Below, in pieces: positions 1 to 64,000 of a stretch of 64,000 nucleotides of DNA. The translations under genes and the position numbers were made by a program. This stretch comes from Acidilobaceae archaeon (GTDB taxonomy: Archaea; Thermoproteota; Thermoprotei_A; Sulfolobales; Acidilobaceae). The first letter of the stretch is position 1, and the number at the start of each line of letters is the position of its first letter. Location of the stretch: positions 736,001 to 800,000 of the forward strand of contig JAWAWX010000001.1 in the NCBI GenBank assembly GCA_038897215.1, in the 5' to 3' direction. Under the pieces are notes generated by a model. It searched no databases, was not told the DNA's origin, and saw only the letters and a program-made list of their open reading frames with translations.

Positions 1-1329
1 TCTCGAACTCGACCTAGCTCTCCAATACTCGCCCTCTATCAGCACGAAGCCCTCCTTTTCCGGCGTGATCTCGTCTAGAGCTATCCCCGTTGTTCCCCGA
101 ATATCGCCCACGGCTGGTCTACGCTTTTGGGCCTTCACTACCTTATAGATCACGAAAGCAGCCACCAGGCCTGCAATTACTCCTATCGATACGAGAGTAG
201 CGACTAGTTGAGATATGTAGGCTCTCGAGATCACGAAGTCTGGCGTTATCGGAGCGAGCGCCGCCCCTATAGACATCATTATCACTCCGATCACACCCAT
301 TAGACCGAAGCCTGGAGTTAAGAGTTCGGCAATGAAGAGAATAGCCCCAATAGCTACGAGAGTCACAGCGACTACGTTTGGATTGAAGCCATAGCCGAGT
401 AGCCCGAGGAGGATCAGAGCAACCCCTAGAGCTATCCCTACGGGGTTGCTGTTAACTATGCTAAATATCAGAGCCAGCGTGCCCACACTGAGTAGCACAC
501 CTGAGAGAAGAGGGTCTGAAAGAACCTTAAGTAAAGTCTCGGAGGGGCTTAGACCGACCTCCTCTACGCTCTCCCCTGCTTGTATTCTCACGATGCGACC
601 ATCATACAGTCTTACCTTGAGACCGTTGATTTGCCTCAATAGCTCTTCTCTATCTTTTGCTGTAAACTCTACGACGCCGAGAGCTAGAGCCTCGTAGGCT
701 CCGTAGTTAGCATTCACTAAAACCATTTTAACTAAGGCGGTGGCATTACGCCCCTTAGATGCAGCGTGTTCACATAGAGTCTTTATGATCGGGTTTATGA
801 TCTTCGTGTCGTTGACGGGAACGTATCCACGCGCTGGATCGAGTACTACCGGCTGAAGCGAGCCTGTTATAGTTCCAGGAGCTAGAGCGGCTACGTGACC
901 AGACACTAAGATCAGGCTTCCAGCGCTCTCAACCCACTTGCCTACACCATAGGTGACTACCGGGACCCGGGCTTTGCTTATCGCTGACACTATGGAGAGA
1001 GTGGGGTCTAGTAGCCCTCCAGGGGTCTCTAGCTCTATTACGAGCACGGCTGATTTGCTCTCAGCTAGCGCTATTGCTCTCTCAACGTATCTTCGAGTCC
1101 ACTCACCTATGACTCCCTCAATAGTGATCACTATCACGTGAGGCCCGACTAGTCCATCGGGCTCTAGCTCATCTTCCACAATGCCCATTCTCTTAGTGAG
1201 AGGACCGCAATACTTGAGACCTAGGTCGTTTTCCACTCTCTCTGACAGAGTCTCGGTAGCATGAGTCTGTAGGAGTGCCGGTGTAAGTGCGAGAATGAGG
1301 ATTAAAGCTACTAGCTGAGAGCCTCTCAC
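1..1329 (-). CDS. nfeD: NfeD family membrane-bound ClpP-class serine protease (3' end runs off the window)
   Basis: Manually translated from GTG at 1329: signal peptide, ELETPGG, ESAGSLILVSGHVAALAPGT, TM region, OB-fold GFVLIEGEYWRARS; directly downstream of stomatin. Missing from the ORF track. Confidence 0.9.
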   Translation of the reverse strand, partial: MRGSQLVALILILALTPALLQTHATETLSERVENDLGLKYCGPLTKRMGIVEDELEPDGLVGPHVIVITIEGVIGEWTRRYVERAIALAESKSAVLVIELETPGGLLDPTLSIVSAISKARVPVVTYGVGKWVESAGSLILVSGHVAALAPGTITGSLQPVVLDPARGYVPVNDTKIINPIIKTLCEHAASKGRNATALVKMVLVNANYGAYEALALGVVEFTAKDREELLRQINGLKVRLYDGRIVRIQAGESVEEVGLSPSETLLKVLSDPLLSGVLLSVGTLALIFSIVNSNPVGIALGVALILLGLLGYGFNPNVVAVTLVAIGAILFIAELLTPGFGLMGVIGVIMMSIGAALAPITPDFVISRAYISQLVATLVSIGVIAGLVAAFVIYKVVKAQKRRPAVGDIRGTTGIALDEITPEKEGFVLIEGEYWRARSSSR

Positions 1330-1343
1330 AGCTCTCTTAGCCT

Positions 1344-2165
1344 CTACGCTTCGCCCCTCTTCTCCTCGGCAGCGTACGTCTGTGCCTTCGAGAGAGCTAT
1401 CTCCAGCCCGGCTACGGTTCCGAGAACTCCTGAAGGCGCGATCACTATCATGTTCTTCTCTCTAGCGATCTCAACTAGAGTCTGGAGTTCTCTAAGCCTC
1501 ACGGCTACAGGGTGCTCCTCGTAGATTCTCGCTGCTTCCGCCATTATCGCTGCAGCCTGCTTCTCGCCCTCGGCCTCTATAACTCTAGCTCTCCTCCACC
1601 GCTCTGCTTCAGCCTGCTTAGCCATAGCTCTAAGCATCCCCTCAGGTAGCCTCACCTCCTTCAGCGTGACAGACACGACCTTGATACCCCATGGGTCTGT
1701 TAGGATGTCTAGCGTCTCCTGGAGCCTCCTGTTGACCTCTTCTCTCTTAGTCAATAGGTCGTCTAGCTCGAGCTGGCCGACTATGTCTCTGAGAGAGGTC
1801 TGAGCTAGCATCATTATAGCGTAGTGGTAGTTCTCGATCTTCGTGACCGCCTTGTCCGGCTCAACTACTCTATAGTAGACGACTGCGTCCACACCAACGG
1901 TTACGTTGTCTCTAGTTATGACTCTCTGCTCCGGCACATCGACAGCAACTATTCTCAGGTCAACTTTAACAGCTGTATCAACGATCGGTATTAAGACGAC
2001 TAACCCGGGCCCTTTCGTGCCCAGAAGCCTTCCTAACCTGAAGACCACTAGACGCTCATACTCTCTCACTACCCTAATGCTATAAGTTGCTATGAGTATG
2101 GCGAGCACTATAAGTAACACTATCAAGAATCCCAGGGTCTCGGCTAACACCAAGTCGCTCACCAC
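1344..2165 (-). CDS. SPFH/band-7 stomatin-like protein
   Basis: N-terminal TM, YERLVVFRLGR, ITRDNVTV, AEAERWRRARVIEAEGE; paired with nfeD. Confidence 0.95.
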   Translation of the reverse strand: MVSDLVLAETLGFLIVLLIVLAILIATYSIRVVREYERLVVFRLGRLLGTKGPGLVVLIPIVDTAVKVDLRIVAVDVPEQRVITRDNVTVGVDAVVYYRVVEPDKAVTKIENYHYAIMMLAQTSLRDIVGQLELDDLLTKREEVNRRLQETLDILTDPWGIKVVSVTLKEVRLPEGMLRAMAKQAEAERWRRARVIEAEGEKQAAAIMAEAARIYEEHPVAVRLRELQTLVEIAREKNMIVIAPSGVLGTVAGLEIALSKAQTYAAEEKRGEA

Positions 2166-2221
2166 TATTTCTAGACAGTTCTGGAGCTATTTCTATCTTA
2201 TTATACAGTCGGTTGTAGCAC

Positions 2222-2686
2222 TTAGGCGTGATGCTCGGAGCTGTCGTAGCTCTCGAGGAATTCCGTGAGCGATTTACTCTTAGGCTCTATGCGCTCCAGC
2301 AGGTCTCTCAGTCTCACTCCTTTCTTGAGATCTTTTAGCTTGAAGTTCCCGCCTTTCGTTATCTCTAGGTCGCCTACATCGTGTATTCTCCACTCCCCTC
2401 CCGGAAGTCTGATAGCGATAAACGCCTCTCCTCCCGCTCTCTTAGCCCACTCCTGGAGGCCCAGCACTTGGCTCGATTCTATGTAGAGAGCGGTCTCGTC
2501 TCTAGAGCATCTCTTAATCTCGAAGACTAGAATCTTCCCGTTCTTAGCAGCCACTAGGTCTGGCTGGAATCTCCTCCTAACGCCGCTTCCGCTCGCAGGT
2601 CCTCTGACTACAGCGAAGCCAAGACTCCACAAGATATTGGCTAGCTCGTTCTCAGCCTCGTAGGACCTCCTCTTGCGCGAGGACAA
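2222..2686 (-). CDS. hjc: Archaeal Holliday junction resolvase Hjc
   Basis: E-x-EL, GFAVVRGPASG, PDLVA, FEIK nuclease motifs; C-terminal PIP-like SKSLTEFL. Confidence 0.9.
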   Translation of the reverse strand: MSSRKRRSYEAENELANILWSLGFAVVRGPASGSGVRRRFQPDLVAAKNGKILVFEIKRCSRDETALYIESSQVLGLQEWAKRAGGEAFIAIRLPGGEWRIHDVGDLEITKGGNFKLKDLKKGVRLRDLLERIEPKSKSLTEFLESYDSSEHHA

Positions 2687-2750
2687 GAGCGCCCCTGGGA
2701 TAGTGGCTTACTAAACGTGAAGCTCTTAAAGCTACAACCTGGCTGGAGGA

Positions 2751-4028
2751 ATGAGGCGGACTGCCTTGAGTCTCGAGGACTCCCTAGATTTTGCTGTAAG
2801 AGCGCTGACTAGACTGATATCGATCCCCACTGTAGCCCCTTCTGGAGAGCACTATGAAGAAGCAGCAGAGACTCTAGCTAGGTACCTAGAGGAGCTGAAG
2901 TTCGAGACAACAGTTGAGAGAGTTCCCTCAGACTATCAGGAGACTAGATGTAGAGGAGCTGGAACAAACCCTAGATTCATTGTGTTCGGTTGGAGAGGAG
3001 ATGAGAGCCTGCCTGTTCTCCACTTCAACGGCCACTACGACGTAGTCCCTGGAGGCCCGGGCTGGACTATCACCGACCCATTCAAGCCCCTGGTTAGAGA
3101 CGGGAGAGTCTACGGTAGAGGAGCGGTCGACATGAAGGGCGGCATAGCGGCTCTCCTGGGGGGCTTGAAGCACGCAGAGCTAGAGAGACTAGAGGGTAGG
3201 CTGAGAGTAGAGGTTGCATTTGTTCCAGACGAGGAGATCGGGGGAGCTTGCGGTACTGGCTATCTCGTCGAGAGAATGCTTAGGAGAGTTCCCGACTTCG
3301 TCTTCATACCCGAGCCTAGCGGTCTTACAACCCCCTGGATCGGGCATCGGGGAGTCCTCTGGCTCACAGTCAAAGTGCTGGGAAGAGCTGCTCACGGTAG
3401 CACTCCCTGGCTTGGAGTCAACGCGTTCCTCCTAGCAGCGCAGCTCGCTCTAGGGCTACACGAGACTCTAACGTCTCTATACTCGTCTAGAAAGTCGTCC
3501 TACAAGATAGTGCCGCCCGAGGCATCTAGGCCTACAGCGATGATCGGAGGAATGGCTGGAGTAGTTGGGGGAGGTAAGACCAACCAGGTTCCGGGCGAGT
3601 TCGCTTTTAGCATCGATAGGAGGCTGATACCAGAGGAGAGAGTCTCAGAAGCTCTAGACGAGATCAAGAGCGTCCTAGCCTGGCTGAGCCAGAAGCTCAA
3701 TATAGCCTACGAGCTGACAGTAGACCAGGCTATGGAGCCGGCTATAAGCGATCCGTCTACACTACTAGAGGCTTTGAGGAGAGCGGCAGAGAAAGCAGGG
3801 ATCGCGGATCTAGACCCAGTCGTGTGCCCCGGAGGTCTCGACATGTGGTACTATACGACGAGAGGGTCTAAGGCAATAGCCTACGGGCCTGACTCCAAGC
3901 TAGCACACGCTCCCGACGAGAACATAGCGTTAGATGATTTAGAGAAACTAGTCAGAATCTACGCTGCTCTCCCCGAGATGCTAGCATTGGTCCTAGAGGA
4001 GTCGGCTACGCGTAGAGGCAAGACCTAG
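2751..4028 (+). CDS. M20 family metallopeptidase/deacylase (ArgE/DapE-like)
   Basis: NGHYDVVP, GRGAVDMKGG, PDEEIGG, AHAPDE motifs. Confidence 0.9.
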   Translation: MRRTALSLEDSLDFAVRALTRLISIPTVAPSGEHYEEAAETLARYLEELKFETTVERVPSDYQETRCRGAGTNPRFIVFGWRGDESLPVLHFNGHYDVVPGGPGWTITDPFKPLVRDGRVYGRGAVDMKGGIAALLGGLKHAELERLEGRLRVEVAFVPDEEIGGACGTGYLVERMLRRVPDFVFIPEPSGLTTPWIGHRGVLWLTVKVLGRAAHGSTPWLGVNAFLLAAQLALGLHETLTSLYSSRKSSYKIVPPEASRPTAMIGGMAGVVGGGKTNQVPGEFAFSIDRRLIPEERVSEALDEIKSVLAWLSQKLNIAYELTVDQAMEPAISDPSTLLEALRRAAEKAGIADLDPVVCPGGLDMWYYTTRGSKAIAYGPDSKLAHAPDENIALDDLEKLVRIYAALPEMLALVLEESATRRGKT

Positions 4029-4118
4029 AGTTCTCTCAACCACCACGCACGCAGGAGAGCACAACTGACTTCAATAACTAATTAAGCTCCGCTAGCTTTC
4101 CCGGGATTCTAGGAGTAG

Positions 4119-4228
4119 CCCGCCGTAGCTCAGCGGTAGAGCGCCCGGCTGTAGTGAGACGGGCGTGTAGAGCCCGGTGTCTCACAGACACCGGGTGGTC
4201 GGGGGTTCGAATCCCCCCGGCGGGACCA
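4119..4228 (+). tRNA. tRNA-Tyr(GTA) with 35-nt canonical 37/38 intron (4155-4189), CCA encoded
   Basis: Acceptor stem CCCGCCG/CGGCGGG, anticodon GTA at 4151-4153, bulge-helix-bulge CTGT/ACAG, TTCGAAT loop. Confidence 0.95.
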
Positions 4229-4231
4229 GCT

Positions 4232-5074
4232 CTACTCACTCTCCTTCTTGACTTCTCTCCTAGACGTGCTCGCAACGTATGCTATCGATACAGCGATCGC
4301 GATAGCAAGAGTGGCCAGGAAGACTAGCGATGCTAGAGCGTTGAGAGCATTAGGAGAGGCTAGCTCGTCTATCCCGGGTCTCCTAGCTCTAGCCCATATG
4401 AGTAATGGCAGTGTCTCGAAGCCCGGTCCTTTAGTGAACACGGTCTTCACGAAATTCGTGAAGCTTAGGATGAATGTCACGGCAAAAGCCGCTACTACTA
4501 CTGGCAGAGAGAGAGGTAGCGTTATCTTGACTAGCACCTGGTGCGGTCTAGCTCCTAGTGTTCTAGCAGCGTCCTCTAGGCTGGGGTGTCTTAGCCCACT
4601 AGCGCTGATCACTGTGTAGGCGAAGGCTACGTTGAAGGCCGTGTGTCCCAGCATGACTGTAAGCCATCCTAGCTCGATCTTGATGTAGATGTAGAAGAGG
4701 AAGAGAGCCACGGCTTCAGCTACCTCCGGCATGACTATGACTGGATAGACTATGTAGTCTAAGATTCTGACTCTACCCGGTCCTGTCGCAAGACCTGCTA
4801 GGAAGCCTAGAAGCACGCTGAGAGTAGCGCTAGCCATGGCTACAGTCACGCTATTGAAGAGAGCCTCTCTGAACCTGCTATCAGCTAAGACTAGCTGATA
4901 CCACTTGAGCGTGAAGCCTCTCCACTCTCCCATGAAGGGGTTCTCGTTGAAGCTGTGTATGAGCATAGCAGCGAGCGGAGCGTAGAGAGCTAGCACTACG
5001 ACTAGAGCATAGGCTCTCAAGAACCTCTTGTCAAGAAGACTCCCTAGAATCCTAGACGAGAAGCTAGACCCCAA
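4232..5074 (-). CDS. potC: Polyamine ABC transporter permease (PotC-like)
   Basis: GFTLKWY, EAA loop LEDAARTLGA; operon context. Confidence 0.85.
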   Translation of the reverse strand: MGSSFSSRILGSLLDKRFLRAYALVVVLALYAPLAAMLIHSFNENPFMGEWRGFTLKWYQLVLADSRFREALFNSVTVAMASATLSVLLGFLAGLATGPGRVRILDYIVYPVIVMPEVAEAVALFLFYIYIKIELGWLTVMLGHTAFNVAFAYTVISASGLRHPSLEDAARTLGARPHQVLVKITLPLSLPVVVAAFAVTFILSFTNFVKTVFTKGPGFETLPLLIWARARRPGIDELASPNALNALASLVFLATLAIAIAVSIAYVASTSRREVKKESE

Positions 5075-5843
5075 CTCTCTCAGCCGCTCTTCGAGTCAAG
5101 ACAGCTACGGTTACGCCCAGTGCTGTAGCTACTAGCGCGAGCGTCGCTCCCTCATTCCAGAGGTCTGCTTCGAGAAACAGTCGATATATCGCGACCCCTA
5201 CAGTCGCTCCCGTTACTCCTCCCAAGAGAGATGGTATCACTATCTCCGTGTAGCTCATCAAGAAGACGAGTAGAGAGCCTACAGCTACTCCGGGAGCGCT
5301 TAGAGGTAGCACGACTCTAGCTAGAACCTGGTGTGGCCTAGCTCCCAGCGTTCTAGCAGCATCTAAGACGTTAGGCGGGACTCTCATCAATGATATCGCT
5401 AGAGGGATGAACATGAATGGCAAATAGTCGTACACCATGCCTATAATCATGGCTAGATAGCCTTCACGAATGCCGATAGAGTAGAGGAGAGTCCTGAGAG
5501 ACCACGTTCTCAGAAGAACATCGATCCAAAAAGGGGTCACTAACAGCACGACTAAGGCTATTCTCTCTAAGCCCCTACTGTAGAGGCCCACGTATAAAGC
5601 GACAGGGTATGCTACTAGGAGAGTGCAGATGGTAGTGATCAAGGCTACCTCTCCGCTAAAAGCGAGAACAGAGAGATAGGTGGGATTCGTGATCACATCG
5701 ATTGGCGTAAACAGCTTAGAGCCTTCTTGAACTCGGAAGACGGTATAGGCTAAGACTACAAGCGGAGTGTAGAAGAAGAGGAGTAGGAAGAGTGCTAGGG
5801 GGACTCCAAGTACTAGCGAGAGGTAGGCTTTGACGCTCTTCAC
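5064..5843 (-). CDS. potB: Polyamine ABC transporter permease (PotB-like)
   Basis: PFWIDVLLR, YLPFM, LDAARTLGA motifs. Confidence 0.85.
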   Translation of the reverse strand: MKSVKAYLSLVLGVPLALFLLLFFYTPLVVLAYTVFRVQEGSKLFTPIDVITNPTYLSVLAFSGEVALITTICTLLVAYPVALYVGLYSRGLERIALVVLLVTPFWIDVLLRTWSLRTLLYSIGIREGYLAMIIGMVYDYLPFMFIPLAISLMRVPPNVLDAARTLGARPHQVLARVVLPLSAPGVAVGSLLVFLMSYTEIVIPSLLGGVTGATVGVAIYRLFLEADLWNEGATLALVATALGVTVAVLTRRAAERVGV

Positions 5844-6853
5844 GAGCTAGCACCAAACACCTTCAGCTTATCTTTCTTCAAGCCCAGCGTGATAGTCTCA
5901 CCTAGAGAGATCCTATTCCTGTAGAACTCAGCCTTAGTAGTCACTGCTTTCACTAGAACTCCATCTACCCTCACGTCTATCCGAACGAGCGGTCCCTGGA
6001 ATAAGAGGTCGTCCACGACTCCGGAAAGCTTTATGTCGACTTCTTCAAGAGGATTGATCAAGATGTCTTCTGGTCTCACTCCTACAGACTCAGAGCCATC
6101 TACTCCTAGAAGTCTACCAGGTAGTATGTTTAAGTCACCGAAGAATGACGCTACTCTAAGGTCTGAGGGGTACTCGTAGACTTCTGAGGGGCTTCCATAC
6201 TGTACTATCTCGCCATCCATCATCACTGCTATGAGATCGCTGACGAGCATCGCCTCTGTCTGGTCGTGAGTCACGTATATTGTTGTGACTCCTAGCCTTC
6301 TCTGAAGTCTCCTAAGCTCCTCGAGGAGTCTCTGTTTTATCTTGTAGTCTAGGTGAGATAGAGGCTCGTCTAGAAGCAATACTCGAGGCTCTAGGACTAG
6401 AGCTCTGGCTAGAGCAACTCTCTGTTGTTGCCCCCCGCTCAGCTGATTCACTCTTCTCGAAGCGAATACTCGAGGCTCTAAGCCTACGAGCTCCATGACC
6501 TCGAATACTCTCCTCCTCACATACTCCTCTCTTTCCCCCCTAACCCTCAAGCCGAAGGCTATGTTCTCAAAGACATTCATGTGAGGAAATAGTGCTAGGT
6601 CCTGGAAGACCATCCCTATGTTTCTCTCCTCTGGAGGGGTTTCAGTATAGTCTTCTCCGTCAAAGTACACTTTACCTCTCTTCACTTCAACGAGACCTGC
6701 TATCACTCTCAGCAACGTAGTCTTACCGCATCCGCTAGGACCTATTACTGAGACTATGGAGCCTCTCGGTATCTCTATTGAGACTCCACGTAGAGCATAG
6801 TAGTCTCCGTAGGCTACCCACACCTTCTCTAAGTCTACGCGAGCACCGCCCAC
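5840..6853 (-). CDS. potA: Polyamine ABC transporter ATPase (PotA-like)
   Basis: GPSGCGKTT, LSGGQQQRVALAR, LLLDEP, TOBE-like tail. Confidence 0.9.
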   Translation of the reverse strand: MGGARVDLEKVWVAYGDYYALRGVSIEIPRGSIVSVIGPSGCGKTTLLRVIAGLVEVKRGKVYFDGEDYTETPPEERNIGMVFQDLALFPHMNVFENIAFGLRVRGEREEYVRRRVFEVMELVGLEPRVFASRRVNQLSGGQQQRVALARALVLEPRVLLLDEPLSHLDYKIKQRLLEELRRLQRRLGVTTIYVTHDQTEAMLVSDLIAVMMDGEIVQYGSPSEVYEYPSDLRVASFFGDLNILPGRLLGVDGSESVGVRPEDILINPLEEVDIKLSGVVDDLLFQGPLVRIDVRVDGVLVKAVTTKAEFYRNRISLGETITLGLKKDKLKVFGASS

Positions 6854-8091
6854 CTCATCTTCTCCCCTATGAGTTCTAACTCTGACTGCTTACGCCTCCT
6901 TAGTAGCACGATTATGGATGCTATCGCTACTAAAGCTAACACTGCTATTGCGAGATAGAGTCCTAGAGGTCTCCCAGCCTGGACCTCCATCATTACTCTA
7001 GTCACTGCTTCGAGCTTGCTCTCGTCTAGATAGGGGCTCATGATGAACTCGTATCCCTCTAGGTAGAGGAGTCCAGAGTCTATTAAGGAGAGAAGCTCGC
7101 TGTCTCCGACTTTAACAGCATAGCTTCTCAAGACCTCTCTATCTATTGGTGGCGGGTAGTAGGTGTACTTAGCGTTCCTGGCAGCTATGTCTGGTCTCAG
7201 GAGGAAGTTGATGAATAGATGAGCTTCCCCGACGTTTCTAGCATCTCTAGGTATGACCATGAAGTCTATCCATATATACAGGCCGTCCTCTGGTACTATG
7301 AAGTCCACTCTATCGCTCTCTGACATCATGAAGAGAACGTCGCCCGTCCAGGCTTGAGCTAGGCAGATCTCTCCAGCTATAAGCTTCTGCGTGATGTCGG
7401 TGACTCCCCAGAACCCTCTGAGATAGCCACGTATCTTCTTCAAGTGATCTATTACTTTGTCTATGACCTCTTTAGACCACGAGGCCTCATCGTTTATATC
7501 ATAGCCCAAGGCTATCATTGTGGCTTCGACTACATCTGTCCCCTCCGATAGGAGAACAACTCTGCCAGAGTACCTCTTGAGGTAATCGGGGCTCAAGAAC
7601 TCTCTCCAGCTTCTGGGAGGGTCTCTAACACAGTCCTTATTGTAAGCTATCACAGTAGCGCCCCAGCTATATGGGATAGAGTAGTCCATGTTCGGGTCGG
7701 CCGGGTATCCTCTCAGTCTCGGGTCTAGGTAAGCTAGATTCGGTATCTGATTCTTGTCGATCCTCTGTAGGAGACCTCTATCGATCGCTAGCTTTAGGTG
7801 AGTGTGTGCTAGCACGATTAGATCGTAGCCTCCTCCTCCGGCAATCAGCTTAGCCCACGCTTCTTCAGCGCTCTCGAACTCATCGTAGACAACCCGTATC
7901 CCGGTCTCTCTCTGGAAGATCTCCAGCACCTCGGGGTCTATGTACTGGCTGTAGTTGTAGACTCTTAGAACCCTTTCCTGAGCCGGAGCCGTGACAGTGA
8001 CATTCAGAACTAGGATGGCGAGGAGAAGCACGGGTACCAGATTCCTGAGCACTCCACCCCCAGCCCTCCGCGGCCGGTATCGCTCCCACAA
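6835..8091 (-). CDS. potD: Polyamine ABC substrate-binding protein (PotD/PotF-like) with C-terminal TM anchor
   Basis: LRVYNYSQYIDP, GGGGYDL, PYSWG, QAWTGD; signal peptide and C-terminal hydrophobic helix. Confidence 0.85.
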   Translation of the reverse strand: MWERYRPRRAGGGVLRNLVPVLLLAILVLNVTVTAPAQERVLRVYNYSQYIDPEVLEIFQRETGIRVVYDEFESAEEAWAKLIAGGGGYDLIVLAHTHLKLAIDRGLLQRIDKNQIPNLAYLDPRLRGYPADPNMDYSIPYSWGATVIAYNKDCVRDPPRSWREFLSPDYLKRYSGRVVLLSEGTDVVEATMIALGYDINDEASWSKEVIDKVIDHLKKIRGYLRGFWGVTDITQKLIAGEICLAQAWTGDVLFMMSESDRVDFIVPEDGLYIWIDFMVIPRDARNVGEAHLFINFLLRPDIAARNAKYTYYPPPIDREVLRSYAVKVGDSELLSLIDSGLLYLEGYEFIMSPYLDESKLEAVTRVMMEVQAGRPLGLYLAIAVLALVAIASIIVLLRRRKQSELELIGEKMRWAVLA

Positions 8092-8133
8092 CGTTGAGAC
8101 CTATAATAGGTTTCGAGATATACCTAGACACAA

Positions 8134-8447
8134 GGCCGCGGCCAGCGGCCGACGGGCTCTAAGCCCGAGGACACACCGCTCTCACCGCGCTCCCGGACCC
8201 CGCAAGGGGTGCGGGTGATACCCGCGGCTACGGCACAGAAACGAGACGGCCTCCGGCTATGTCGATGAAGCCGCGAGACCCTCTCGGCAACGAGAGGGTA
8301 GTAACCGGTGGAGGAAGCCGGGGGATGCGTTGAAACGGCCGACCCCGGGTGAGCAAGGCGGGGGGCTGTGAGGAGCGCGCGAGCCCTCCGAGAGACCGCT
8401 GAGTCGAATGCCGCTGGAGGTACTGAAAGCGGGTTATGGCCGCGGCC
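8134..8447 (+). ncRNA. rnpB: RNase P RNA (archaeal type A) with variant CR-I
   Basis: P1 GGCCGCGGCCA/TGGCCGCGGCC, P2, P3, P4 CCGCT/AGCGG, CR-II GGCACAGAAAC, CR-III TTGAAACGG, CR-IV GAGTCGAATG, CR-V ACTGAA..GGTTA. Confidence 0.93.
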
Positions 8448-8499
8448 GCTTAGCTTTAATAGGGGACAGGTGGTAGAGGGCTCGGTGGGTGCTGAGCGT

Positions 8500-8862
8500 A
8501 TGGTTGAGAGAGTGCCTCCGGAGGTTGAGGCTAAGTACACTAAGTACGTCAAGCTAAGAGACACCTTGGCTGCCGTGACCCAAGAGAGGACGGCTCTAGA
8601 AGCAGCTCTCTCCGAGCTCGACGAGGTGCTCGGCAGAGTCTCCGGGCTGCCTGATGACGCAGAGCTGTATAAGATAGTCGGGCACGTGATGGTGAGAGCC
8701 TCTAAGAGCAGTCTGCTCGATGAGCTGAAAAGCAGGAAGGAGGAGCTAGAGATAAAGCTGAAAGCAGTTAAGACTCAAGAGGAGTATCTGAGGAGAGAGG
8801 TCGATAGGCTAGCTGGAGAGCTGAGGGCGTTACTGAGTGGAAGAGCGGCGACCGGAGGGTAG
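8500..8862 (+). CDS. pfdB: Prefoldin beta subunit
   Basis: Coiled coil - LYKIVGHVMV hairpin - coiled coil; ATG at 8500 preferred because the longer ORF overlaps rnpB. Confidence 0.9.
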   Translation: MVERVPPEVEAKYTKYVKLRDTLAAVTQERTALEAALSELDEVLGRVSGLPDDAELYKIVGHVMVRASKSSLLDELKSRKEELEIKLKAVKTQEEYLRREVDRLAGELRALLSGRAATGG

Positions 8863-9145
8863 GAGTAGCAGCGAGGAGATTCTAGTAAACGCTCTTCTCG
8901 AAGCGGAGAAAGAGGCTAGACGCTTTCTAGAAGAAGCTCTAGGCAAGAGGTCAAGTAACGCCTACCTGGTCCTCAGGCTGGAGAAAAGGGGGGAGAGGAA
9001 GATATTAGTAGCGGAAGCTCGAGCAGAGTGGATCGCAGCTTCCAGAGAGGACTTGGAGAGAGTGGTTGACGAAGCTCTAGACAGAGCGTTCAGAGTATTC
9101 GAGGAGAAGACGGGGCTGAAGCCTCTTTGGCGAGAGCGAAGATGA
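8837..9145 (+). CDS. Conserved hypothetical protein (DUF3194-like)
   Basis: Size, helix-strands-helix pattern (VVDEALDRAF) and synteny with prefoldin beta/Pcc1. Confidence 0.5.
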   Translation: MEERRPEGRSSSEEILVNALLEAEKEARRFLEEALGKRSSNAYLVLRLEKRGERKILVAEARAEWIAASREDLERVVDEALDRAFRVFEEKTGLKPLWRERR

Positions 9146-9435
9146 AGCTCTGTCTAGGAGAGTACACTAGACCCGTGTATGAGAGCCTCCTAGCTGAGGC
9201 TTCACAACCAGCTCCCCCCAAGGCTAGAGTCTCGGTTGGCTTCGAGGAAGACTGCGTCTCTCTCCTAGTCGAGGCTGAGAGCTTGAGCAGACTTAGAGCA
9301 GTCCTGAACTCCTACGCTTACCTAGCTTACGCCATGTACTCAGCCCTAGCTGAGCTCAGGGGCTCTCGAGAAACTCAGATAGGTCTTGAGCCCTCTTCTC
9401 GCGCCTCTCGTAGGGAGTCTTCAGGAGAGCTTTGA
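9142..9435 (+). CDS. pcc1: KEOPS complex subunit Pcc1
   Basis: VYESLLAE and VEAESLSRLRAVLNSY; ATGA overlap with the upstream gene. Confidence 0.8.
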   Translation: MKLCLGEYTRPVYESLLAEASQPAPPKARVSVGFEEDCVSLLVEAESLSRLRAVLNSYAYLAYAMYSALAELRGSRETQIGLEPSSRASRRESSGEL

Positions 9436-10060
9436 TCCTCTCGGCTCTACTCTCCCCTACGACTCTCTGGAGCTCAGCCAGGCTGGCTGTAAACACGTTC
9501 TCGACAGTCTTGAATTGCTCTAACAGCTTCTCAGCGAGTCTAGGCCCGATCCCGGGGAGGGAGCTGACCACGTAGAGTTGCCACTCTCTCAGAGTAGAGA
9601 GCCTAGGCTTCTTGTGGATGACCGCTCGGCCTCCTCCCCTTTCTTCAGCAGACTTTCTGGCAAGAGCCTCTATGAGAGACGCGCTCTCTCTAGGGCTAGA
9701 GCTGAAGAGGATTCTAGCGTCGAAGCTCAAGACTAGAGCCGCTAGAGCGCTGTGGATCTGCTTGAGCTTGTTGTGAAATAGCCTGAAGTCTCTCGGGTCT
9801 CCTTCTACGATGTAGACGACCACGTCGTAGGAGTCAGAGAGCCTAGATGCTTGCTCGAAAAGCCTCCCGTCGAAGAGAGAGCTAGCGAAATCAGCTACAG
9901 TCTTCCTCTCCACAGCGACACCACCTGGTAGCACGTAATCCCCTATCTCGAGCTGCTTCCTAAAGACTATGAGCCCTGCTGCTTCGAGAAGCGAGGGTAT
10001 CCCGCTTGGCTCTTCTCTGTAGTCAGCGTAGACTCTCACCTTCTTCTCCACAGCACTCAC
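9356..10060 (-). CDS. xpf: Short crenarchaeal XPF/ERCC4 structure-specific nuclease
   Basis: DYRE, GDY, VERKT motifs, tandem HhH (LPGIGP), PIP box QDLSEFL. Confidence 0.93.
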   Translation of the reverse strand: MSAVEKKVRVYADYREEPSGIPSLLEAAGLIVFRKQLEIGDYVLPGGVAVERKTVADFASSLFDGRLFEQASRLSDSYDVVVYIVEGDPRDFRLFHNKLKQIHSALAALVLSFDARILFSSSPRESASLIEALARKSAEERGGGRAVIHKKPRLSTLREWQLYVVSSLPGIGPRLAEKLLEQFKTVENVFTASLAELQRVVGESRAERIKALLKTPYERREKRAQDLSEFLESP

Positions 10061-11076
10061 TCCCTGCAGATCCTCCCTATCCTCCCGGGCAGGAAGCTGG
10101 CTATCTCTTCCGCTATCTCACTCGAGTCTAGGCTACTCTTGACGTGAGCCATAGCAACCTCCTCGTGCCCTCCCCCCTCTCCTCCCAGCTTGCTGGCCAC
10201 GTAGGAGGCCACGTCGGAGGCTTTGACTCCCCGGGCTAGAGCTCTCTTCGAGACTCTAACGGAGACTCTCTTAGACTCCCCCCTGTCGACCACGACTAGA
10301 GCCACGTCGGCTCCCAGCTCTACGAGCTTCTTGGCTACGAGCGATTCGTGAGAGCCCACGCTCGTAGACGCTATCAGGATGTCGGAGCAGGCCTTGCCCA
10401 GCTTCAGTCTAGACAGAGCCTTCAGGACAGCTACTCTCTCGGAGAGCTCCTCAACCCACTCTTTCTCGACGCGGAGGAGCTCTACTACCTTACCGTAGTC
10501 GCAGCCATAATCTAGGAGCTTGGCTGCAGCTAGGAGGGAGTGCTTTGTTGCTATAGAGAACCTCCTGCTATCGTAGAGGATCCCCGCTAGCGCGAGTTCA
10601 GCCACATGGCTCTCTATCGAGACACCCAGCTTAGAGCAGGCTTCCACCAACAGCTCGGTCGTAGACGGGGAGCTCTCATCCACTATAGCCACGTCGGCTC
10701 TCTTAGCCAGCTCTCCTAGCTTATGGTGGTCGAAGACGACGAGCTTCCCCGCAGAGAGGCAGAGAGAAGCCTTGTCTCCGAGCTGAGCAGGGTTAGAGGA
10801 GTCCACCACGATGCATACATCAAGGCTCTCACTGCTATCGCAGCTCTCCTCTAGCTCTAGCGAGAGAGCGGCAACCAGCCTCTTCGAAGCCTTAGACAAG
10901 CCCTCGGGCACGGCTATGCAGACTCTTGCCCCGAAGTGGGAGGCTATTCTAGCAGCCAGAACGAGAGAGGCTAGAGCGTCGGGGTCTGCGTTCGAGTGCG
11001 TCGCAACCCCGACTAGCCTAGAGCGCCTCAAGACCTCCTCCAGCCTCGCCAGAGACTCGGGGGGCACTGCCTCCAA
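10057..11076 (-). CDS. DHH family phosphoesterase with DHHA1 domain
   Basis: THSNADPDA, VVD, FDHH, GGGH motifs. Confidence 0.9.
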   Translation of the reverse strand: MEAVPPESLARLEEVLRRSRLVGVATHSNADPDALASLVLAARIASHFGARVCIAVPEGLSKASKRLVAALSLELEESCDSSESLDVCIVVDSSNPAQLGDKASLCLSAGKLVVFDHHKLGELAKRADVAIVDESSPSTTELLVEACSKLGVSIESHVAELALAGILYDSRRFSIATKHSLLAAAKLLDYGCDYGKVVELLRVEKEWVEELSERVAVLKALSRLKLGKACSDILIASTSVGSHESLVAKKLVELGADVALVVVDRGESKRVSVRVSKRALARGVKASDVASYVASKLGGEGGGHEEVAMAHVKSSLDSSEIAEEIASFLPGRIGRICRE

Positions 11077-11261
11077 TCTCCTACCTCCTCCAGCCTCGCC
11101 GCTCGTCGAGAGCTATATAGTAGCTCCCGAGGAGGCCCCCTGCTCGCTCAGCGATAGGCAGCACGCGTGGGGCAGGAGGGGGAGGGCTTACGGCGATCGA
11201 GGCAGCTGTCCGCTCGGCTCTCTCCCCCTGTGGCGGCTCCCGCCTGCTCCACGGTGTTGGG

Positions 11262-13133
11262 GTGTTGAGGAGAGGCTTGAGCGGCCTCCTCTCGATTCTG
11301 GTCCTATCCGTCATAGTCTCTTCTCTCGTAGTCTTCTCGCTAAGCCTGCACTCCCGCCTGCTGGAGGAGTCGAGGAGAGCGGCTCTAGAGGTCTCTCAGA
11401 CAGTGCTAGACTCCGTCAACCCCCCCGTCATCAGCCTAGACACGGCCAACGGCTCTCTAGAGGTCGAGATATACTCGAGCGCTCCAATCAAGGTCTCTCA
11501 CGTCATAGCTCTCCTCCAGGACTCTAGGGTAGTCATCAAGAGAGTCGGCGAGGAGGTGGACGGGTTTAGGAGAGTCACTCTACTGGATAACTACTCGTGC
11601 GAGAAAGTCAAAGTCCTGGTAGTTCTCGAGAGAGGCAACGTAGTCTACTGGAGCCCCGAGAGAGACCCGAGGATAGGGAGCACCCCCAGCTCTTGGGATG
11701 GCTGGTTCGCGTGTGAACTCTCGCGAGTCTCCTCGGTAAGGTCTCAGGAGCGTGGCGTAGCGGAGCTATCGAGAAGCCTTAGAGTCATAGGCTACACCTC
11801 GGCCAGAGTAGACCCTCTGAGCTTCGCCACAATACTCGAGGCTAGAGCTCCTCAAGTACTGTCCTCGAAGACCCTGACTCCCAGAGTAGAGCTCTCATTC
11901 ACTCTCTCGGTATACGGTGATTCACTGATAGTTAGGACTCCCGAGAGATCCCAGAGGTCCGGCGTAGGGTCTGTAGAGGTAGCAGTGGTCGACCTCGGTG
12001 ATGGAGTGAAGGCTAGAGTGATGGCTCACGCCAAGCTCATTAGGGAAGCCGGGATATCTCGACTTCAGTATGTGTGGCTAACGCTATCTACAGAGAATCC
12101 ATCGGTTTTCAAAGGCTCCATAGAGGTCGTATATCCGCGCCCGAATTACTATCTCGAGAGCCCCAGCGCGCCCACTGGAAACAGCCTGTCCAGATTCATC
12201 TCCGCTTTAGCCTACTCCCCTAGAGGTAGCCAATCCTTCTATGCGATCACGTCCTTCGCTAGAACTGACGATACTCGAGGCATATATCCAAGATATCATG
12301 TTATCATAGAGAGTGAAGCTCGAGGACTCTATGAAACCAATGGGCCAATAGTCATTTTATACAACGGCTTAGCTAACATTATCACAACACATTCTATTCA
12401 AGTCAGACTGACCATAAACGAGGTAACGATCTACTCGATGAGCCCCGCTAAGATAAGGATTGAGGGGTCGGAGGCTATAAGAGCTAGAGTAGCAGTCTTC
12501 AGCTACGAGCCTCTCAATGAAGGCGATCTCTTCACCTACTCGATATACGATGCTATAGCAACATCTTCAATGCCCTCTATCAGGCTGGGCGCTTGCTACA
12601 CTGCATCATCGTGCTCCTACATGGTTCTCGGGAATGAGTGGACTAGCTTCTGGAGCCCTCTAGGGGTCTTCGAGATAGAGCTGCTCCCGAGAGCAAGCCA
12701 GGCTCTGAGACCTGTGAGCTTCGAGTTCACCTGCTTCTCCGGCACTCCAGCCTCTTGCACTAACTGGACTCTACGAGGGTCGAGCTCCGAGGGGCTCCTC
12801 CCAACTCAATCCACCACGCCATACCTCATCGAAATCCAGGCTCCCGGAGGCTTCAGAGCCATCATAGCAGCTCCTACTACAGGCCTACTGGCTGTCTCTC
12901 AGGGAGCTGGAGTAGAGCAAAGAGGCTACGTGACGGTAATCCGGGACGCTCCTCTCACAGCGACATCAACGCTATACTGGGCTCCAGCCCTAGTAGACTG
13001 GAGCAGTCTCAAAGCCCGAGTTCTGGTAGACGTTAGGTCAGCGCCTCTCAGAGAGCCTGCTACAAGGCAAGCGTACTACGTGGTCACGGGAGGCGAGACT
13101 CTCAGCGAGAGTTCACTAGCCTGCGTCACCTAG
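11262..13133 (+). CDS. Large surface protein with putative class III (type IV pilin-like) signal peptide
   Basis: RRG|LSGLLSILVL N-terminus followed by a Ser/Thr-rich beta-type body. Confidence 0.55.
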   Translation: MLRRGLSGLLSILVLSVIVSSLVVFSLSLHSRLLEESRRAALEVSQTVLDSVNPPVISLDTANGSLEVEIYSSAPIKVSHVIALLQDSRVVIKRVGEEVDGFRRVTLLDNYSCEKVKVLVVLERGNVVYWSPERDPRIGSTPSSWDGWFACELSRVSSVRSQERGVAELSRSLRVIGYTSARVDPLSFATILEARAPQVLSSKTLTPRVELSFTLSVYGDSLIVRTPERSQRSGVGSVEVAVVDLGDGVKARVMAHAKLIREAGISRLQYVWLTLSTENPSVFKGSIEVVYPRPNYYLESPSAPTGNSLSRFISALAYSPRGSQSFYAITSFARTDDTRGIYPRYHVIIESEARGLYETNGPIVILYNGLANIITTHSIQVRLTINEVTIYSMSPAKIRIEGSEAIRARVAVFSYEPLNEGDLFTYSIYDAIATSSMPSIRLGACYTASSCSYMVLGNEWTSFWSPLGVFEIELLPRASQALRPVSFEFTCFSGTPASCTNWTLRGSSSEGLLPTQSTTPYLIEIQAPGGFRAIIAAPTTGLLAVSQGAGVEQRGYVTVIRDAPLTATSTLYWAPALVDWSSLKARVLVDVRSAPLREPATRQAYYVVTGGETLSESSLACVT

Positions 13134-13396
13134 CCTTACGCGATCGGAGCCTCGAGGCCGACACGGAGAGCCGAGATTAGGCGGCGATGCCAGCCGATGT
13201 GAGAGCCGAACCCTCTGCAGCTACGTGAGCGAGGCGAGCTACGGCAGCTAGGCTTTTGTGACGCAGACGATGCAGGCCAGCACGATTCTCCGTGGGAGGA
13301 GAGCAGTACCGGCGCCCGGAGTAACCGGGGAGTTAGCTAAAGCCCAAGGAGCCGGAGTCCTTAAGAGTCCTCTCCTATTTTCAGCCATAGCCGGCT

Positions 13397-16300
13397 ATGG
13401 TGTCTAGCGTGAACTCGAAGAGAGTTCTAGGCTTGGTCTTGGCGGCGTTAGTAGTAGCGCCTCTGATCCTCGCGATGGTCCCGGCTCAGGCTCAGATCCC
13501 TCCAGCTCTGGTACTCTACACGGCTGTAGCTAGCCCCGGCACGGAGCTATTCTTCATGCTTGACAGAACACTAATACCAATACCGGGGCATCCTGTGGCT
13601 GATGCTCATGAGCTATTCTTTTATCTGAGCGGGAATGTCTACGCGGAGATCACTATAGGAGACAGGTTGCTCGGTAGTGCCGTGGTGTACAATTATACAG
13701 TCATATTCGGCAGCATCAAGATACCGGCTGATGTACCTGAGGGAATCTACTGGCTGAAGGTGGCTGCGGCCCCTCAGGCGGGAGCACCAGCGATAGTCTC
13801 AGAGAGCCCAATATACATTGCGGAAGACCCGTCGATGTACGCTACGCTAGCTAGAGAAGACTTGTCGAGGATACCTGTGAGTGAGCCCATCAAGACAACG
13901 AACATTTTCGACTTAACGCTTAATCTCACAGCTGTCTACGTGCTCGTACCGGGCTACGACCTCACAGGAAAGAGTCTAGCCGTGCAGCTCCTAGTAGGCG
14001 GGAACGTGAGGAGGAGCGCTGAGGGGACCATACCGGCTAACGGGACCGCTAGCGCCACATCAGACTTCCTAAGCGGAGCTGTGATATCTAGACCAGCAAT
14101 CTACGTAGTAACCCTCACGGGCGAGATCGCGGACTTCGGCCAGCTACTGGGAGACTTGAAGGTCTGCGCTACACCGCTAGGAGTCAACGTTGTCTGCGCT
14201 AGATACGGGGTCTCGGTGAGCGTCAATATCACGGAGACTTTCACGGGTTACTATGTGAATGTAACTAGCATTTCCAGCATGGGCAAGCCCGTAGTCAACG
14301 AGACGATATCCGTGCCCGAGGTCATTCTCGTTCTGCACCAGGAGGCTAGAGTATACCCTGTTTCCAACGTGAGATCACTCCATCCGGGCGTAGTGGGTCC
14401 AGCTACTGACATGAATGCCGGCGACGTAGTAGAGCTAGAAGTCTTCAACTTCGTGTGCGGAGCTAGGACTTTGATTGTCGAGTTCTTCTCAGTCAAGGGG
14501 GACAAGCTCGTCTCACTTGCCCGCGTCAGCGTGAACACCACAGTGGCTAACGGCTACAGCAGATTCAACGTGACTCTGCCACCGATACTCTATGGAGGCG
14601 AGATGATAATACCGCTGGTCATGGATAGCGTGTGGCCCGGTTACGCGCTCTTCGACATCACGCAGAGTTTCAAGGTGGGACCCTACTTCATTGCTAGAGC
14701 CTTCGATAACGAGGGCAAGCCTGTGATAGAGCCGCCCACGTTCGTGCCCGGCGAGTACATATACATCAGAGGCTATGGCTTCATCATGGAGGAGCTGACC
14801 TTCACTCTCATAGTAGACACGACCAGCATACCCTTGAACATAGTGGCCGGGCCTCTCTGGGATGCCAAGACTGGAGACTTCGCCGTAATAGTCCAGATAC
14901 CAGGTGATGCCATACTAGCACCCGGGGCGTCTGTCACTCTCAGAGTAGCCGGGACGGGAGGCAACTTCTACCAGATAAGCGGGACAGTGACCTACGGAAC
15001 CGTGAGAGTCTATGTCAATCCCAAGGTAGGGTTAGCAGGCATCGACCAGCCAGTCTTCAAGCTACCTCCCTTATTAACTAGGTATCCATACGGCGCCACA
15101 TGGCTGCCTGAGGCTATGCGTACGATTGAGACCATCGAGGTGATAGGCTTCACTCCAGGGACCAGTGTCACTATAAGCCTCGATGGGTATATTATGATAC
15201 CTGCCAAACCTCTACCCACAGGCTACCTGAAGCTAGAGAATGTGAGGATGCCTGTCGAGATACCTCGTGGCAACTACTATGTGGCAGTCGGTGGTGTAAA
15301 TGCAGCCACGAAAGTCCTGGTCGACTCCACTCTCGCCGTATTCGGGCCGCAGGATAGACTGCTGGGTCACATGTACGCTCCAGACAAGATGAGCGAAACA
15401 ATCCACCTACCGCTAGCACTAGACCTGACCATGATAGGTTTTGGCTTTAGTCCAAACAGTATTATCAATATAAAAGTTGTGCGTGTAGGCTTAACTGTGC
15501 CCATATTTGACGGCTCTGTGGAGACTAACGTGCAGGGCTCCTTCAGTTACACGCTACCACTCTCTGTTGTAGCGACACTACCCGGGCAGTATAGGGTCTT
15601 CGTGACTGACCAGACTAGCGGTTTAACTTTCGTGATAAACGTTTACGTGGCAGCGCTACCAGTCTTCACGATCAAGGTAGCAATCGGCCCGGCTCAGTTC
15701 GCCGACCTCCCCGTCAACGTCTGGGTTCTAGCGCTACTCGATAGCGAGCCTCTCGAGCCAGGAAGGGTTGTAGCTCACAACATTGAGGGCATAGTGGTCT
15801 ACTACGACACTAAGGGATATCCGATACTGCACACTCTCACCTTCACATACACAGGCATACCCGGGCTCTTCCACGCAGTCTTCGTCCCAGGGAGCGAGCT
15901 CAAGGGCACGAACGCTGCTGTAATCGTGAGAGCCGAGGTCAGAGTACACGAGCTAGCTCCAGTTCAGACGGCAATCGACATAGCTAGCTTCGTCGTCCCA
16001 CCATACTCGCTCGCCGAGATAAAGGCTATCGTAGAAGACACTCTAGCAAAGCTAGATACTGTAGCCAAGAAGCTCGACGAAATCTCCATGGAGATAGCGG
16101 AAGCGAGGGCTGCTCTAAGCGGGAAGCTAGACGAGGTCCTGGCTAAGATCGACCAGTCTAAGGGCGACATTCTCGCCGCCATAGAGGTCATAGCCATCAA
16201 CCTAGGAGACCTCTCCGTGGCGCTCGCTCAGGTCAACGCTAGCCTGGCGGCGGAGATAGCTAAGGTCGCTGGCAGAGTCGAGTACTATGGCGAGCTGCTC

Positions 16301-17005
16301 GCTAAGGGCCAGATGGACATCAAGACCGCTATAGACGCTGTGAGCGCTGACCTCAAGAGCCTGGCTCAGGCTCTCGCCGACTTCGACAAGAGGACGTCTG
16401 ACAGGCTCTTAGCCATAGCCAGCAGGCTCGACGAAATCTCCAAGCAGATCGCAGACGCCACGAGTGCCATAAGGTCCGATATATCCGCCGTAAGGTCCGA
16501 CGTGGCTGCCGTCTCGAGCAAGATAGACGCTCTGAGCGCTCAGCTCACGAGCGTCGCTAACACTCTAAGGTCCGATATAGCTGCCGTCTCGAGCAAGATA
16601 GACAGCCTGACTGCCATAGCCTCCGGCATACAGTCCGACGTGACAGCGATTAGGAGCGATGTGGGAGCCATCAGGACCACTGTGACAGCGATCGATACCC
16701 GCACTGGCGAGATAAGAACCATCGTGGCCACGATAAACACCAAGGTCGACGACATATCTAGAGTCGTGACGGCTATAAACACTGCTGTAGCGGGCCTAGC
16801 CACGAAGACCGATGTAGCCACAGCTAGAGACGCTGTAACCGGCGCTGTCGACAAAGCTAGGAGCGAGATAATGAGCAAGCTCGCCGACATAGAGACCGTA
16901 GCCGAGACAGCTGCTGGTGTCAGGACGCTAGCGATAATCAACATAATATTAACGCTAATAGTCCTAGGTCTAGCAGCCTACATAGCCTTCGCTAGAAAAG
17001 GCTAA
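13397..17005 (+). CDS. S-layer-like surface glycoprotein with long coiled-coil stalk and C-terminal TM anchor
   Basis: Sec signal, many N-x-S/T sequons, beta-rich domains, ~300-aa coiled coil, hydrophobic helix followed by RKG. Confidence 0.75.
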   Translation: MVSSVNSKRVLGLVLAALVVAPLILAMVPAQAQIPPALVLYTAVASPGTELFFMLDRTLIPIPGHPVADAHELFFYLSGNVYAEITIGDRLLGSAVVYNYTVIFGSIKIPADVPEGIYWLKVAAAPQAGAPAIVSESPIYIAEDPSMYATLAREDLSRIPVSEPIKTTNIFDLTLNLTAVYVLVPGYDLTGKSLAVQLLVGGNVRRSAEGTIPANGTASATSDFLSGAVISRPAIYVVTLTGEIADFGQLLGDLKVCATPLGVNVVCARYGVSVSVNITETFTGYYVNVTSISSMGKPVVNETISVPEVILVLHQEARVYPVSNVRSLHPGVVGPATDMNAGDVVELEVFNFVCGARTLIVEFFSVKGDKLVSLARVSVNTTVANGYSRFNVTLPPILYGGEMIIPLVMDSVWPGYALFDITQSFKVGPYFIARAFDNEGKPVIEPPTFVPGEYIYIRGYGFIMEELTFTLIVDTTSIPLNIVAGPLWDAKTGDFAVIVQIPGDAILAPGASVTLRVAGTGGNFYQISGTVTYGTVRVYVNPKVGLAGIDQPVFKLPPLLTRYPYGATWLPEAMRTIETIEVIGFTPGTSVTISLDGYIMIPAKPLPTGYLKLENVRMPVEIPRGNYYVAVGGVNAATKVLVDSTLAVFGPQDRLLGHMYAPDKMSETIHLPLALDLTMIGFGFSPNSIINIKVVRVGLTVPIFDGSVETNVQGSFSYTLPLSVVATLPGQYRVFVTDQTSGLTFVINVYVAALPVFTIKVAIGPAQFADLPVNVWVLALLDSEPLEPGRVVAHNIEGIVVYYDTKGYPILHTLTFTYTGIPGLFHAVFVPGSELKGTNAAVIVRAEVRVHELAPVQTAIDIASFVVPPYSLAEIKAIVEDTLAKLDTVAKKLDEISMEIAEARAALSGKLDEVLAKIDQSKGDILAAIEVIAINLGDLSVALAQVNASLAAEIAKVAGRVEYYGELLAKGQMDIKTAIDAVSADLKSLAQALADFDKRTSDRLLAIASRLDEISKQIADATSAIRSDISAVRSDVAAVSSKIDALSAQLTSVANTLRSDIAAVSSKIDSLTAIASGIQSDVTAIRSDVGAIRTTVTAIDTRTGEIRTIVATINTKVDDISRVVTAINTAVAGLATKTDVATARDAVTGAVDKARSEIMSKLADIETVAETAAGVRTLAIINIILTLIVLGLAAYIAFARKG
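16470..16603 (+). repeat. Internal coding duplication in the stalk (38-bp copies at 16491-16528 and 16566-16603)
   Basis: 35/38 identical, 75 bp apart; partial third copy TAAGGTCCGATATA at 16470. Confidence 0.85.
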
Positions 17006-17029
17006 TTCCTCCCGAATTACTCCCCCCTC

Positions 17030-17045
17030 CTCTCTCTTTTTTATT
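17030..17045 (+). terminator. Pyrimidine/oligo-T terminator
   Basis: CTCTCTCTTTTTTATT just after the S-layer-like gene. Confidence 0.55.
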
Positions 17046-17080
17046 CCTCTCTGAACAGAGTTCTCCAGCGGGCTCCGGGC

Positions 17081-17857
17081 TTGGTCGTGAGCGTGGAGAT
17101 AAGCGGTGTTCTAGAGCGAAGACTCAGAAAGCTCGTAGAGCTCGGCCTCTACGGAAGCGTGTCTGAGGTTGTGAGAGACGCCTTGAGGAGATACTTCGAG
17201 AGCCTCGACTTGAAGAGAGTAGCGTTAGACCTCTACCTCTCGAGAGAGGTCAGCTTAGGCTATGCGGCCGACGTCGCTGGAGTATCGTACGACGAGTTTC
17301 TAGACAATCTAGTCTACAGAGGAGTCCAGCCCCTCCTCGGAGTCCTGGACTCTGGCGAGGTCGCGGCTGTGGGGGGAGAGCTCCTCCTAGACCCCTCGAG
17401 CGTCTACGTTATCTACAAGTCTAGGCTCGTGGATCTGATCGCGTCAGCTGGAGGCCACGATGTCAAGATGCTGGCTCCGAGACAGCTAGCTCCCAGGATT
17501 CAGGCGCTCAACGCTCTCCGGGTAAGAGTAGGGCTCCCCGCGGTCCTAGTATCCGGCTACGTCGACCTGGAGGTGGACGAGAGCGAGGACTTCGGAGCAG
17601 TCACCCCACTCGAGAAAGCATGTATAGACTACGCGGCTAGAGAGAGGCTGCCTCTGATAAGCGATGATCTGAGAGTGAGAGCTGAAGCTCGCCGCAGAGG
17701 GGCTCGCGCTCACTCCTCTCTCTCCATACTAGAGACGCTGATCGAGAAGGGCTCGCTCTCGGACGCCAGAATCCTGAGGGAGACGATACTGTCGCTCAAA
17801 GCGGTGCCGGTCCTGGTCCCGGCTGAGCTGGAGGAGAGATGGCTTGCCAGAAAATAG
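17081..17857 (+). CDS. RHH + UPF0175 + PIN domain fusion protein
   Basis: RHH (VSVEIS..GLYGSVSEVVRDALR), UPF0175-type SLGYAADVAGVS, PIN motifs LLLDPS and LISDDLRVR. Confidence 0.7.
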   Translation: MVVSVEISGVLERRLRKLVELGLYGSVSEVVRDALRRYFESLDLKRVALDLYLSREVSLGYAADVAGVSYDEFLDNLVYRGVQPLLGVLDSGEVAAVGGELLLDPSSVYVIYKSRLVDLIASAGGHDVKMLAPRQLAPRIQALNALRVRVGLPAVLVSGYVDLEVDESEDFGAVTPLEKACIDYAARERLPLISDDLRVRAEARRRGARAHSSLSILETLIEKGSLSDARILRETILSLKAVPVLVPAELEERWLARK

Positions 17858-18362
17858 GGGGATAGCCATAGTCCTAGATGTGTCTCTCAGCATGGGGAAG
17901 CCCTACGGGGACCTTGTCCCCAGCAAGCTAGCCGCTGTAGTAGAGGCTGTGGCTTTCTTCGGAAGGAGAGCTCTAGAGAGCGGTGCTTGCGTGTCTCTCG
18001 CGGTATTCCACGAGAACGCTGTCCCCATACTGCCCCCCACTAGGTCTTACAAGGACTTCATAGAAGCCCTCTCGGAGATAACGAGAACCTATGAGGGGTC
18101 ATCTCTAGGAGACGGCATAATATGGGGGGTCAAGCTCCTAAGGCAGCATAGAGGGCAGAAGATGTTAGTAGCCATAACCGACGGCGAGGTGACAGGAGGA
18201 GTCCCCGTAAAGCTAGCTCTAGCCTACGCTAGAGCGTCCAGAGTAGACTCCAGGATCTTGCTCATAGGAGACGAGGCTATACACGAAGCCCCTCTCGAGA
18301 TAGTTAGGAGAGTGAAGAGCAAGGAAGACCTGGCGAGAGCTCTGGGGGAGCTCCTCACGTGA
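17844..18362 (+). CDS. Single-domain vWA protein with intact MIDAS
   Basis: IVLDVSLSM (DxSxS), ITDG. Confidence 0.85.
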   Translation: MPENRGIAIVLDVSLSMGKPYGDLVPSKLAAVVEAVAFFGRRALESGACVSLAVFHENAVPILPPTRSYKDFIEALSEITRTYEGSSLGDGIIWGVKLLRQHRGQKMLVAITDGEVTGGVPVKLALAYARASRVDSRILLIGDEAIHEAPLEIVRRVKSKEDLARALGELLT

Positions 18363-18883
18363 GCCTAGCGATCATCTTAGCAGAGAAGACGGCTTCTATA
18401 GAGAAGGAGCTAGCAGCGAGGCTACTCGAGTCTCTCGTCTCTCTAGCCGAGTCTAGTGGTATGAGCGTAGCCGTAGTCTTCTACGGAGAGAGAGTAGCAC
18501 CGATCCTCGACCCTACCAGCGACCCCGACATTGAGACCCTCCTGGAGGTCTACGAGTCTCCACCAGACCTAGGCAAGAGCCCCAGGCTGGAGGAGGCTCT
18601 ATCTGAGGCTCTCGAGCTGGTTTTAGAGTACGCGTCGAGCAGCTGGTCTCCCAGAGTTGTCACTCTCTGGTCAGCGGCCGTTAAGCCTTCGAGGCTCACG
18701 GACAGCCTGCTCCTAGCTCTAGAGAAGGCGGGCTCGCAGACAGCTATAGCAGCTCTCAGACCGAGCCTCCCAGGCTGGATCAAATACCACCAAGTCATAG
18801 CTTCTAGAACGAGAACAGTGAGAGCTAACGCTAACCAAGCCAGGATAGCTGAGGCTCTCCTCTTCGGGAGCACTAAGCCTTAA
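18359..18883 (+). CDS. Degenerate vWA-like protein
   Basis: Same strand/helix order as the upstream vWA (VAVVFYGERVAPILDPT), no DxSxS; GTGA coupling. Confidence 0.55.
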   Translation: MSLAIILAEKTASIEKELAARLLESLVSLAESSGMSVAVVFYGERVAPILDPTSDPDIETLLEVYESPPDLGKSPRLEEALSEALELVLEYASSSWSPRVVTLWSAAVKPSRLTDSLLLALEKAGSQTAIAALRPSLPGWIKYHQVIASRTRTVRANANQARIAEALLFGSTKP

Positions 18884-18939
18884 CCTCGTTAAAGCCTCAG
18901 AGGAGCACAGTGTAGAGGAGGTGGCCGGACTCGGCTAGG

Positions 18940-19788
18940 ATAAGGTATGGTCCAGCAGGGCTCCCTATAGACTATAGGGGGGCTCTAGAGGGGGTTCCAG
19001 CTTATCTGCGAAGCCTCGGCTTAGACGCCTTCGAGTACGAGGCGGTACACGGGGTCAAAGTGAGCGAAGAGAGAGCTAGAGCTCTAGGAGCTCAAGCCAG
19101 GTCTCTCGATGTCAGAGTCTCTCTACACGGCCCATATTACATAAATCTAGCTAGCACAGACAAGGAGGTCGTGGCTAGAAGCGTGGAGAGGATAGTCGAG
19201 TCCATGAAGGCTGCTGAATGGATGGGAGCCGAGGCTGTTGTCATACACACAGGCTACTATAAAGGGAATCCGAGCAAGAAGGCGGCTCTAGATAGAGCGA
19301 TAGCGGCCTACAAGACGGCTCTCGAGAGCCTACCGAGCTGGGTCAAAACCCCATTAATCGCTCCAGAGACTATGGGGAAGGATTCTCAGATAGGGACCGT
19401 GGAAGAGATCATAGAGATATGCAGACAAATAGGTAGATGCAAGCCCTGCATAGACTGGGCTCACCTATATGCTAGATACGAGGGTAGATTCGTTACTAGA
19501 CTCGACGATGTACTCAAGGTTATAGAGCTCGTAGAGCGAGAGCTCGGCCAAGAGGCAGTCAATCCTCTCCACACACACTTCTCCAAGATAGAGTACGGGA
19601 GAGGAGGGGAGAGAGAGCACAAGACGCTAGCCGAGAAAGACTACGGTCCAGACTGGAGCCTAGTATGCAGAGCCTACTTAGAGGCGGGGGTAGAGGCGGT
19701 AGTCATAAGCGAGAGCCCTCTCCTAGACAGAGACGCTTTACTCATGAAGAGTCTCTGCGAGGAGGTCGAGAAGTCTAGAGCTAAATAG
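18940..19788 (+). CDS. nfo: Endonuclease IV-like TIM-barrel AP endonuclease (start uncertain)
   Basis: IRYGPAG N-terminal motif upstream of the called ORF; HGPYYINL, PETMGK, DWAH, HTHFS, EH ligands. Confidence 0.85.
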   Translation: MRYGPAGLPIDYRGALEGVPAYLRSLGLDAFEYEAVHGVKVSEERARALGAQARSLDVRVSLHGPYYINLASTDKEVVARSVERIVESMKAAEWMGAEAVVIHTGYYKGNPSKKAALDRAIAAYKTALESLPSWVKTPLIAPETMGKDSQIGTVEEIIEICRQIGRCKPCIDWAHLYARYEGRFVTRLDDVLKVIELVERELGQEAVNPLHTHFSKIEYGRGGEREHKTLAEKDYGPDWSLVCRAYLEAGVEAVVISESPLLDRDALLMKSLCEEVEKSRAK

Positions 19789-19826
19789 GCCTAGCTAACG
19801 CCTAGAGGAGACTCGGTGCTCGAGAA

Positions 19827-20162
19827 GTGGCTAAGCCTACTAGGGTTATCCTGGCTTCAGCAGAGTTCCACCCTCTCCACAAAGACTGGGTGAGGCTAGC
19901 TCAGAGATTGGCGAAAGCTCTAGGAGTAGAGCTAGAGGTCAAGCTAGAAGACTACGTCTTCGTGAACGAGTACGGCGAGAAAGATGACTTCGGGATGGCC
20001 TGGCTTCCTCAGCTCTTCCTAGCTCTAGACGACAACAGGATAGTCCTCTTACTCAGCCAGTATCCCTTCGATAAGACTACGCTGAAGCCCGATGAGAGTC
20101 TAGCAGTTCAAGAGCTCAAGAAGAAGCTAGAAGAGCTAGGCGTAGAGCCCGGAGCTCTCTAG
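19827..20162 (+). CDS. Conserved hypothetical protein, thioredoxin-like fold without CxxC
   Basis: FHPLHK, EDY, GMAWLPQLF (cis-Pro-like) pattern. Confidence 0.5.
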   Translation: MAKPTRVILASAEFHPLHKDWVRLAQRLAKALGVELEVKLEDYVFVNEYGEKDDFGMAWLPQLFLALDDNRIVLLLSQYPFDKTTLKPDESLAVQELKKKLEELGVEPGAL

Positions 20163-20258
20163 CTAGCTCTCTCAAGCCTAGAAGACAGCTATCTCCGAGA
20201 CTCAGCAGTGCTCTAGTCTTTAAGGCTCTCAGCTCACTACAAGATACTAGGGCTCTGC

Positions 20259-22655
20259 GTGCCGGTAAGAGTCTCCTTCCAGCTCCTAGATGCGAGCTAC
20301 GAGATTCAGGGTGGAGAGGCTAAGATAATCCTCTGGGCCAGGCTAGCTGACGGCAGGAGAGCTGTTCTAATCTACGAGGGCTTCAAGCCGTACTTCTACG
20401 CTCTACTAGACGAGAGCGCTGACGCGGCCAAGGTAGCGCAAGAGGTCAGAAGACTCTCTAAGCCCTCAAGCCCCATAGTCTCCGTCGAGACTCAAGAGAA
20501 GAGGCTCTACGGGAGACCCTGTAGAGTTCTAAAGATAACCACCACTATCCCCACAGCTGTGAGAGAGTATAGAGAAGAGGTTGCTAAGATAAGGGGGGTC
20601 AAGGAGGTTCTAGAAGCCGACATAAGGTTCGCTATGAGATTCCTAATAGACAAAAACCTTTATCCCATGAGGTGGTACATAGCGGAGGCTCAAGAGCACC
20701 TAAATCCAGGCTACTACGGTGTCGACTCTGTCTACAAGATTACTGGAGAAGTCGTGGAGGACGAGTCGAAGGTCAACGTAGACCCTCTAGAAGGCTTGAG
20801 AATCCTGGCTTTCGACATTGAAGTATTTAATCTAATGAGGACCCCTAATCCGAAGAAAGACCCAGTGATAATGATCGGAATACTACCCCATCCTGGGGAT
20901 GACGAGCCCACTATACTTGAAGCAAGAGGTAGCGATGACTCCGAGCTTATAGCTAGATTTGTGTCAGAGCTTAAGTCCAGAGATCCCGATGTCATTGTCG
21001 GCTATAACCAGAACAGGTTTGACTGGCCTTACCTGATAGAGAGAGCTAGGCTACACGGCATTCAGCTAGATGTAGGGAGGAGGAGAGGGGGGTCTCCTCA
21101 GTCTAGCTCCTTCGGCCACATCTCTATACCCGGCAGGCTCAACGTAGACCTTCTAGATTTCGCTATGGAGATCCATGAGGTGAAAGTGAAGAGCTTAGAC
21201 GAGGTAGCCGACTACTTGGGGGTCATGAGTAAAGAGGAGAGAGTGAATCTAGAGTGGTGGCAGATAGGCGAGTACTGGATGGACTCCTCCAAGAGACAGG
21301 TTCTGAGAAGGTATCTGAGAGACGACGTTGTGTCCACTATGAGGCTAGCTCTAAAACTCCTCCCCTTCGGAGCACAACTAAGCCAGATCAGTGGTCTTCC
21401 TCTAGACCAGGTTATGGCGGCTAGCGTAGGCCACAGGCTGGAGTGGAGGCTGATTAGAGAAGCCTACAAGAGAGGAGAGCTAGTCCCCAACAGGCTCTGG
21501 AGAGGAGAGGAGAGCTATGAGGGAGCCATAGTCTTAGAGCCTAAGCCCGGCATACACGAAAACATAGCCGTCCTAGACTTTGCTAGCATGTATCCAAACA
21601 TAATGGTAAAGTATAACGTAGGCCCCGATACCCTAGTGAGGCTAGGAGAGGGGGCTGGAGAAGTCTACATAGCTCCCGAGACCGGCCATAGGTTCAGAAG
21701 AGAGCCTCCCGGCTTCTTCAAGAGTGTCTTGGAGAGATTCCTGAGGTGGAGAAGGGAGATCAAGAAGATTATGGATAAGATGCCGAGAGACTCTCCCGAG
21801 TACAGGCTTCTCGATGAGAGACAGAAGGCGATCAAGGTCTTAGCTAACGCAAGCTACGGCTACATGGGCTGGGTTTCAGCTAGGTGGTATTGCAGAGAGT
21901 GTGCTGAAGCAGTAACAGCCTGGGGCAGGACTCTGATAAAGTCCGCTATAGCTAAAGCTAGAGAGCTCGGGCTACCGGTAGTCTACGGTGACACAGACAG
22001 CCTCTTCGTGTTATACGATGAGAGCAAGATAGAGAAGCTAGTAGAGTTCGTGGAGGAAGAGCTAGGCTTCGACATAAAGATAGACAAGGTGTACAAGAAG
22101 GTATTCTTCACTGAAGCCAAGAAGAGATACGTGGGTCTCACCTCAGACGGCAAGATAGACGTTGTGGGATTTGAGGCAGTTAGAGGGGACTGGAGCGAGC
22201 TAGCGAAGGAAGCTCAAGCCACAGTAGCCGAGATCGTGCTCAAGACCGAGTCCACGGAGAGAGCCGTAGAGTACGTGAACTCTCTCATAGACTCGCTGAG
22301 AGGCAGGAGAGTAAGTATAGATAAGCTGGTCATATGGAAGACTCTCACCAGGAGAATCGACGAGTACAAGGTAGAGCAGCCACACGTGGTAGCAGCTAAG
22401 ATGATGGTGAAAGCGGGGATCAGGGTAGAGCCGGGTGATAAGATAGGATACGTAATAGTCCGAGGCTCCGGCCCGCTTTCCGCTAGAGCGAAACCGTATT
22501 TCATGGCGTCACTCGATGAGATAGATGTAGACTATTACGTTGAGAAACAGGTGATACCAGCGGTCATGAGGATACTCGGATTCTTCGGAGTCTCGGAGAA
22601 GAGGCTTAAAGGGTCTCCTCAAAAAAGCCTCCTAGACTTCCTCGGCTCTAGCTAA
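20259..22655 (+). CDS. polB3: Family B DNA polymerase (PolB3 type)
   Basis: Exo FDIE and GYNQNRFD; pol DFASMYP, KVLANASYG, YGDTDS; PIP QKSLLDF. Confidence 0.95.
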   Translation: MPVRVSFQLLDASYEIQGGEAKIILWARLADGRRAVLIYEGFKPYFYALLDESADAAKVAQEVRRLSKPSSPIVSVETQEKRLYGRPCRVLKITTTIPTAVREYREEVAKIRGVKEVLEADIRFAMRFLIDKNLYPMRWYIAEAQEHLNPGYYGVDSVYKITGEVVEDESKVNVDPLEGLRILAFDIEVFNLMRTPNPKKDPVIMIGILPHPGDDEPTILEARGSDDSELIARFVSELKSRDPDVIVGYNQNRFDWPYLIERARLHGIQLDVGRRRGGSPQSSSFGHISIPGRLNVDLLDFAMEIHEVKVKSLDEVADYLGVMSKEERVNLEWWQIGEYWMDSSKRQVLRRYLRDDVVSTMRLALKLLPFGAQLSQISGLPLDQVMAASVGHRLEWRLIREAYKRGELVPNRLWRGEESYEGAIVLEPKPGIHENIAVLDFASMYPNIMVKYNVGPDTLVRLGEGAGEVYIAPETGHRFRREPPGFFKSVLERFLRWRREIKKIMDKMPRDSPEYRLLDERQKAIKVLANASYGYMGWVSARWYCRECAEAVTAWGRTLIKSAIAKARELGLPVVYGDTDSLFVLYDESKIEKLVEFVEEELGFDIKIDKVYKKVFFTEAKKRYVGLTSDGKIDVVGFEAVRGDWSELAKEAQATVAEIVLKTESTERAVEYVNSLIDSLRGRRVSIDKLVIWKTLTRRIDEYKVEQPHVVAAKMMVKAGIRVEPGDKIGYVIVRGSGPLSARAKPYFMASLDEIDVDYYVEKQVIPAVMRILGFFGVSEKRLKGSPQKSLLDFLGSS

Positions 22656-22667
22656 CGACACGGAGAC

Positions 22668-23966
22668 TCATAGCCCGAGATCAGCGAACGTGAGTATCTT
22701 CAACGCGGGACTCTTGGGTAGCACCTTGCTCCCAGCTCGAGCACCCACGAGTAGGCTCACGTTCTTCTCTACAGCTACGTCGGCTAGTCTCTGAGTGATT
22801 ATTCCGTCTAGTATCACTGCGTAAGCTTTGCCTGCTTCTAGGCTCTGCATGGTGTTGAATAGATCCTTCACCTTGACTCTCATAACCTCATTCCAGTTAG
22901 CGTCATAGACTATAGCTTCTAGAGTGCCCTTGAGGCGCCCGATATTCTCCAAGATGCTCTTAGGTATAGCCAGAGTAGTCATCTCGATCTCCGGCTGGGG
23001 AGCTGGAGGAGCTTCTGGAGGAGCTACAGCCACTGCCTCAGCTCGAGCAACGGGAGGAGCCTCTACTCTAGCCTCAGCCGCGGGAGCCTCTACCTCCGGC
23101 AAGACTGTAGGCTTGGGTGTGGGTGGAGCTACCTCAACTTGAGGCTTTAGGCTCTTAGCGAATTCATCTGCTGGGATCATCTCACTTAACGCTTTAGCTA
23201 TCTCTTTTGCTGTAAGCTTCTCAACCTCTCTACCTCTCGGAGCTCTAGCCACGTAGTCGATCTTCATCTGGCTTAATACATTCATAGCTATCAGCTCTCC
23301 TCCTCTATCTCCGTCAACGAATAAGACTACCTTCTTGGCTTCAGCGAGCTTCTTCAAGCTCTCCGGCACTCTCTCTCTAGCTCCTTCTAGAGCGATCACG
23401 TTCTCGTAGCCGTATCTGAGGAGATTCACGACATCAGCTCTACCCTCAACAACTATCAGGGTATCGGCTGTCTCTACCTGAGGGCCTGCAGGTAGCCTCT
23501 CAGGGCCGTACTCTATCACTCTAGGGACTTTGAGTAAGTCCTCTTCGACCTGCCTTATGATCTCCTTTATGTCTGGCTCTTCCTCCTTGATCTTCCTCAA
23601 TATCTCCTTAGCTCTATCGATGATGTATTTGATCTTCTCTGCTCTCAAGTCTCTGACCTCCTCGACTATCAAGCGGGCAGAGTAGGGCCCTACTTTGTCC
23701 ACGGTTTCGAGCATAGCTGCTAGAATAGCTGTCTCTACTCTATCGAGATTACTCGGAACCTGGATAGAGCCTAGAGTCTTGCTCCCAACGTGTCTCAAGT
23801 CGATCAAGACTCTGCCGATTTTATCCTTCTCCTGGAGTTCTTCTAGGTTGAATGCAGAGCCGAGTAGCCCCTCTGTCTGCCCAAAGATAGCGCCTATTAT
23901 ATCGTGCCTCTCTACCTTCCCATCTACTTCTATCCTCGCTTTAATCATATACTTCACAAACACCAC
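22668..23966 (-). CDS. dnaG: Archaeal DnaG (exosome-associated TOPRIM protein)
   Basis: GAIFGQTEGLLG, VVEGRADV, DGDRGG, DGIITQRL. Confidence 0.95.
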   Translation of the reverse strand: MVFVKYMIKARIEVDGKVERHDIIGAIFGQTEGLLGSAFNLEELQEKDKIGRVLIDLRHVGSKTLGSIQVPSNLDRVETAILAAMLETVDKVGPYSARLIVEEVRDLRAEKIKYIIDRAKEILRKIKEEEPDIKEIIRQVEEDLLKVPRVIEYGPERLPAGPQVETADTLIVVEGRADVVNLLRYGYENVIALEGARERVPESLKKLAEAKKVVLFVDGDRGGELIAMNVLSQMKIDYVARAPRGREVEKLTAKEIAKALSEMIPADEFAKSLKPQVEVAPPTPKPTVLPEVEAPAAEARVEAPPVARAEAVAVAPPEAPPAPQPEIEMTTLAIPKSILENIGRLKGTLEAIVYDANWNEVMRVKVKDLFNTMQSLEAGKAYAVILDGIITQRLADVAVEKNVSLLVGARAGSKVLPKSPALKILTFADLGL

Positions 23967-24061
23967 CCCGAAGGCCGAGCTCTCAGACTTCTCTTATACA
24001 GTTAGCTTAAGAGGCTTTATTTAAGCTAGTCTCTCCTCGATTGAGTGCTCAGCGAGCAAAG

Positions 24062-25240
24062 CTATGTTGCCTGCCGGCTGGAGTCCAAGGACTCTAGGTA
24101 GATCGACTTAAGGAGCTCTCTCGAAACAGCTACGGGCGATAGGCTCAGCTGTACTGGGAAGAGTTCGAGAGCTCTCTCCACCACCTCTTCAGCGTGGTCC
24201 GTGGAGAACCCGTAGCTGCGCAGACTCTCAGCGAAGCCTAGAGACTCTTGGAAGCGGGCTAGCGCTCTCGCGAAGACCTCCGGGTTATCTCCGCTCTCTC
24301 CAGGCTCGAGGAGAGGCTGGAGTATCGACGAGCACGTCTCTAGAGCTTCTGAGCATATGTGCTTAATAGCCGCTGGCCCTAGGATGGCGAGCCCAGCTCC
24401 GTGAGCTAGGCTTTGGTTGAGGCCTGTTAGCACGTGCTCCAGCACGTGTATTACGTGTGTCCTAGCGTTATCGATAGCTATGCCAGCAGTGAGTGCGGCA
24501 TACATCAGCCAGTATCTTGCCTCAACGTCTTCGGGTTTATTCAGAGCTCTAGGCAGATACCTAGCTATCAGCTTGACCCCCTCACTAGCCAGTGTTGTCA
24601 CCATAGGGGATGAGGCTCTAGAGGTAGAGGCTTCTATGAAATGGTAGAGAGCATCAAGGCTAGTGTACACTATTTGCTCTCTCGGCATGGTTAGAGTGTA
24701 GGTTGGGTCATCGACTGACACCATTGGGTAGAAGTAGTCGCTAGCTAGTCCTAGCTTCACTCTACTAGAGTTGTCAGAGATAACGCTATACCTATCCACC
24801 TCGCTACCAGTCCCGTGAGTCAAGTTGACAGCGATAACTGGAAGCGAGCCGCAGGGAGAACATCTACCCTCCAGGTAGTCTCTGGCAGCGCACCCGCAGA
24901 CAGCAACCACTGAAGCCAGCTTAGCCGTGTCTATAACACTACCGCCTCCCAGAGCGACTAAGCAGTCAGCTCCACCTCTCCAAGCCGCTTCAGCAACCTT
25001 ATCCACAGTCTCGACTGAAGGATTGGGCTCAACGCCCTGATAGAGAGAGACCTGAAGCCCGAGTCTTGAAGCTATCTTCTGGAAGTCTCCTAGAGCACCA
25101 CTGGAGAGAGCTCCCCTCCTGCCTGTCAACACCAGCACTCTCGAGAATCTCCTAAGATGCTCTTCGAGCATGGCGATCGACCCGGCTCCGAAGAACACCT
25201 GTGTTCTACCATACCTCAACGTGAAGCCTTTCAGTCGCAT
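24062..25240 (-). CDS. Iron-containing alcohol dehydrogenase
   Basis: EPNP, GGGSVID, HGTGSE, D/H/H/H metal ligands. Confidence 0.9.
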   Translation of the reverse strand: MRLKGFTLRYGRTQVFFGAGSIAMLEEHLRRFSRVLVLTGRRGALSSGALGDFQKIASRLGLQVSLYQGVEPNPSVETVDKVAEAAWRGGADCLVALGGGSVIDTAKLASVVAVCGCAARDYLEGRCSPCGSLPVIAVNLTHGTGSEVDRYSVISDNSSRVKLGLASDYFYPMVSVDDPTYTLTMPREQIVYTSLDALYHFIEASTSRASSPMVTTLASEGVKLIARYLPRALNKPEDVEARYWLMYAALTAGIAIDNARTHVIHVLEHVLTGLNQSLAHGAGLAILGPAAIKHICSEALETCSSILQPLLEPGESGDNPEVFARALARFQESLGFAESLRSYGFSTDHAEEVVERALELFPVQLSLSPVAVSRELLKSIYLESLDSSRQAT

Positions 25241-25417
25241 AGATACCGCCAGATGAGAGAAGAGTCGAGGGAACTAATAGAGAAACGCTTGTGGTTCTAG
25301 CTGAGAGCTCCTCCAACTCTCAATACGTGAGACGAGCCGAAAAGATAGGGGAGACTGACTGAAGGCTCGCGCGGCTCGGAGTCTCAAAAAGTGGTCATCT
25401 GGAAGAACTTGTGTACG

Positions 25418-25480
25418 CTAGAAGCCGAATAGCCCGGCGAGCCCCGAGGATAGGTCTACCTCTTCCTCCTTCTTCTCCTC
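25418..25480. repeat. Left copy of a 63-bp inverted repeat (partner 27908-27970) formed by the rpl12/rpl10 3' ends
   Basis: 59/63 nt identity, all four differences synonymous. Confidence 0.85.
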
Positions 25481-25759
25481 CTTCTTCTCCTCAACTGTCT
25501 GTGTTGTCGTTGACTGCGCGGCAGGCTGTGTTGTAGCGACTGCAGCAGGCGCAGCGGCTGGCGCTGCTAGTAGCGCCTGTTTGAGAACACTCTCTAGGTC
25601 GATTTGAGAGAGACTAGCTACTAGCATCTTGATTCTAACAGGGTCCGGCTCTAGCCCTAGAGCTCTCACAATCTTCTCTAGAGCATCCTCCGTTATTGGT
25701 CGCCCAGCGTAGTATAGAGCTAGCGCAGCGTGAACGTACGCCTTGCCTTCACTAGGCAT
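25418..25759 (-). CDS. rpl12: 50S stalk protein P1 (aL12)
   Basis: YVHAALAL, Ala-rich hinge, EEKKEE, GLAGLFGF tail. Confidence 0.95.
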   Translation of the reverse strand: MPSEGKAYVHAALALYYAGRPITEDALEKIVRALGLEPDPVRIKMLVASLSQIDLESVLKQALLAAPAAAPAAVATTQPAAQSTTTQTVEEKKEEKKEEEVDLSSGLAGLFGF

Positions 25760-25926
25760 TCTCCACTACACCCCGCGAAGGCTAGCTGGCTGTAGACTTA
25801 TAAACATTTTAGTGGCAGTAAGCAGAGACTTCGCAAGACCCTCCAAGAGCTCCAGCTTTTCTGAGGGATGGAGAGGAAGGCCAGGCTTTATTAAGCCTCT
25901 ATCTTAGGGCTCTCAGGGGATAGCGT

Positions 25927-26247
25927 ATGGGCAAAGGAGGCCAGACTAGACCCAGCGCTACCGAGCTTTTACTCAAGGCTGTGAAGGCGTCTGAGCCTAG
26001 TGGTGACCCTGCTCACAAGAAGATAGGAGACCTGCCTCTAGAGAAGATCGTGGAGATAGCTATCGAGAAAAAGCCCGACCTGTTAGCTAAGAGTCTGAAA
26101 GCAGCCGTGAAGACTATCCTAGGCTCTGCTAGAAGCATCGGGATCACGGTGAACGGAAAGGACCCCAAGATAGTGAGCAAGGAGATAGACGAGGGGCTAC
26201 ACGACGAGCTACTGAAGCGTTACGAAGACAAATGGGTTACGGCTTAG
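25927..26247 (+). CDS. rpl11: Ribosomal protein uL11, C-terminal rRNA-binding domain only
   Basis: [23 protein letters not shown]; 106 aa with no N-terminal domain. Confidence 0.9.
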
Positions 26248-26303
26248 ATTCAAGAACGCTTTTATAGAGTCTAGAGTGTGGAGTCGGAGAGGGTGTCTAC
26301 TCG

Positions 26304-26939
26304 ATGCCGGTAGATGAGAAGAGTCTCAGAGACGCTATCGCTAAAGCGCTAGAGTCTAGGAGGAGGCGTTTCACTCAAGGAGTTGAGCTTCAGATCGTGC
26401 TGAGAGGCGTAGACCCGAAGTCTCAAGAGGGGAGGATCAGAGAGACAGTGTTTCTACCCCACGGTGTGGGGAGAGAGGTCAGAGTGTGCGTGATAGCGGA
26501 AGGCGATATGCTGATAGCTGCTAGAAGCATCCCGGGCATACAAGTCTACTCGAGGCAGGATGTTCAAGCTCTAGATAAGAAAAGCGCGAGAAAGCTCGCG
26601 GAGTCGTGCGACTGGGTCTTAGTGAGAGCAGACCTAATGGGTGTAGCGGGCAAGGTTCTAGGCCCGGCTCTAGGCCCTCGAGGTAAGATACTCGTCCCCG
26701 TCCCCCCCAATGCCAACATAGCGGACCTCGTGGAGAGATATAAGAGAGCAGTCTTGGTCAGAGCTAGAGGACAGCCTCAGATAGGCTGCAGGATCGGAGC
26801 AGAGGATATGGATGTCTCGCAACTCGTGGAGAACGCTAAAGCCGTGCTCTCGCTAGTAGAGTCTAAGCTGGGCGCGGACAAGATAGGAGCGATATACGTC
26901 AAGAAGACTATGGCGCCCCCGGTAGCTGTTCTGAGGTGA
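26304..26939 (+). CDS. rpl1: Ribosomal protein uL1
   Basis: RRFTQGVEL, LPHG, LGPALGPRGK, KKTM. Confidence 0.95.
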   Translation: MPVDEKSLRDAIAKALESRRRRFTQGVELQIVLRGVDPKSQEGRIRETVFLPHGVGREVRVCVIAEGDMLIAARSIPGIQVYSRQDVQALDKKSARKLAESCDWVLVRADLMGVAGKVLGPALGPRGKILVPVPPNANIADLVERYKRAVLVRARGQPQIGCRIGAEDMDVSQLVENAKAVLSLVESKLGADKIGAIYVKKTMAPPVAVLR

Positions 26940-27970
26940 TGCTCGTGGCTCTAGCTGTGAGAGCGAGAAAGGTTCAGCCTTGGAAGCTAGAGGTAGTAGA
27001 GGAGCTCAAGACTCTATTCACTAAACACTCTACAGTAATGATAGCGGACTTGACGAGCACTCCCACCAATGTAGTGCAAAAGATAAGGAAGGAGTTGCGG
27101 AAAGTAGGAGAAACGCGTGTAGCCAAGAAGACTTTAATACTGAAAGCTGTTGAGTCTCTAGGGTTCGACAAGAGCTCTCTCGAAGACACTCTTCGCGGCA
27201 CAACTCTCCTGATATTCACTAACGAGAACCCCTTCAGACTCTACTCGATCATAGAGTCTCTCAAGGTCTCAGTTGACGCTAAGCCAGGTCAAATAGCACC
27301 TAAAGATATTGTGGTTCCAGAAGGGCCTACCAACATACCAGCTGGTCCAATGCTCGGAGTCCTCGGTAGGCTCAAGATTCCCTACGAGGTCAGAGGCGGT
27401 AAAGCTTACATCAAGAAGTCGACAGTCGTGGTGAAAGCCGGTCAGACGATAACCCCGGAGGTCGCTAGCGTTCTCCAGAAGATAGGAGTAAAGCCTATAG
27501 AGGTCTCTCTCAAGGTAGTCGCGGCATACGATAGAGGAGTAGTGATCCCAGCTAGTAGCCTAAAGCTCGACCTCGAATCGGTCACCAAAGAGTTTTCTGA
27601 CGCTGCTCAAGAGCTCCTGAAGGTGGCTGTAGAAGCAGCGTTATTCGATGTAGACGTAGCTTTACCCATAATGCTCCAGCACGCTGAGAGAAGAGTAGAA
27701 GCAGTCGCGGGAGAACTCGCTATACCAGCACCCGGTCTACTAGAGCCGGCTTTGAGGAGAGCTATAGCAGAGGTGGCGGCAATAGCGCTAGCTCTAGGAG
27801 AGAAAGCAAAAGAGTTAGGAATAGAGGACATCGTAGCACTACAGCAGACCCCAGCTCCACAACAGCAAGTAGCGGAGACACAGCAAGCACCTGAGCGGAA
27901 GGAAGAAGAGGAGAAGAAAGAGGAAGAGGTAGACCTATCCTCAGGACTCGCTGGGCTATTCGGCTTCTAG
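26936..27970 (+). CDS. rpl10: Ribosomal protein uL10 (aP0)
   Basis: WKLEVVEEL, KPGQIAPKDIVVPEGPT, acidic tail GLAGLFGF. Confidence 0.95.
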   Translation: MMLVALAVRARKVQPWKLEVVEELKTLFTKHSTVMIADLTSTPTNVVQKIRKELRKVGETRVAKKTLILKAVESLGFDKSSLEDTLRGTTLLIFTNENPFRLYSIIESLKVSVDAKPGQIAPKDIVVPEGPTNIPAGPMLGVLGRLKIPYEVRGGKAYIKKSTVVVKAGQTITPEVASVLQKIGVKPIEVSLKVVAAYDRGVVIPASSLKLDLESVTKEFSDAAQELLKVAVEAALFDVDVALPIMLQHAERRVEAVAGELAIPAPGLLEPALRRAIAEVAAIALALGEKAKELGIEDIVALQQTPAPQQQVAETQQAPERKEEEEKKEEEVDLSSGLAGLFGF

Positions 27971-28165
27971 CTCGAGGACTCTCAGCTAGCCTCCTCCTCG
28001 AACTCTTCCATCTAGCTAGCCGGGCTCACTCTGAGAGCTCAGAGCTCTACCGTGGTCTAACGTGTCTAAATCCTCGGAAAAGCTCGGATGATTCTCACTA
28101 CAGGTCTTTACCTTCTTCCTCCGCTTTATAAGTTTCCGCTTTTGCTCAGACTCGGGGCTCGAGTC

Positions 28166-30925
28166 TTGAGTCTAGTAGACCCTAGAGAGTTCGAGCTACC
28201 CTTCTTTAAGGAGAGGGGGTTTAAGAGACTTCGAGGCAGGAGGTGTGCTGAACACTTCTGGACTCTAAATCAGGAGTTCGACGAGCCTCAAGACGCTCCT
28301 TGCGTCGACTACTGGTTTGACAGAATTCCTGCTAGAGAAGAGCTAGACGTGAGAGGAGCTAGGAGAAAATTCGTAGACTTCTTCCTGAAGCGAGGCCACG
28401 AGTTTCTGCCTCCGAGACCTGTCGTAGCCCGCTGGAGAGAAGACCTCTATTTGACTATAGCTAGCATTGCCGTATTCCAGCCTCACGTGACGAGCGGCCT
28501 CGTCCCACCTCCCGCTAACCCTCTCGTGATAAGCCAGCCAAGCATCAGGCTCGAGGATATAGACAATGTTGGCTTAACTCTCGGAAGACATCTAACGAGC
28601 TTCGAGATGGCTGCTCACCACGCTTTCAACTACCCAGATAGATACGTCTACTGGAAGGATGAGACTGTCAGATACGCCTTCGAGTTCTTCACTGAAGAGA
28701 TAGGAGTGCCCGAGGATATGATAACATTCAAAGAATCCTGGTGGGAGGGTGGAGGGAATGCCGGCCCCTGCTTCGAGGTCTCAGTAGGTGGCATAGAGCT
28801 AGCCACGCTGGTCTTCATGATGTACAAGGTAGAAGACGGCAGATACACTGAGATCCCGCTAAAGATCGTGGATACAGGCTACGGAGTCGAGAGAATAGCC
28901 TGGTATACATCGAAGAAGCCTACAGCATTTCACGCTATCTACGGTGAGGCATTAGAGAAGTTGAGAGAGAAGCTCGGGGTAGAGAGACCCGATGAGAGGA
29001 TACTCTGGGCAGCCTTCAGAACAGCGAGCCGCCTAGACCCCGAGAGCCCGGGAGGCTTGAGGCTGTTCTACGAGAGTGTTGCTAAACTCGCAGAGGAGTC
29101 CTTAGAGAAAGTGACTGAGACTCTCTCGAGAGAAGCTAGATTCTACGCTGTACTCGACCATTCTAAGACCTTGGCGCTAATGCTAGCAGATGGCATAGTC
29201 CCGAGCAACTCTGGAGAAGGCTATTTAGCTAGGCTTGTTGCTAGGAGAGCTTTGAGACAGTTGCTGAAGCTAGGAGCTTCTAGAACTCTAGTAGACCTGG
29301 TAGACTTCCAGATAGACTTCTGGAGCCAGGACTTCCCCCAGCTTAGAGAGAACAGAGACTACATCCTCGATGCTGTCACGCTAGAAGAGGAGAGATTCAA
29401 GGAGGCTCTAGAGAGAGGAGTTAAGCTCGTCGAGAGAGAGCTGAGGAGAGGAGCGTCTCTCACTGTAGAAGACTTGATCAGAATCTATGATAGCCACGGG
29501 GTCCCGCCTGATGTAGTCGCTGAGATAGCTGCCCCCAAAGGAGTAGTAGTCAGTATCCCCCACGATTTCTACTCTCTGGTAGCAAAGAGGCACAGGTCTC
29601 CACCCAGGCTAGCTAAGGAGGTAGAGACGACAGACCTGCCTCTAGAGATTGTCGAGTGGGCTAGAGCCTTCCCCAGCACCAGGCTTCTCTACTACCAGGA
29701 CCCCTACGCTAGAGATTTCGAGGCGATAGTGCTAGGGTCTCGTGACCGCTACCTAGTCCTAGACTCGACTCTGTTCTACTCGAGAGGCGGAGGGCAGTAT
29801 AGCGATACCGGCTACGTGGAGTCTGAGAGAGCAAGGTACAAGGTCGTAGGAGCTGAGAAGGTTGAGGGTGTCGTAGTTCACATCCTCGACAGACCGGCCT
29901 CTGAGCTCTCTCCAGGTACTCGTATACGCGGGAGGATAGATTGGGAGAGGAGATTCAGGATAATGAGGCATCACACGGCAACCCACATAATCCTAGGAGC
30001 AGCGAGGCGCATACTAGGCTCCCATGTCTGGCAGGCTGGAGCGGAGAAGACGGAGGTTAAAGCTAGACTAGACATAACCCACCATAGACCTCTCACTCTC
30101 CAGCAGATCAAGGCGATCGAGGAGCTGGCAAACAGAGTGGTCGATGAGAGGAGGAGAGTGAAGATAGAGTTCGTGAACAAGAACGAGGCTGAGGAAAAGT
30201 TCGGCTTCTCGATATACCAAGGCGGAGTCCCCATGGCTGAGAAGATAAGAATAGTGGAGATCGAGGGCTGGGACGTTCAGGCTTGTGGAGGCACTCATGT
30301 GCTCAACACTGGAGACATCGGGGCGATCAAGCTAGTTAATGTGGAGAAGATACAGGATGGAGTGATCAGACTAGAGTTCATTGCTGGCACGCGTGTAGCT
30401 GAAGAAGCGTCGAGACTTGAGAGCAAGATTAGAGAGATAGCTGAGATAATCGGAGCAGGGAAAGACCAGGAGGTGGAGAGAGCTAGGAGGCTAGTCGAGG
30501 ACCTAGAGGAGATGGAGTCTAAGCTCAAAACGTATAGAGAGCTTTGGCTCGCTAGCCTCAAAGCCGAGGCTCTTAGAGCAGAACCCGTCGGAGGAGTGAG
30601 AATCGTGGTAGCTGAGATGCCTGAAAGAGATAGAGAGGTTGCTCAAGAGGTTCTCCGAAGACTCACTAGTGACGTCGAGGATGTAGTCGCAGGTCTCATC
30701 ATAAAGCTTGATGACGGGATACAGCTAGAGATAGCAGCTGGTCAGAAAGCAGGAGCAAAGCTAGACCTAGGGGCTCTAGCAAAGACACTAGCGTCAAGGC
30801 TAGGAGGTAGGGGTGGAGGCTCGAGAACCTACGCTAGCCTCAGGCTTCAGAGACAGCTATTAGCGAGAGAGGTGCTCGAGGAGGTCAAGCAGTTGGTGTC
30901 TTCGAGCATTGCTACTAATAGTTGA
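28166..30925 (+). CDS. alaS: Alanine--tRNA ligase
   Basis: ARWREDLYLTIASI, DTGYGVER, HTATH/CGGTH editing motifs, GGRGGG; TTG 28166 preferred (TATA at ~28126). Confidence 0.95.
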   Translation: MSLVDPREFELPFFKERGFKRLRGRRCAEHFWTLNQEFDEPQDAPCVDYWFDRIPAREELDVRGARRKFVDFFLKRGHEFLPPRPVVARWREDLYLTIASIAVFQPHVTSGLVPPPANPLVISQPSIRLEDIDNVGLTLGRHLTSFEMAAHHAFNYPDRYVYWKDETVRYAFEFFTEEIGVPEDMITFKESWWEGGGNAGPCFEVSVGGIELATLVFMMYKVEDGRYTEIPLKIVDTGYGVERIAWYTSKKPTAFHAIYGEALEKLREKLGVERPDERILWAAFRTASRLDPESPGGLRLFYESVAKLAEESLEKVTETLSREARFYAVLDHSKTLALMLADGIVPSNSGEGYLARLVARRALRQLLKLGASRTLVDLVDFQIDFWSQDFPQLRENRDYILDAVTLEEERFKEALERGVKLVERELRRGASLTVEDLIRIYDSHGVPPDVVAEIAAPKGVVVSIPHDFYSLVAKRHRSPPRLAKEVETTDLPLEIVEWARAFPSTRLLYYQDPYARDFEAIVLGSRDRYLVLDSTLFYSRGGGQYSDTGYVESERARYKVVGAEKVEGVVVHILDRPASELSPGTRIRGRIDWERRFRIMRHHTATHIILGAARRILGSHVWQAGAEKTEVKARLDITHHRPLTLQQIKAIEELANRVVDERRRVKIEFVNKNEAEEKFGFSIYQGGVPMAEKIRIVEIEGWDVQACGGTHVLNTGDIGAIKLVNVEKIQDGVIRLEFIAGTRVAEEASRLESKIREIAEIIGAGKDQEVERARRLVEDLEEMESKLKTYRELWLASLKAEALRAEPVGGVRIVVAEMPERDREVAQEVLRRLTSDVEDVVAGLIIKLDDGIQLEIAAGQKAGAKLDLGALAKTLASRLGGRGGGSRTYASLRLQRQLLAREVLEEVKQLVSSSIATNS

Positions 30926-31688
30926 CCTCGATGGAGTGATTTGGCTAGGCCGTAAGATACTCTGGGACAATGTAGACTTCCTGAGGTCGCTCGAGAGAAC
31001 TCAGATAGTATTCGTTACCAACAACTCGACAGCTAGTAGGAGAGAGTACGCGGAGAGGCTGAACTCTATCGGCTTTGATGTAACGGAAGACGATGTAGTG
31101 ACTAGCGCTCAAGCCGCAGCACTCTGGCTTAGAGAGCGCTCGGAAAGACTCAAGGTTTACGCTATAGGAGAAAGGGGGCTCTTAGAGGAACTCTCTCTAG
31201 CGGGGCTCAAGATAGTCGATAGCTATGAGGAAGCAGAAGCGGTAGTGGTAGGTCTAGACAGGAGGCTAACCTACGGAAAGCTATCCAAAGCCTTGAAGGC
31301 GATAATGCGAGGAGCGTTCTTCGTAGCGACTAACGAAGACCCCACCTACCCTACCTCTCGGGGAGCTAATCCAGGTGCTGGAGCAATAGTCGCAGCACTA
31401 GAGAGAGCTTCAGGCAGAAAGCCTGACTTCGTTGCAGGTAAGCCTAACCCGTGGATTGCAGAGATAGCTCTTAGAGGTCGCAGAGTCTCTCTAGAAGACG
31501 TCGTCATTATAGGTGATAGAGTCGATACAGACATAGAACTCGCCTTCAGGATAGGCTGTAGAGCAGTACTAGTAGCGAGCATGGAGAGAAGAGGAGAGCT
31601 CTCTCAGCTAAGAAAAAGGGGAGTAATCATAGTAGAGAGTCTGAAGAACCTTCCACCTCTTGAAACACTACAGCAGACTCCCCGGTAG
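30909..31688 (+). CDS. HAD-IIA family hydrolase (NagD-like)
   Basis: DLDGV, TNNS, GKP, GDRVDTD. Confidence 0.9.
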   Translation: MLLIVDLDGVIWLGRKILWDNVDFLRSLERTQIVFVTNNSTASRREYAERLNSIGFDVTEDDVVTSAQAAALWLRERSERLKVYAIGERGLLEELSLAGLKIVDSYEEAEAVVVGLDRRLTYGKLSKALKAIMRGAFFVATNEDPTYPTSRGANPGAGAIVAALERASGRKPDFVAGKPNPWIAEIALRGRRVSLEDVVIIGDRVDTDIELAFRIGCRAVLVASMERRGELSQLRKRGVIIVESLKNLPPLETLQQTPR

Positions 31689-31810
31689 CGAACTCTAGCC
31701 ACTCGACCCCCAGGCTAAGCGCTTAGTGCTAGCTAGAGAGGCCTATAGGAGAATCCGGAGGTCGTGTAGTTAGTCAGCATCTACGAGAGTAGCTTCAAGC
31801 TCTCTCGCGC

Positions 31811-32455
31811 TCAAGGAGGTCTCGGGACTACTACGCTCCTCCTGTAGTCTCTCAGGTTGAAGCTACTTACGTCGAGCTTCTTCACGTCATACCCTCTCAC
31901 TAGCTTCAGGAAATCGTCTACGGGCCTCAAAGGTAGCCTGAGGCCTCTGACTGCGTAATGTATCGGCAAGACGTTCAGAGGTTCTGTCTTCTCGACTATC
32001 GCCCAGGCTTCCGAAGGGCCGATCGTGAATGTCCCACCTACAGGAGTTATCAGTAGGTCGACTCCAGTAATCCTAGCCAAGACAGAGGGCTCAGGCTCCT
32101 CCCCTAAGTCGCCTAAATGCGCTACTCTTACTCCTTCAGCCTCGACTAGGTAAATAGTATTGCTACCTCTTTGCGCTCCTTTAACTTTATCGTGGTAACT
32201 AGGGAGCCCTACTACTCTTAGAGAGTCTAGAATATTCTCGCCTAAACCCATCTTGATGACCCTCGCGCCCGGCTTGGCTACAACGCTTACAGCATTGTGG
32301 TCGAAGTGGTCGTGAGATACGAGAACTATGTCAGCTGACGCTTTAGGCTTAGGTATACCTAAACTGGCTCCATCATGAGGATCGAATACAATCGAGGCAC
32401 CGCTCGATAATCTAAGCTCGACACAAGCGTGACCATGCCACACGACGAGAACCAC
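31811..32455 (-). CDS. MBL-fold metallo-hydrolase
   Basis: GHAC, SHDHFDH, HLGDLG, PIHY. Confidence 0.9.
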   Translation of the reverse strand: MVLVVWHGHACVELRLSSGASIVFDPHDGASLGIPKPKASADIVLVSHDHFDHNAVSVVAKPGARVIKMGLGENILDSLRVVGLPSYHDKVKGAQRGSNTIYLVEAEGVRVAHLGDLGEEPEPSVLARITGVDLLITPVGGTFTIGPSEAWAIVEKTEPLNVLPIHYAVRGLRLPLRPVDDFLKLVRGYDVKKLDVSSFNLRDYRRSVVVPRPP

Positions 32456-32545
32456 TGGTAGCGCACCACTTAGAAGTCTCGAGAGAGGAGAGGTTAAACG
32501 CTTAGTAGAAGCGCGTACAGCGAAAGTAGGGTCGTTTCTTGAGCA

Positions 32546-32591
32546 TTAAGACTTAAATTTCTTAAAACTGTAATACATAATTGGGTGTATT
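32546..32591. promoter_or_regulatory. Two 6-8-6 inverted repeats in a divergent promoter (putative operators)
   Basis: TTAAGA-N8-TCTTAA (32546-32565) and AATACA-N8-TGTATT (32572-32591). Confidence 0.4.
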
Positions 32592-32597
32592 TAAGCT

Positions 32598-33176
32598 ATG
32601 GTGAATAGCGAGGAGCCAGACAGTATTAGAGAAGAGCGGAGGAGGCGTCAAGGTGCTCTACTAAGGGATAGCTATGAGAGCGAGTCCGAGGTTTCAGAGT
32701 CTGCTCTAAGATATCTTAAGGCTATATTCTTGTTGTCAATAAAAGACATCTATGTGAGACTTTCGCTAATAGCGAATACCTTGGGGGTAAGTCTTCCAGC
32801 AGTCAGCATTACCGTAAGGAGACTGCAAGACTCAGGGCTAGTGGAGGTGGATAGCAAGAAGGGAGTGAGGCTGACTAGCGCGGGCCTGGCTCTCGTTATG
32901 AGAAGATGCGCTAAAAGGATGATGATAGACTCGAGCCTCTTCGCTCTAGGCCTCCCAGCTCCTCTAAGGATTGTTATGGCTAAGGTGCTCGAGCTTGGGC
33001 TGGATGAAGAGAGCGTAACCAGACTCTGGATTTATGCGGGACGTCCTCGAGTATGTCCTCTAGGCAATCCCGTCTACACTTTCGATGATATAAGAAACAT
33101 GAGCTTCGAGGAGTTCGCAAGGAGAGCGAGTATATGTTGTCACATGAAGGAGTTATTCGAAAAACGCGCTTCGTGA
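32598..33176 (+). CDS. DtxR/MntR-like winged-HTH regulator with degenerate metal ligands
   Basis: YLKAI, IANTLGVSLPAVS, LTSAG, PRVCPLGNP. Confidence 0.8.
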   Translation: MVNSEEPDSIREERRRRQGALLRDSYESESEVSESALRYLKAIFLLSIKDIYVRLSLIANTLGVSLPAVSITVRRLQDSGLVEVDSKKGVRLTSAGLALVMRRCAKRMMIDSSLFALGLPAPLRIVMAKVLELGLDEESVTRLWIYAGRPRVCPLGNPVYTFDDIRNMSFEEFARRASICCHMKELFEKRAS

Positions 33177-33721
33177 CAGTAATCGAGTTCAGCAGATGGC
33201 TTTGGCTTCTAGCTCTAGCAGTGTTCATAGTAGCTCTGGTTTTCTCCACGTATCTCAACAGAGACTGGTTCTCCTTCACTGCTAACGCTCTAAGCGACTT
33301 AGGTAGCGACCGTGCTAGAGCACCGTTAATATTCAATGCTAGCCTCATTGTCTCAGCAGTAGTACTAGCGGGTTACAGCATCTATCTCTACGAGAGATTC
33401 GGCAAAGCCGTAGCGACATCTATGCTAGCCACGTCTCTAATGCTAGCTGGTGTTGGACTCTTTCCTGAAGGTAGAAGCCTCCACGTCTTCTTCGCGGTGC
33501 TATTTTTCGCTATGGCCTACGTGACGGTGGCTCTCACCTCCATCAAGCTTTACGCTAGAGGGAGCGCTGGGCTCTCTCTCGCGCTAGCTTTCCTGATACT
33601 CGTCGCAATGATGGGTTTGCTTATTCCATGGCCCTCTGTAGCTCTCTTAGAACTTTATCTCATCGCAGTCATGACTCTCTGCTTTCTCTTAATCAGCAAA
33701 GCTGGCTCAAGCCTGGACTAG
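33173..33721 (+). CDS. DUF998-like membrane protein
   Basis: WFSFTANALSDLG, FN, GLFPE, H motifs; several TM helices; GTGA coupling. Confidence 0.75.
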   Translation: MTVIEFSRWLWLLALAVFIVALVFSTYLNRDWFSFTANALSDLGSDRARAPLIFNASLIVSAVVLAGYSIYLYERFGKAVATSMLATSLMLAGVGLFPEGRSLHVFFAVLFFAMAYVTVALTSIKLYARGSAGLSLALAFLILVAMMGLLIPWPSVALLELYLIAVMTLCFLLISKAGSSLD

Positions 33722-34098
33722 TGTAGAGAAACTAGTGTAGTCCTGCACTCTTCATTGTCTAGAGCGTGCCTGTATATAGCTAGTATGTTTTCAGCACTAC
33801 CCTCTATCACAAATACAACTCTACAATAGCTCTCCTCATGGCTGTGAATGTCTAGGAGGACTCTCTCCGAGTATCTCTGAACGACCTCTCTTAGTCTCAG
33901 AGCGTCTCCTATACACGAAACTACTAGGAGAGAGACGCAGTAATGGCTACTCGAGTAGTGCTCGAGTTCATCGAGGTATCTAGATATAGCCTGCTCTACT
34001 AGCCTGCTTCTCTCCATAGATAACCTCAAGCAGAGCTTATCAAGCCTCTCAGCTAAGTCTTCTCTAATGCTGATACCGAATCTCCTCCTGCTAGCCAC
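33718..34098 (-). CDS. NikR-like RHH + ACT-type metalloregulator
   Basis: RFGISI RHH strand, RSRLVEQAI, HSH-x4-C motif. Confidence 0.8.
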   Translation of the reverse strand: MASRRRFGISIREDLAERLDKLCLRLSMERSRLVEQAISRYLDELEHYSSSHYCVSLLVVSCIGDALRLREVVQRYSERVLLDIHSHEESYCRVVFVIEGSAENILAIYRHALDNEECRTTLVSLH

Positions 34099-34966
34099 GC
34101 TTTAACACCCACGCTATCGCAAACATCACGAGCATAGCTATACCTACTCCAGCGGATATAGGTATATCTAAATAGAGAGAGACATGCAACCCTACCATGA
34201 AAGAGAGTAGAGCTGCGACAGTAGAGGCTATAACGTGGAGCCTAGACCCTCTCATCATCATAGCTGAGACAGCTCCAGGTAGTAGTAGAGACACTGCTAC
34301 TATGAGGTAGCCTGTTATCTTAACCATGGTCGCTGACACGATCGCGGTCAACGCCAGCGCTCCAGACTCGTAGAGCCTTACTTTCACGCCAGCACTATAT
34401 GCTAGAACGCGGTCGACGCCGATCAGCCCTATCTCTCTAGCCATCGCGAGAGACGCTAATAGAGTAGCTAGACCTACTAGTAGAGCTAGGAGAGCATCGT
34501 CGAGAGTCGCTAATAGAGGGTCTCCTACCACTAGAGCGTAGACGCTCACCGCTCCGGTCACTGTAACAGCATGGTAGATAGTCAGTGTTGATAAAGAAGC
34601 AGTGACAGCTATCGCTATGGATGCCGCTACATCACTCTCGAGTTTCTCTCTCAATAGACCGACTCCGAGGCCTACGAGTAGAGTAATCCCTACAACGTAA
34701 ACCCAGCTATTGCCTCCCAGATAGTACTCCATTAAGGCGGCTAGTGGAGCAGCGAAGAGAACTATGTGTGGCATCGAGTGAGCTATGAAATAGCTTCGCT
34801 GAAGCGCGACTAGCCCGCTCACAGCCCCGAAGCCTACAGCAGCGCCTAGGAGAGCTAGGAGAGTCTCTCTAGGCAGATGAGGGTGGACAGCTAGAGCTAT
34901 GGTGACTATAGCTATAGCTATCACGGTTACAGCGACAGAGAAGTATTTAGCGAGAGCAACATTCAT
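34091..34966 (-). CDS. Zn/Mn ABC-3 permease (ZnuB-like)
   Basis: AHSMPH, VGDPL, multiple TMs; between the ATPase and the regulator. Confidence 0.8.
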   Translation of the reverse strand: MNVALAKYFSVAVTVIAIAIVTIALAVHPHLPRETLLALLGAAVGFGAVSGLVALQRSYFIAHSMPHIVLFAAPLAALMEYYLGGNSWVYVVGITLLVGLGVGLLREKLESDVAASIAIAVTASLSTLTIYHAVTVTGAVSVYALVVGDPLLATLDDALLALLVGLATLLASLAMAREIGLIGVDRVLAYSAGVKVRLYESGALALTAIVSATMVKITGYLIVAVSLLLPGAVSAMMMRGSRLHVIASTVAALLSFMVGLHVSLYLDIPISAGVGIAMLVMFAIAWVLKRG

Positions 34967-35678
34967 GATCAGACACCCAGTAAGCGTAGAGAGTCTTTGG
35001 GTGAGCTTTCAACAAAACCTCCTCAGGGTCTCCAGCAGCTACTACAATCTTGTTGAGTAACACTACCATCTTAGTCTGCTCTAGTAGCGGGTGCGGGTCG
35101 TGACTAGTCACTACTACGAGCCTTCTTCTAGACTCTTCACCGAGAAGCTCGGCTATCTGCGCTCTCCCCTCAGGGTCAACGGAGGCGAGAGGCTCATCTA
35201 GGAGGATTATGGGAGCTCTAGAGGCTAGAACAGCTGCTAGAAGAGCTCTCTGAAAACTCCCCCCGCTCAGCTCGGATAATCGAGCCTCCCAGGCTCTTCG
35301 CGGTAAGCCCACTTTCTCCAGGTACTCTGCCACGACCTCCCTGCTAGAGCCTCTAGAGAAGACTTCAGCTAGCTCGGCTACAGTCAGGGGTGTGAGGGGT
35401 GGGGGCTTGTTCGTCTGAGGCATGTAAGACACGAGAGCCGAGACTCTCTTATAGTCTTTCGCAACGTCTAGACCGCAAACCAAGACTCTGCCGCTCGAAG
35501 CTTCAAGCATGCCTGCTACAGCCTTTAGTAAAGTGGTTTTACCAGCTCCATTGGGTCCTAGCACTTGGATCAGCTTTGGTCCCTCTAGCTTTAGAGTCAC
35601 GTTCTTCAAAGCGTACAAGTCGCCATACTTGATTGTGAGACTCTCTACGGCTACTTCTAGCGTCTTACACTCCGCTAT
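34947..35678 (-). CDS. Zn/Mn ABC ATPase (ZnuC-like); probable ATA start at 35678
   Basis: GPNGAGKTT, YMPQ, LSGG, LLDEP, SHD; first strand VAVESLTIKYG lies upstream of the called TTG. Confidence 0.85.
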   Translation of the reverse strand: MAECKTLEVAVESLTIKYGDLYALKNVTLKLEGPKLIQVLGPNGAGKTTLLKAVAGMLEASSGRVLVCGLDVAKDYKRVSALVSYMPQTNKPPPLTPLTVAELAEVFSRGSSREVVAEYLEKVGLPRRAWEARLSELSGGSFQRALLAAVLASRAPIILLDEPLASVDPEGRAQIAELLGEESRRRLVVVTSHDPHPLLEQTKMVVLLNKIVVAAGDPEEVLLKAHPKTLYAYWVSDHECCSR

Positions 35679-35742
35679 GGCTTACTCCCCCTATGTTTTA
35701 ACTGTAGTGAAGCCCTATAACCTCTGTGCACAGACCTGGTAG

Positions 35743-36684
35743 TTGGTGAATGTGTCTGTGCACAGCTCTAGGATAGTAATAGTACTAGGGCTCGCTATAG
35801 CCTTAGCGCTGAGCCTCATACCACTAAAGCTGGCTTTCGAGAAGCTTCTCGAAGAGCAGCCAGAGCTAGACAGCGGGGAGTACCTAGTAGCGGTAACGTT
35901 CCCTGGTATTGTGGGAGACCTGGAGAAGCTAGTGGGAAAGGGGAGAGTGGTGCTTGTCGTCACTCCCGAAGCCGACCCACACCACGCCTCGCTAACTCCT
36001 CAGGGTAGGAGAGCTCTCTCCACAGCTCTAGTAGTTGTGACTATGGGGCATACACACATAGACCTCGAGATCGAGAAGCTAAAGAAGAGGGGAGCTATCC
36101 CGGGAGTCTTGATAGACATAACTAAGCTAGAGGGTATTCGTAAGCCTGTTCTCCCAGATGGTAGAATCAACTACCATGAGCTCTACTGCGATCCATTCAA
36201 TCTAGAGACTTTGATGAAAGCCGTGGCTAGAGAGCTAGCGAGAAGCGGGCTCGACGACCAATCGCTCTCAGAGAGGCTGGAGGGCATTCTGAGAGATATA
36301 GAGTCAGTCAAGGCTACGACCGGCATTCTAGGGGGCTACACTGCTATAGTGTCCTATGCTGGTCTACAGCCACAAGTAGAGTGGCTTGGCTTGCAGGTCG
36401 TGCACTATCTAGCTGAAGACATTGACACCAGCCCTTCCTCTAATGCTCTCAGAAGAGCTAGGCTATTACTAGCTAGCGATATAGTGGTAGTCGTGATAGC
36501 TGTTAATGAGAGAGGAGAGCCTCTCACCACAACAGACGCTTGGCTCCTCCGAGAAGCGGAAAAGCTGGGGAGGCCAGTGCTCAAAGTCAGGTTCTGTGCT
36601 CTAGCTACGAGTACTATCGATGTGCTTAATGAGACAACATATGCTGCGATAGAGCTAGCAAAGCTTCTCCGCTCGAGTCGATGA
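35743..36684 (+). CDS. Zn/Mn ABC substrate-binding protein (ZnuA/TroA-like)
   Basis: N-terminal TM, ADPHH..LTP, NYH..DP motifs; divergent from the permease/ATPase genes. Confidence 0.8.
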   Translation: MVNVSVHSSRIVIVLGLAIALALSLIPLKLAFEKLLEEQPELDSGEYLVAVTFPGIVGDLEKLVGKGRVVLVVTPEADPHHASLTPQGRRALSTALVVVTMGHTHIDLEIEKLKKRGAIPGVLIDITKLEGIRKPVLPDGRINYHELYCDPFNLETLMKAVARELARSGLDDQSLSERLEGILRDIESVKATTGILGGYTAIVSYAGLQPQVEWLGLQVVHYLAEDIDTSPSSNALRRARLLLASDIVVVVIAVNERGEPLTTTDAWLLREAEKLGRPVLKVRFCALATSTIDVLNETTYAAIELAKLLRSSR

Positions 36685-36761
36685 GACTCTATGTGTTACA
36701 CCTCGCTACTATGTTTCTGTAGGCGATATTAAGCTCGAGGAGCAAGCACACCATAGAGGGG

Positions 36762-37376
36762 ATGAGGAAGATGAGAGAGTGCACGCCCCGATTAGATTTC
36801 CTACGCCACATATTCAACGCTACTCTAGTCGAGAAATCCTGGGAGAAGCTACCTCCCACAGTCGTCATAGAGGAACTCAAGAAAAGAATGGCTAGAGCTG
36901 AGGATAAGTTCAAGTTCTCGATCTACGGAGGAGACCCCAGAAGACTCGTGGACTTCCTCGATAGCGATGAGTGGAGAGAAATAGTCAACTACGCTAAATC
37001 AATGGATGCTCTCTGGATACTAGAGGAGGCGCTCAAGAAGCTTGAGAGAGAGTATGAGGCCTCCTGCCCAGATGTAGCAGCCAAGGTTGGCACTGTTTTA
37101 GCAAGCCTTGCTGGAGCTAGAGAATACCCCTCTAGCGAGACTAAGAGACAAGAGATCACGCTAGACGTGATAGCTAGAAGGCTCAAGCTAGAGGGCATTC
37201 AGGCAGACATAGTCATCGGAGACCACGGAACCAAATACATCCAGGTCGAGAGGCCTCTCCTCAAGGCTAAGATAGAGGTCTCAGATGGGGTAATCAAATA
37301 CGAGGTCTGCAGGTCGGGGAAAGCTAGCACTATAGAGGGTCTCATAGCGGCTCTCAGAAAATACGAGAGCGCGTAG
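36762..37376 (+). CDS. Hypothetical protein
   Basis: 204-aa ORF with host-like codon usage and SD GAGGGG. Confidence 0.65.
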   Translation: MRKMRECTPRLDFLRHIFNATLVEKSWEKLPPTVVIEELKKRMARAEDKFKFSIYGGDPRRLVDFLDSDEWREIVNYAKSMDALWILEEALKKLEREYEASCPDVAAKVGTVLASLAGAREYPSSETKRQEITLDVIARRLKLEGIQADIVIGDHGTKYIQVERPLLKAKIEVSDGVIKYEVCRSGKASTIEGLIAALRKYESA

Positions 37377-37405
37377 AGCCTCTACTCTGAGAGAGTTGAG
37401 AAAGC

Positions 37406-37846
37406 TTGCCAGCAAAGCTCCTAATCGAGTCCTCGAGAAGCAGGAGAGGCAAGCACGCTGAGAGAAAGATCGCCTTCATAGTCTCCAAAGACCACGTCCG
37501 GGTTCTCGATGAATCTTATTGTAGTCAAGGCAGACCCATGAAGCCTACATACTCTAAGGGGAGAGCGTGCGAGCTAGAGGTAGAGGTTGCTCCAGGAAGC
37601 TACGCGGTTCAACTCAGGCTTGTCAGAAATCTCTGGGGTAGAGTTAAGGGGTGTATTAGCGTCTACGATGCCAGCGGCTCTTTACTCTACAGAGCGTCTA
37701 TCAGGAAGCTTAAAGTAAGGCCCTCTCGAGGCGACTACAGATACCACTGGGTTGTCGAGAAAGTGATAGAGCACATAAAGCTCTCCAGAATCCTGAAGAG
37801 GTATAAGCTACCGCCTAGACTATACAAGATGTTCTCTCATGCCTGA
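37406..37846 (+). CDS. Hypothetical basic beta-rich protein
   Basis: 146-aa ORF, SRRGKH, K/R-rich. Confidence 0.6.
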   Translation: MPAKLLIESSRSRRGKHAERKIAFIVSKDHVRVLDESYCSQGRPMKPTYSKGRACELEVEVAPGSYAVQLRLVRNLWGRVKGCISVYDASGSLLYRASIRKLKVRPSRGDYRYHWVVEKVIEHIKLSRILKRYKLPPRLYKMFSHA

Positions 37847-38136
37847 ACTCTAATCCTCCCCCTCTTCAAGATATACTCTCTCAGAGGTTTAGCTAGATTA
37901 TAGCACTCGCCAGCATCCTCTAAGAACCCCATATCTACGAGTCTCTTAATCACGCTAGCTGGATCCCTAACCTTTCCCGCGAGCCTCAACTCTTTGATAG
38001 CTCTCAAAGAGCCTACTGATATGTTTTCTAGAAAATAGTTCAGTACTTCGCGCTCCTCTTTGCTTAAATCCTTAACCCTATCTAGTAGTCTCGCCGCCTC
38101 GACCATATCCGCTTCTCTGAGAGACTCAGACAACAC
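37837..38136 (-). CDS. pbp2: PolB1-binding protein PBP2 family (winged helix)
   Basis: YFLENISVG..DPASVIKRLVDMGFLE..CYNL pattern recalled from Sulfolobus PBP2. Confidence 0.7.
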   Translation of the reverse strand: MLSESLREADMVEAARLLDRVKDLSKEEREVLNYFLENISVGSLRAIKELRLAGKVRDPASVIKRLVDMGFLEDAGECYNLAKPLREYILKRGRIRVQA

Positions 38137-38197
38137 AGTAGCCCAAGCTAGCCTTACGAGTGTGCGAAGCTTTAGCCGTTCGCTGTAGAAGCACTAA

Positions 38198-38266
38198 AGA
38201 GGCGGGGATGAGTTAGGCGTTGACTGCGTGGGCTTAGTGGCGAAAAGCCCACAACGACCCGCCTCT
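38198..38266 (+). ncRNA. Putative kink-turn-containing small RNA
   Basis: 9-bp stem, GAU bulge, tandem GA/AG, GUU/AAC, inner GTGGGCTT/AAGCCCAC hairpin. Confidence 0.5.
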
Positions 38267-38320
38267 CCGCTCTGCAAATCACAAAACACTAAAGCGCGCT
38301 GAGTTAAACTCTACCGAGGA

Positions 38321-38405
38321 GCGGGGGTGCCCGAGCCAGGTCGAAGGGGGCGGGCTCAAGACCCGTTGGCGTAGGCCGGCGTGGGTTCAAATCCCACCCC
38401 CCGCA
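38321..38405 (+). tRNA. tRNA-Leu(CAA)
   Basis: GCGGGGG/CCCCCGC acceptor, CTCAAGA loop, long variable arm. Confidence 0.95.
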
Positions 38406-38418
38406 TCACAGTCTCTTT

Positions 38419-39438
38419 CTATGCCTGTGCTAGCTTACTCGCTACTGCTTCCGCGAACTCACTAGTGGTCGCGGAGCCTCCCAAGTCTTGGGTCAGGACT
38501 CTCCTCTCAGCTAGTACTGACTCTACAGCGTGCTCGATAGAGGAGCCCGCATTCGCGAACGTCGCGTTACGGTATTTCTCTCCTAGCCACCTAAGGCTCC
38601 AAGCGAAGCAGAGAATCATGGCTGTCGGATTGGCTACGTTCCTGCCTGCTATATCGAAAGCGGCTCCGTGAACAGGCTCGAACATAGCTTTTGAATCTCC
38701 TAAATTTGCAGATGGAGCTATTCCAATACTACCGCTAACATACGCTGCTAGGTCGCTCAATATGTCTCCATAGAGGTTGGTGGTTAGAATTACGTCGAAT
38801 CTCTCAGGTCTCCTGACTATATCCATCACGGCAGCGTCTACGTAGGCTTCATCTATGGAGACGTCCGGATAGAATCTGGCGACCGTTCTAGCAGTATCTC
38901 TGAATAAACCGTCTGTGACGGGGAGAACGTTAGCTTTATGGACTATCGTCACATGCTTTCTCCTACCTCGAGCCAGCTCTAGCGCTACTCTAGCTATCCG
39001 CTCGCTAGCCCTCCTACTAGTTACTTTGAGAGCTACGGCGACATCTCCCGGCAGTAGATACTCAGCTCTCACATAAACGTCTTCAGTGTTCTCTCTCACG
39101 ATCACCAAGTCTATGTCTTTAAGGCAGAGACTCTTCACGATGCACCGAGCAGGCCTTATGTTAGCATAGAGGTCTAGCCCCCTCCTTATCCTCACCACGA
39201 CGTCTCCTGCACTCTCCCCTACTGGACCCTTTACGATCACATCGGCTTTCTCTAGCATCCTCCATGATGCTGGAGGCAGTGGATCTCCGTACTTAGCCAT
39301 GGCGCTATCGCCCGCCTCTACGAACACTACTTCTAAATCGATACCCCAGAGAGTGAGAGCTTCCCGGAGAACTCGTAGAGCAGCTCTAGAGACCTCTGGC
39401 CCTATCCCGTCTCCCTCAATCACCACAAGTCTCGGCAA
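38419..39438 (-). CDS. leuB: 3-isopropylmalate dehydrogenase
   Basis: GDGIGPEV, RENTED, HKANV, NLYGDILSD, EPVHG; cluster context. Confidence 0.88.
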   Translation of the reverse strand: MPRLVVIEGDGIGPEVSRAALRVLREALTLWGIDLEVVFVEAGDSAMAKYGDPLPPASWRMLEKADVIVKGPVGESAGDVVVRIRRGLDLYANIRPARCIVKSLCLKDIDLVIVRENTEDVYVRAEYLLPGDVAVALKVTSRRASERIARVALELARGRRKHVTIVHKANVLPVTDGLFRDTARTVARFYPDVSIDEAYVDAAVMDIVRRPERFDVILTTNLYGDILSDLAAYVSGSIGIAPSANLGDSKAMFEPVHGAAFDIAGRNVANPTAMILCFAWSLRWLGEKYRNATFANAGSSIEHAVESVLAERRVLTQDLGGSATTSEFAEAVASKLAQA

Positions 39439-40621
39439 CTCTGCTCACACTGCCAGGTAGCTTTCCTACTATCTCTTTGATTAGGTCGTATGTAACTCTA
39501 ACACCCGAGTCTCCGAGTCTTTTAACCTCGGCTAGGACGTAATCTACGAGCTCTTTAGTAGGCTGTATGCACATACTCTTAAGGACGTACTCTACAGCAT
39601 GTCTCCCAGAGTGTTTTCCGACAACTATTCTTCTTTGAAGCCCTAGCATTGATGGGTCGAAAGGCTCGTAAGTCAGAGGATTCGATAGAACTCCGTGCAC
39701 GTGTATTCCTGACTCGTGGGCAAACGCGTTAGCGCCGACTATGGCTTTATTGGGAGGCACTTGAAGCCCAAAATGTCTTGAGATTAGCTCGGCGAGTCTC
39801 GGTATGGAGTATAGCTTGACTCCTGTCTCGAAGCCTAGGAGAAAGACGAGAGTTGTCACGACCTCCTCTAGAGCGGCATTACCGGCTCTCTCCCCCACGC
39901 CTAACACTGTCACATGGACTTGGCGAGCACCAGCTTCAACAGCGGAGATACTGTTGGCTACAGACATACCGAAATCGTCGTGACAATGCACGCTGATTAG
40001 ATAGTCTCCCTTCACCTCTCTTTTGATAAATCTAACTAGCTTCCTCATACTACTAGGTGTAGAGACTCCCACGGTGTCAGCTATATCTATCCGAGATGCT
40101 CCAGCATCGACAACTGCCTGGAACACTCTAGCTAAAAACCGGGGATCAGAGCGTGTAGAATCTTCAGCACTAAACTCTACTATTAGACCGTGCGACTTAG
40201 CATACTCCACAGACCAGACAGCTCTCTCTAGAACCTCCTCTGGGCTCATTCTCAGCTTGTACTTCATATGCATCTCTGAGGTTGCTATGAAGAGGTGTAT
40301 GGATCGAACCTCGGCTTCTATAACTTTATCAATATCGCTCTTCACAGCTCTAGATAAAGCTACAACCTCGGACCTGTAGACATTCCTAGCTATCTCTCTG
40401 ACTGCTCTAAACTCTCCTTCGCTAACAGCTGGATAGCCGGCTTCAATAGCATCCACTCCAGAGTCTTCTAGAGCCAGCGCTATCTCGAGCTTCTGTTGAG
40501 GAGTTAGGGAGACGCCTGGCATTTGCTCTCCATCTCTTAAAGTCGTATCTAGGATTCTCACATAGCTCCTAAGAGCACGTAGCCCGCTAGACTTCTTTTC
40601 TCCAACAATCAGAGGCACCAC
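39416..40621 (-). CDS. leuA: 2-isopropylmalate synthase (short form without C-terminal regulatory domain)
   Basis: DTTLRDGEQ, HCHDD, GERAGN, AHESGIH. Confidence 0.82.
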   Translation of the reverse strand: MVPLIVGEKKSSGLRALRSYVRILDTTLRDGEQMPGVSLTPQQKLEIALALEDSGVDAIEAGYPAVSEGEFRAVREIARNVYRSEVVALSRAVKSDIDKVIEAEVRSIHLFIATSEMHMKYKLRMSPEEVLERAVWSVEYAKSHGLIVEFSAEDSTRSDPRFLARVFQAVVDAGASRIDIADTVGVSTPSSMRKLVRFIKREVKGDYLISVHCHDDFGMSVANSISAVEAGARQVHVTVLGVGERAGNAALEEVVTTLVFLLGFETGVKLYSIPRLAELISRHFGLQVPPNKAIVGANAFAHESGIHVHGVLSNPLTYEPFDPSMLGLQRRIVVGKHSGRHAVEYVLKSMCIQPTKELVDYVLAEVKRLGDSGVRVTYDLIKEIVGKLPGSVSRVAETCGD

Positions 40622-40864
40622 TAGGAACCCCTTATCTGACTAGTTAAAGGTTTTTCGCTGGGGAGCCTCGAGAAACGTTTATAAGCACTCTTCTCTAAGA
40701 GCTTCGAGCCCTGGTGTCGGCTTTTGGTTTTGAAATAACGCACTTCAATGATGTAGACTCCCAGCGCTTAGCTCGACTCAAGTCATGTCGAGAGCAGAGG
40801 AGTGTCGTTAAACGAGCCCCATGGGGTCAGCTGAGAGCACTGAAGCCTTCTCGAGGTGACAGCT

Positions 40865-42580
40865 ATGGTGAGAGGCGCTAGAGTTCTAGCAGAATCTTTG
40901 ATCAGAGAGGGGGCTAGAGTAATCTTCGGTGTTCCCGGTTTATCGAATATGGCGTTTTACGATGCACTATTCGACTACGTCGCTGAGGGTAAGATAAGAA
41001 GCATTCTAGTCAGACACGAGCAAGCAGCTGCTCACGCAGCCGACGCTTATGCAAGAGTCTCCGGTACTCCCGGAGTCTGCACAGCGACATCAGGACCGGG
41101 CGCAGTGAACCTGGTGACGGGCTTGATTACAGCCTACTGGGATAGCTCTCCTGTAGTAGCTATAACGGGACAGGTTCCCAGAGCCTCTATAGGAAAGATG
41201 GCTTTCCAGGAGGCTGATGTTGTCGGGATATTCAAGGATGCTACCAAGTACGTGGTTCAGCTCAAGAGAGCCGAGGAGATCCCCGTATGGGTTAAGAATG
41301 CATTCTACATAGCTATGACTGGTAGAAGGGGTCCAGTAGTAGTAGACATACCGAGAGACTTGCTCACAGCGGATATTCAAAGCATAGAGTATCCGGAGAA
41401 GCCTATGGTTCCAGGTTATAGAGACTTCCCGGACCTCGTAGACCCTCTGGAGCTGAAGAAAGCATCGAGACTAGTCCTTGAAGCGGAGAGACCACTAATC
41501 CTAGCAGGAGCCGGGATCGTTTGGTCTCAAGCTACGAGCGAACTCCTAGCCTTATCTGAGAAGCTATGGATACCAATGGTCTCATCGCTACTAGGGAAGG
41601 CAGCGATCCCCCACAATCACCCACTCTACGTAGGGGTCATGGGATACTATGGTAGAGCAGAAGCGAATCACGTGTTTCTCGAGTCCGACCTGGTGATAGT
41701 TGCTGGAGCTAGATTAAGCGATAGAACTCTACCAAACGTCTCCGATATTGCTGATAAGAAGATAGTGTTCGTAAACAGAGACCCCACAGAGGTTAAGAAG
41801 ATACCAGTACAGCCAGATGCAGTAATAACCGCGGATGCCAAGAAGGCTCTCTCCATGCTACTTGAAGCAGTCGAGGCTCAGATTGCTTTAGGCTACGAGC
41901 CTCGACGCGAGTCTTGGGTCAAGAGAGTCTTCGAGCTGAAGGAGGAATACTCTAAAATCTATTATAGAGAAGAAGGGCGAGGACTCAAGCCTTGGAGAGT
42001 CATGAAGACGGTGAGAAAAAGCATACCTCCAAGCTCGATTGTCACAACGGGAGTTGGACAGCACCAAATGTGGGCTGAGGTCTTCTGGGAGGTTCTAGAG
42101 CCCGGCACGTTCATCACCTCAGGAGGCATGGGGACTATGGGTTTCGGGCTACCAGCGGCTATAGGAGCAAAGGCGGCTAAGCCGGATAGAGTAGTAGTCG
42201 ACTTAGACGGAGACGGTTCTCTACTAATGACTGCGACCAATCTAGCAGTAGCAGTCGAGGAAGACCTTCCAGTCATAGTGGTGGTTTTCGATAACAGAAG
42301 CCTAGGTTTAGTGAGACAAGTTCAAGAACTTTTCTTCAATAAGAGATACATAGCTGTAGACTTAGGCTATGCTACAGACTTCGTGAAGCTAGCTGAAGCA
42401 TTTGGAGCAGACGGATACGACGCGCAAAGCTATGACGAGCTAGAAGCCGCTCTAAACAAATCTCTGAGGTCTGGTAGGACATCCGTGATCAGAGTGCCGA
42501 TACCTACCGAGGAGCTAGCTCTCCCCACGCTACCCCCCGGGGGTAGCCTTAAGCAGATGATAGTATCGCTCTCGGGGTGA
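40865..42580 (+). CDS. ilvB: Acetolactate synthase large subunit
   Basis: RHEQAA, TSGPGAVN, FQEAD, GTMGFGLP, GDGS..N; SD GAGGTGA before ATG 40865. Confidence 0.95.
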   Translation: MVRGARVLAESLIREGARVIFGVPGLSNMAFYDALFDYVAEGKIRSILVRHEQAAAHAADAYARVSGTPGVCTATSGPGAVNLVTGLITAYWDSSPVVAITGQVPRASIGKMAFQEADVVGIFKDATKYVVQLKRAEEIPVWVKNAFYIAMTGRRGPVVVDIPRDLLTADIQSIEYPEKPMVPGYRDFPDLVDPLELKKASRLVLEAERPLILAGAGIVWSQATSELLALSEKLWIPMVSSLLGKAAIPHNHPLYVGVMGYYGRAEANHVFLESDLVIVAGARLSDRTLPNVSDIADKKIVFVNRDPTEVKKIPVQPDAVITADAKKALSMLLEAVEAQIALGYEPRRESWVKRVFELKEEYSKIYYREEGRGLKPWRVMKTVRKSIPPSSIVTTGVGQHQMWAEVFWEVLEPGTFITSGGMGTMGFGLPAAIGAKAAKPDRVVVDLDGDGSLLMTATNLAVAVEEDLPVIVVVFDNRSLGLVRQVQELFFNKRYIAVDLGYATDFVKLAEAFGADGYDAQSYDELEAALNKSLRSGRTSVIRVPIPTEELALPTLPPGGSLKQMIVSLSG

Positions 42581-42586
42581 GGAGGT

Positions 42587-43910
<1,324 letters not shown>

Positions 43911-43947
43911 GGCGATGAGCATGCACAACCTAACGGTGTAGAGAGTC

Positions 43948-44664
43948 GTGACTAGAGCTCACTCTAAACCCTCACATCAGCCAGACGTTCAATCGCTCAT
44001 AAACATAGAGAAAGAAGTAGCAGAAATGGGGGTACGCGTATCCTACGCTCTTGCAGAACGAGTAGCTGAGAGCAAGTACCCCGGTTGTCTTAACCAAGAG
44101 ATAGATAGACTAGTCGACTATCTGGAGAAAGAGTACTCTATAGAGACTCTAAAAGAGAATCCTATAATCAAAGCGTATAGGAGCTTCTACTGGAGGCTCG
44201 GAATAGACCCGACGAAGATAAGACCCTCGAGCGAGGCTCTCGTTAGGAGAATCCTGCGGAGCAAGAAATTCCCCCGAATAAGTCTGGTGGTCGACGCGGG
44301 AAACATAGCCTCAGCTAAGACATTAGTCCCTATAGGTGTCTACGACCTAGATAAGACGTCTCCACCCCTAACGATTAAGCTCAGCTCGGGAGGAGAGGAG
44401 TTTACGCCAATAGGAGGCGCGCCTGAGACTCTCCCTTCCCGCATTCCTATTCTCATAGACAGTAGCGGAGTAGTAATGCACCTCTACCCTTACAGAGATA
44501 GCGTGAAAACCATGGTTGACGAGTCAACTAGGAGAGTTGTCGTGATAGGAGCGGGAGTACCCGGGGTTGCAGATAAGCTACTAGTAGAGGCTGTAGACCT
44601 CACGGTTAGACTAGCTGAGAGATGTGGTTGGGCTCGTCTTAGCGAAACCATTCTCAAGCCTTAG
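43948..44664 (+). CDS. Stand-alone B3/4 domain protein (PheRS-beta editing-like)
   Basis: AYRSFYWRLGIDPTKIRPSSEALVRR, VDAGN, PIGVYD. Confidence 0.85.
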   Translation: MTRAHSKPSHQPDVQSLINIEKEVAEMGVRVSYALAERVAESKYPGCLNQEIDRLVDYLEKEYSIETLKENPIIKAYRSFYWRLGIDPTKIRPSSEALVRRILRSKKFPRISLVVDAGNIASAKTLVPIGVYDLDKTSPPLTIKLSSGGEEFTPIGGAPETLPSRIPILIDSSGVVMHLYPYRDSVKTMVDESTRRVVVIGAGVPGVADKLLVEAVDLTVRLAERCGWARLSETILKP

Positions 44665-44752
44665 CCTCCTCGCGCAAGTCAATTAACCTATTTAATCTCT
44701 AGAGCAAGTCTACCTACGAGAAACTGGAGAGTTTAGAGGGGGCTAGGAGTGC

Positions 44753-46327
44753 GTGGTGGTTTAGAAATCCACTGAGACCGTAGAGGTTCTAGATACTACT
44801 CTAAGAGATGGAGACCAGAGTCCGGGCATCTCGTTCTCGGTTGAGGACAAGATCAAGATAGCTCTCCTCCTAGACGAGCTGGGAGTCGATGTGATCGAGG
44901 GGGGATACCCTGGAGCTAGCCCCAAAGACAGAGAGTTTTTCAAGCTCATGAAGAGCTACAAGCTCTCTCACGCGAAGCTAGCAGCATTCAGCGGGACTAG
45001 GAAAGCCGGGTCGAGAGTTGAACTCGACTATGGGCTTAACGCTGTGATAGAGTCTGAGGTTGACGTTGCAGTCGTCTATGGAAAAGCCTGGAGTCTTCAT
45101 GTCGAGAAAGTTTTAAGAACGACTCTCGAGGAGAATCTCAGCATGGTCTATGATTCGATAGCCTATCTGCGCTCTCACGGTATTCGCGTGATCTTCGATG
45201 CAGAACACTTCTATCAAGGATATCTAGAAGACCCAGATTACGCTACTAAGGTTCTAGAAACGGCTGTAGAAGCGGGCGCAGATACACTAGTACTCTGTGA
45301 CACTAATGGTGGCATGTTGCCTGGAGACGTTTACAGAATCACTAGGAAGGTAGTGAAGACTTATCGGAATAGAGCGACCATAGGAGCCCATATGCATAAT
45401 GACTGCGGTTGCGCTGTAGCCAACACTCTCGAAGCAGTTAGAGCGGGAGCTAGACACGTCCAGGGAACGGTTAACGGTCTTGGCGAGAGAACAGGTAACG
45501 CTGACCTAGTCCAGGTTCTACCAGGAATAGTCTTCAAGCTCGGTTTGAGAGCTCTCGGGAGCGAGGAGAAGCTTAGGAGTCTCAAGAAGGTCTCGAGAGC
45601 AGTTTATGAAATCACTGGGCTAAAACCCGACCCTAGACAACCCTATGTTGGAGACTACGCGTTCAGACATAAAGCCGGCGCTCACATAGACGCAGTCCTC
45701 AAGACTCCTAGAGCATACGAGCACCTGGACCCAGAAGCCGTAGGCTCTTATAGGTCCTTCGAGATAACACATCTCTCCGGCTCCTCTGCAGTAGCGTATG
45801 TAGCGTCTAGGTTGTTGGGGAGAGGTGTGAGGAAATCCGAGGAGAGAGTCAAGAGTATCCTGGCTAAGATCAAAGAGATGGAGATGAGTGGATATAATCT
45901 AAGCGAAGCGCAATCAACGGTACACCTACTGGTCTTAGAGGAGTACTGTGGACCGGCCCCACGTTCTTCGCTAAGAGAGTCTCTATCGGTACTCCTCGAG
46001 TCTCTCAACGACTCAGTGAAGGGAGACGGGGCAGATATCCTATCATTCTTGCTCAACAAGGTCAGCGTGAAGGTAGCTGGCACTAGGCTCCCTCTAGAGG
46101 TGAGAGAGTTAACGGTGAGGAAGCTGAGAGACGGCTACAGAGTGACGGTTGTCACAGATGGTGGCGATTCTTTCCAGAGGGTTTCAAGTAACCTGCTTAG
46201 AGCCGTGCTCGAGGCTGTCGAGGACGCTGTAGTTTACGAAGTGCTTAAAAGGGATTGCGTAAAAGTCTGCTCTAATGAAGACAATAGTGAAGGTGAAGGA
46301 GGCGGGGCTTGTGGGTATGAGGAGTAG
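44753..46327 (+). CDS. cimA: Citramalate synthase; in-frame TAG at 44762-44764 separates the GTG start from the catalytic motif (recoded, non-canonical start, or pseudogene)
   Basis: [10 protein letters not shown] upstream of the called start; [36 protein letters not shown]. Confidence 0.8.
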
Positions 46328-47972
46328 AGAGGTAGTCGAGGGGCTAGAGAGAACTCCTCACAGAGCTCTATTTAAAGCTTTAGGCATGACTGACGATGAA
46401 CTCTCAAGACCTCTCATAGGGGTTGCAAATTCATGGAACGAACTCGTACCAGGGCATAAGCATCTCAGAGAAATCGCGGATGCCGTTAAAGCAGGGATTA
46501 GGCTAGCTGGAGGCACGCCTCTAGAATTCAATACCATAGGGCTTTGTGATGGAATAGCTATGGGTCACGTTGGAATGAAATACTCGCTACCATCAAGGGA
46601 AGTCATTGCCGACTCGGTAGAAGTCATGGCTGAAGCCTACAGGCTCGACGGACTCGTATTGATAGGATCGTGCGATAAGATAACGCCGGGGATGCTAATC
46701 GCGGTGGCTCGCCTAGATATACCGTCAGTGCTCGTGAATGGAGGGCCTATGCTGACTGGGAGGTTTAAAGATAGTAGAGTAGACATTAAATCAGTGTTTG
46801 AGGCAATAGGCATGACGAGATCCGGGAGGATGACTTTCGAGGAACTCAAGATTCTAGAAGAGAACGCCTGCCCTGGAGCTGGCTCCTGCGCGGGGCTCTA
46901 CACAGCCAACACTATGGGAGTGCTCAGCGAGGTACTCGGTATAGCGCTACCTGGTAACGGCACGATCCCGGCTGTTCATGCTTCCAGGATTAGATTAGCT
47001 AAAGAAGCGGGAAGACTTATAGTGAAGCTCGTCGAGAAAGGCGTTAGACCGAGCTCCATAATGACTAGAGAGGCGTTCTTAGACGCTATAGCGGTTGATG
47101 CAGCGCTAGGAGGCTCTACTAACGCGATACTCCACTTGATGGCTATAGCTAGAGAGGCTGGAGTAGACCTGAGTCTAGAGGACTTCGATGAGATATCCGA
47201 GAGAACACCAGTTCTCACAACGATAAGCCCTAACGGACCACACTATCTGGAGGACTTGCATGAAGCTGGCGGAGTGCCAGCTGTGATGAAGGAGTTAAGC
47301 AAGCTAGACTTGATGCATCTAGAAAGAATGACGGTAGCATTGAAGACAGTGAGAGAAATCATCGAGTCAGCAATCGTCACTAGAAGAGACGTCATTAGAC
47401 CTGTCGAGAGCCCCGTTAGCCCTAGAGGAGCTATAATCATTCTCAAAGGCAACCTGGCTCCTCAAGGAGCAGTGATCAAGGTGTCTGCTGTACGCTCAAG
47501 TGTGAAGAGATTCGAGGGTCCAGCTAAGGTGTTCGATTCAGAGGAAGAAGCGGCTAGAGCAATAGCTGAAGGCATGATCGAGAAAGGAGACGTGATAGTC
47601 ATCAGATATGAGGGTCCGAAAGGAGGACCCGGCATGAGGGAAATGCTTGCAGTTACAGCTACGTTAGCAGGAATGGGGCTCGATGCTGACGTAGCGCTAG
47701 TCACAGACGGCAGATTCTCTGGAGCAACGAGAGGCATAGCTGTTGGTCACGTCTCACCCGAGGCGGCAGAAGGGGGGCCAATAGCTCTCATCGAAAACGG
47801 AGATACTATAGTGATAGACTTAGAGAAGAAGAGGCTCGACGTTCTCCTAGATGAGAAGAAGCTGGAGGAAAGAAGACAGAAATGGAGGCCTCCATCGCGA
47901 AAACACAGAGGACTCTTGGAGAGATACTCGAGACTAGCATCTTCAGCTAGCCAAGGAGCTATCCTAATCTAG
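46317..47972 (+). CDS. ilvD: Dihydroxy-acid dehydratase
   Basis: [27 protein letters not shown]. Confidence 0.95.
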
Positions 47973-48156
47973 GCATCAAATCCAATCATCACTCCAGATC
48001 AGCTTAACGATAAGTTAAGTATTTCATTGTAGCCACGTATTTCTCGAGATGAGAGCGCTCTCATTCAATTTGCTCTAATTTCATTCCCTCTCATGCCTTT
48101 CAGACTTTACCGATGCGGGCCTAATGGGGAAACCTTAGTTCACGAAGTAGAAGAGT

Positions 48157-48660
48157 CTAGAGCTGAGGGCACGCCGTTTTACCAATTTCCATGAGGTAGT
48201 ACATTAAGCCTCCTCTTCTCAATATCTCTAAGGCTAGCCCTCTCACGGGCTTGCATGCTATGATTCCTCTAGGAGATTCTACGATGCCTTTCTCAACATC
48301 GATGACAACTTCGTCCCCTTCTTCAAGAAGACCTAGCATTTCGGCTTTGCATTCAAGAACAGGGAGACCATTGTTTATAGCGTTTCTGTAGAATATCCTC
48401 GAGAACGATTCAGCTAGTACTGCGTTGACCCCGGCAGCTTTGAGTGCTATCGCTGCCTGCTCTCGCGAAGACCCTATCCCGAAAGCTTTCCCCGCTGAGA
48501 TCACAGAGCCTCTGAGCTTTCTTCTAAACTCTTCTCCTAACGCTTCGAAGACGTGTACAGCAAGATAGTCTGGGTCTGTGTATTTCAGGTGTCTCGCTGG
48601 TATGATTAGGTCTGTGTCGATGTTATCCCCCATCCTGACAACCCTACCAGAAACCCTCAA
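48157..48660 (-). CDS. leuD: 3-isopropylmalate dehydratase small subunit
   Basis: DNIDTDLIIP, GSSREQA, RIFYRNAIN. Confidence 0.92.
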   Translation of the reverse strand: MRVSGRVVRMGDNIDTDLIIPARHLKYTDPDYLAVHVFEALGEEFRRKLRGSVISAGKAFGIGSSREQAAIALKAAGVNAVLAESFSRIFYRNAINNGLPVLECKAEMLGLLEEGDEVVIDVEKGIVESPRGIIACKPVRGLALEILRRGGLMYYLMEIGKTACPQL

Positions 48661-48667
48661 TCCCCTC

Positions 48668-49897
48668 TCACCACGGTCTCGTTATCCTACCTAGAGCAGC
48701 GGTAGCAGCGGCTACAGCAGGCCCCGCTAGGTATATCTTGGCAGTAGCGCTACCCATTCTTCCAGTAAAGTTTCTGTTCGAAGTCGAGACCACGACCTCC
48801 CCCGGTCCGGCTATACCGAAGTGACCCCCGAGGCATGGGCCACAAGTGCTGTGCGTGACTACGCAGCCAGCTTCAGTCAACACCTCTATGTAGCCTCTTC
48901 TTAGAGCCTCCAGGAATACCCTTCGAGAAGCGGGTATCGCTATGCATCTAGTCTTGGCTTTCCTCCCCTTCAGGACCCTAGCGGCTATCTCTAGATCGCT
49001 CAGCCTCCCGTTAGTGCAAGAACCTATGAATACGTAGTCCACCTCTACCCCCTCAACTTCCTCGACATTCTTCACGTTATCGATAGTAGGTGGAGCGGCT
49101 ACCAGGAAGTCTACTCGAGATAGCTCGACCTCAAGCTCGTCGGAGTAGCCTGAGAGCGAGAAGTCCGGGAGGGGTGGAGCACGGCCTCTCATGCTTTCGA
49201 GAAACGAGACTGTAAGAGAGTCGGGAGCTACTATGAGAGCGTCTGCGTTCATCTCGATACCCATGTTCGCTAAAGTTGCCCTATAGTCCATAGGCATAGC
49301 TCTAGGTTCCTCCACGAAAACCTCGAGAGACTTCCCGCTGAGATACGTTAGCCCCAGCTCTCTTATGACCTCCAACGCTACCTCCTTACCGGTCACAAAC
49401 TCCCTCAAGTATCCCAGAAGTCTCAGCTTGACAGCATCCGGGACCGTTAGCCAGATCCTGCCTCTCGCTATGGCTAGAGCTAAGTCGCTCGCTCCCAGTC
49501 CTTGAGCGAAAGCACCTAACGCTCCAGCAGTACACGTATGGCTATCCGCGCCCACCACTACTTGACCCGGTAGAGCTACCTCTTCTAGTATCACTTGATG
49601 CATTATACCATAGCCATAGTCATAGAATCTCGTAATCGAGTACGTTCTCGCAAACTCTCTAATCCTCATCTGGAGCTCAGCGCTCCTCAAGTCTGGGGGT
49701 GGGGCTAGATGATCAAACACTACTACGAGCTTATCGAGCCCGCAGAAAGTCTTCACGCCCGCTTTCTCAAGAATCTCTATTACATGATAGCCTGTTAGGT
49801 CGTGGAACGCGATCACGTCTACAGCCACATCTACGACCTCGCCGGGAGAAACGCTCCTCCCACTATTTCTCTCTAATATGCTATGAGTTATCGTCAA
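48668..49897 (-). CDS. leuC: 3-isopropylmalate dehydratase large subunit
   Basis: DSHT, GSCTNGR, CGPCLG, SNRNF. Confidence 0.92.
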   Translation of the reverse strand: MTITHSILERNSGRSVSPGEVVDVAVDVIAFHDLTGYHVIEILEKAGVKTFCGLDKLVVVFDHLAPPPDLRSAELQMRIREFARTYSITRFYDYGYGIMHQVILEEVALPGQVVVGADSHTCTAGALGAFAQGLGASDLALAIARGRIWLTVPDAVKLRLLGYLREFVTGKEVALEVIRELGLTYLSGKSLEVFVEEPRAMPMDYRATLANMGIEMNADALIVAPDSLTVSFLESMRGRAPPLPDFSLSGYSDELEVELSRVDFLVAAPPTIDNVKNVEEVEGVEVDYVFIGSCTNGRLSDLEIAARVLKGRKAKTRCIAIPASRRVFLEALRRGYIEVLTEAGCVVTHSTCGPCLGGHFGIAGPGEVVVSTSNRNFTGRMGSATAKIYLAGPAVAAATAALGRITRPW

Positions 49898-50179
49898 GAC
49901 TCTTCACTCTCTAAGGCGCATCGAGAAGACCCACTAGCAACCTACAGCTTAAGAGAGTTACGCTAGACTCGAGTCATAATAAAGAGAGTCTGCAAGACTC
50001 TTCGAGTAACAGGAGGCGATGCCATCTGAGACCACACAGCTAGCCCACATAACCCGAAGAAAGGTCAGACTCACAGCTCTCAATAATCGCAGTGATCGTA
50101 AAGAGAGGCTAGAGCCTTGAGAGGCTTCAACTAGCACTCTCGACTCCAACACTCTAGCTGAAACTAGGGAGCTAGCGTT

Positions 50180-50239
50180 GGCATCAGCACCAGAAACCGT
50201 CATCACTATCTTCAGCTAATCGAGCTATCATCACCTACC
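50180..50239 (-). ncRNA. C/D box guide sRNA
   Basis: GTGATGA-12 nt-CTGA-5 nt-GTGATGA-12 nt-CTGA with GGTA/TGCC terminal stem. Confidence 0.9.
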
Positions 50240-50317
50240 TCTTTGTCGGTGCAACGAAGAGTCTCAATATAATCTTGTAAGACTTAGGTTTTTAAAGTCT
50301 CGCGCTTAGACCATTGT

Positions 50318-50396
50318 GGGCCCGTAGCTCAGCCAGGACTAGAGCGCCGGCCTTCTAAGCCGGAGGTCCCGGGTTCAAATCCCGGCGGGCCCGCCA
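50318..50396 (+). tRNA. tRNA-Arg(TCT), CCA encoded
   Basis: GGGCCCG/CGGGCCC acceptor, CTTCTAA loop, TATA-like TTTTTAAA upstream. Confidence 0.95.
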
Positions 50397-50650
50397 CACA
50401 GGATCGCTGGGCTCCAAGGCCGGCACTCATTATTTTCTACAACACTAAACTCTGTACACTAGATCTGTCTCCGAAATGCTCTTGACTATCTAGACGACTT
50501 ACTAGAAATCACTGAGATATTGGGGAAAAAGTAGGATTAGTAACAAGAAGGTGCTCTATGCTTATATTACTTGGTTGTCTACTAGAATTAATCACAATTG
50601 ACACAATAAGTGAATAATTTTCGTGTTTTCAATAGACGGGAAACCATGAC

Positions 50651-51277
50651 TTAAAACTTTATTACCCTTCTTATCTCACTCATGGTAAACCCTGCCTCTA
50701 AGAGAGCATAAACTGCTAGGGTGTATTTTGATCCCATTAGATTGGGTGGCGGATAATTTGTATCTTCTTCCAGAGCTATCCACTTTAGCGTTGATAAAAA
50801 CTCTGTTACGCTAAGCCTAGTTTTCGCATTTAATTCTCTAAAATATCTGTCCACAACGTCTTTTACGGCTTCACGGTCTCTTATTACTCTCAAGACGGCA
50901 TTTATCAAGTGCTCCCTCAACTCGTGTGTCAAGTCTCTAAGCTGAATATACCATCTAGCTAGATCATCATGTGTGGGGACTTTAATTTCGATAAGTTGTC
51001 CTGAGCTAAACCTAGCATACCAGACATAGAAATCACATGGAGATTTTCCATCAGGAATTTGGATAAAGACTTTATAGTCATCAAAATCCTCAACTAAAAT
51101 CACTCTAAAAGTTCTATCGCTACAGATTTTAAACCTCTCATCTAGCACGTGTCTTGTAAGATGTGGTAGAGGGAGCTTTTGAGGAGAGGAATGTAATCCG
51201 TTAATGAAACTTCCGGTAAGTATGGTTCTTTCAACTTGTGGGCGATAAAATTCCCATCTCGCTTCTTTTCGTGGCAA
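50651..51277 (-). CDS. AT-rich hypothetical protein, candidate restriction endonuclease
   Basis: Starts 3 bp after the MTase stop; foreign codon usage; PTHDD and LKWIALEEDTNY stretches. Confidence 0.55.
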   Translation of the reverse strand: MPRKEARWEFYRPQVERTILTGSFINGLHSSPQKLPLPHLTRHVLDERFKICSDRTFRVILVEDFDDYKVFIQIPDGKSPCDFYVWYARFSSGQLIEIKVPTHDDLARWYIQLRDLTHELREHLINAVLRVIRDREAVKDVVDRYFRELNAKTRLSVTEFLSTLKWIALEEDTNYPPPNLMGSKYTLAVYALLEAGFTMSEIRRVIKF

Positions 51278-51280
51278 TTA

Positions 51281-52246
51281 TCACCACCACTTCATGCTAA
51301 GCCTGTACTTCTTAGTGTCCTCGCTTCTGCCTGGCTTGCGGAAGACGAGTAGGTGCTCGTGTGCTATCAGGTAGAAGTCTGCTTTGCGCTCCTCATCCTC
51401 GGGCTCGCAGACCCAGCACTCTTCAGCTGTCCTGGCTACTCCCGCCCACTTCTCTCTCGTCTTCTTCATGTGGTGTTGCACCTTCACTATGTGCTCTTTG
51501 AGTATGAAGCCCGCGTCGAGGAATTGTTGCATTACCCTGAAGCCGATCGGGACGTAGTGCCTGCGGATTCTAGTGTCTCCGATTAGTATAGCGCAGTACC
51601 TGCCGGGCTTGAGGACTCTGTAGCACTCCCCGGCCACCTCTCTGATTCCCCGCAGGTACTCGTCTAGGTCGCGAGCACGCGAGAGGTCGCCCTCGACCGC
51701 GCTCCTGGAGTATGGGATTATGTTGAAGTACGGTGGGTGCGTGGCCACCAGGTCTATGGACTCGTCCTCTATCAGGTCTAGGTTTCTGGCGTCGCCGTGG
51801 TATACTCTCACCTCGGGCTCCCTCCAGCCGGGGTCTAGGGGCTTGTAGGTGAAGTTGAGCCTGTCTAGTGTCAGGATGCAGGCCTCGTAGTTTATATCCA
51901 CCCCTATAGCGTTCCTCCCCAGCAACCTGGCCTCAACTAGGGTAGTCCCGCTACCGCACATCGGGTCTAGGACCCACTCCCCGGGCCTACTATACCTGAT
52001 TATAAGGTTCCGAGCGACCTGAGGAGCCCAGTTACCCCTGTAATCCCCCCTGTGCGTAGCCCAGTCCCCCCTCTTGGGGAAGCTCCAGACGGTAGTCGTC
52101 TCGAGAGCGAAGTCCCGGGGCTGGTACTCTCTTATCTCGTGCCTCTCACCAACCCTTATGACGGCGTCCTCGATGACGACCTCTCTGCGGCTCTTCACGA
52201 ACTCCAAGTACTCCTCGAACGTGACCAGCCTCATCCGCATCTTCAT
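51281..52246 (-). CDS. Amino (N4-C/N6-A) DNA methyltransferase
   Basis: Motif I DPMCGSGTT precedes motif IV THPPY; TVWSFP..GDWATH..YRGNW. Confidence 0.85.
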   Translation of the reverse strand: MKMRMRLVTFEEYLEFVKSRREVVIEDAVIRVGERHEIREYQPRDFALETTTVWSFPKRGDWATHRGDYRGNWAPQVARNLIIRYSRPGEWVLDPMCGSGTTLVEARLLGRNAIGVDINYEACILTLDRLNFTYKPLDPGWREPEVRVYHGDARNLDLIEDESIDLVATHPPYFNIIPYSRSAVEGDLSRARDLDEYLRGIREVAGECYRVLKPGRYCAILIGDTRIRRHYVPIGFRVMQQFLDAGFILKEHIVKVQHHMKKTREKWAGVARTAEECWVCEPEDEERKADFYLIAHEHLLVFRKPGRSEDTKKYRLSMKWW

Positions 52247-52531
52247 GCTACTCCCATGTATTATTTATATTAGAGTATCTTATTAAGCCTTAATAGCAAG
52301 AAAACAGGGTATTTTAATGATTTGAAGGCTCAAAAGCCGTAGGTGTGATGTGCAATACTCTTCTATGAGATGAACGAGATAGGACATATTAAACGATATC
52401 GAATTAAATATAACTTCAAGTTATAGTACATAGAGGCGTTAAGTTTTTGTAATGTTTCTGCAATAGCCTTACTCTAGAATAATAGCTAATTTAGGTTTTT
52501 AATCTCTGTGGGGTGACTGTTCCGATTTGTG

Positions 52532-52828
52532 TTAAGACTCGGCTCTTGTTCTGGCTATCACTATCTCTATAGCTGAAACTCTTCTAGTTCTGCCGCTACT
52601 GTCTTTGTGGTACTCACTGAAGATCCTGATGTCTTTCACGTTAGTTGAAGGCAGGGTTTTGCGTATTCTTTCAGCTACCTCGACTGCTTTCGCTATATTG
52701 TTGCCTCTAGCTTTCACGACTATCTCGCTGAAGCCCTCTTGGCTCAGCATTCTTACAGCAGCTATCACGTAGTTAGATACGGGTTTGCCTCCAACCATCA
52801 CAGCGTTTACTGGATGAGGGGAGACCAC
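52532..52828 (-). CDS. alba: DNA/RNA-binding protein Alba
   Basis: VGGKPVSNYV, KARGNNIAKAVEVAE, VSAIEI. Confidence 0.92.
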   Translation of the reverse strand: MVSPHPVNAVMVGGKPVSNYVIAAVRMLSQEGFSEIVVKARGNNIAKAVEVAERIRKTLPSTNVKDIRIFSEYHKDSSGRTRRVSAIEIVIARTRAES

Positions 52829-52889
52829 TTAGGACACCCTTAGGGTAGAATATGCTAAACGTATATAAGCTTGTCTAGCGGGACTTTCG

Positions 52890-53666
52890 TCAAGGCCAAG
52901 CTGTCCTAGATGATGCTCCATCGAACAGCACCACTGCTCCCGTCAGGTACTCTGGCGATCTCAGGAGCCCGGCTACGAAGTCTCTGAGCTCAGCCAGGCT
53001 CCCGGCTCTCCTCAGGGGGCTCCTGGCCTCGACCTCTCTCCTCCATAGCTCGCGGGGGTCTTCTCCTCTAGAGCGAGCTAGAGCCTCTATCGTCCTCTTA
53101 GCTCCAGGAGTCTCGAAGCTTCCAAGAACCAGGAGTATTGTTCTCAGCTTGTCGGGATAGCTTCTAGCAGCAACCTTCAGGATTCTCGAGAGCCCGGCTC
53201 TTGTAGCGTCTGAGACCACGAGGGGGCTCATGGGTTCAGCTACGCTGAAGCTTGTGACAGCGAGAAGGAGAGCTCTCGCTGGGTTCAGCTCTACGAGCTT
53301 CTTGATCACGAGAGCAGTGCTAGCCAGGTATAGTTGCGCTGCTTCAATCCAGTCCTCCCACTCGGCTTCGTGAACGTAGAGAGGCTCTCGAGAAGGGTTA
53401 CCGTAGCTTAGAGTAACGTAGTCGAGTCTACCGAACCACTCGAAGGCAGACTCTAGAAGCTTCTCTACGTCGCTCTTGCTCCGCATATCGCACTTGACTG
53501 GTAGGACCTCGACTCCGTAGGCCTCAGAGATCTCTCTAGCTGCCGCTCTGAGAGACTCGATGCTCCTAGACGCTACTACGAGAGAGCAGGAGAGAGACGC
53601 CTGGGCTTCAGCGAGAGCTCTCCCAACTCCTCTACTCGAAGCTGTGGCGAGCCCGTAGCAGGCCAC
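52890..53666 (-). CDS. SDR family oxidoreductase (atypical)
   Basis: TASSRGVG, SDATRAGL, YLTG..FDG. Confidence 0.85.
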   Translation of the reverse strand: MACYGLATASSRGVGRALAEAQASLSCSLVVASRSIESLRAAAREISEAYGVEVLPVKCDMRSKSDVEKLLESAFEWFGRLDYVTLSYGNPSREPLYVHEAEWEDWIEAAQLYLASTALVIKKLVELNPARALLLAVTSFSVAEPMSPLVVSDATRAGLSRILKVAARSYPDKLRTILLVLGSFETPGAKRTIEALARSRGEDPRELWRREVEARSPLRRAGSLAELRDFVAGLLRSPEYLTGAVVLFDGASSRTAWP

Positions 53667-53742
53667 CGCTTAGACCCTGCGTGTTCTCAGGCGCTCAAGG
53701 AGCTATAAGCTCCAAGCGGTCTAGATCAAGACGGTTGAGAGA

Positions 53743-54018
53743 GTGACGAAGATAACAGTCCTCAAGCGCGATGGGAGACAGGAGGAGTTCGTCCCTGAGA
53801 AGATTGTCGTGAGTTGCATGAAGGCAGGAGCTCCCCCAGACGTGGCTAGAAAGATAGCTAAGATAGTTGAAGCCAGGCTTCTCGAAGCAGGAGCTACCAC
53901 AGTGGAGGCTAGAGACTTGACTAGAATGATTCTAGACCTTCTCAGAAAAGAGAACGAGGAGTGGTACAGGAACTGGATTGTGTTCGATAGAGCAGTGAAG
54001 AGGCGGAAGACGGAGTAG
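53743..54018 (+). CDS. Stand-alone ATP-cone domain protein
   Basis: VLKRDGRQEEFVPEKI motif. Confidence 0.85.
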   Translation: MTKITVLKRDGRQEEFVPEKIVVSCMKAGAPPDVARKIAKIVEARLLEAGATTVEARDLTRMILDLLRKENEEWYRNWIVFDRAVKRRKTE

Positions 54019-54053
54019 GCCTAGCGGGCCTCTCCCGGGATATCTTTTCTCCC

Positions 54054-55334
54054 CTATCTTCCTCGATGTAGGAGCGCGTAGAGCAGACCTCTAGCCCCCC
54101 CTATCACGATAGCCGGGCGGAAAGACGCGGCAGCTAGAGCGGCTATGATGACCGTGTAGACTAGAGAGAAGGCAACGTAGACCAGAGCCTTAGAGACAGA
54201 CCCGCTGAGAGCGAGCATTGCTGCTCTCGCTGGAAGGTAGATGGGGGATAGAGCGAAGACTGCCTCGAGAACAGCTGATGGCTCGAAGCCCAGTAGTAGC
54301 GGGAAGAGGGGAGCTATCATCACCAGCGCTACATAAGACCCTGTCGTCAGCGCTCCCCTGATATCGCCCGCGAAGAGGACCCCTAAGATTACCCCTACTA
54401 GAGAGCCTATGACTGTCACCAGCACCAGCGAGAAGGCGGCTAGAGCTATGCCGGACGCGCCGACACCTAGCTGGCTCAAGCTAGCTGCGATGAGTTCCCC
54501 TAGGCTGGTCTCTGCTCCGGCGATGCTCACTGAGAGGGCTTGAGCGAACCCAAGCATGTACACCAGGAGGCCGACTGTCAGGCTGGCTATAGAGAGGAGG
54601 CTGACGGCCACGACTCCTCCCGCTTTGCTAACGACGACGTGCCAGCGGGGAACGGGTAGTACGAGGAGGCTCTCGATTGTTCTCGCTTCTCTCTCTATCC
54701 CCACGCTTAGCGCTCCGACCTGGACGGACGTCACGGTTAGAGCTAGCGCTACGACTAGAACGCCTAGATAGATGTTGAGTAGCGCTACTTGAGCCTCGAT
54801 AGAGAACACTTTATCGCCCAAGATCATCTCCTGCGATACAGCTATGGGTTGCGCTATGAGCGTAGCGTTTATCCCATAGACCTCGGCTAGTAGGAGAGAC
54901 GCGGCTCGGTTAACTTCTATGCTCGCGCTTTCCGCGAGCATGTAGAACGTTATGCTGAGAGGATTGTCTGCTACTATCTTCAGCGTCACTGACGCTGGAG
55001 AGCCGGTCTCGAGAGCTTTCCCGAAGCCCTTGTGCACAACTATCAGCACTCTATAGCCGCTGGCATCGCAGTCCGCGACCTCAGCTCCTAGGAGGTCAGC
55101 GAACCTCTTAGCGAGCGCGTCTCCCGAGTCCTCTAGGCAGACTAGAGTGCCGGGCGGTAGCCCTCCTGCTCCGGTCTCCTCGAACTGCTGAGCTATCCCT
55201 CCGAAGGCCAAGAGTGCTATCAGCCCCATTATTGTGAGAGCTATGAAGGGAGCCAGGATGACGCTGAATAGAATGTAGCGGTCTCTGAGGAGACTCTTAA
55301 GCTCCTTAACCAAGACGGCTTTGAGAGCGCTCAC
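54054..55334 (-). CDS. ABC-2 type exporter permease (NatB-like)
   Basis: KELKSLLRD, EREARTIESLLVLP, multiple TMs. Confidence 0.85.
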   Translation of the reverse strand: MSALKAVLVKELKSLLRDRYILFSVILAPFIALTIMGLIALLAFGGIAQQFEETGAGGLPPGTLVCLEDSGDALAKRFADLLGAEVADCDASGYRVLIVVHKGFGKALETGSPASVTLKIVADNPLSITFYMLAESASIEVNRAASLLLAEVYGINATLIAQPIAVSQEMILGDKVFSIEAQVALLNIYLGVLVVALALTVTSVQVGALSVGIEREARTIESLLVLPVPRWHVVVSKAGGVVAVSLLSIASLTVGLLVYMLGFAQALSVSIAGAETSLGELIAASLSQLGVGASGIALAAFSLVLVTVIGSLVGVILGVLFAGDIRGALTTGSYVALVMIAPLFPLLLGFEPSAVLEAVFALSPIYLPARAAMLALSGSVSKALVYVAFSLVYTVIIAALAAASFRPAIVIGGARGLLYALLHRGR

Positions 55335-56074
55335 ATCGAGCCACCCGTTATCTTAACGAATGCTTCCTCGAGATTCCTGACTCTATGCTTCGCAATGATC
55401 TCCTTTGGTGACCCCTCTTCAACTATGACTCCACGGTTGATTAGCGCTACTCTATCGCATAGATATTCGACTTCCAGCATGTTGTGGCTCGAGATGATGG
55501 CGGTTGCGTCTCTAGACTTAACGTAGTCAGCGATAGCGTTTCTCACGAATAAAGCGTGCGAGACATCGAGGCCAGCCGTGGGCTCATCGAGAACCAGGAG
55601 AGTAGGCTCGACGGCAAGCGATGCCGCTACAAGAAGCCTTCTCTTCATCCCCTTGCTGTACTCCTCTACTCTCTTCCTCACAGCGTCTCCTAGCCCGGTC
55701 AAGGTCACGCCTTTCTCTACAGCTTCAGCACCGGCTCCGTATACCTCGGCTATGAACTCCAGGTACTCGAGACCCGTTAGCCCCTTGACTACGCCGGCCT
55801 CCTCTGGAACGTAAGCGATCCTCTTCTTAACCTGGAGAGGCAGATCGTAGCTCTCGTAGCCCAGCACTCTAACAGACCCCGAATCGGGCTTCAGCAAGCC
55901 TACTATCATGCGCAAGGTCGTAGTCTTACCGGCTCCGTTGGGGCCGACGATGCAGAATATTTCTCCGCTACACACTCTAAAGGAGAGCTCAGAGACAGCG
56001 ATAACGTTCCCGAATCTCTTGCTCGCCTTATCAACCACTACTACTTCTTGAGAACACCGAGTCACCAGCACCAC
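55331..56074 (-). CDS. ABC exporter ATPase
   Basis: GPNGAGKTT, YSKGMKRR, LDEPTAGLD, SSH. Confidence 0.92.
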   Translation of the reverse strand: MVLVTRCSQEVVVVDKASKRFGNVIAVSELSFRVCSGEIFCIVGPNGAGKTTTLRMIVGLLKPDSGSVRVLGYESYDLPLQVKKRIAYVPEEAGVVKGLTGLEYLEFIAEVYGAGAEAVEKGVTLTGLGDAVRKRVEEYSKGMKRRLLVAASLAVEPTLLVLDEPTAGLDVSHALFVRNAIADYVKSRDATAIISSHNMLEVEYLCDRVALINRGVIVEEGSPKEIIAKHRVRNLEEAFVKITGGSM

Positions 56075-56308
56075 CCGAGCACTCGCTCAGACCCTAGAGC
56101 TTTAGAGTAATTATTACTTAAACAAGGTTCATTGCCTTAGTTGAAGGAGAACCCTCCGGAAAGATAGCTGCAAGAGAAGAGGCGGGTCGTAGCGTGAGAT
56201 CACGGGGCATCTCACAACTCTAAGAGCAGCGAGTAGCTTCACTCGTGGCGGTGGAGTGGCGATAAAAAGCCTGCAACTCTTCTTGTGAGCAATAAGGGTG
56301 CTGGTCTG

Positions 56309-56590
56309 ATGGCTGTTGTGAGAGCGCACGTCTTTGTGAGAGGGCTGGTTCAAGGTGTCTTCTTCAGAGCTCACGTGAAGAAGCTGGCTGATAGCCTCGG
56401 GGTAAAAGGGTGGGTTAGAAACCTCCCAGATGGCGAGACTGTAGAGCTCGTGGCTGAGGGCGAGAGAGACTCCGTAGAGAAGCTCGTATGCTGGTGTCTT
56501 AGAGGGCCTCCTCTAGCGCGAGTTCTAGAGGTTTCCGTCAAGTTCGCTGAGCCAACAGGCGAATTCAAGGACTTCAAGATCCTACGTTAG
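56309..56590 (+). CDS. acyP: Acylphosphatase
   Basis: GLVQGVFFR, GWVRN, GPPLARV. Confidence 0.93.
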   Translation: MAVVRAHVFVRGLVQGVFFRAHVKKLADSLGVKGWVRNLPDGETVELVAEGERDSVEKLVCWCLRGPPLARVLEVSVKFAEPTGEFKDFKILR

Positions 56591-56626
56591 CCTTAGCTTT
56601 TCGATTTTAAGGCTCTAGCGGCTTGC

Positions 56627-57700
56627 GTGAGCACGGTGAGAGAGTTCGCTGTTGCTAAGAGGAGAGTCCAAGTAGTTGGTAGGTCAACGTTCATAGTGTC
56701 TCTACCCAAGAGTTGGGCTAGCAGAGCGGGTCTATCCAGAGGCTCCTATGTTTACATCGAAGAGATGCCCGATGGGAGTCTCCGAGTGACAGCAGAGAGA
56801 CCGCGCGAAGAGCTTGGCTGGATGACTAGAGTGGTTGATGCGAGAGGCTCGAGTTTAGAGGATGCAGTGAGAGACGTGATCTCATCTTATATAGCTGGGT
56901 ACGATTCGATAGTGGTTCTCTACGATGAGGAGAAGGAGGAGCTCTCCTGGAAGCTCGTTGAGGTTTGTGGAGAGAGATTAGCGGACTTGCTAGTAGTTAG
57001 TGAAAACCCGGGCATGATAGTCTTCTCGATAGCGCGAAGACAGAGAGCAGGTAATCTAGCTAAACTATCTTCGCTCATGGTGAGAGCTATCCTAGAGATC
57101 ACTGATGAACTAGTGGAGAGTGCTAGAAAACGCGATATCGAGAAGCTCAGGTCTCTCCGCGATAGAGACAATATAGTCGATAAGATCTACTTCATGATGA
57201 CTAAAACCTTATCTAAGACACTCTCGGGCGAGATATCTCTAGCCGAGGCTGGCGTCAAGTCTTACGTCGAGATCCTTCATCTCTACCACGCTGCCAAGAC
57301 TCTAGAGAGGCTATCAGACCACCTCTCTTCAGCTTCGCAGACTCTAGCTAAGCTGTTCTCTTCTCAGAAAGAGCTCTCAGAAGAAGCTCTAGCTCTGATA
57401 GAGGAGACGGTCAAGATTGAGAAAGAGATGCTAAGCGCGTTCCTGAAGCTTGATGTGAGACAGGCTAAGGTAGCAGCAGCGTCCAGCGAGGCTTTAAGGA
57501 GAAAACTCGAAAGATATCTAGCTGAGGAGAGCGATGCCGACAAGCACTCGATAGCTCTCGACTTCTACAGAGTAGCTAGCTACACTTTGGATATAGCAGA
57601 GATAGTCATAGACATAAATTCTGTGAGAGAACTCCTCCAATCTAGAGCCAGATACATAACCGAGCTATCGAAGATAAGCACTAGCATAGAGAACAGGTGA
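56627..57700 (+). CDS. AbrB-PhoU family phosphate uptake regulator
   Basis: RRVQVVGRSTFIVSLPKSW, SYIAGYD, LERLSDH. Confidence 0.85.
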   Translation: MSTVREFAVAKRRVQVVGRSTFIVSLPKSWASRAGLSRGSYVYIEEMPDGSLRVTAERPREELGWMTRVVDARGSSLEDAVRDVISSYIAGYDSIVVLYDEEKEELSWKLVEVCGERLADLLVVSENPGMIVFSIARRQRAGNLAKLSSLMVRAILEITDELVESARKRDIEKLRSLRDRDNIVDKIYFMMTKTLSKTLSGEISLAEAGVKSYVEILHLYHAAKTLERLSDHLSSASQTLAKLFSSQKELSEEALALIEETVKIEKEMLSAFLKLDVRQAKVAAASSEALRRKLERYLAEESDADKHSIALDFYRVASYTLDIAEIVIDINSVRELLQSRARYITELSKISTSIENR

Positions 57701-57736
57701 GGATGAGTAGAGGGAAAGTAGAGCAGACCCGAGGCA

Positions 57737-58198
57737 GTGGGGATTCTTGCAATGTCTCTGCAGCCATGGAGAATAGTGTTGCTTCCAATAGACACGCTAA
57801 AGCCGCATGAGGAGGTAGAGGAGCATAAAGTGCTAGAACTCTCTTCCGCCTTGGAGTCCATAGGGGAGGTTCGCTCAGCTATACTAGTAGACTCTAAGAC
57901 TTTAGTGATACTGGATGGACACCACCGCGTAGAAGCCTTGAAGCTCCTAGGGTGCAAGCTGGTTCCAGCTCTTCTAGTAGACTATGATAGTGACTGCGTG
58001 CAGGTATCCTCCTGGAGAGTTGGGACTAGTGTAGCGAAAGACGATGTTCGGAGAGCGGGACTCCAGGGGTCCTTGATGCCTCCTAAGACTAGCAGACACT
58101 CTATATGCATTCAGCCACCTCAGCTAAGTGTCTCTCTCGCAGAGCTGAGAGATTCTCGAAGAGCATACGAGGTCTTAGTAAACCTACAAGCGCCTTAG
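57737..58198 (+). CDS. ParB/sulfiredoxin N-terminal domain protein
   Basis: LKPHE, ILDGHHR, PPKTSRH. Confidence 0.8.
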   Translation: MGILAMSLQPWRIVLLPIDTLKPHEEVEEHKVLELSSALESIGEVRSAILVDSKTLVILDGHHRVEALKLLGCKLVPALLVDYDSDCVQVSSWRVGTSVAKDDVRRAGLQGSLMPPKTSRHSICIQPPQLSVSLAELRDSRRAYEVLVNLQAP

Positions 58199-58255
58199 AT
58201 CGTAAGACTCTAACGTTATTAAGGCTCAGTGATATTGAGACGCGGGGGCTAGATT

Positions 58256-58480
58256 TTGTACACAGCTCATATAGGCATAGGCCCTCTAGGTCTTCCAGAG
58301 CTTCTCGTAATATTGCTTATAATACTCTTGATCTTCGGAGCAACAAAGCTACCCGAGCTAGCTAGGGCTCTAGGCCAGTCGGTCAAAGAGTTTAGGAAGT
58401 CTCTCTCCGAGGAGTCTACAGAAAAGCAGGCTGAGAAACCCACGAGAGAGGAGAAAAGCAGTAAGTCTAGCGAGGCTTGA
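58256..58480 (+). CDS. tatA: Twin-arginine translocase TatA
   Basis: [31 protein letters not shown]. Confidence 0.92.
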
Positions 58481-59450
58481 AGGGGATCAAGTCAACCATA
58501 GTCAGCAAGCCGGGACCGTAAGACCCTATTCTCTCAGCTAGGCTTAGAACGACAGCAACTGTTCCAGCATCGCCAGGAGTCCCGCTACTCCTCCAGGTCA
58601 CGCTATAGTCTCTTCCCTCAACCAGAATCTCCTCGTACTCAGGTGCACCCACGTAGGCCTCAAACTCTACTCTAGCTACCTCTACCTCTCCGTCTCCATA
58701 GGCTACTCCTCTACCCCGGATGCCTCTAACTCTCCCCTTCTCTACTTTGACTCCTCGCGACTCAACCGGAGACTCTGCTATCACGGGCTCCTGGCTCTCT
58801 ACTACTCTCCTAGGCTGAATCCCCAGAGCGTCCGCTATCAGTGCTGCAGACTCAGCGTATCCGACGTGGCCCGTCAAGGACCCCGATGCCAGCCCTAAGG
58901 CTACCTCATGGGGGTCCAGCCCTACTCCGATCTTCTTCCTGAACGGCTCTCTTCTCGAAGCAGCATCCACACTCCTTCTAGCGACTACTCTCCTAACTCC
59001 AGGCACCGAGGCTGCTATCGTTACCGCGAGAGTATCTAGGAGAAAGCCTGGGTTTATCCCTGTCCCTATGACAGCCACGTTATGCCTAACCGCTAGCTCA
59101 TCGAGCCTCCTAGCTAGCACCGGGTATTTTAGCCAGGGGTAGGATAGAGTCTCACAGGTCGATACTACGTCTGCCCCCATCTTGATGCTAGCGACTATCT
59201 GGTCATAGACTCTGTCTAGATAGGAGCCCGTAGCGTGAAGTATCACCTCAGCTCCTCTTAGAGCAGAGACTTCCCTAGAGACTCTAACCGTCACTTCTTC
59301 TACTCCGATCACCTCGCCAACGCTTCTCCCAACTAGAGCTGGGTCAACGTCTACTACCCCGACGATCTCGAAGCCTCTAGACAAGGCTTCTCTAGCTAGA
59401 AGTCTCCCGATAGAGCCGAAGCCGTAGATCCCCACGAGGAGAGACGCCAA
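58467..59450 (-). CDS. NAD(P)-dependent amine dehydrogenase / dihydrodipicolinate reductase-like protein
   Basis: [26 protein letters not shown]. Confidence 0.75.
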
Positions 59451-59540
59451 CTCCGACCCCTCTCGAATTAAGCCCTGTCCCCCTACAAACGTGGACGAAT
59501 ATAAGCTCCACGCTCAGCACTATAGCCGGGGGCTCGCGTA

Positions 59541-59873
59541 GTGGAGAGCAATAAGCCTAGATTCTACCTGAGGGTCCACGTTCTCCCACTAGGAGGGCTC
59601 ATGGCATCCATAGTCGATGAAGAGAGTCTAGGCGTAGTCGAGAGAGACCATGAGAAAGGCTTAGTCATAGACGTGTCTGAGCACTTCTATAAGGGAGACT
59701 TGGTTGATGAAGAGGGAGCTCTTAAAGCAATGGATGAAGCTGAGGTGATGATACTAGTTGGAAGGAGAGCCGTCAGCCTAGGGATTAGAGCAGGCTATGT
59801 ACATCAGGATGCCGTTCTAAAAGTCGGCTCTCTCGAGTATGCTCAAGTATTCAAGTTCAGAGAGCATTATTAG
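59541..59873 (+). CDS. DUF424 family protein
   Basis: DEESLG, VSEHFYKG, LVGRRAV pattern. Confidence 0.75.
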   Translation: MESNKPRFYLRVHVLPLGGLMASIVDEESLGVVERDHEKGLVIDVSEHFYKGDLVDEEGALKAMDEAEVMILVGRRAVSLGIRAGYVHQDAVLKVGSLEYAQVFKFREHY

Positions 59874-59893
59874 CGCTCGCAACCTATCCTAAG

Positions 59894-59962
59894 CTCTGGA
59901 TGATGTAGTGCGCTAAGACCGACTAGATGGACTAGTGAGGAGGTTATCCCCGGCTGACAGGG
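59894..59962 (+). ncRNA. C/D box guide sRNA
   Basis: ATGATGT-guide-CCGA-hairpin-GTGAGGA-GGTTATCCCCGG-CTGA with CTCTG/CAGGG terminal stem. Confidence 0.8.
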
Positions 59963-59987
59963 GGGAGCCCTACTATCCTGTGGTGTG

Positions 59988-60089
59988 TGGTGGGCCCGGA
60001 GGGATTCGAACCCCCGACCTACGGGTCTGGAGCCCCGGCCTCGAACTCGGCGTCGAGTCCGCCGCTCTGCCTGGCTGAGCTACGGGCCC
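59988..60089 (-). tRNA. tRNA-Trp(CCA) with 25-nt non-canonical 30/31 intron (60034-60058), CCA encoded
   Basis: Cloverleaf restored on removing the intron; hBHBh' with CGGC/GCCG central helix. Confidence 0.92.
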
Positions 60090-60132
60090 TTCCACTACTT
60101 AGATATAGGTACTGATTGGAGGGTAATTAAGC

Positions 60133-61032
60133 TTATTCGTATTGGAGAGCGGATGGCTGAGTATCGAGTCTCGCTTCGGTTAGTGCTCTGAGAGCTTCGC
60201 CTAGGGTAGTCTTCTTGTAAGCGTAGAGATTGTGGGGGTGTATGCTCTCATAGCTTTCAGCCTCTACCTCTATTACTGTCTCGCGCGGTAGCTCTTTGAA
60301 CTCTAGAGCAATATTTGCTACAGCGTCTCTCACAACGTCTTCTAACAGCTTTGGGTTCGAGAGAGCTCTCAGCACTAGCTCCGCCTCGTCTACTCTCTTC
60401 AGTAACGTGAATGCGGGTGCTGAAAAGCTCTTGAAAAGAGCCCCAGCTAGCTTCTCTATCCTCGCGAAGCCTTTGCTACTCGATATTCTGCCTTTCAGAA
60501 ACACCTTCTGTATGTGAGTCGGGGTTTTGGGAGACTCTATCCCCAAGAGCTTCGATATCGTTTGCTGAGCGGAGGGGCATGCAGTTAGCCCAGCCGCGGT
60601 CACGGCTACACTCCATACTCTAGAGCCTCCGCGCGCGACAGCGACCTCCACGTCTACCGATACAGGCTCCCTCCCTCTCAGCTTTCCGAACTCTACGTCT
60701 ACGTAGTAAGTAGTGGTCGCTCTTACCTCAACGTGCTCAGCGTAGTCGTGCTTCTCCAGCATACGCTGAGCTAGGAGCTCTAGATACTCCTCAATACTCC
60801 TAGCAGGGAGACGAGTCTCTAGAGCCTCTAGAGTAGCCTCGGTTGTTCTCGATAAATGGGCTCCTCTCCTATCTCCGGATATGCCGACGTAGAGGTCTAG
60901 AGTTACATCGAGCTGTAGTAGCCCGAGGGGGGTTTCTAGCGCGATTCTCCTCCTAAGCCCTCTGAAGCCGATTCTCTCGAGCGGGATCCTGATGGGGGGG
61001 CTTAAGTCTTGGATGTGTGTGCTACCACTCAA
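60133..61032 (-). CDS. mptA: GTP cyclohydrolase FolE2/MptA family
   Basis: RGAHLSR, TACPSA, THIQ, LLKRVDE, ESIHPHN. Confidence 0.85.
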   Translation of the reverse strand: MSGSTHIQDLSPPIRIPLERIGFRGLRRRIALETPLGLLQLDVTLDLYVGISGDRRGAHLSRTTEATLEALETRLPARSIEEYLELLAQRMLEKHDYAEHVEVRATTTYYVDVEFGKLRGREPVSVDVEVAVARGGSRVWSVAVTAAGLTACPSAQQTISKLLGIESPKTPTHIQKVFLKGRISSSKGFARIEKLAGALFKSFSAPAFTLLKRVDEAELVLRALSNPKLLEDVVRDAVANIALEFKELPRETVIEVEAESYESIHPHNLYAYKKTTLGEALRALTEARLDTQPSALQYE

Positions 61033-61052
61033 CCTCCTCTACACCCAGACTT

Positions 61053-62234
61053 TTAGACCATCTTGACTCTCGCTCTAATCTTAGCTATAGTCTCGAGGTA
61101 TAACTTAAGCCTATAGCAAGCTCTCCGGCTCCCCCGGCAGGCCACCTCCACGAGGTTCTCAGAGATAGAGGTCTCGACTCGCGCTCCTAGAACCTCTCCC
61201 GCGTCTCTAACCCCATCATCATCGACGTCAACTCTCCCAGATTCAACTCCACAAGGACCCATCCAGCAGAGTCTACAGTAGAGACTGTGAGCGTCGATAC
61301 TGGAAGAGCAGGCAGCCGGGTAGACCTTGAACCCGAGCTCTCTAGCCTCGGTCTCCAGCTTCTTCTTCAAATCAGAGGCTCTCAGAGGAACCTGATGTCT
61401 AGGACTTCTGGGACTCTCGGGGACTCTGCTTCTGAGAGCATCCACGTCTACTGCTTTCGAAGCAGTGAGCCTCTTGAGGATAGTCTCGGTGACCCTCAGC
61501 GTGCCTAGAACGACTCTCCTAATGCCTCTCCTCTCGGCCTCTCCTAGTATCTTCGCGAACTCGCTGTCAGTCACACCGGGTAGTATGGGTCTCACGAAGA
61601 GAGCCACGCTAATCCCCGCTCTAGCTAGCTCGGCTCCGAAATCGATCCTAGCGTGTGGAGAGGGAGCTCCGGGCTCGAGGACTCTGGCCTTATCCAGCGT
61701 AGTCACGGATATCAGCACATCTATTCTCCCCTTAGTGCACTCAACGAACTCCTCGACCTCGCTCGAGTCTAGCACTCCCTTGACTGAGATCTGCTGGGGA
61801 TTGCCTAGGAGAGAATTCGTGACCCTCAAGTACTCCATGGTTCTCCTCTTAGCCACGTCCATGAAGGGCTCTGTAACGCTACCGAAAGCTAGAAGGGTTC
61901 CATGGGGTCCCATCACGAAGCTCTCGTTAACGACTAACGCGTAAGCTAGCTGAAGCCCTGTGAGAGGATAGGGTCTGGGTGTGCGCGAGAAACCCATGTC
62001 GTAGATGTAGCAGTACAAGCAGCCATAGCTACAGCCAGTTGAGGTGTGAATAGTTAGCCCGCAAGGTCTAGGCTTCCTCTTCGCGTGACTATCAGCTCTA
62101 GCTCTCCTAATCTCCTCTACGCTCAAAGATCTCTCCAGTACTCCAACCAGTCTCTTCTTAGACTCCACGTCTCGAAGCACCAGGTCTCCGCTAAACCTCA
62201 CTCCAAAGCTCCCCAAGCTCTCAGCAATAATCAT
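61053..62234 (-). CDS. Radical SAM protein
   Basis: CSYGCLYC, GSVTEP, RPILPG. Confidence 0.88.
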   Translation of the reverse strand: MIIAESLGSFGVRFSGDLVLRDVESKKRLVGVLERSLSVEEIRRARADSHAKRKPRPCGLTIHTSTGCSYGCLYCYIYDMGFSRTPRPYPLTGLQLAYALVVNESFVMGPHGTLLAFGSVTEPFMDVAKRRTMEYLRVTNSLLGNPQQISVKGVLDSSEVEEFVECTKGRIDVLISVTTLDKARVLEPGAPSPHARIDFGAELARAGISVALFVRPILPGVTDSEFAKILGEAERRGIRRVVLGTLRVTETILKRLTASKAVDVDALRSRVPESPRSPRHQVPLRASDLKKKLETEARELGFKVYPAACSSSIDAHSLYCRLCWMGPCGVESGRVDVDDDGVRDAGEVLGARVETSISENLVEVACRGSRRACYRLKLYLETIAKIRARVKMV

Positions 62235-62391
62235 GCCTTATATCGGGCAAGCGAGGAGAACTAGAAGCCCGATGTTAGAGTCTCTTTCTGGATTCTAACT
62301 CTCGGTAAGGAGCCTAGAGCATCCGTAATATCAGGCTAGCCTACTAAACCAGAGAAGGCCGCTTTTAACATATGAGGATATGGTGCTCGAG

Positions 62392-62445
62392 ATGGCTAAG
62401 AAGGAGAAGAAGGAGGAGAAGAAAGAGGAGAAAAAGAAGAAATAA
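62392..62445 (+). CDS. Putative 17-aa Lys/Glu micropeptide MAKKEKKEEKKEEKKKK
   Basis: TATA-like TTTTAA ~25 bp upstream, host-preferred AAG/GAG codons, TAA stop. Confidence 0.45.
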   Translation: MAKKEKKEEKKEEKKKK

Positions 62446-62509
62446 GCTAGTGGCATTCGAGAAGACTCGATCTCCTCTTGCTTCATGTTCTTCTCTTCTA
62501 TCAAAATCT

Positions 62510-63103
62510 CTACAACTCTATGTGGTGCACGATTATCTCCTCGAAGAAGAAGCGTCTAGAAGCGATTACTCGAGCCCTCTTCCCCTCTCTCACTGCTATC
62601 TCTTCAACTCTCACTGGCGAGAGACTAGAGGAGACTATGACGGCTTCTCTAGCAACTCTAACGGCTTCTAGCACGAGTTCTTTCATCGAGCTAGCTCCAC
62701 TCCAAGCTAGGTCGAGCCAATCATCGCAGTCTCGAGGAGAGAGATTGCGGGGCTCGATCGGGAGATAGGGTGGATTCAGTATCGCTAAGTCCCAACCGGC
62801 TTCGAGACACGAGGCCCCATCACATCTAGCTACTAGAATCTCAGGAGGCAGGTTTCTGCGAGAGACTCTTACCGCGTACGGGGATAAGTCTGTAGCAACT
62901 AGCCTTAGTGGCTTGAAGAGCTCGTAGGCTAGAAGAGCTAGCACTCCCGTGCCTGAACCTATCTCGATTATGCTGTGATATCGTCTCCCCTCCTTCGCCA
63001 AGGCTGTCAGAGCTTCGGCTGCAAGCCAGGTATCATCTGAGGGCTCGTAGACGCAGGGGTTGAGCTCTAAATCCTCTCTGATTTTATCGATGAGCTTCGA
63101 TAT
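62510..63103 (-). CDS. HemK2/PrmC-like methyltransferase; probable ATA start at 63103
   Basis: VYEPSDDTWL, EIGSGTG, NPPY; follows ksgA. Confidence 0.85.
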   Translation of the reverse strand: MSKLIDKIREDLELNPCVYEPSDDTWLAAEALTALAKEGRRYHSIIEIGSGTGVLALLAYELFKPLRLVATDLSPYAVRVSRRNLPPEILVARCDGASCLEAGWDLAILNPPYLPIEPRNLSPRDCDDWLDLAWSGASSMKELVLEAVRVAREAVIVSSSLSPVRVEEIAVREGKRARVIASRRFFFEEIIVHHIEL

Positions 63104-63105
63104 CG

Positions 63106-63912
63106 TTAAAGCTCTATTGTTAACGCTATCTTCTCTAGGTCCTCTGGGCTCAGCTCTCTTACTCTCTTCTCTCCGAGAGAGAGGTCCTCTAGCTCTATCT
63201 CGAAGCATCTCCTCACCATCTTTGCTACCTTCTTGTTTCTCCCCGTAAACAGACACCTAGCTACAGCCTCCACTAGGTCGTCTTCGCGACTCCACGCTTT
63301 TCTTCTCACTAGCTTCACTACCGCTCCATGCACCTCGGGTTCTGGGAAGTAGTATTCTGAGGGGATCACTCCGACCTTCTCCACGGAGAAGACTCTCTGG
63401 GTTACTGCTGTCAGCCTTCCGTAGCTCTCGGAGCCGGGCTTGGCTAAGAGTCTCTCAGCGACTTCTAGCTGAACTCCTAGAACCGCTTCTCTCACATGGT
63501 TGTTTCTAGCCAGTGCTAGAATCAGAGGAGCCGAGATGTTGTATGGAGTGTTAGAGTAGACAGCCTCCATTAAAGTGGAGGAAGCGACCTCCACGCCATC
63601 GCCCCTCAAGACTAGAACGTTCTCTAGCCCTAGCTCAGCTAGGAATGAGGCAAGTCTAGGGTGGATCTCCACAGCAACTATGAGCTCCGAGAACTCGGAG
63701 ACAGCTAGAGTTATGGAGCCTACGCCGGGACCGACTTCGAGAAAGCGTCTAGCAAAGCTGGACTCAAGCGCTTCAGCGAAGAGTCTCACTCCTCGAGGGT
63801 CTACTAGAAAATGTTGCCCGAGCCTCTTGCTAGGCCTGACTCCGGAGGCGTCTAGTGCTCTCCTAGTGTACTCTAGGAGGTCTCTGCGAGTCTTCAGGGA
63901 TCTAAGCACCAC
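63106..63912 (-). CDS. ksgA: 16S rRNA dimethyladenosine transferase KsgA/RsmA
   Basis: KRLGQHFL, EVGPGVG, SNTPYNIS, YGRL. Confidence 0.93.
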   Translation of the reverse strand: MVLRSLKTRRDLLEYTRRALDASGVRPSKRLGQHFLVDPRGVRLFAEALESSFARRFLEVGPGVGSITLAVSEFSELIVAVEIHPRLASFLAELGLENVLVLRGDGVEVASSTLMEAVYSNTPYNISAPLILALARNNHVREAVLGVQLEVAERLLAKPGSESYGRLTAVTQRVFSVEKVGVIPSEYYFPEPEVHGAVVKLVRRKAWSREDDLVEAVARCLFTGRNKKVAKMVRRCFEIELEDLSLGEKRVRELSPEDLEKIALTIEL

Positions 63913-64000
63913 CTCTCTTCCTCGCGTAAAGCGATCTCCTCATCTTCTCAATATAGTCTAGGAATGGAGCAGAGTAATCGCTCGGCTCTACGAAGAGATA
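63902..64000 (-). CDS. C-terminal fragment of a probable DUF655 protein (partial)
   Basis: Open frame YLFVEPSDY...GGA*; DUF655 usually precedes ksgA in archaea. Confidence 0.55.
   Translation of the reverse strand, partial: YLFVEPSDYSAPFLDYIEKMRRSLYARKRGGA

Follow-up and report, generated by a model that had tools for sequence, protein, structure and literature searches.

The window, by which we mean the whole stretch of 64,000 nucleotides analysed here, contains an RNase P RNA gene whose product is probably (at a rough probability of 85%) a functional, lineage-specific active-site variant that supplies the organism's sole RNase P with its catalytic RNA. By its score, fold, conserved regions and partners, the RNA belongs, as far as its sequence can tell, to the archaeal type A family, and it departs from the family only at nucleotides that are held to be universal. 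According to published descriptions, the uridine bulged from helix P4 is universal, and in the RNase P of bacteria, archaea and eukaryotes its O4 directly coordinates the catalytic metal; that it is universal elsewhere rests on the literature and the Rfam consensus, our own survey covering one phylum.

A covariance-model search with RF00373 (RNaseP_arch; gathering score, 84) identified the 314-nt gene with a score of 154.1 bits (E 1e-43; Table 1). The alignment covers the whole model (1-288) without truncation and contains the helices P1-P5, P7-P12 and P15/16, including the P4 pseudoknot. CR-I to CR-V all align to the model consensus in the canonical order, with substitutions in CR-I and CR-V. 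An earlier note on this DNA had described an RNase P RNA with intact architecture, which is borne out by the RF00373 score and the presence of CR-II to CR-V. The second rnpB gene for which it had suggested a search was not detected: the locus gave the sole RF00373 match in the source genome, which was searched as a single contig of 1,159,524 bp (54% G+C; marker-gene completeness, 89.7%) and in which the window spans 736001-800000. The neighbouring genes encode an ABC solute-binding protein (6835-8091, minus strand, divergent) and prefoldin beta (8500-8862, plus strand). A TATA-like box starts about 31-32 nt before the predicted 5′ end of the RNA and is likely to be the promoter element of its gene.

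Table 1. Features of the RNase P RNA locus (positions are those of the window; CM, covariance model).
Feature	Position	Strand	Basis or remark
TATA-like box TATAATAG	8103..8110	+	read from sequence; 7/8 in simple TATA scan
RNase P RNA gene, archaeal type A	8134..8447	+	RF00373, 154.1 bits
P1 5′ strand, partner 8438-8447	8134..8143	+	CM alignment; all cells paired, 2 compensatory pairs
P2 5′ strand, partner 8410-8415	8144..8149	+	CM alignment; all cells paired
P3 hairpin	8153..8167	+	CM alignment and clade pair count
CR-I (J3/4 and P4 5′ strand), GAGGACACACCGCU	8167..8180	+	sequence and CM alignment
C at E. coli position 66, facing U360	8172	+	A in 164/179 relatives
Bulged A at E. coli position 69, replacing the metal-binding bulged U	8175	+	CM alignment; A also in 37/179
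CR-II ACAGAAACGA	8235..8244	+	fits conserved upper-case consensus of CM alignment
CR-III UGAAACGG	8331..8338	+	CM alignment
CR-IV AGUCGAAU	8402..8409	+	CM alignment
J2/4 part of CR-V, ACUGAA not ACAGAA	8422..8427	+	8424 (U) corresponds to E. coli position 349
P4 3′ strand AGCGGGUU	8428..8435	+	all cells paired; U74:A353 compensatory, in this genome only

CR-I reads GAGGACACACC, which in E. coli numbering corresponds to the changes of A66 to C, of the G68:C358 pair to C:G and of the bulged U69 to A. Read directly, the CR-I strand is GAGGACACACCGCT and the P4 3′ strand is AGCGGGTT. Their pairing yields A67:U359 and C68:G358, then the bulged A69, and then C70:G357, C71:G356, G72:C355, C73:G354 and U74:A353, while C66 lies opposite U360 (8435), such that the first P4 pair, A66:U360, is replaced by a C.U mismatch. 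Because A cannot pair with the G run, A69 is the bulge, and a bulged U is impossible in other registers. Thus, C and A occupy the positions of the 'universally conserved' A66 and bulged U69. The earlier note had read the core in the same way, with a C opposite U at 66, an A at 69 and no register for a bulged U; the P4 pairing agrees with it, and its E. coli numbering of the CR-I positions was correct. An extra departure that it did not contain lies in J2/4, where A349 is changed to U (ACUGAA vs ACAGAA).

We aligned the RNase P RNAs of the ten members of the window's clade (mean column identity, 86%) and evaluated the helices of the Rfam alignment, to which P4 was added as a pseudoknot (87 pairs, 867 cells). 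Standard pairs occupied 97.1% of the cells, and 33 of the 87 pairs showed changes on both sides. As controls, we shuffled the alignment, with 0 of 500 shuffles reaching either figure, and slid the partners by 1-3 columns, which left 35-51% of the cells paired and 1-7 pairs compensated. Every cell of the seven P4 pairs was paired, with two of them compensatory, and the C74:G353 to U:A exchange is specific to the source genome. The dense compensatory changes and the pairing beyond the levels of both controls argue that the RNA gene is not decaying; judged from these substitution patterns, the RNase P RNA of the variant clade is under selection. A clade structure generated by RNAalifold was dropped, as the P4 pseudoknot could not be drawn in it and it contained spurious GAGG/CCUC and CCGCC/GGCGG helices.

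The distribution of the variants was assessed in a comparison set of one genome per species, consisting of 29 relatives, the rest of the family, a class sample and a phylum sample. We collected 182 RNase P RNAs, all from the same phylum, 179 of which parsed cleanly and form the base of the counts. C68:G358 in place of G68:C358 proved to be the norm (A67-C68 in 145/179). The bulged nucleotide is U in 140 sequences, A in 37 and C in two. The A bulge occurs in 19 genera of seven families, all within one GTDB order, and is uniform inside each genus; on a maximum-likelihood tree of 113 class sequences, for which the three columns at issue were left out, the state of the bulge switches at least 10 times. 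Position 66 is A in 164 sequences, C in 12 and G in three. This rare non-A state (15/179) is limited to two separate clades, one comprising the window's genus and its sister genus (10 Acidilobaceae species, with C in seven and G in three) and the other comprising three genera in another order of the same class (five species with GAGGACGCUCC). As U360 is invariant (U in 179/179), C66 or G66 always faces U. These results show that A66 and U69, kept in only 164 and 140 of the 179 sequences, respectively, are not strictly defining in the phylum. The earlier note had asked whether the variant might already be common, which is the case for U69A (37/179) but not for A66C/G (15/179, two origins). In the papers covered by our literature search, to which older comparative studies did not belong, neither the A bulge nor the 66/349 pair was found described for crenarchaea.

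The carriers of the A bulge include the cultured type strains Caldisphaera lagunensis DSM 15908 (G017; CP003378) and Fervidicoccus fontis Kam940 (G028; CP003423) (PMC5797428). These organisms belong to the same order as the source organism, and their RNAs have the same C68:G358 pair and the same bulged A (GAGGAAACACC); unlike the source RNA, they keep A66 and A349. The second non-A66 clade (family f18, genera g64-g66) independently acquired C66 opposite U360, together with U349, but differs from the source RNA in keeping the bulged U, in having G350 changed to C and in its shorter length (about 285 nt). In three further RNAs, L177 (G264, family f38) and L178 and L179 (G274 and G267, family f39), P4 can form eight continuous Watson-Crick/wobble pairs with zero bulge (GAGGAAGCCCACC with GGUGGGCU; GUGGAACCCCCUCC with GAGGGGGU). 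The RF00373 scores of these bulgeless RNAs are 178 bits for the f38 RNA and 86-98 bits for the two f39 RNAs.

The change at position 66 is linked with that at position 349. U349 is present in all 15 of the non-A66 sequences and accompanies A66 in only five others among the 179. We also scanned all alignment columns, asking which positions differ in both variant clades although at least 85% of the other 164 sequences agree on them; exactly two emerged, 66 and 349, at which 100% and 96% of those 164 sequences, respectively, have A. These observations point to a functional coupling between the two positions. A phylogenetic sign test gave agreement in 2/2 pairs, two independent events with which significance is out of reach. 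In the A-bulge order, U349 occurs mostly on A-bulge backgrounds (14 sequences vs one). The bulge state is nevertheless no prerequisite for the 66/349 change, because the second clade combines U69 with C66 and U349. A mutual-information scan of all columns for a compensating partner of the A bulge identified none (best value, 0.21). A structural description of a 66-349 contact was not found in the open papers searched. The five f18 RNAs (L061, L066, L068, L077 and L114) have C350 as well as C66 and U349 (ACUCAA); the G350C mutation in E. coli is reported, as cited in PMC13022451, to cause a defect in Mg2+ recruitment.

The rarity of the variant, and nothing else, would suggest that 8167-8180 was misread in sequencing or misassembled, in which case the true bases would be GAGGAAACUCC. 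We regard such an error as extremely improbable, in view of the identical bases in nine other species-level genomes from different projects and the consistent linked change 250 nt away. Ten species share the core GAGGA[C/G]ACACC, their genomes stemming from no fewer than nine MAG projects. Scanning 185,579 species genomes for the CR-I motif of the clade returned nine archaeal records, all of them hot-spring MAGs from different projects (labelled as Acidilobaceae, Desulfurococcaceae, Sulfolobales, Thermoprotei or Thermoproteota archaeon), and ten bacterial matches, against about 17 estimated by chance. Since the CR-I variant is common to nine other independently assembled species genomes, it is not a product of chance or misassembly. 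An RNA that is kept structurally but is catalytically dead or repurposed, with the tRNA 5′ ends matured by HARP or another nuclease, could explain why two supposedly universal nucleotides near the catalytic metals have changed, and some other genera of the family do have HARP. A weakened or repurposed RNA whose job falls to HARP was also one of the two options proposed in the earlier note. However, a search with PF08745 (PIN_5) gave zero matches at E <= 0.001 in the source genome (one contig, 89.7% complete), while the positive controls, M. jannaschii, H. volcanii and M. acetivorans, were detected. The same search was negative in all 18 other genomes searched from the position-66 variant clades (congener, 0/1; sister genus, 0/8; second-clade family, 0/9), which speaks against that proposal. 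The genes for the cognate protein subunits for which we searched, as the earlier note had suggested, were all found in the source genome as open frames without stops scoring over the Pfam cut-offs: Rpp29 (922115-922360, 54 bits), Rpp21 (915902-916138, 57 bits), Pop5 (496389-496679, 61 bits) and Rpp30 (97137-97703, 50 bits). With these four genes intact and compensatory changes within P4 itself, we consider a dead or repurposed RNA very unlikely, and the substitutions are no evidence for a dead or replaced enzyme.

A milder alternative is a hypomorph: in hot-spring lineages with small genomes, drift would have fixed slightly deleterious changes, leaving an RNA that works markedly more slowly and without specific compensation. 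The genomes of the clade are indeed small (1.1-1.7 Mb), no covarying partner was found for the bulge, and mutants in which the bulged U was changed to A or C have lowered activity: the U52C mutation of T. maritima reduced kcat/KM about 13-fold, although its authors call the U 'not irreplaceable' (PMC3488217), and the U42A mutation or deletion of U42 in M. jannaschii 'greatly diminished' RNase P activity in vitro (PMC6565675). Against this stand the retention of the A bulge in 19 genera with at least 10 gains or reversions, the retention of non-A66, as either C or G, in ten species, and the two origins of non-A66, both joined by the identical change at 349. The repeated and retained A bulge and the twice-paired 66/349 change argue for compensation or neutrality rather than decay, and make the hypomorph, to our judgement, unlikely. 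The other suggestion of the earlier note, a naturally variant active site, is supported by the inheritance of the variant in ten species of two genera, the covariation in P4, the single rnpB gene and the intact protein genes.

HARP was found in 30 of the 67 genomes of the family, with none in genera g1 or g7 and 0/30 in the A-bulge genera. Within the family, all U-bulge genera have it but g8, which is represented by a single genome (64% complete), and none of the A-bulge genera does, a division that probably reflects one deep split. A general rule connecting HARP with the identity of the bulge was rejected, since the family of F. fontis has both an A bulge and HARP; the PF08745 search found the gene in F. 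fontis and not in C. lagunensis. The family-wide and class-wide searches show that many crenarchaea own both the RNP form of RNase P and HARP. Two genomes of genus g2 of the same family (G002 and G016; 90% and 84% complete) have neither an RF00373 nor a HARP match; their RNase P RNA may be divergent or unassembled.

The source RNA shares the helices, the P4 pseudoknot and the order of CR-I to CR-V with the type A RNAs of M. jannaschii and P. horikoshii, which function with Pop5, Rpp30, Rpp21, Rpp29 and L7Ae, and its genome carries the same four protein subunit genes (Pop5, Rpp30, Rpp21 and Rpp29). In contrast to those RNAs, it has C rather than A at position 66, an A rather than a U bulge, and ACUGAA rather than ACAGAA. 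The same P4-centred core is found in bacterial RNase P RNAs (E. coli M1 RNA; T. maritima, PDB 3Q1Q), which, unlike the source RNA, have A66, G68 and U69 and one unrelated protein. In the bacterial structures, the catalytic metal M1 has as its ligands the A67 and G68 phosphates and the O4 of the bulged U, and the second metal sits in the adjacent J3/4 region (PMC9433436, PMC3488217). The CR-IV strand binds Pop5 in the M. jannaschii structure (PMC6565675).

Under the reading that we prefer, a functional active-site variant, the RNA would assemble with Pop5, Rpp30, Rpp21 and Rpp29, and the holoenzyme would use the usual two-metal mechanism centred on P4 to trim the 5′ leaders of pre-tRNAs. The backbone phosphates of 67 and 68, perhaps with the N7 of the bulged A, and the protein cofactors would be enough to keep the catalytic metal in place, and the set of core substitutions (the A bulge, C.U in place of A66:U360, and U in place of A349 on the J2/4 strand, which runs beside P4) would have been tolerated or compensated by evolution. 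Most likely, the phosphate ligands, the five proteins and the high temperature make the base of the bulge nearly neutral in the order, and the J2/4 change would then have made A66 dispensable in the window's clade. The enzyme is presumed to be active, although the M. jannaschii U42A and T. maritima U52C data suggest that there may be some uncompensated loss of efficiency.

A bolder version of the active-variant reading, which we hold tentatively and at somewhat less than even odds, is that crenarchaeal RNase P has a remodelled pocket. The O4 of a bulged U and A66 would not be needed; positions 66 and 349 would form a coupled contact, hitherto unrecognised, beside the metal site, with the A349 to U change permitting the loss of A66; and both the A-bulge enzymes of the cultured species and the doubly changed ones of the window's clade would be fully active. 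If true, this would overturn the 'universal uridine' rule drawn from the bacterial, euryarchaeal and eukaryal enzymes. One archaeal order of hyperthermophiles, cultured type strains included, switches freely between U and A at the P4 bulge, and the window's clade additionally lacks the neighbouring invariant A66, with a linked change in J2/4. The variants represent natural experiments on the rebuilding of a ribozyme active site, for which cultured sources exist. They also call for caution, as A66 and U69 are unsafe as hard criteria for annotating RNase P RNAs or for calling them defective.

As for the substrates, ARAGORN predicted 48 tRNA genes in the source genome, some of the calls being dubious. 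A TATA-like box was recognisable upstream of 29 of them, mostly starting 33-38 nt or more upstream (median, -37). These boxes lie farther out than that of the RNase P RNA gene (-32), which suggests, as a rough estimate from sequence, that the organism has pre-tRNAs with short 5′ leaders that need to be removed. Genome-wide, about ten of the predicted tRNA genes bear introns, and there are a few dubious calls with introns of >800 nt. Four tRNA genes lie in the window, at 4119-4225, 38321-38405 and 50318-50393 (plus strand) and at 59991-60089 (minus strand); the first of these contains an intron of 38 nt. The prefoldin gene is followed by two overlapping 102-aa ORFs (8837-9435, plus strand), the first without a Pfam match and the second with a sub-threshold match to Pcc1 (KEOPS) of 20.2 bits against a cut-off of 20.9.
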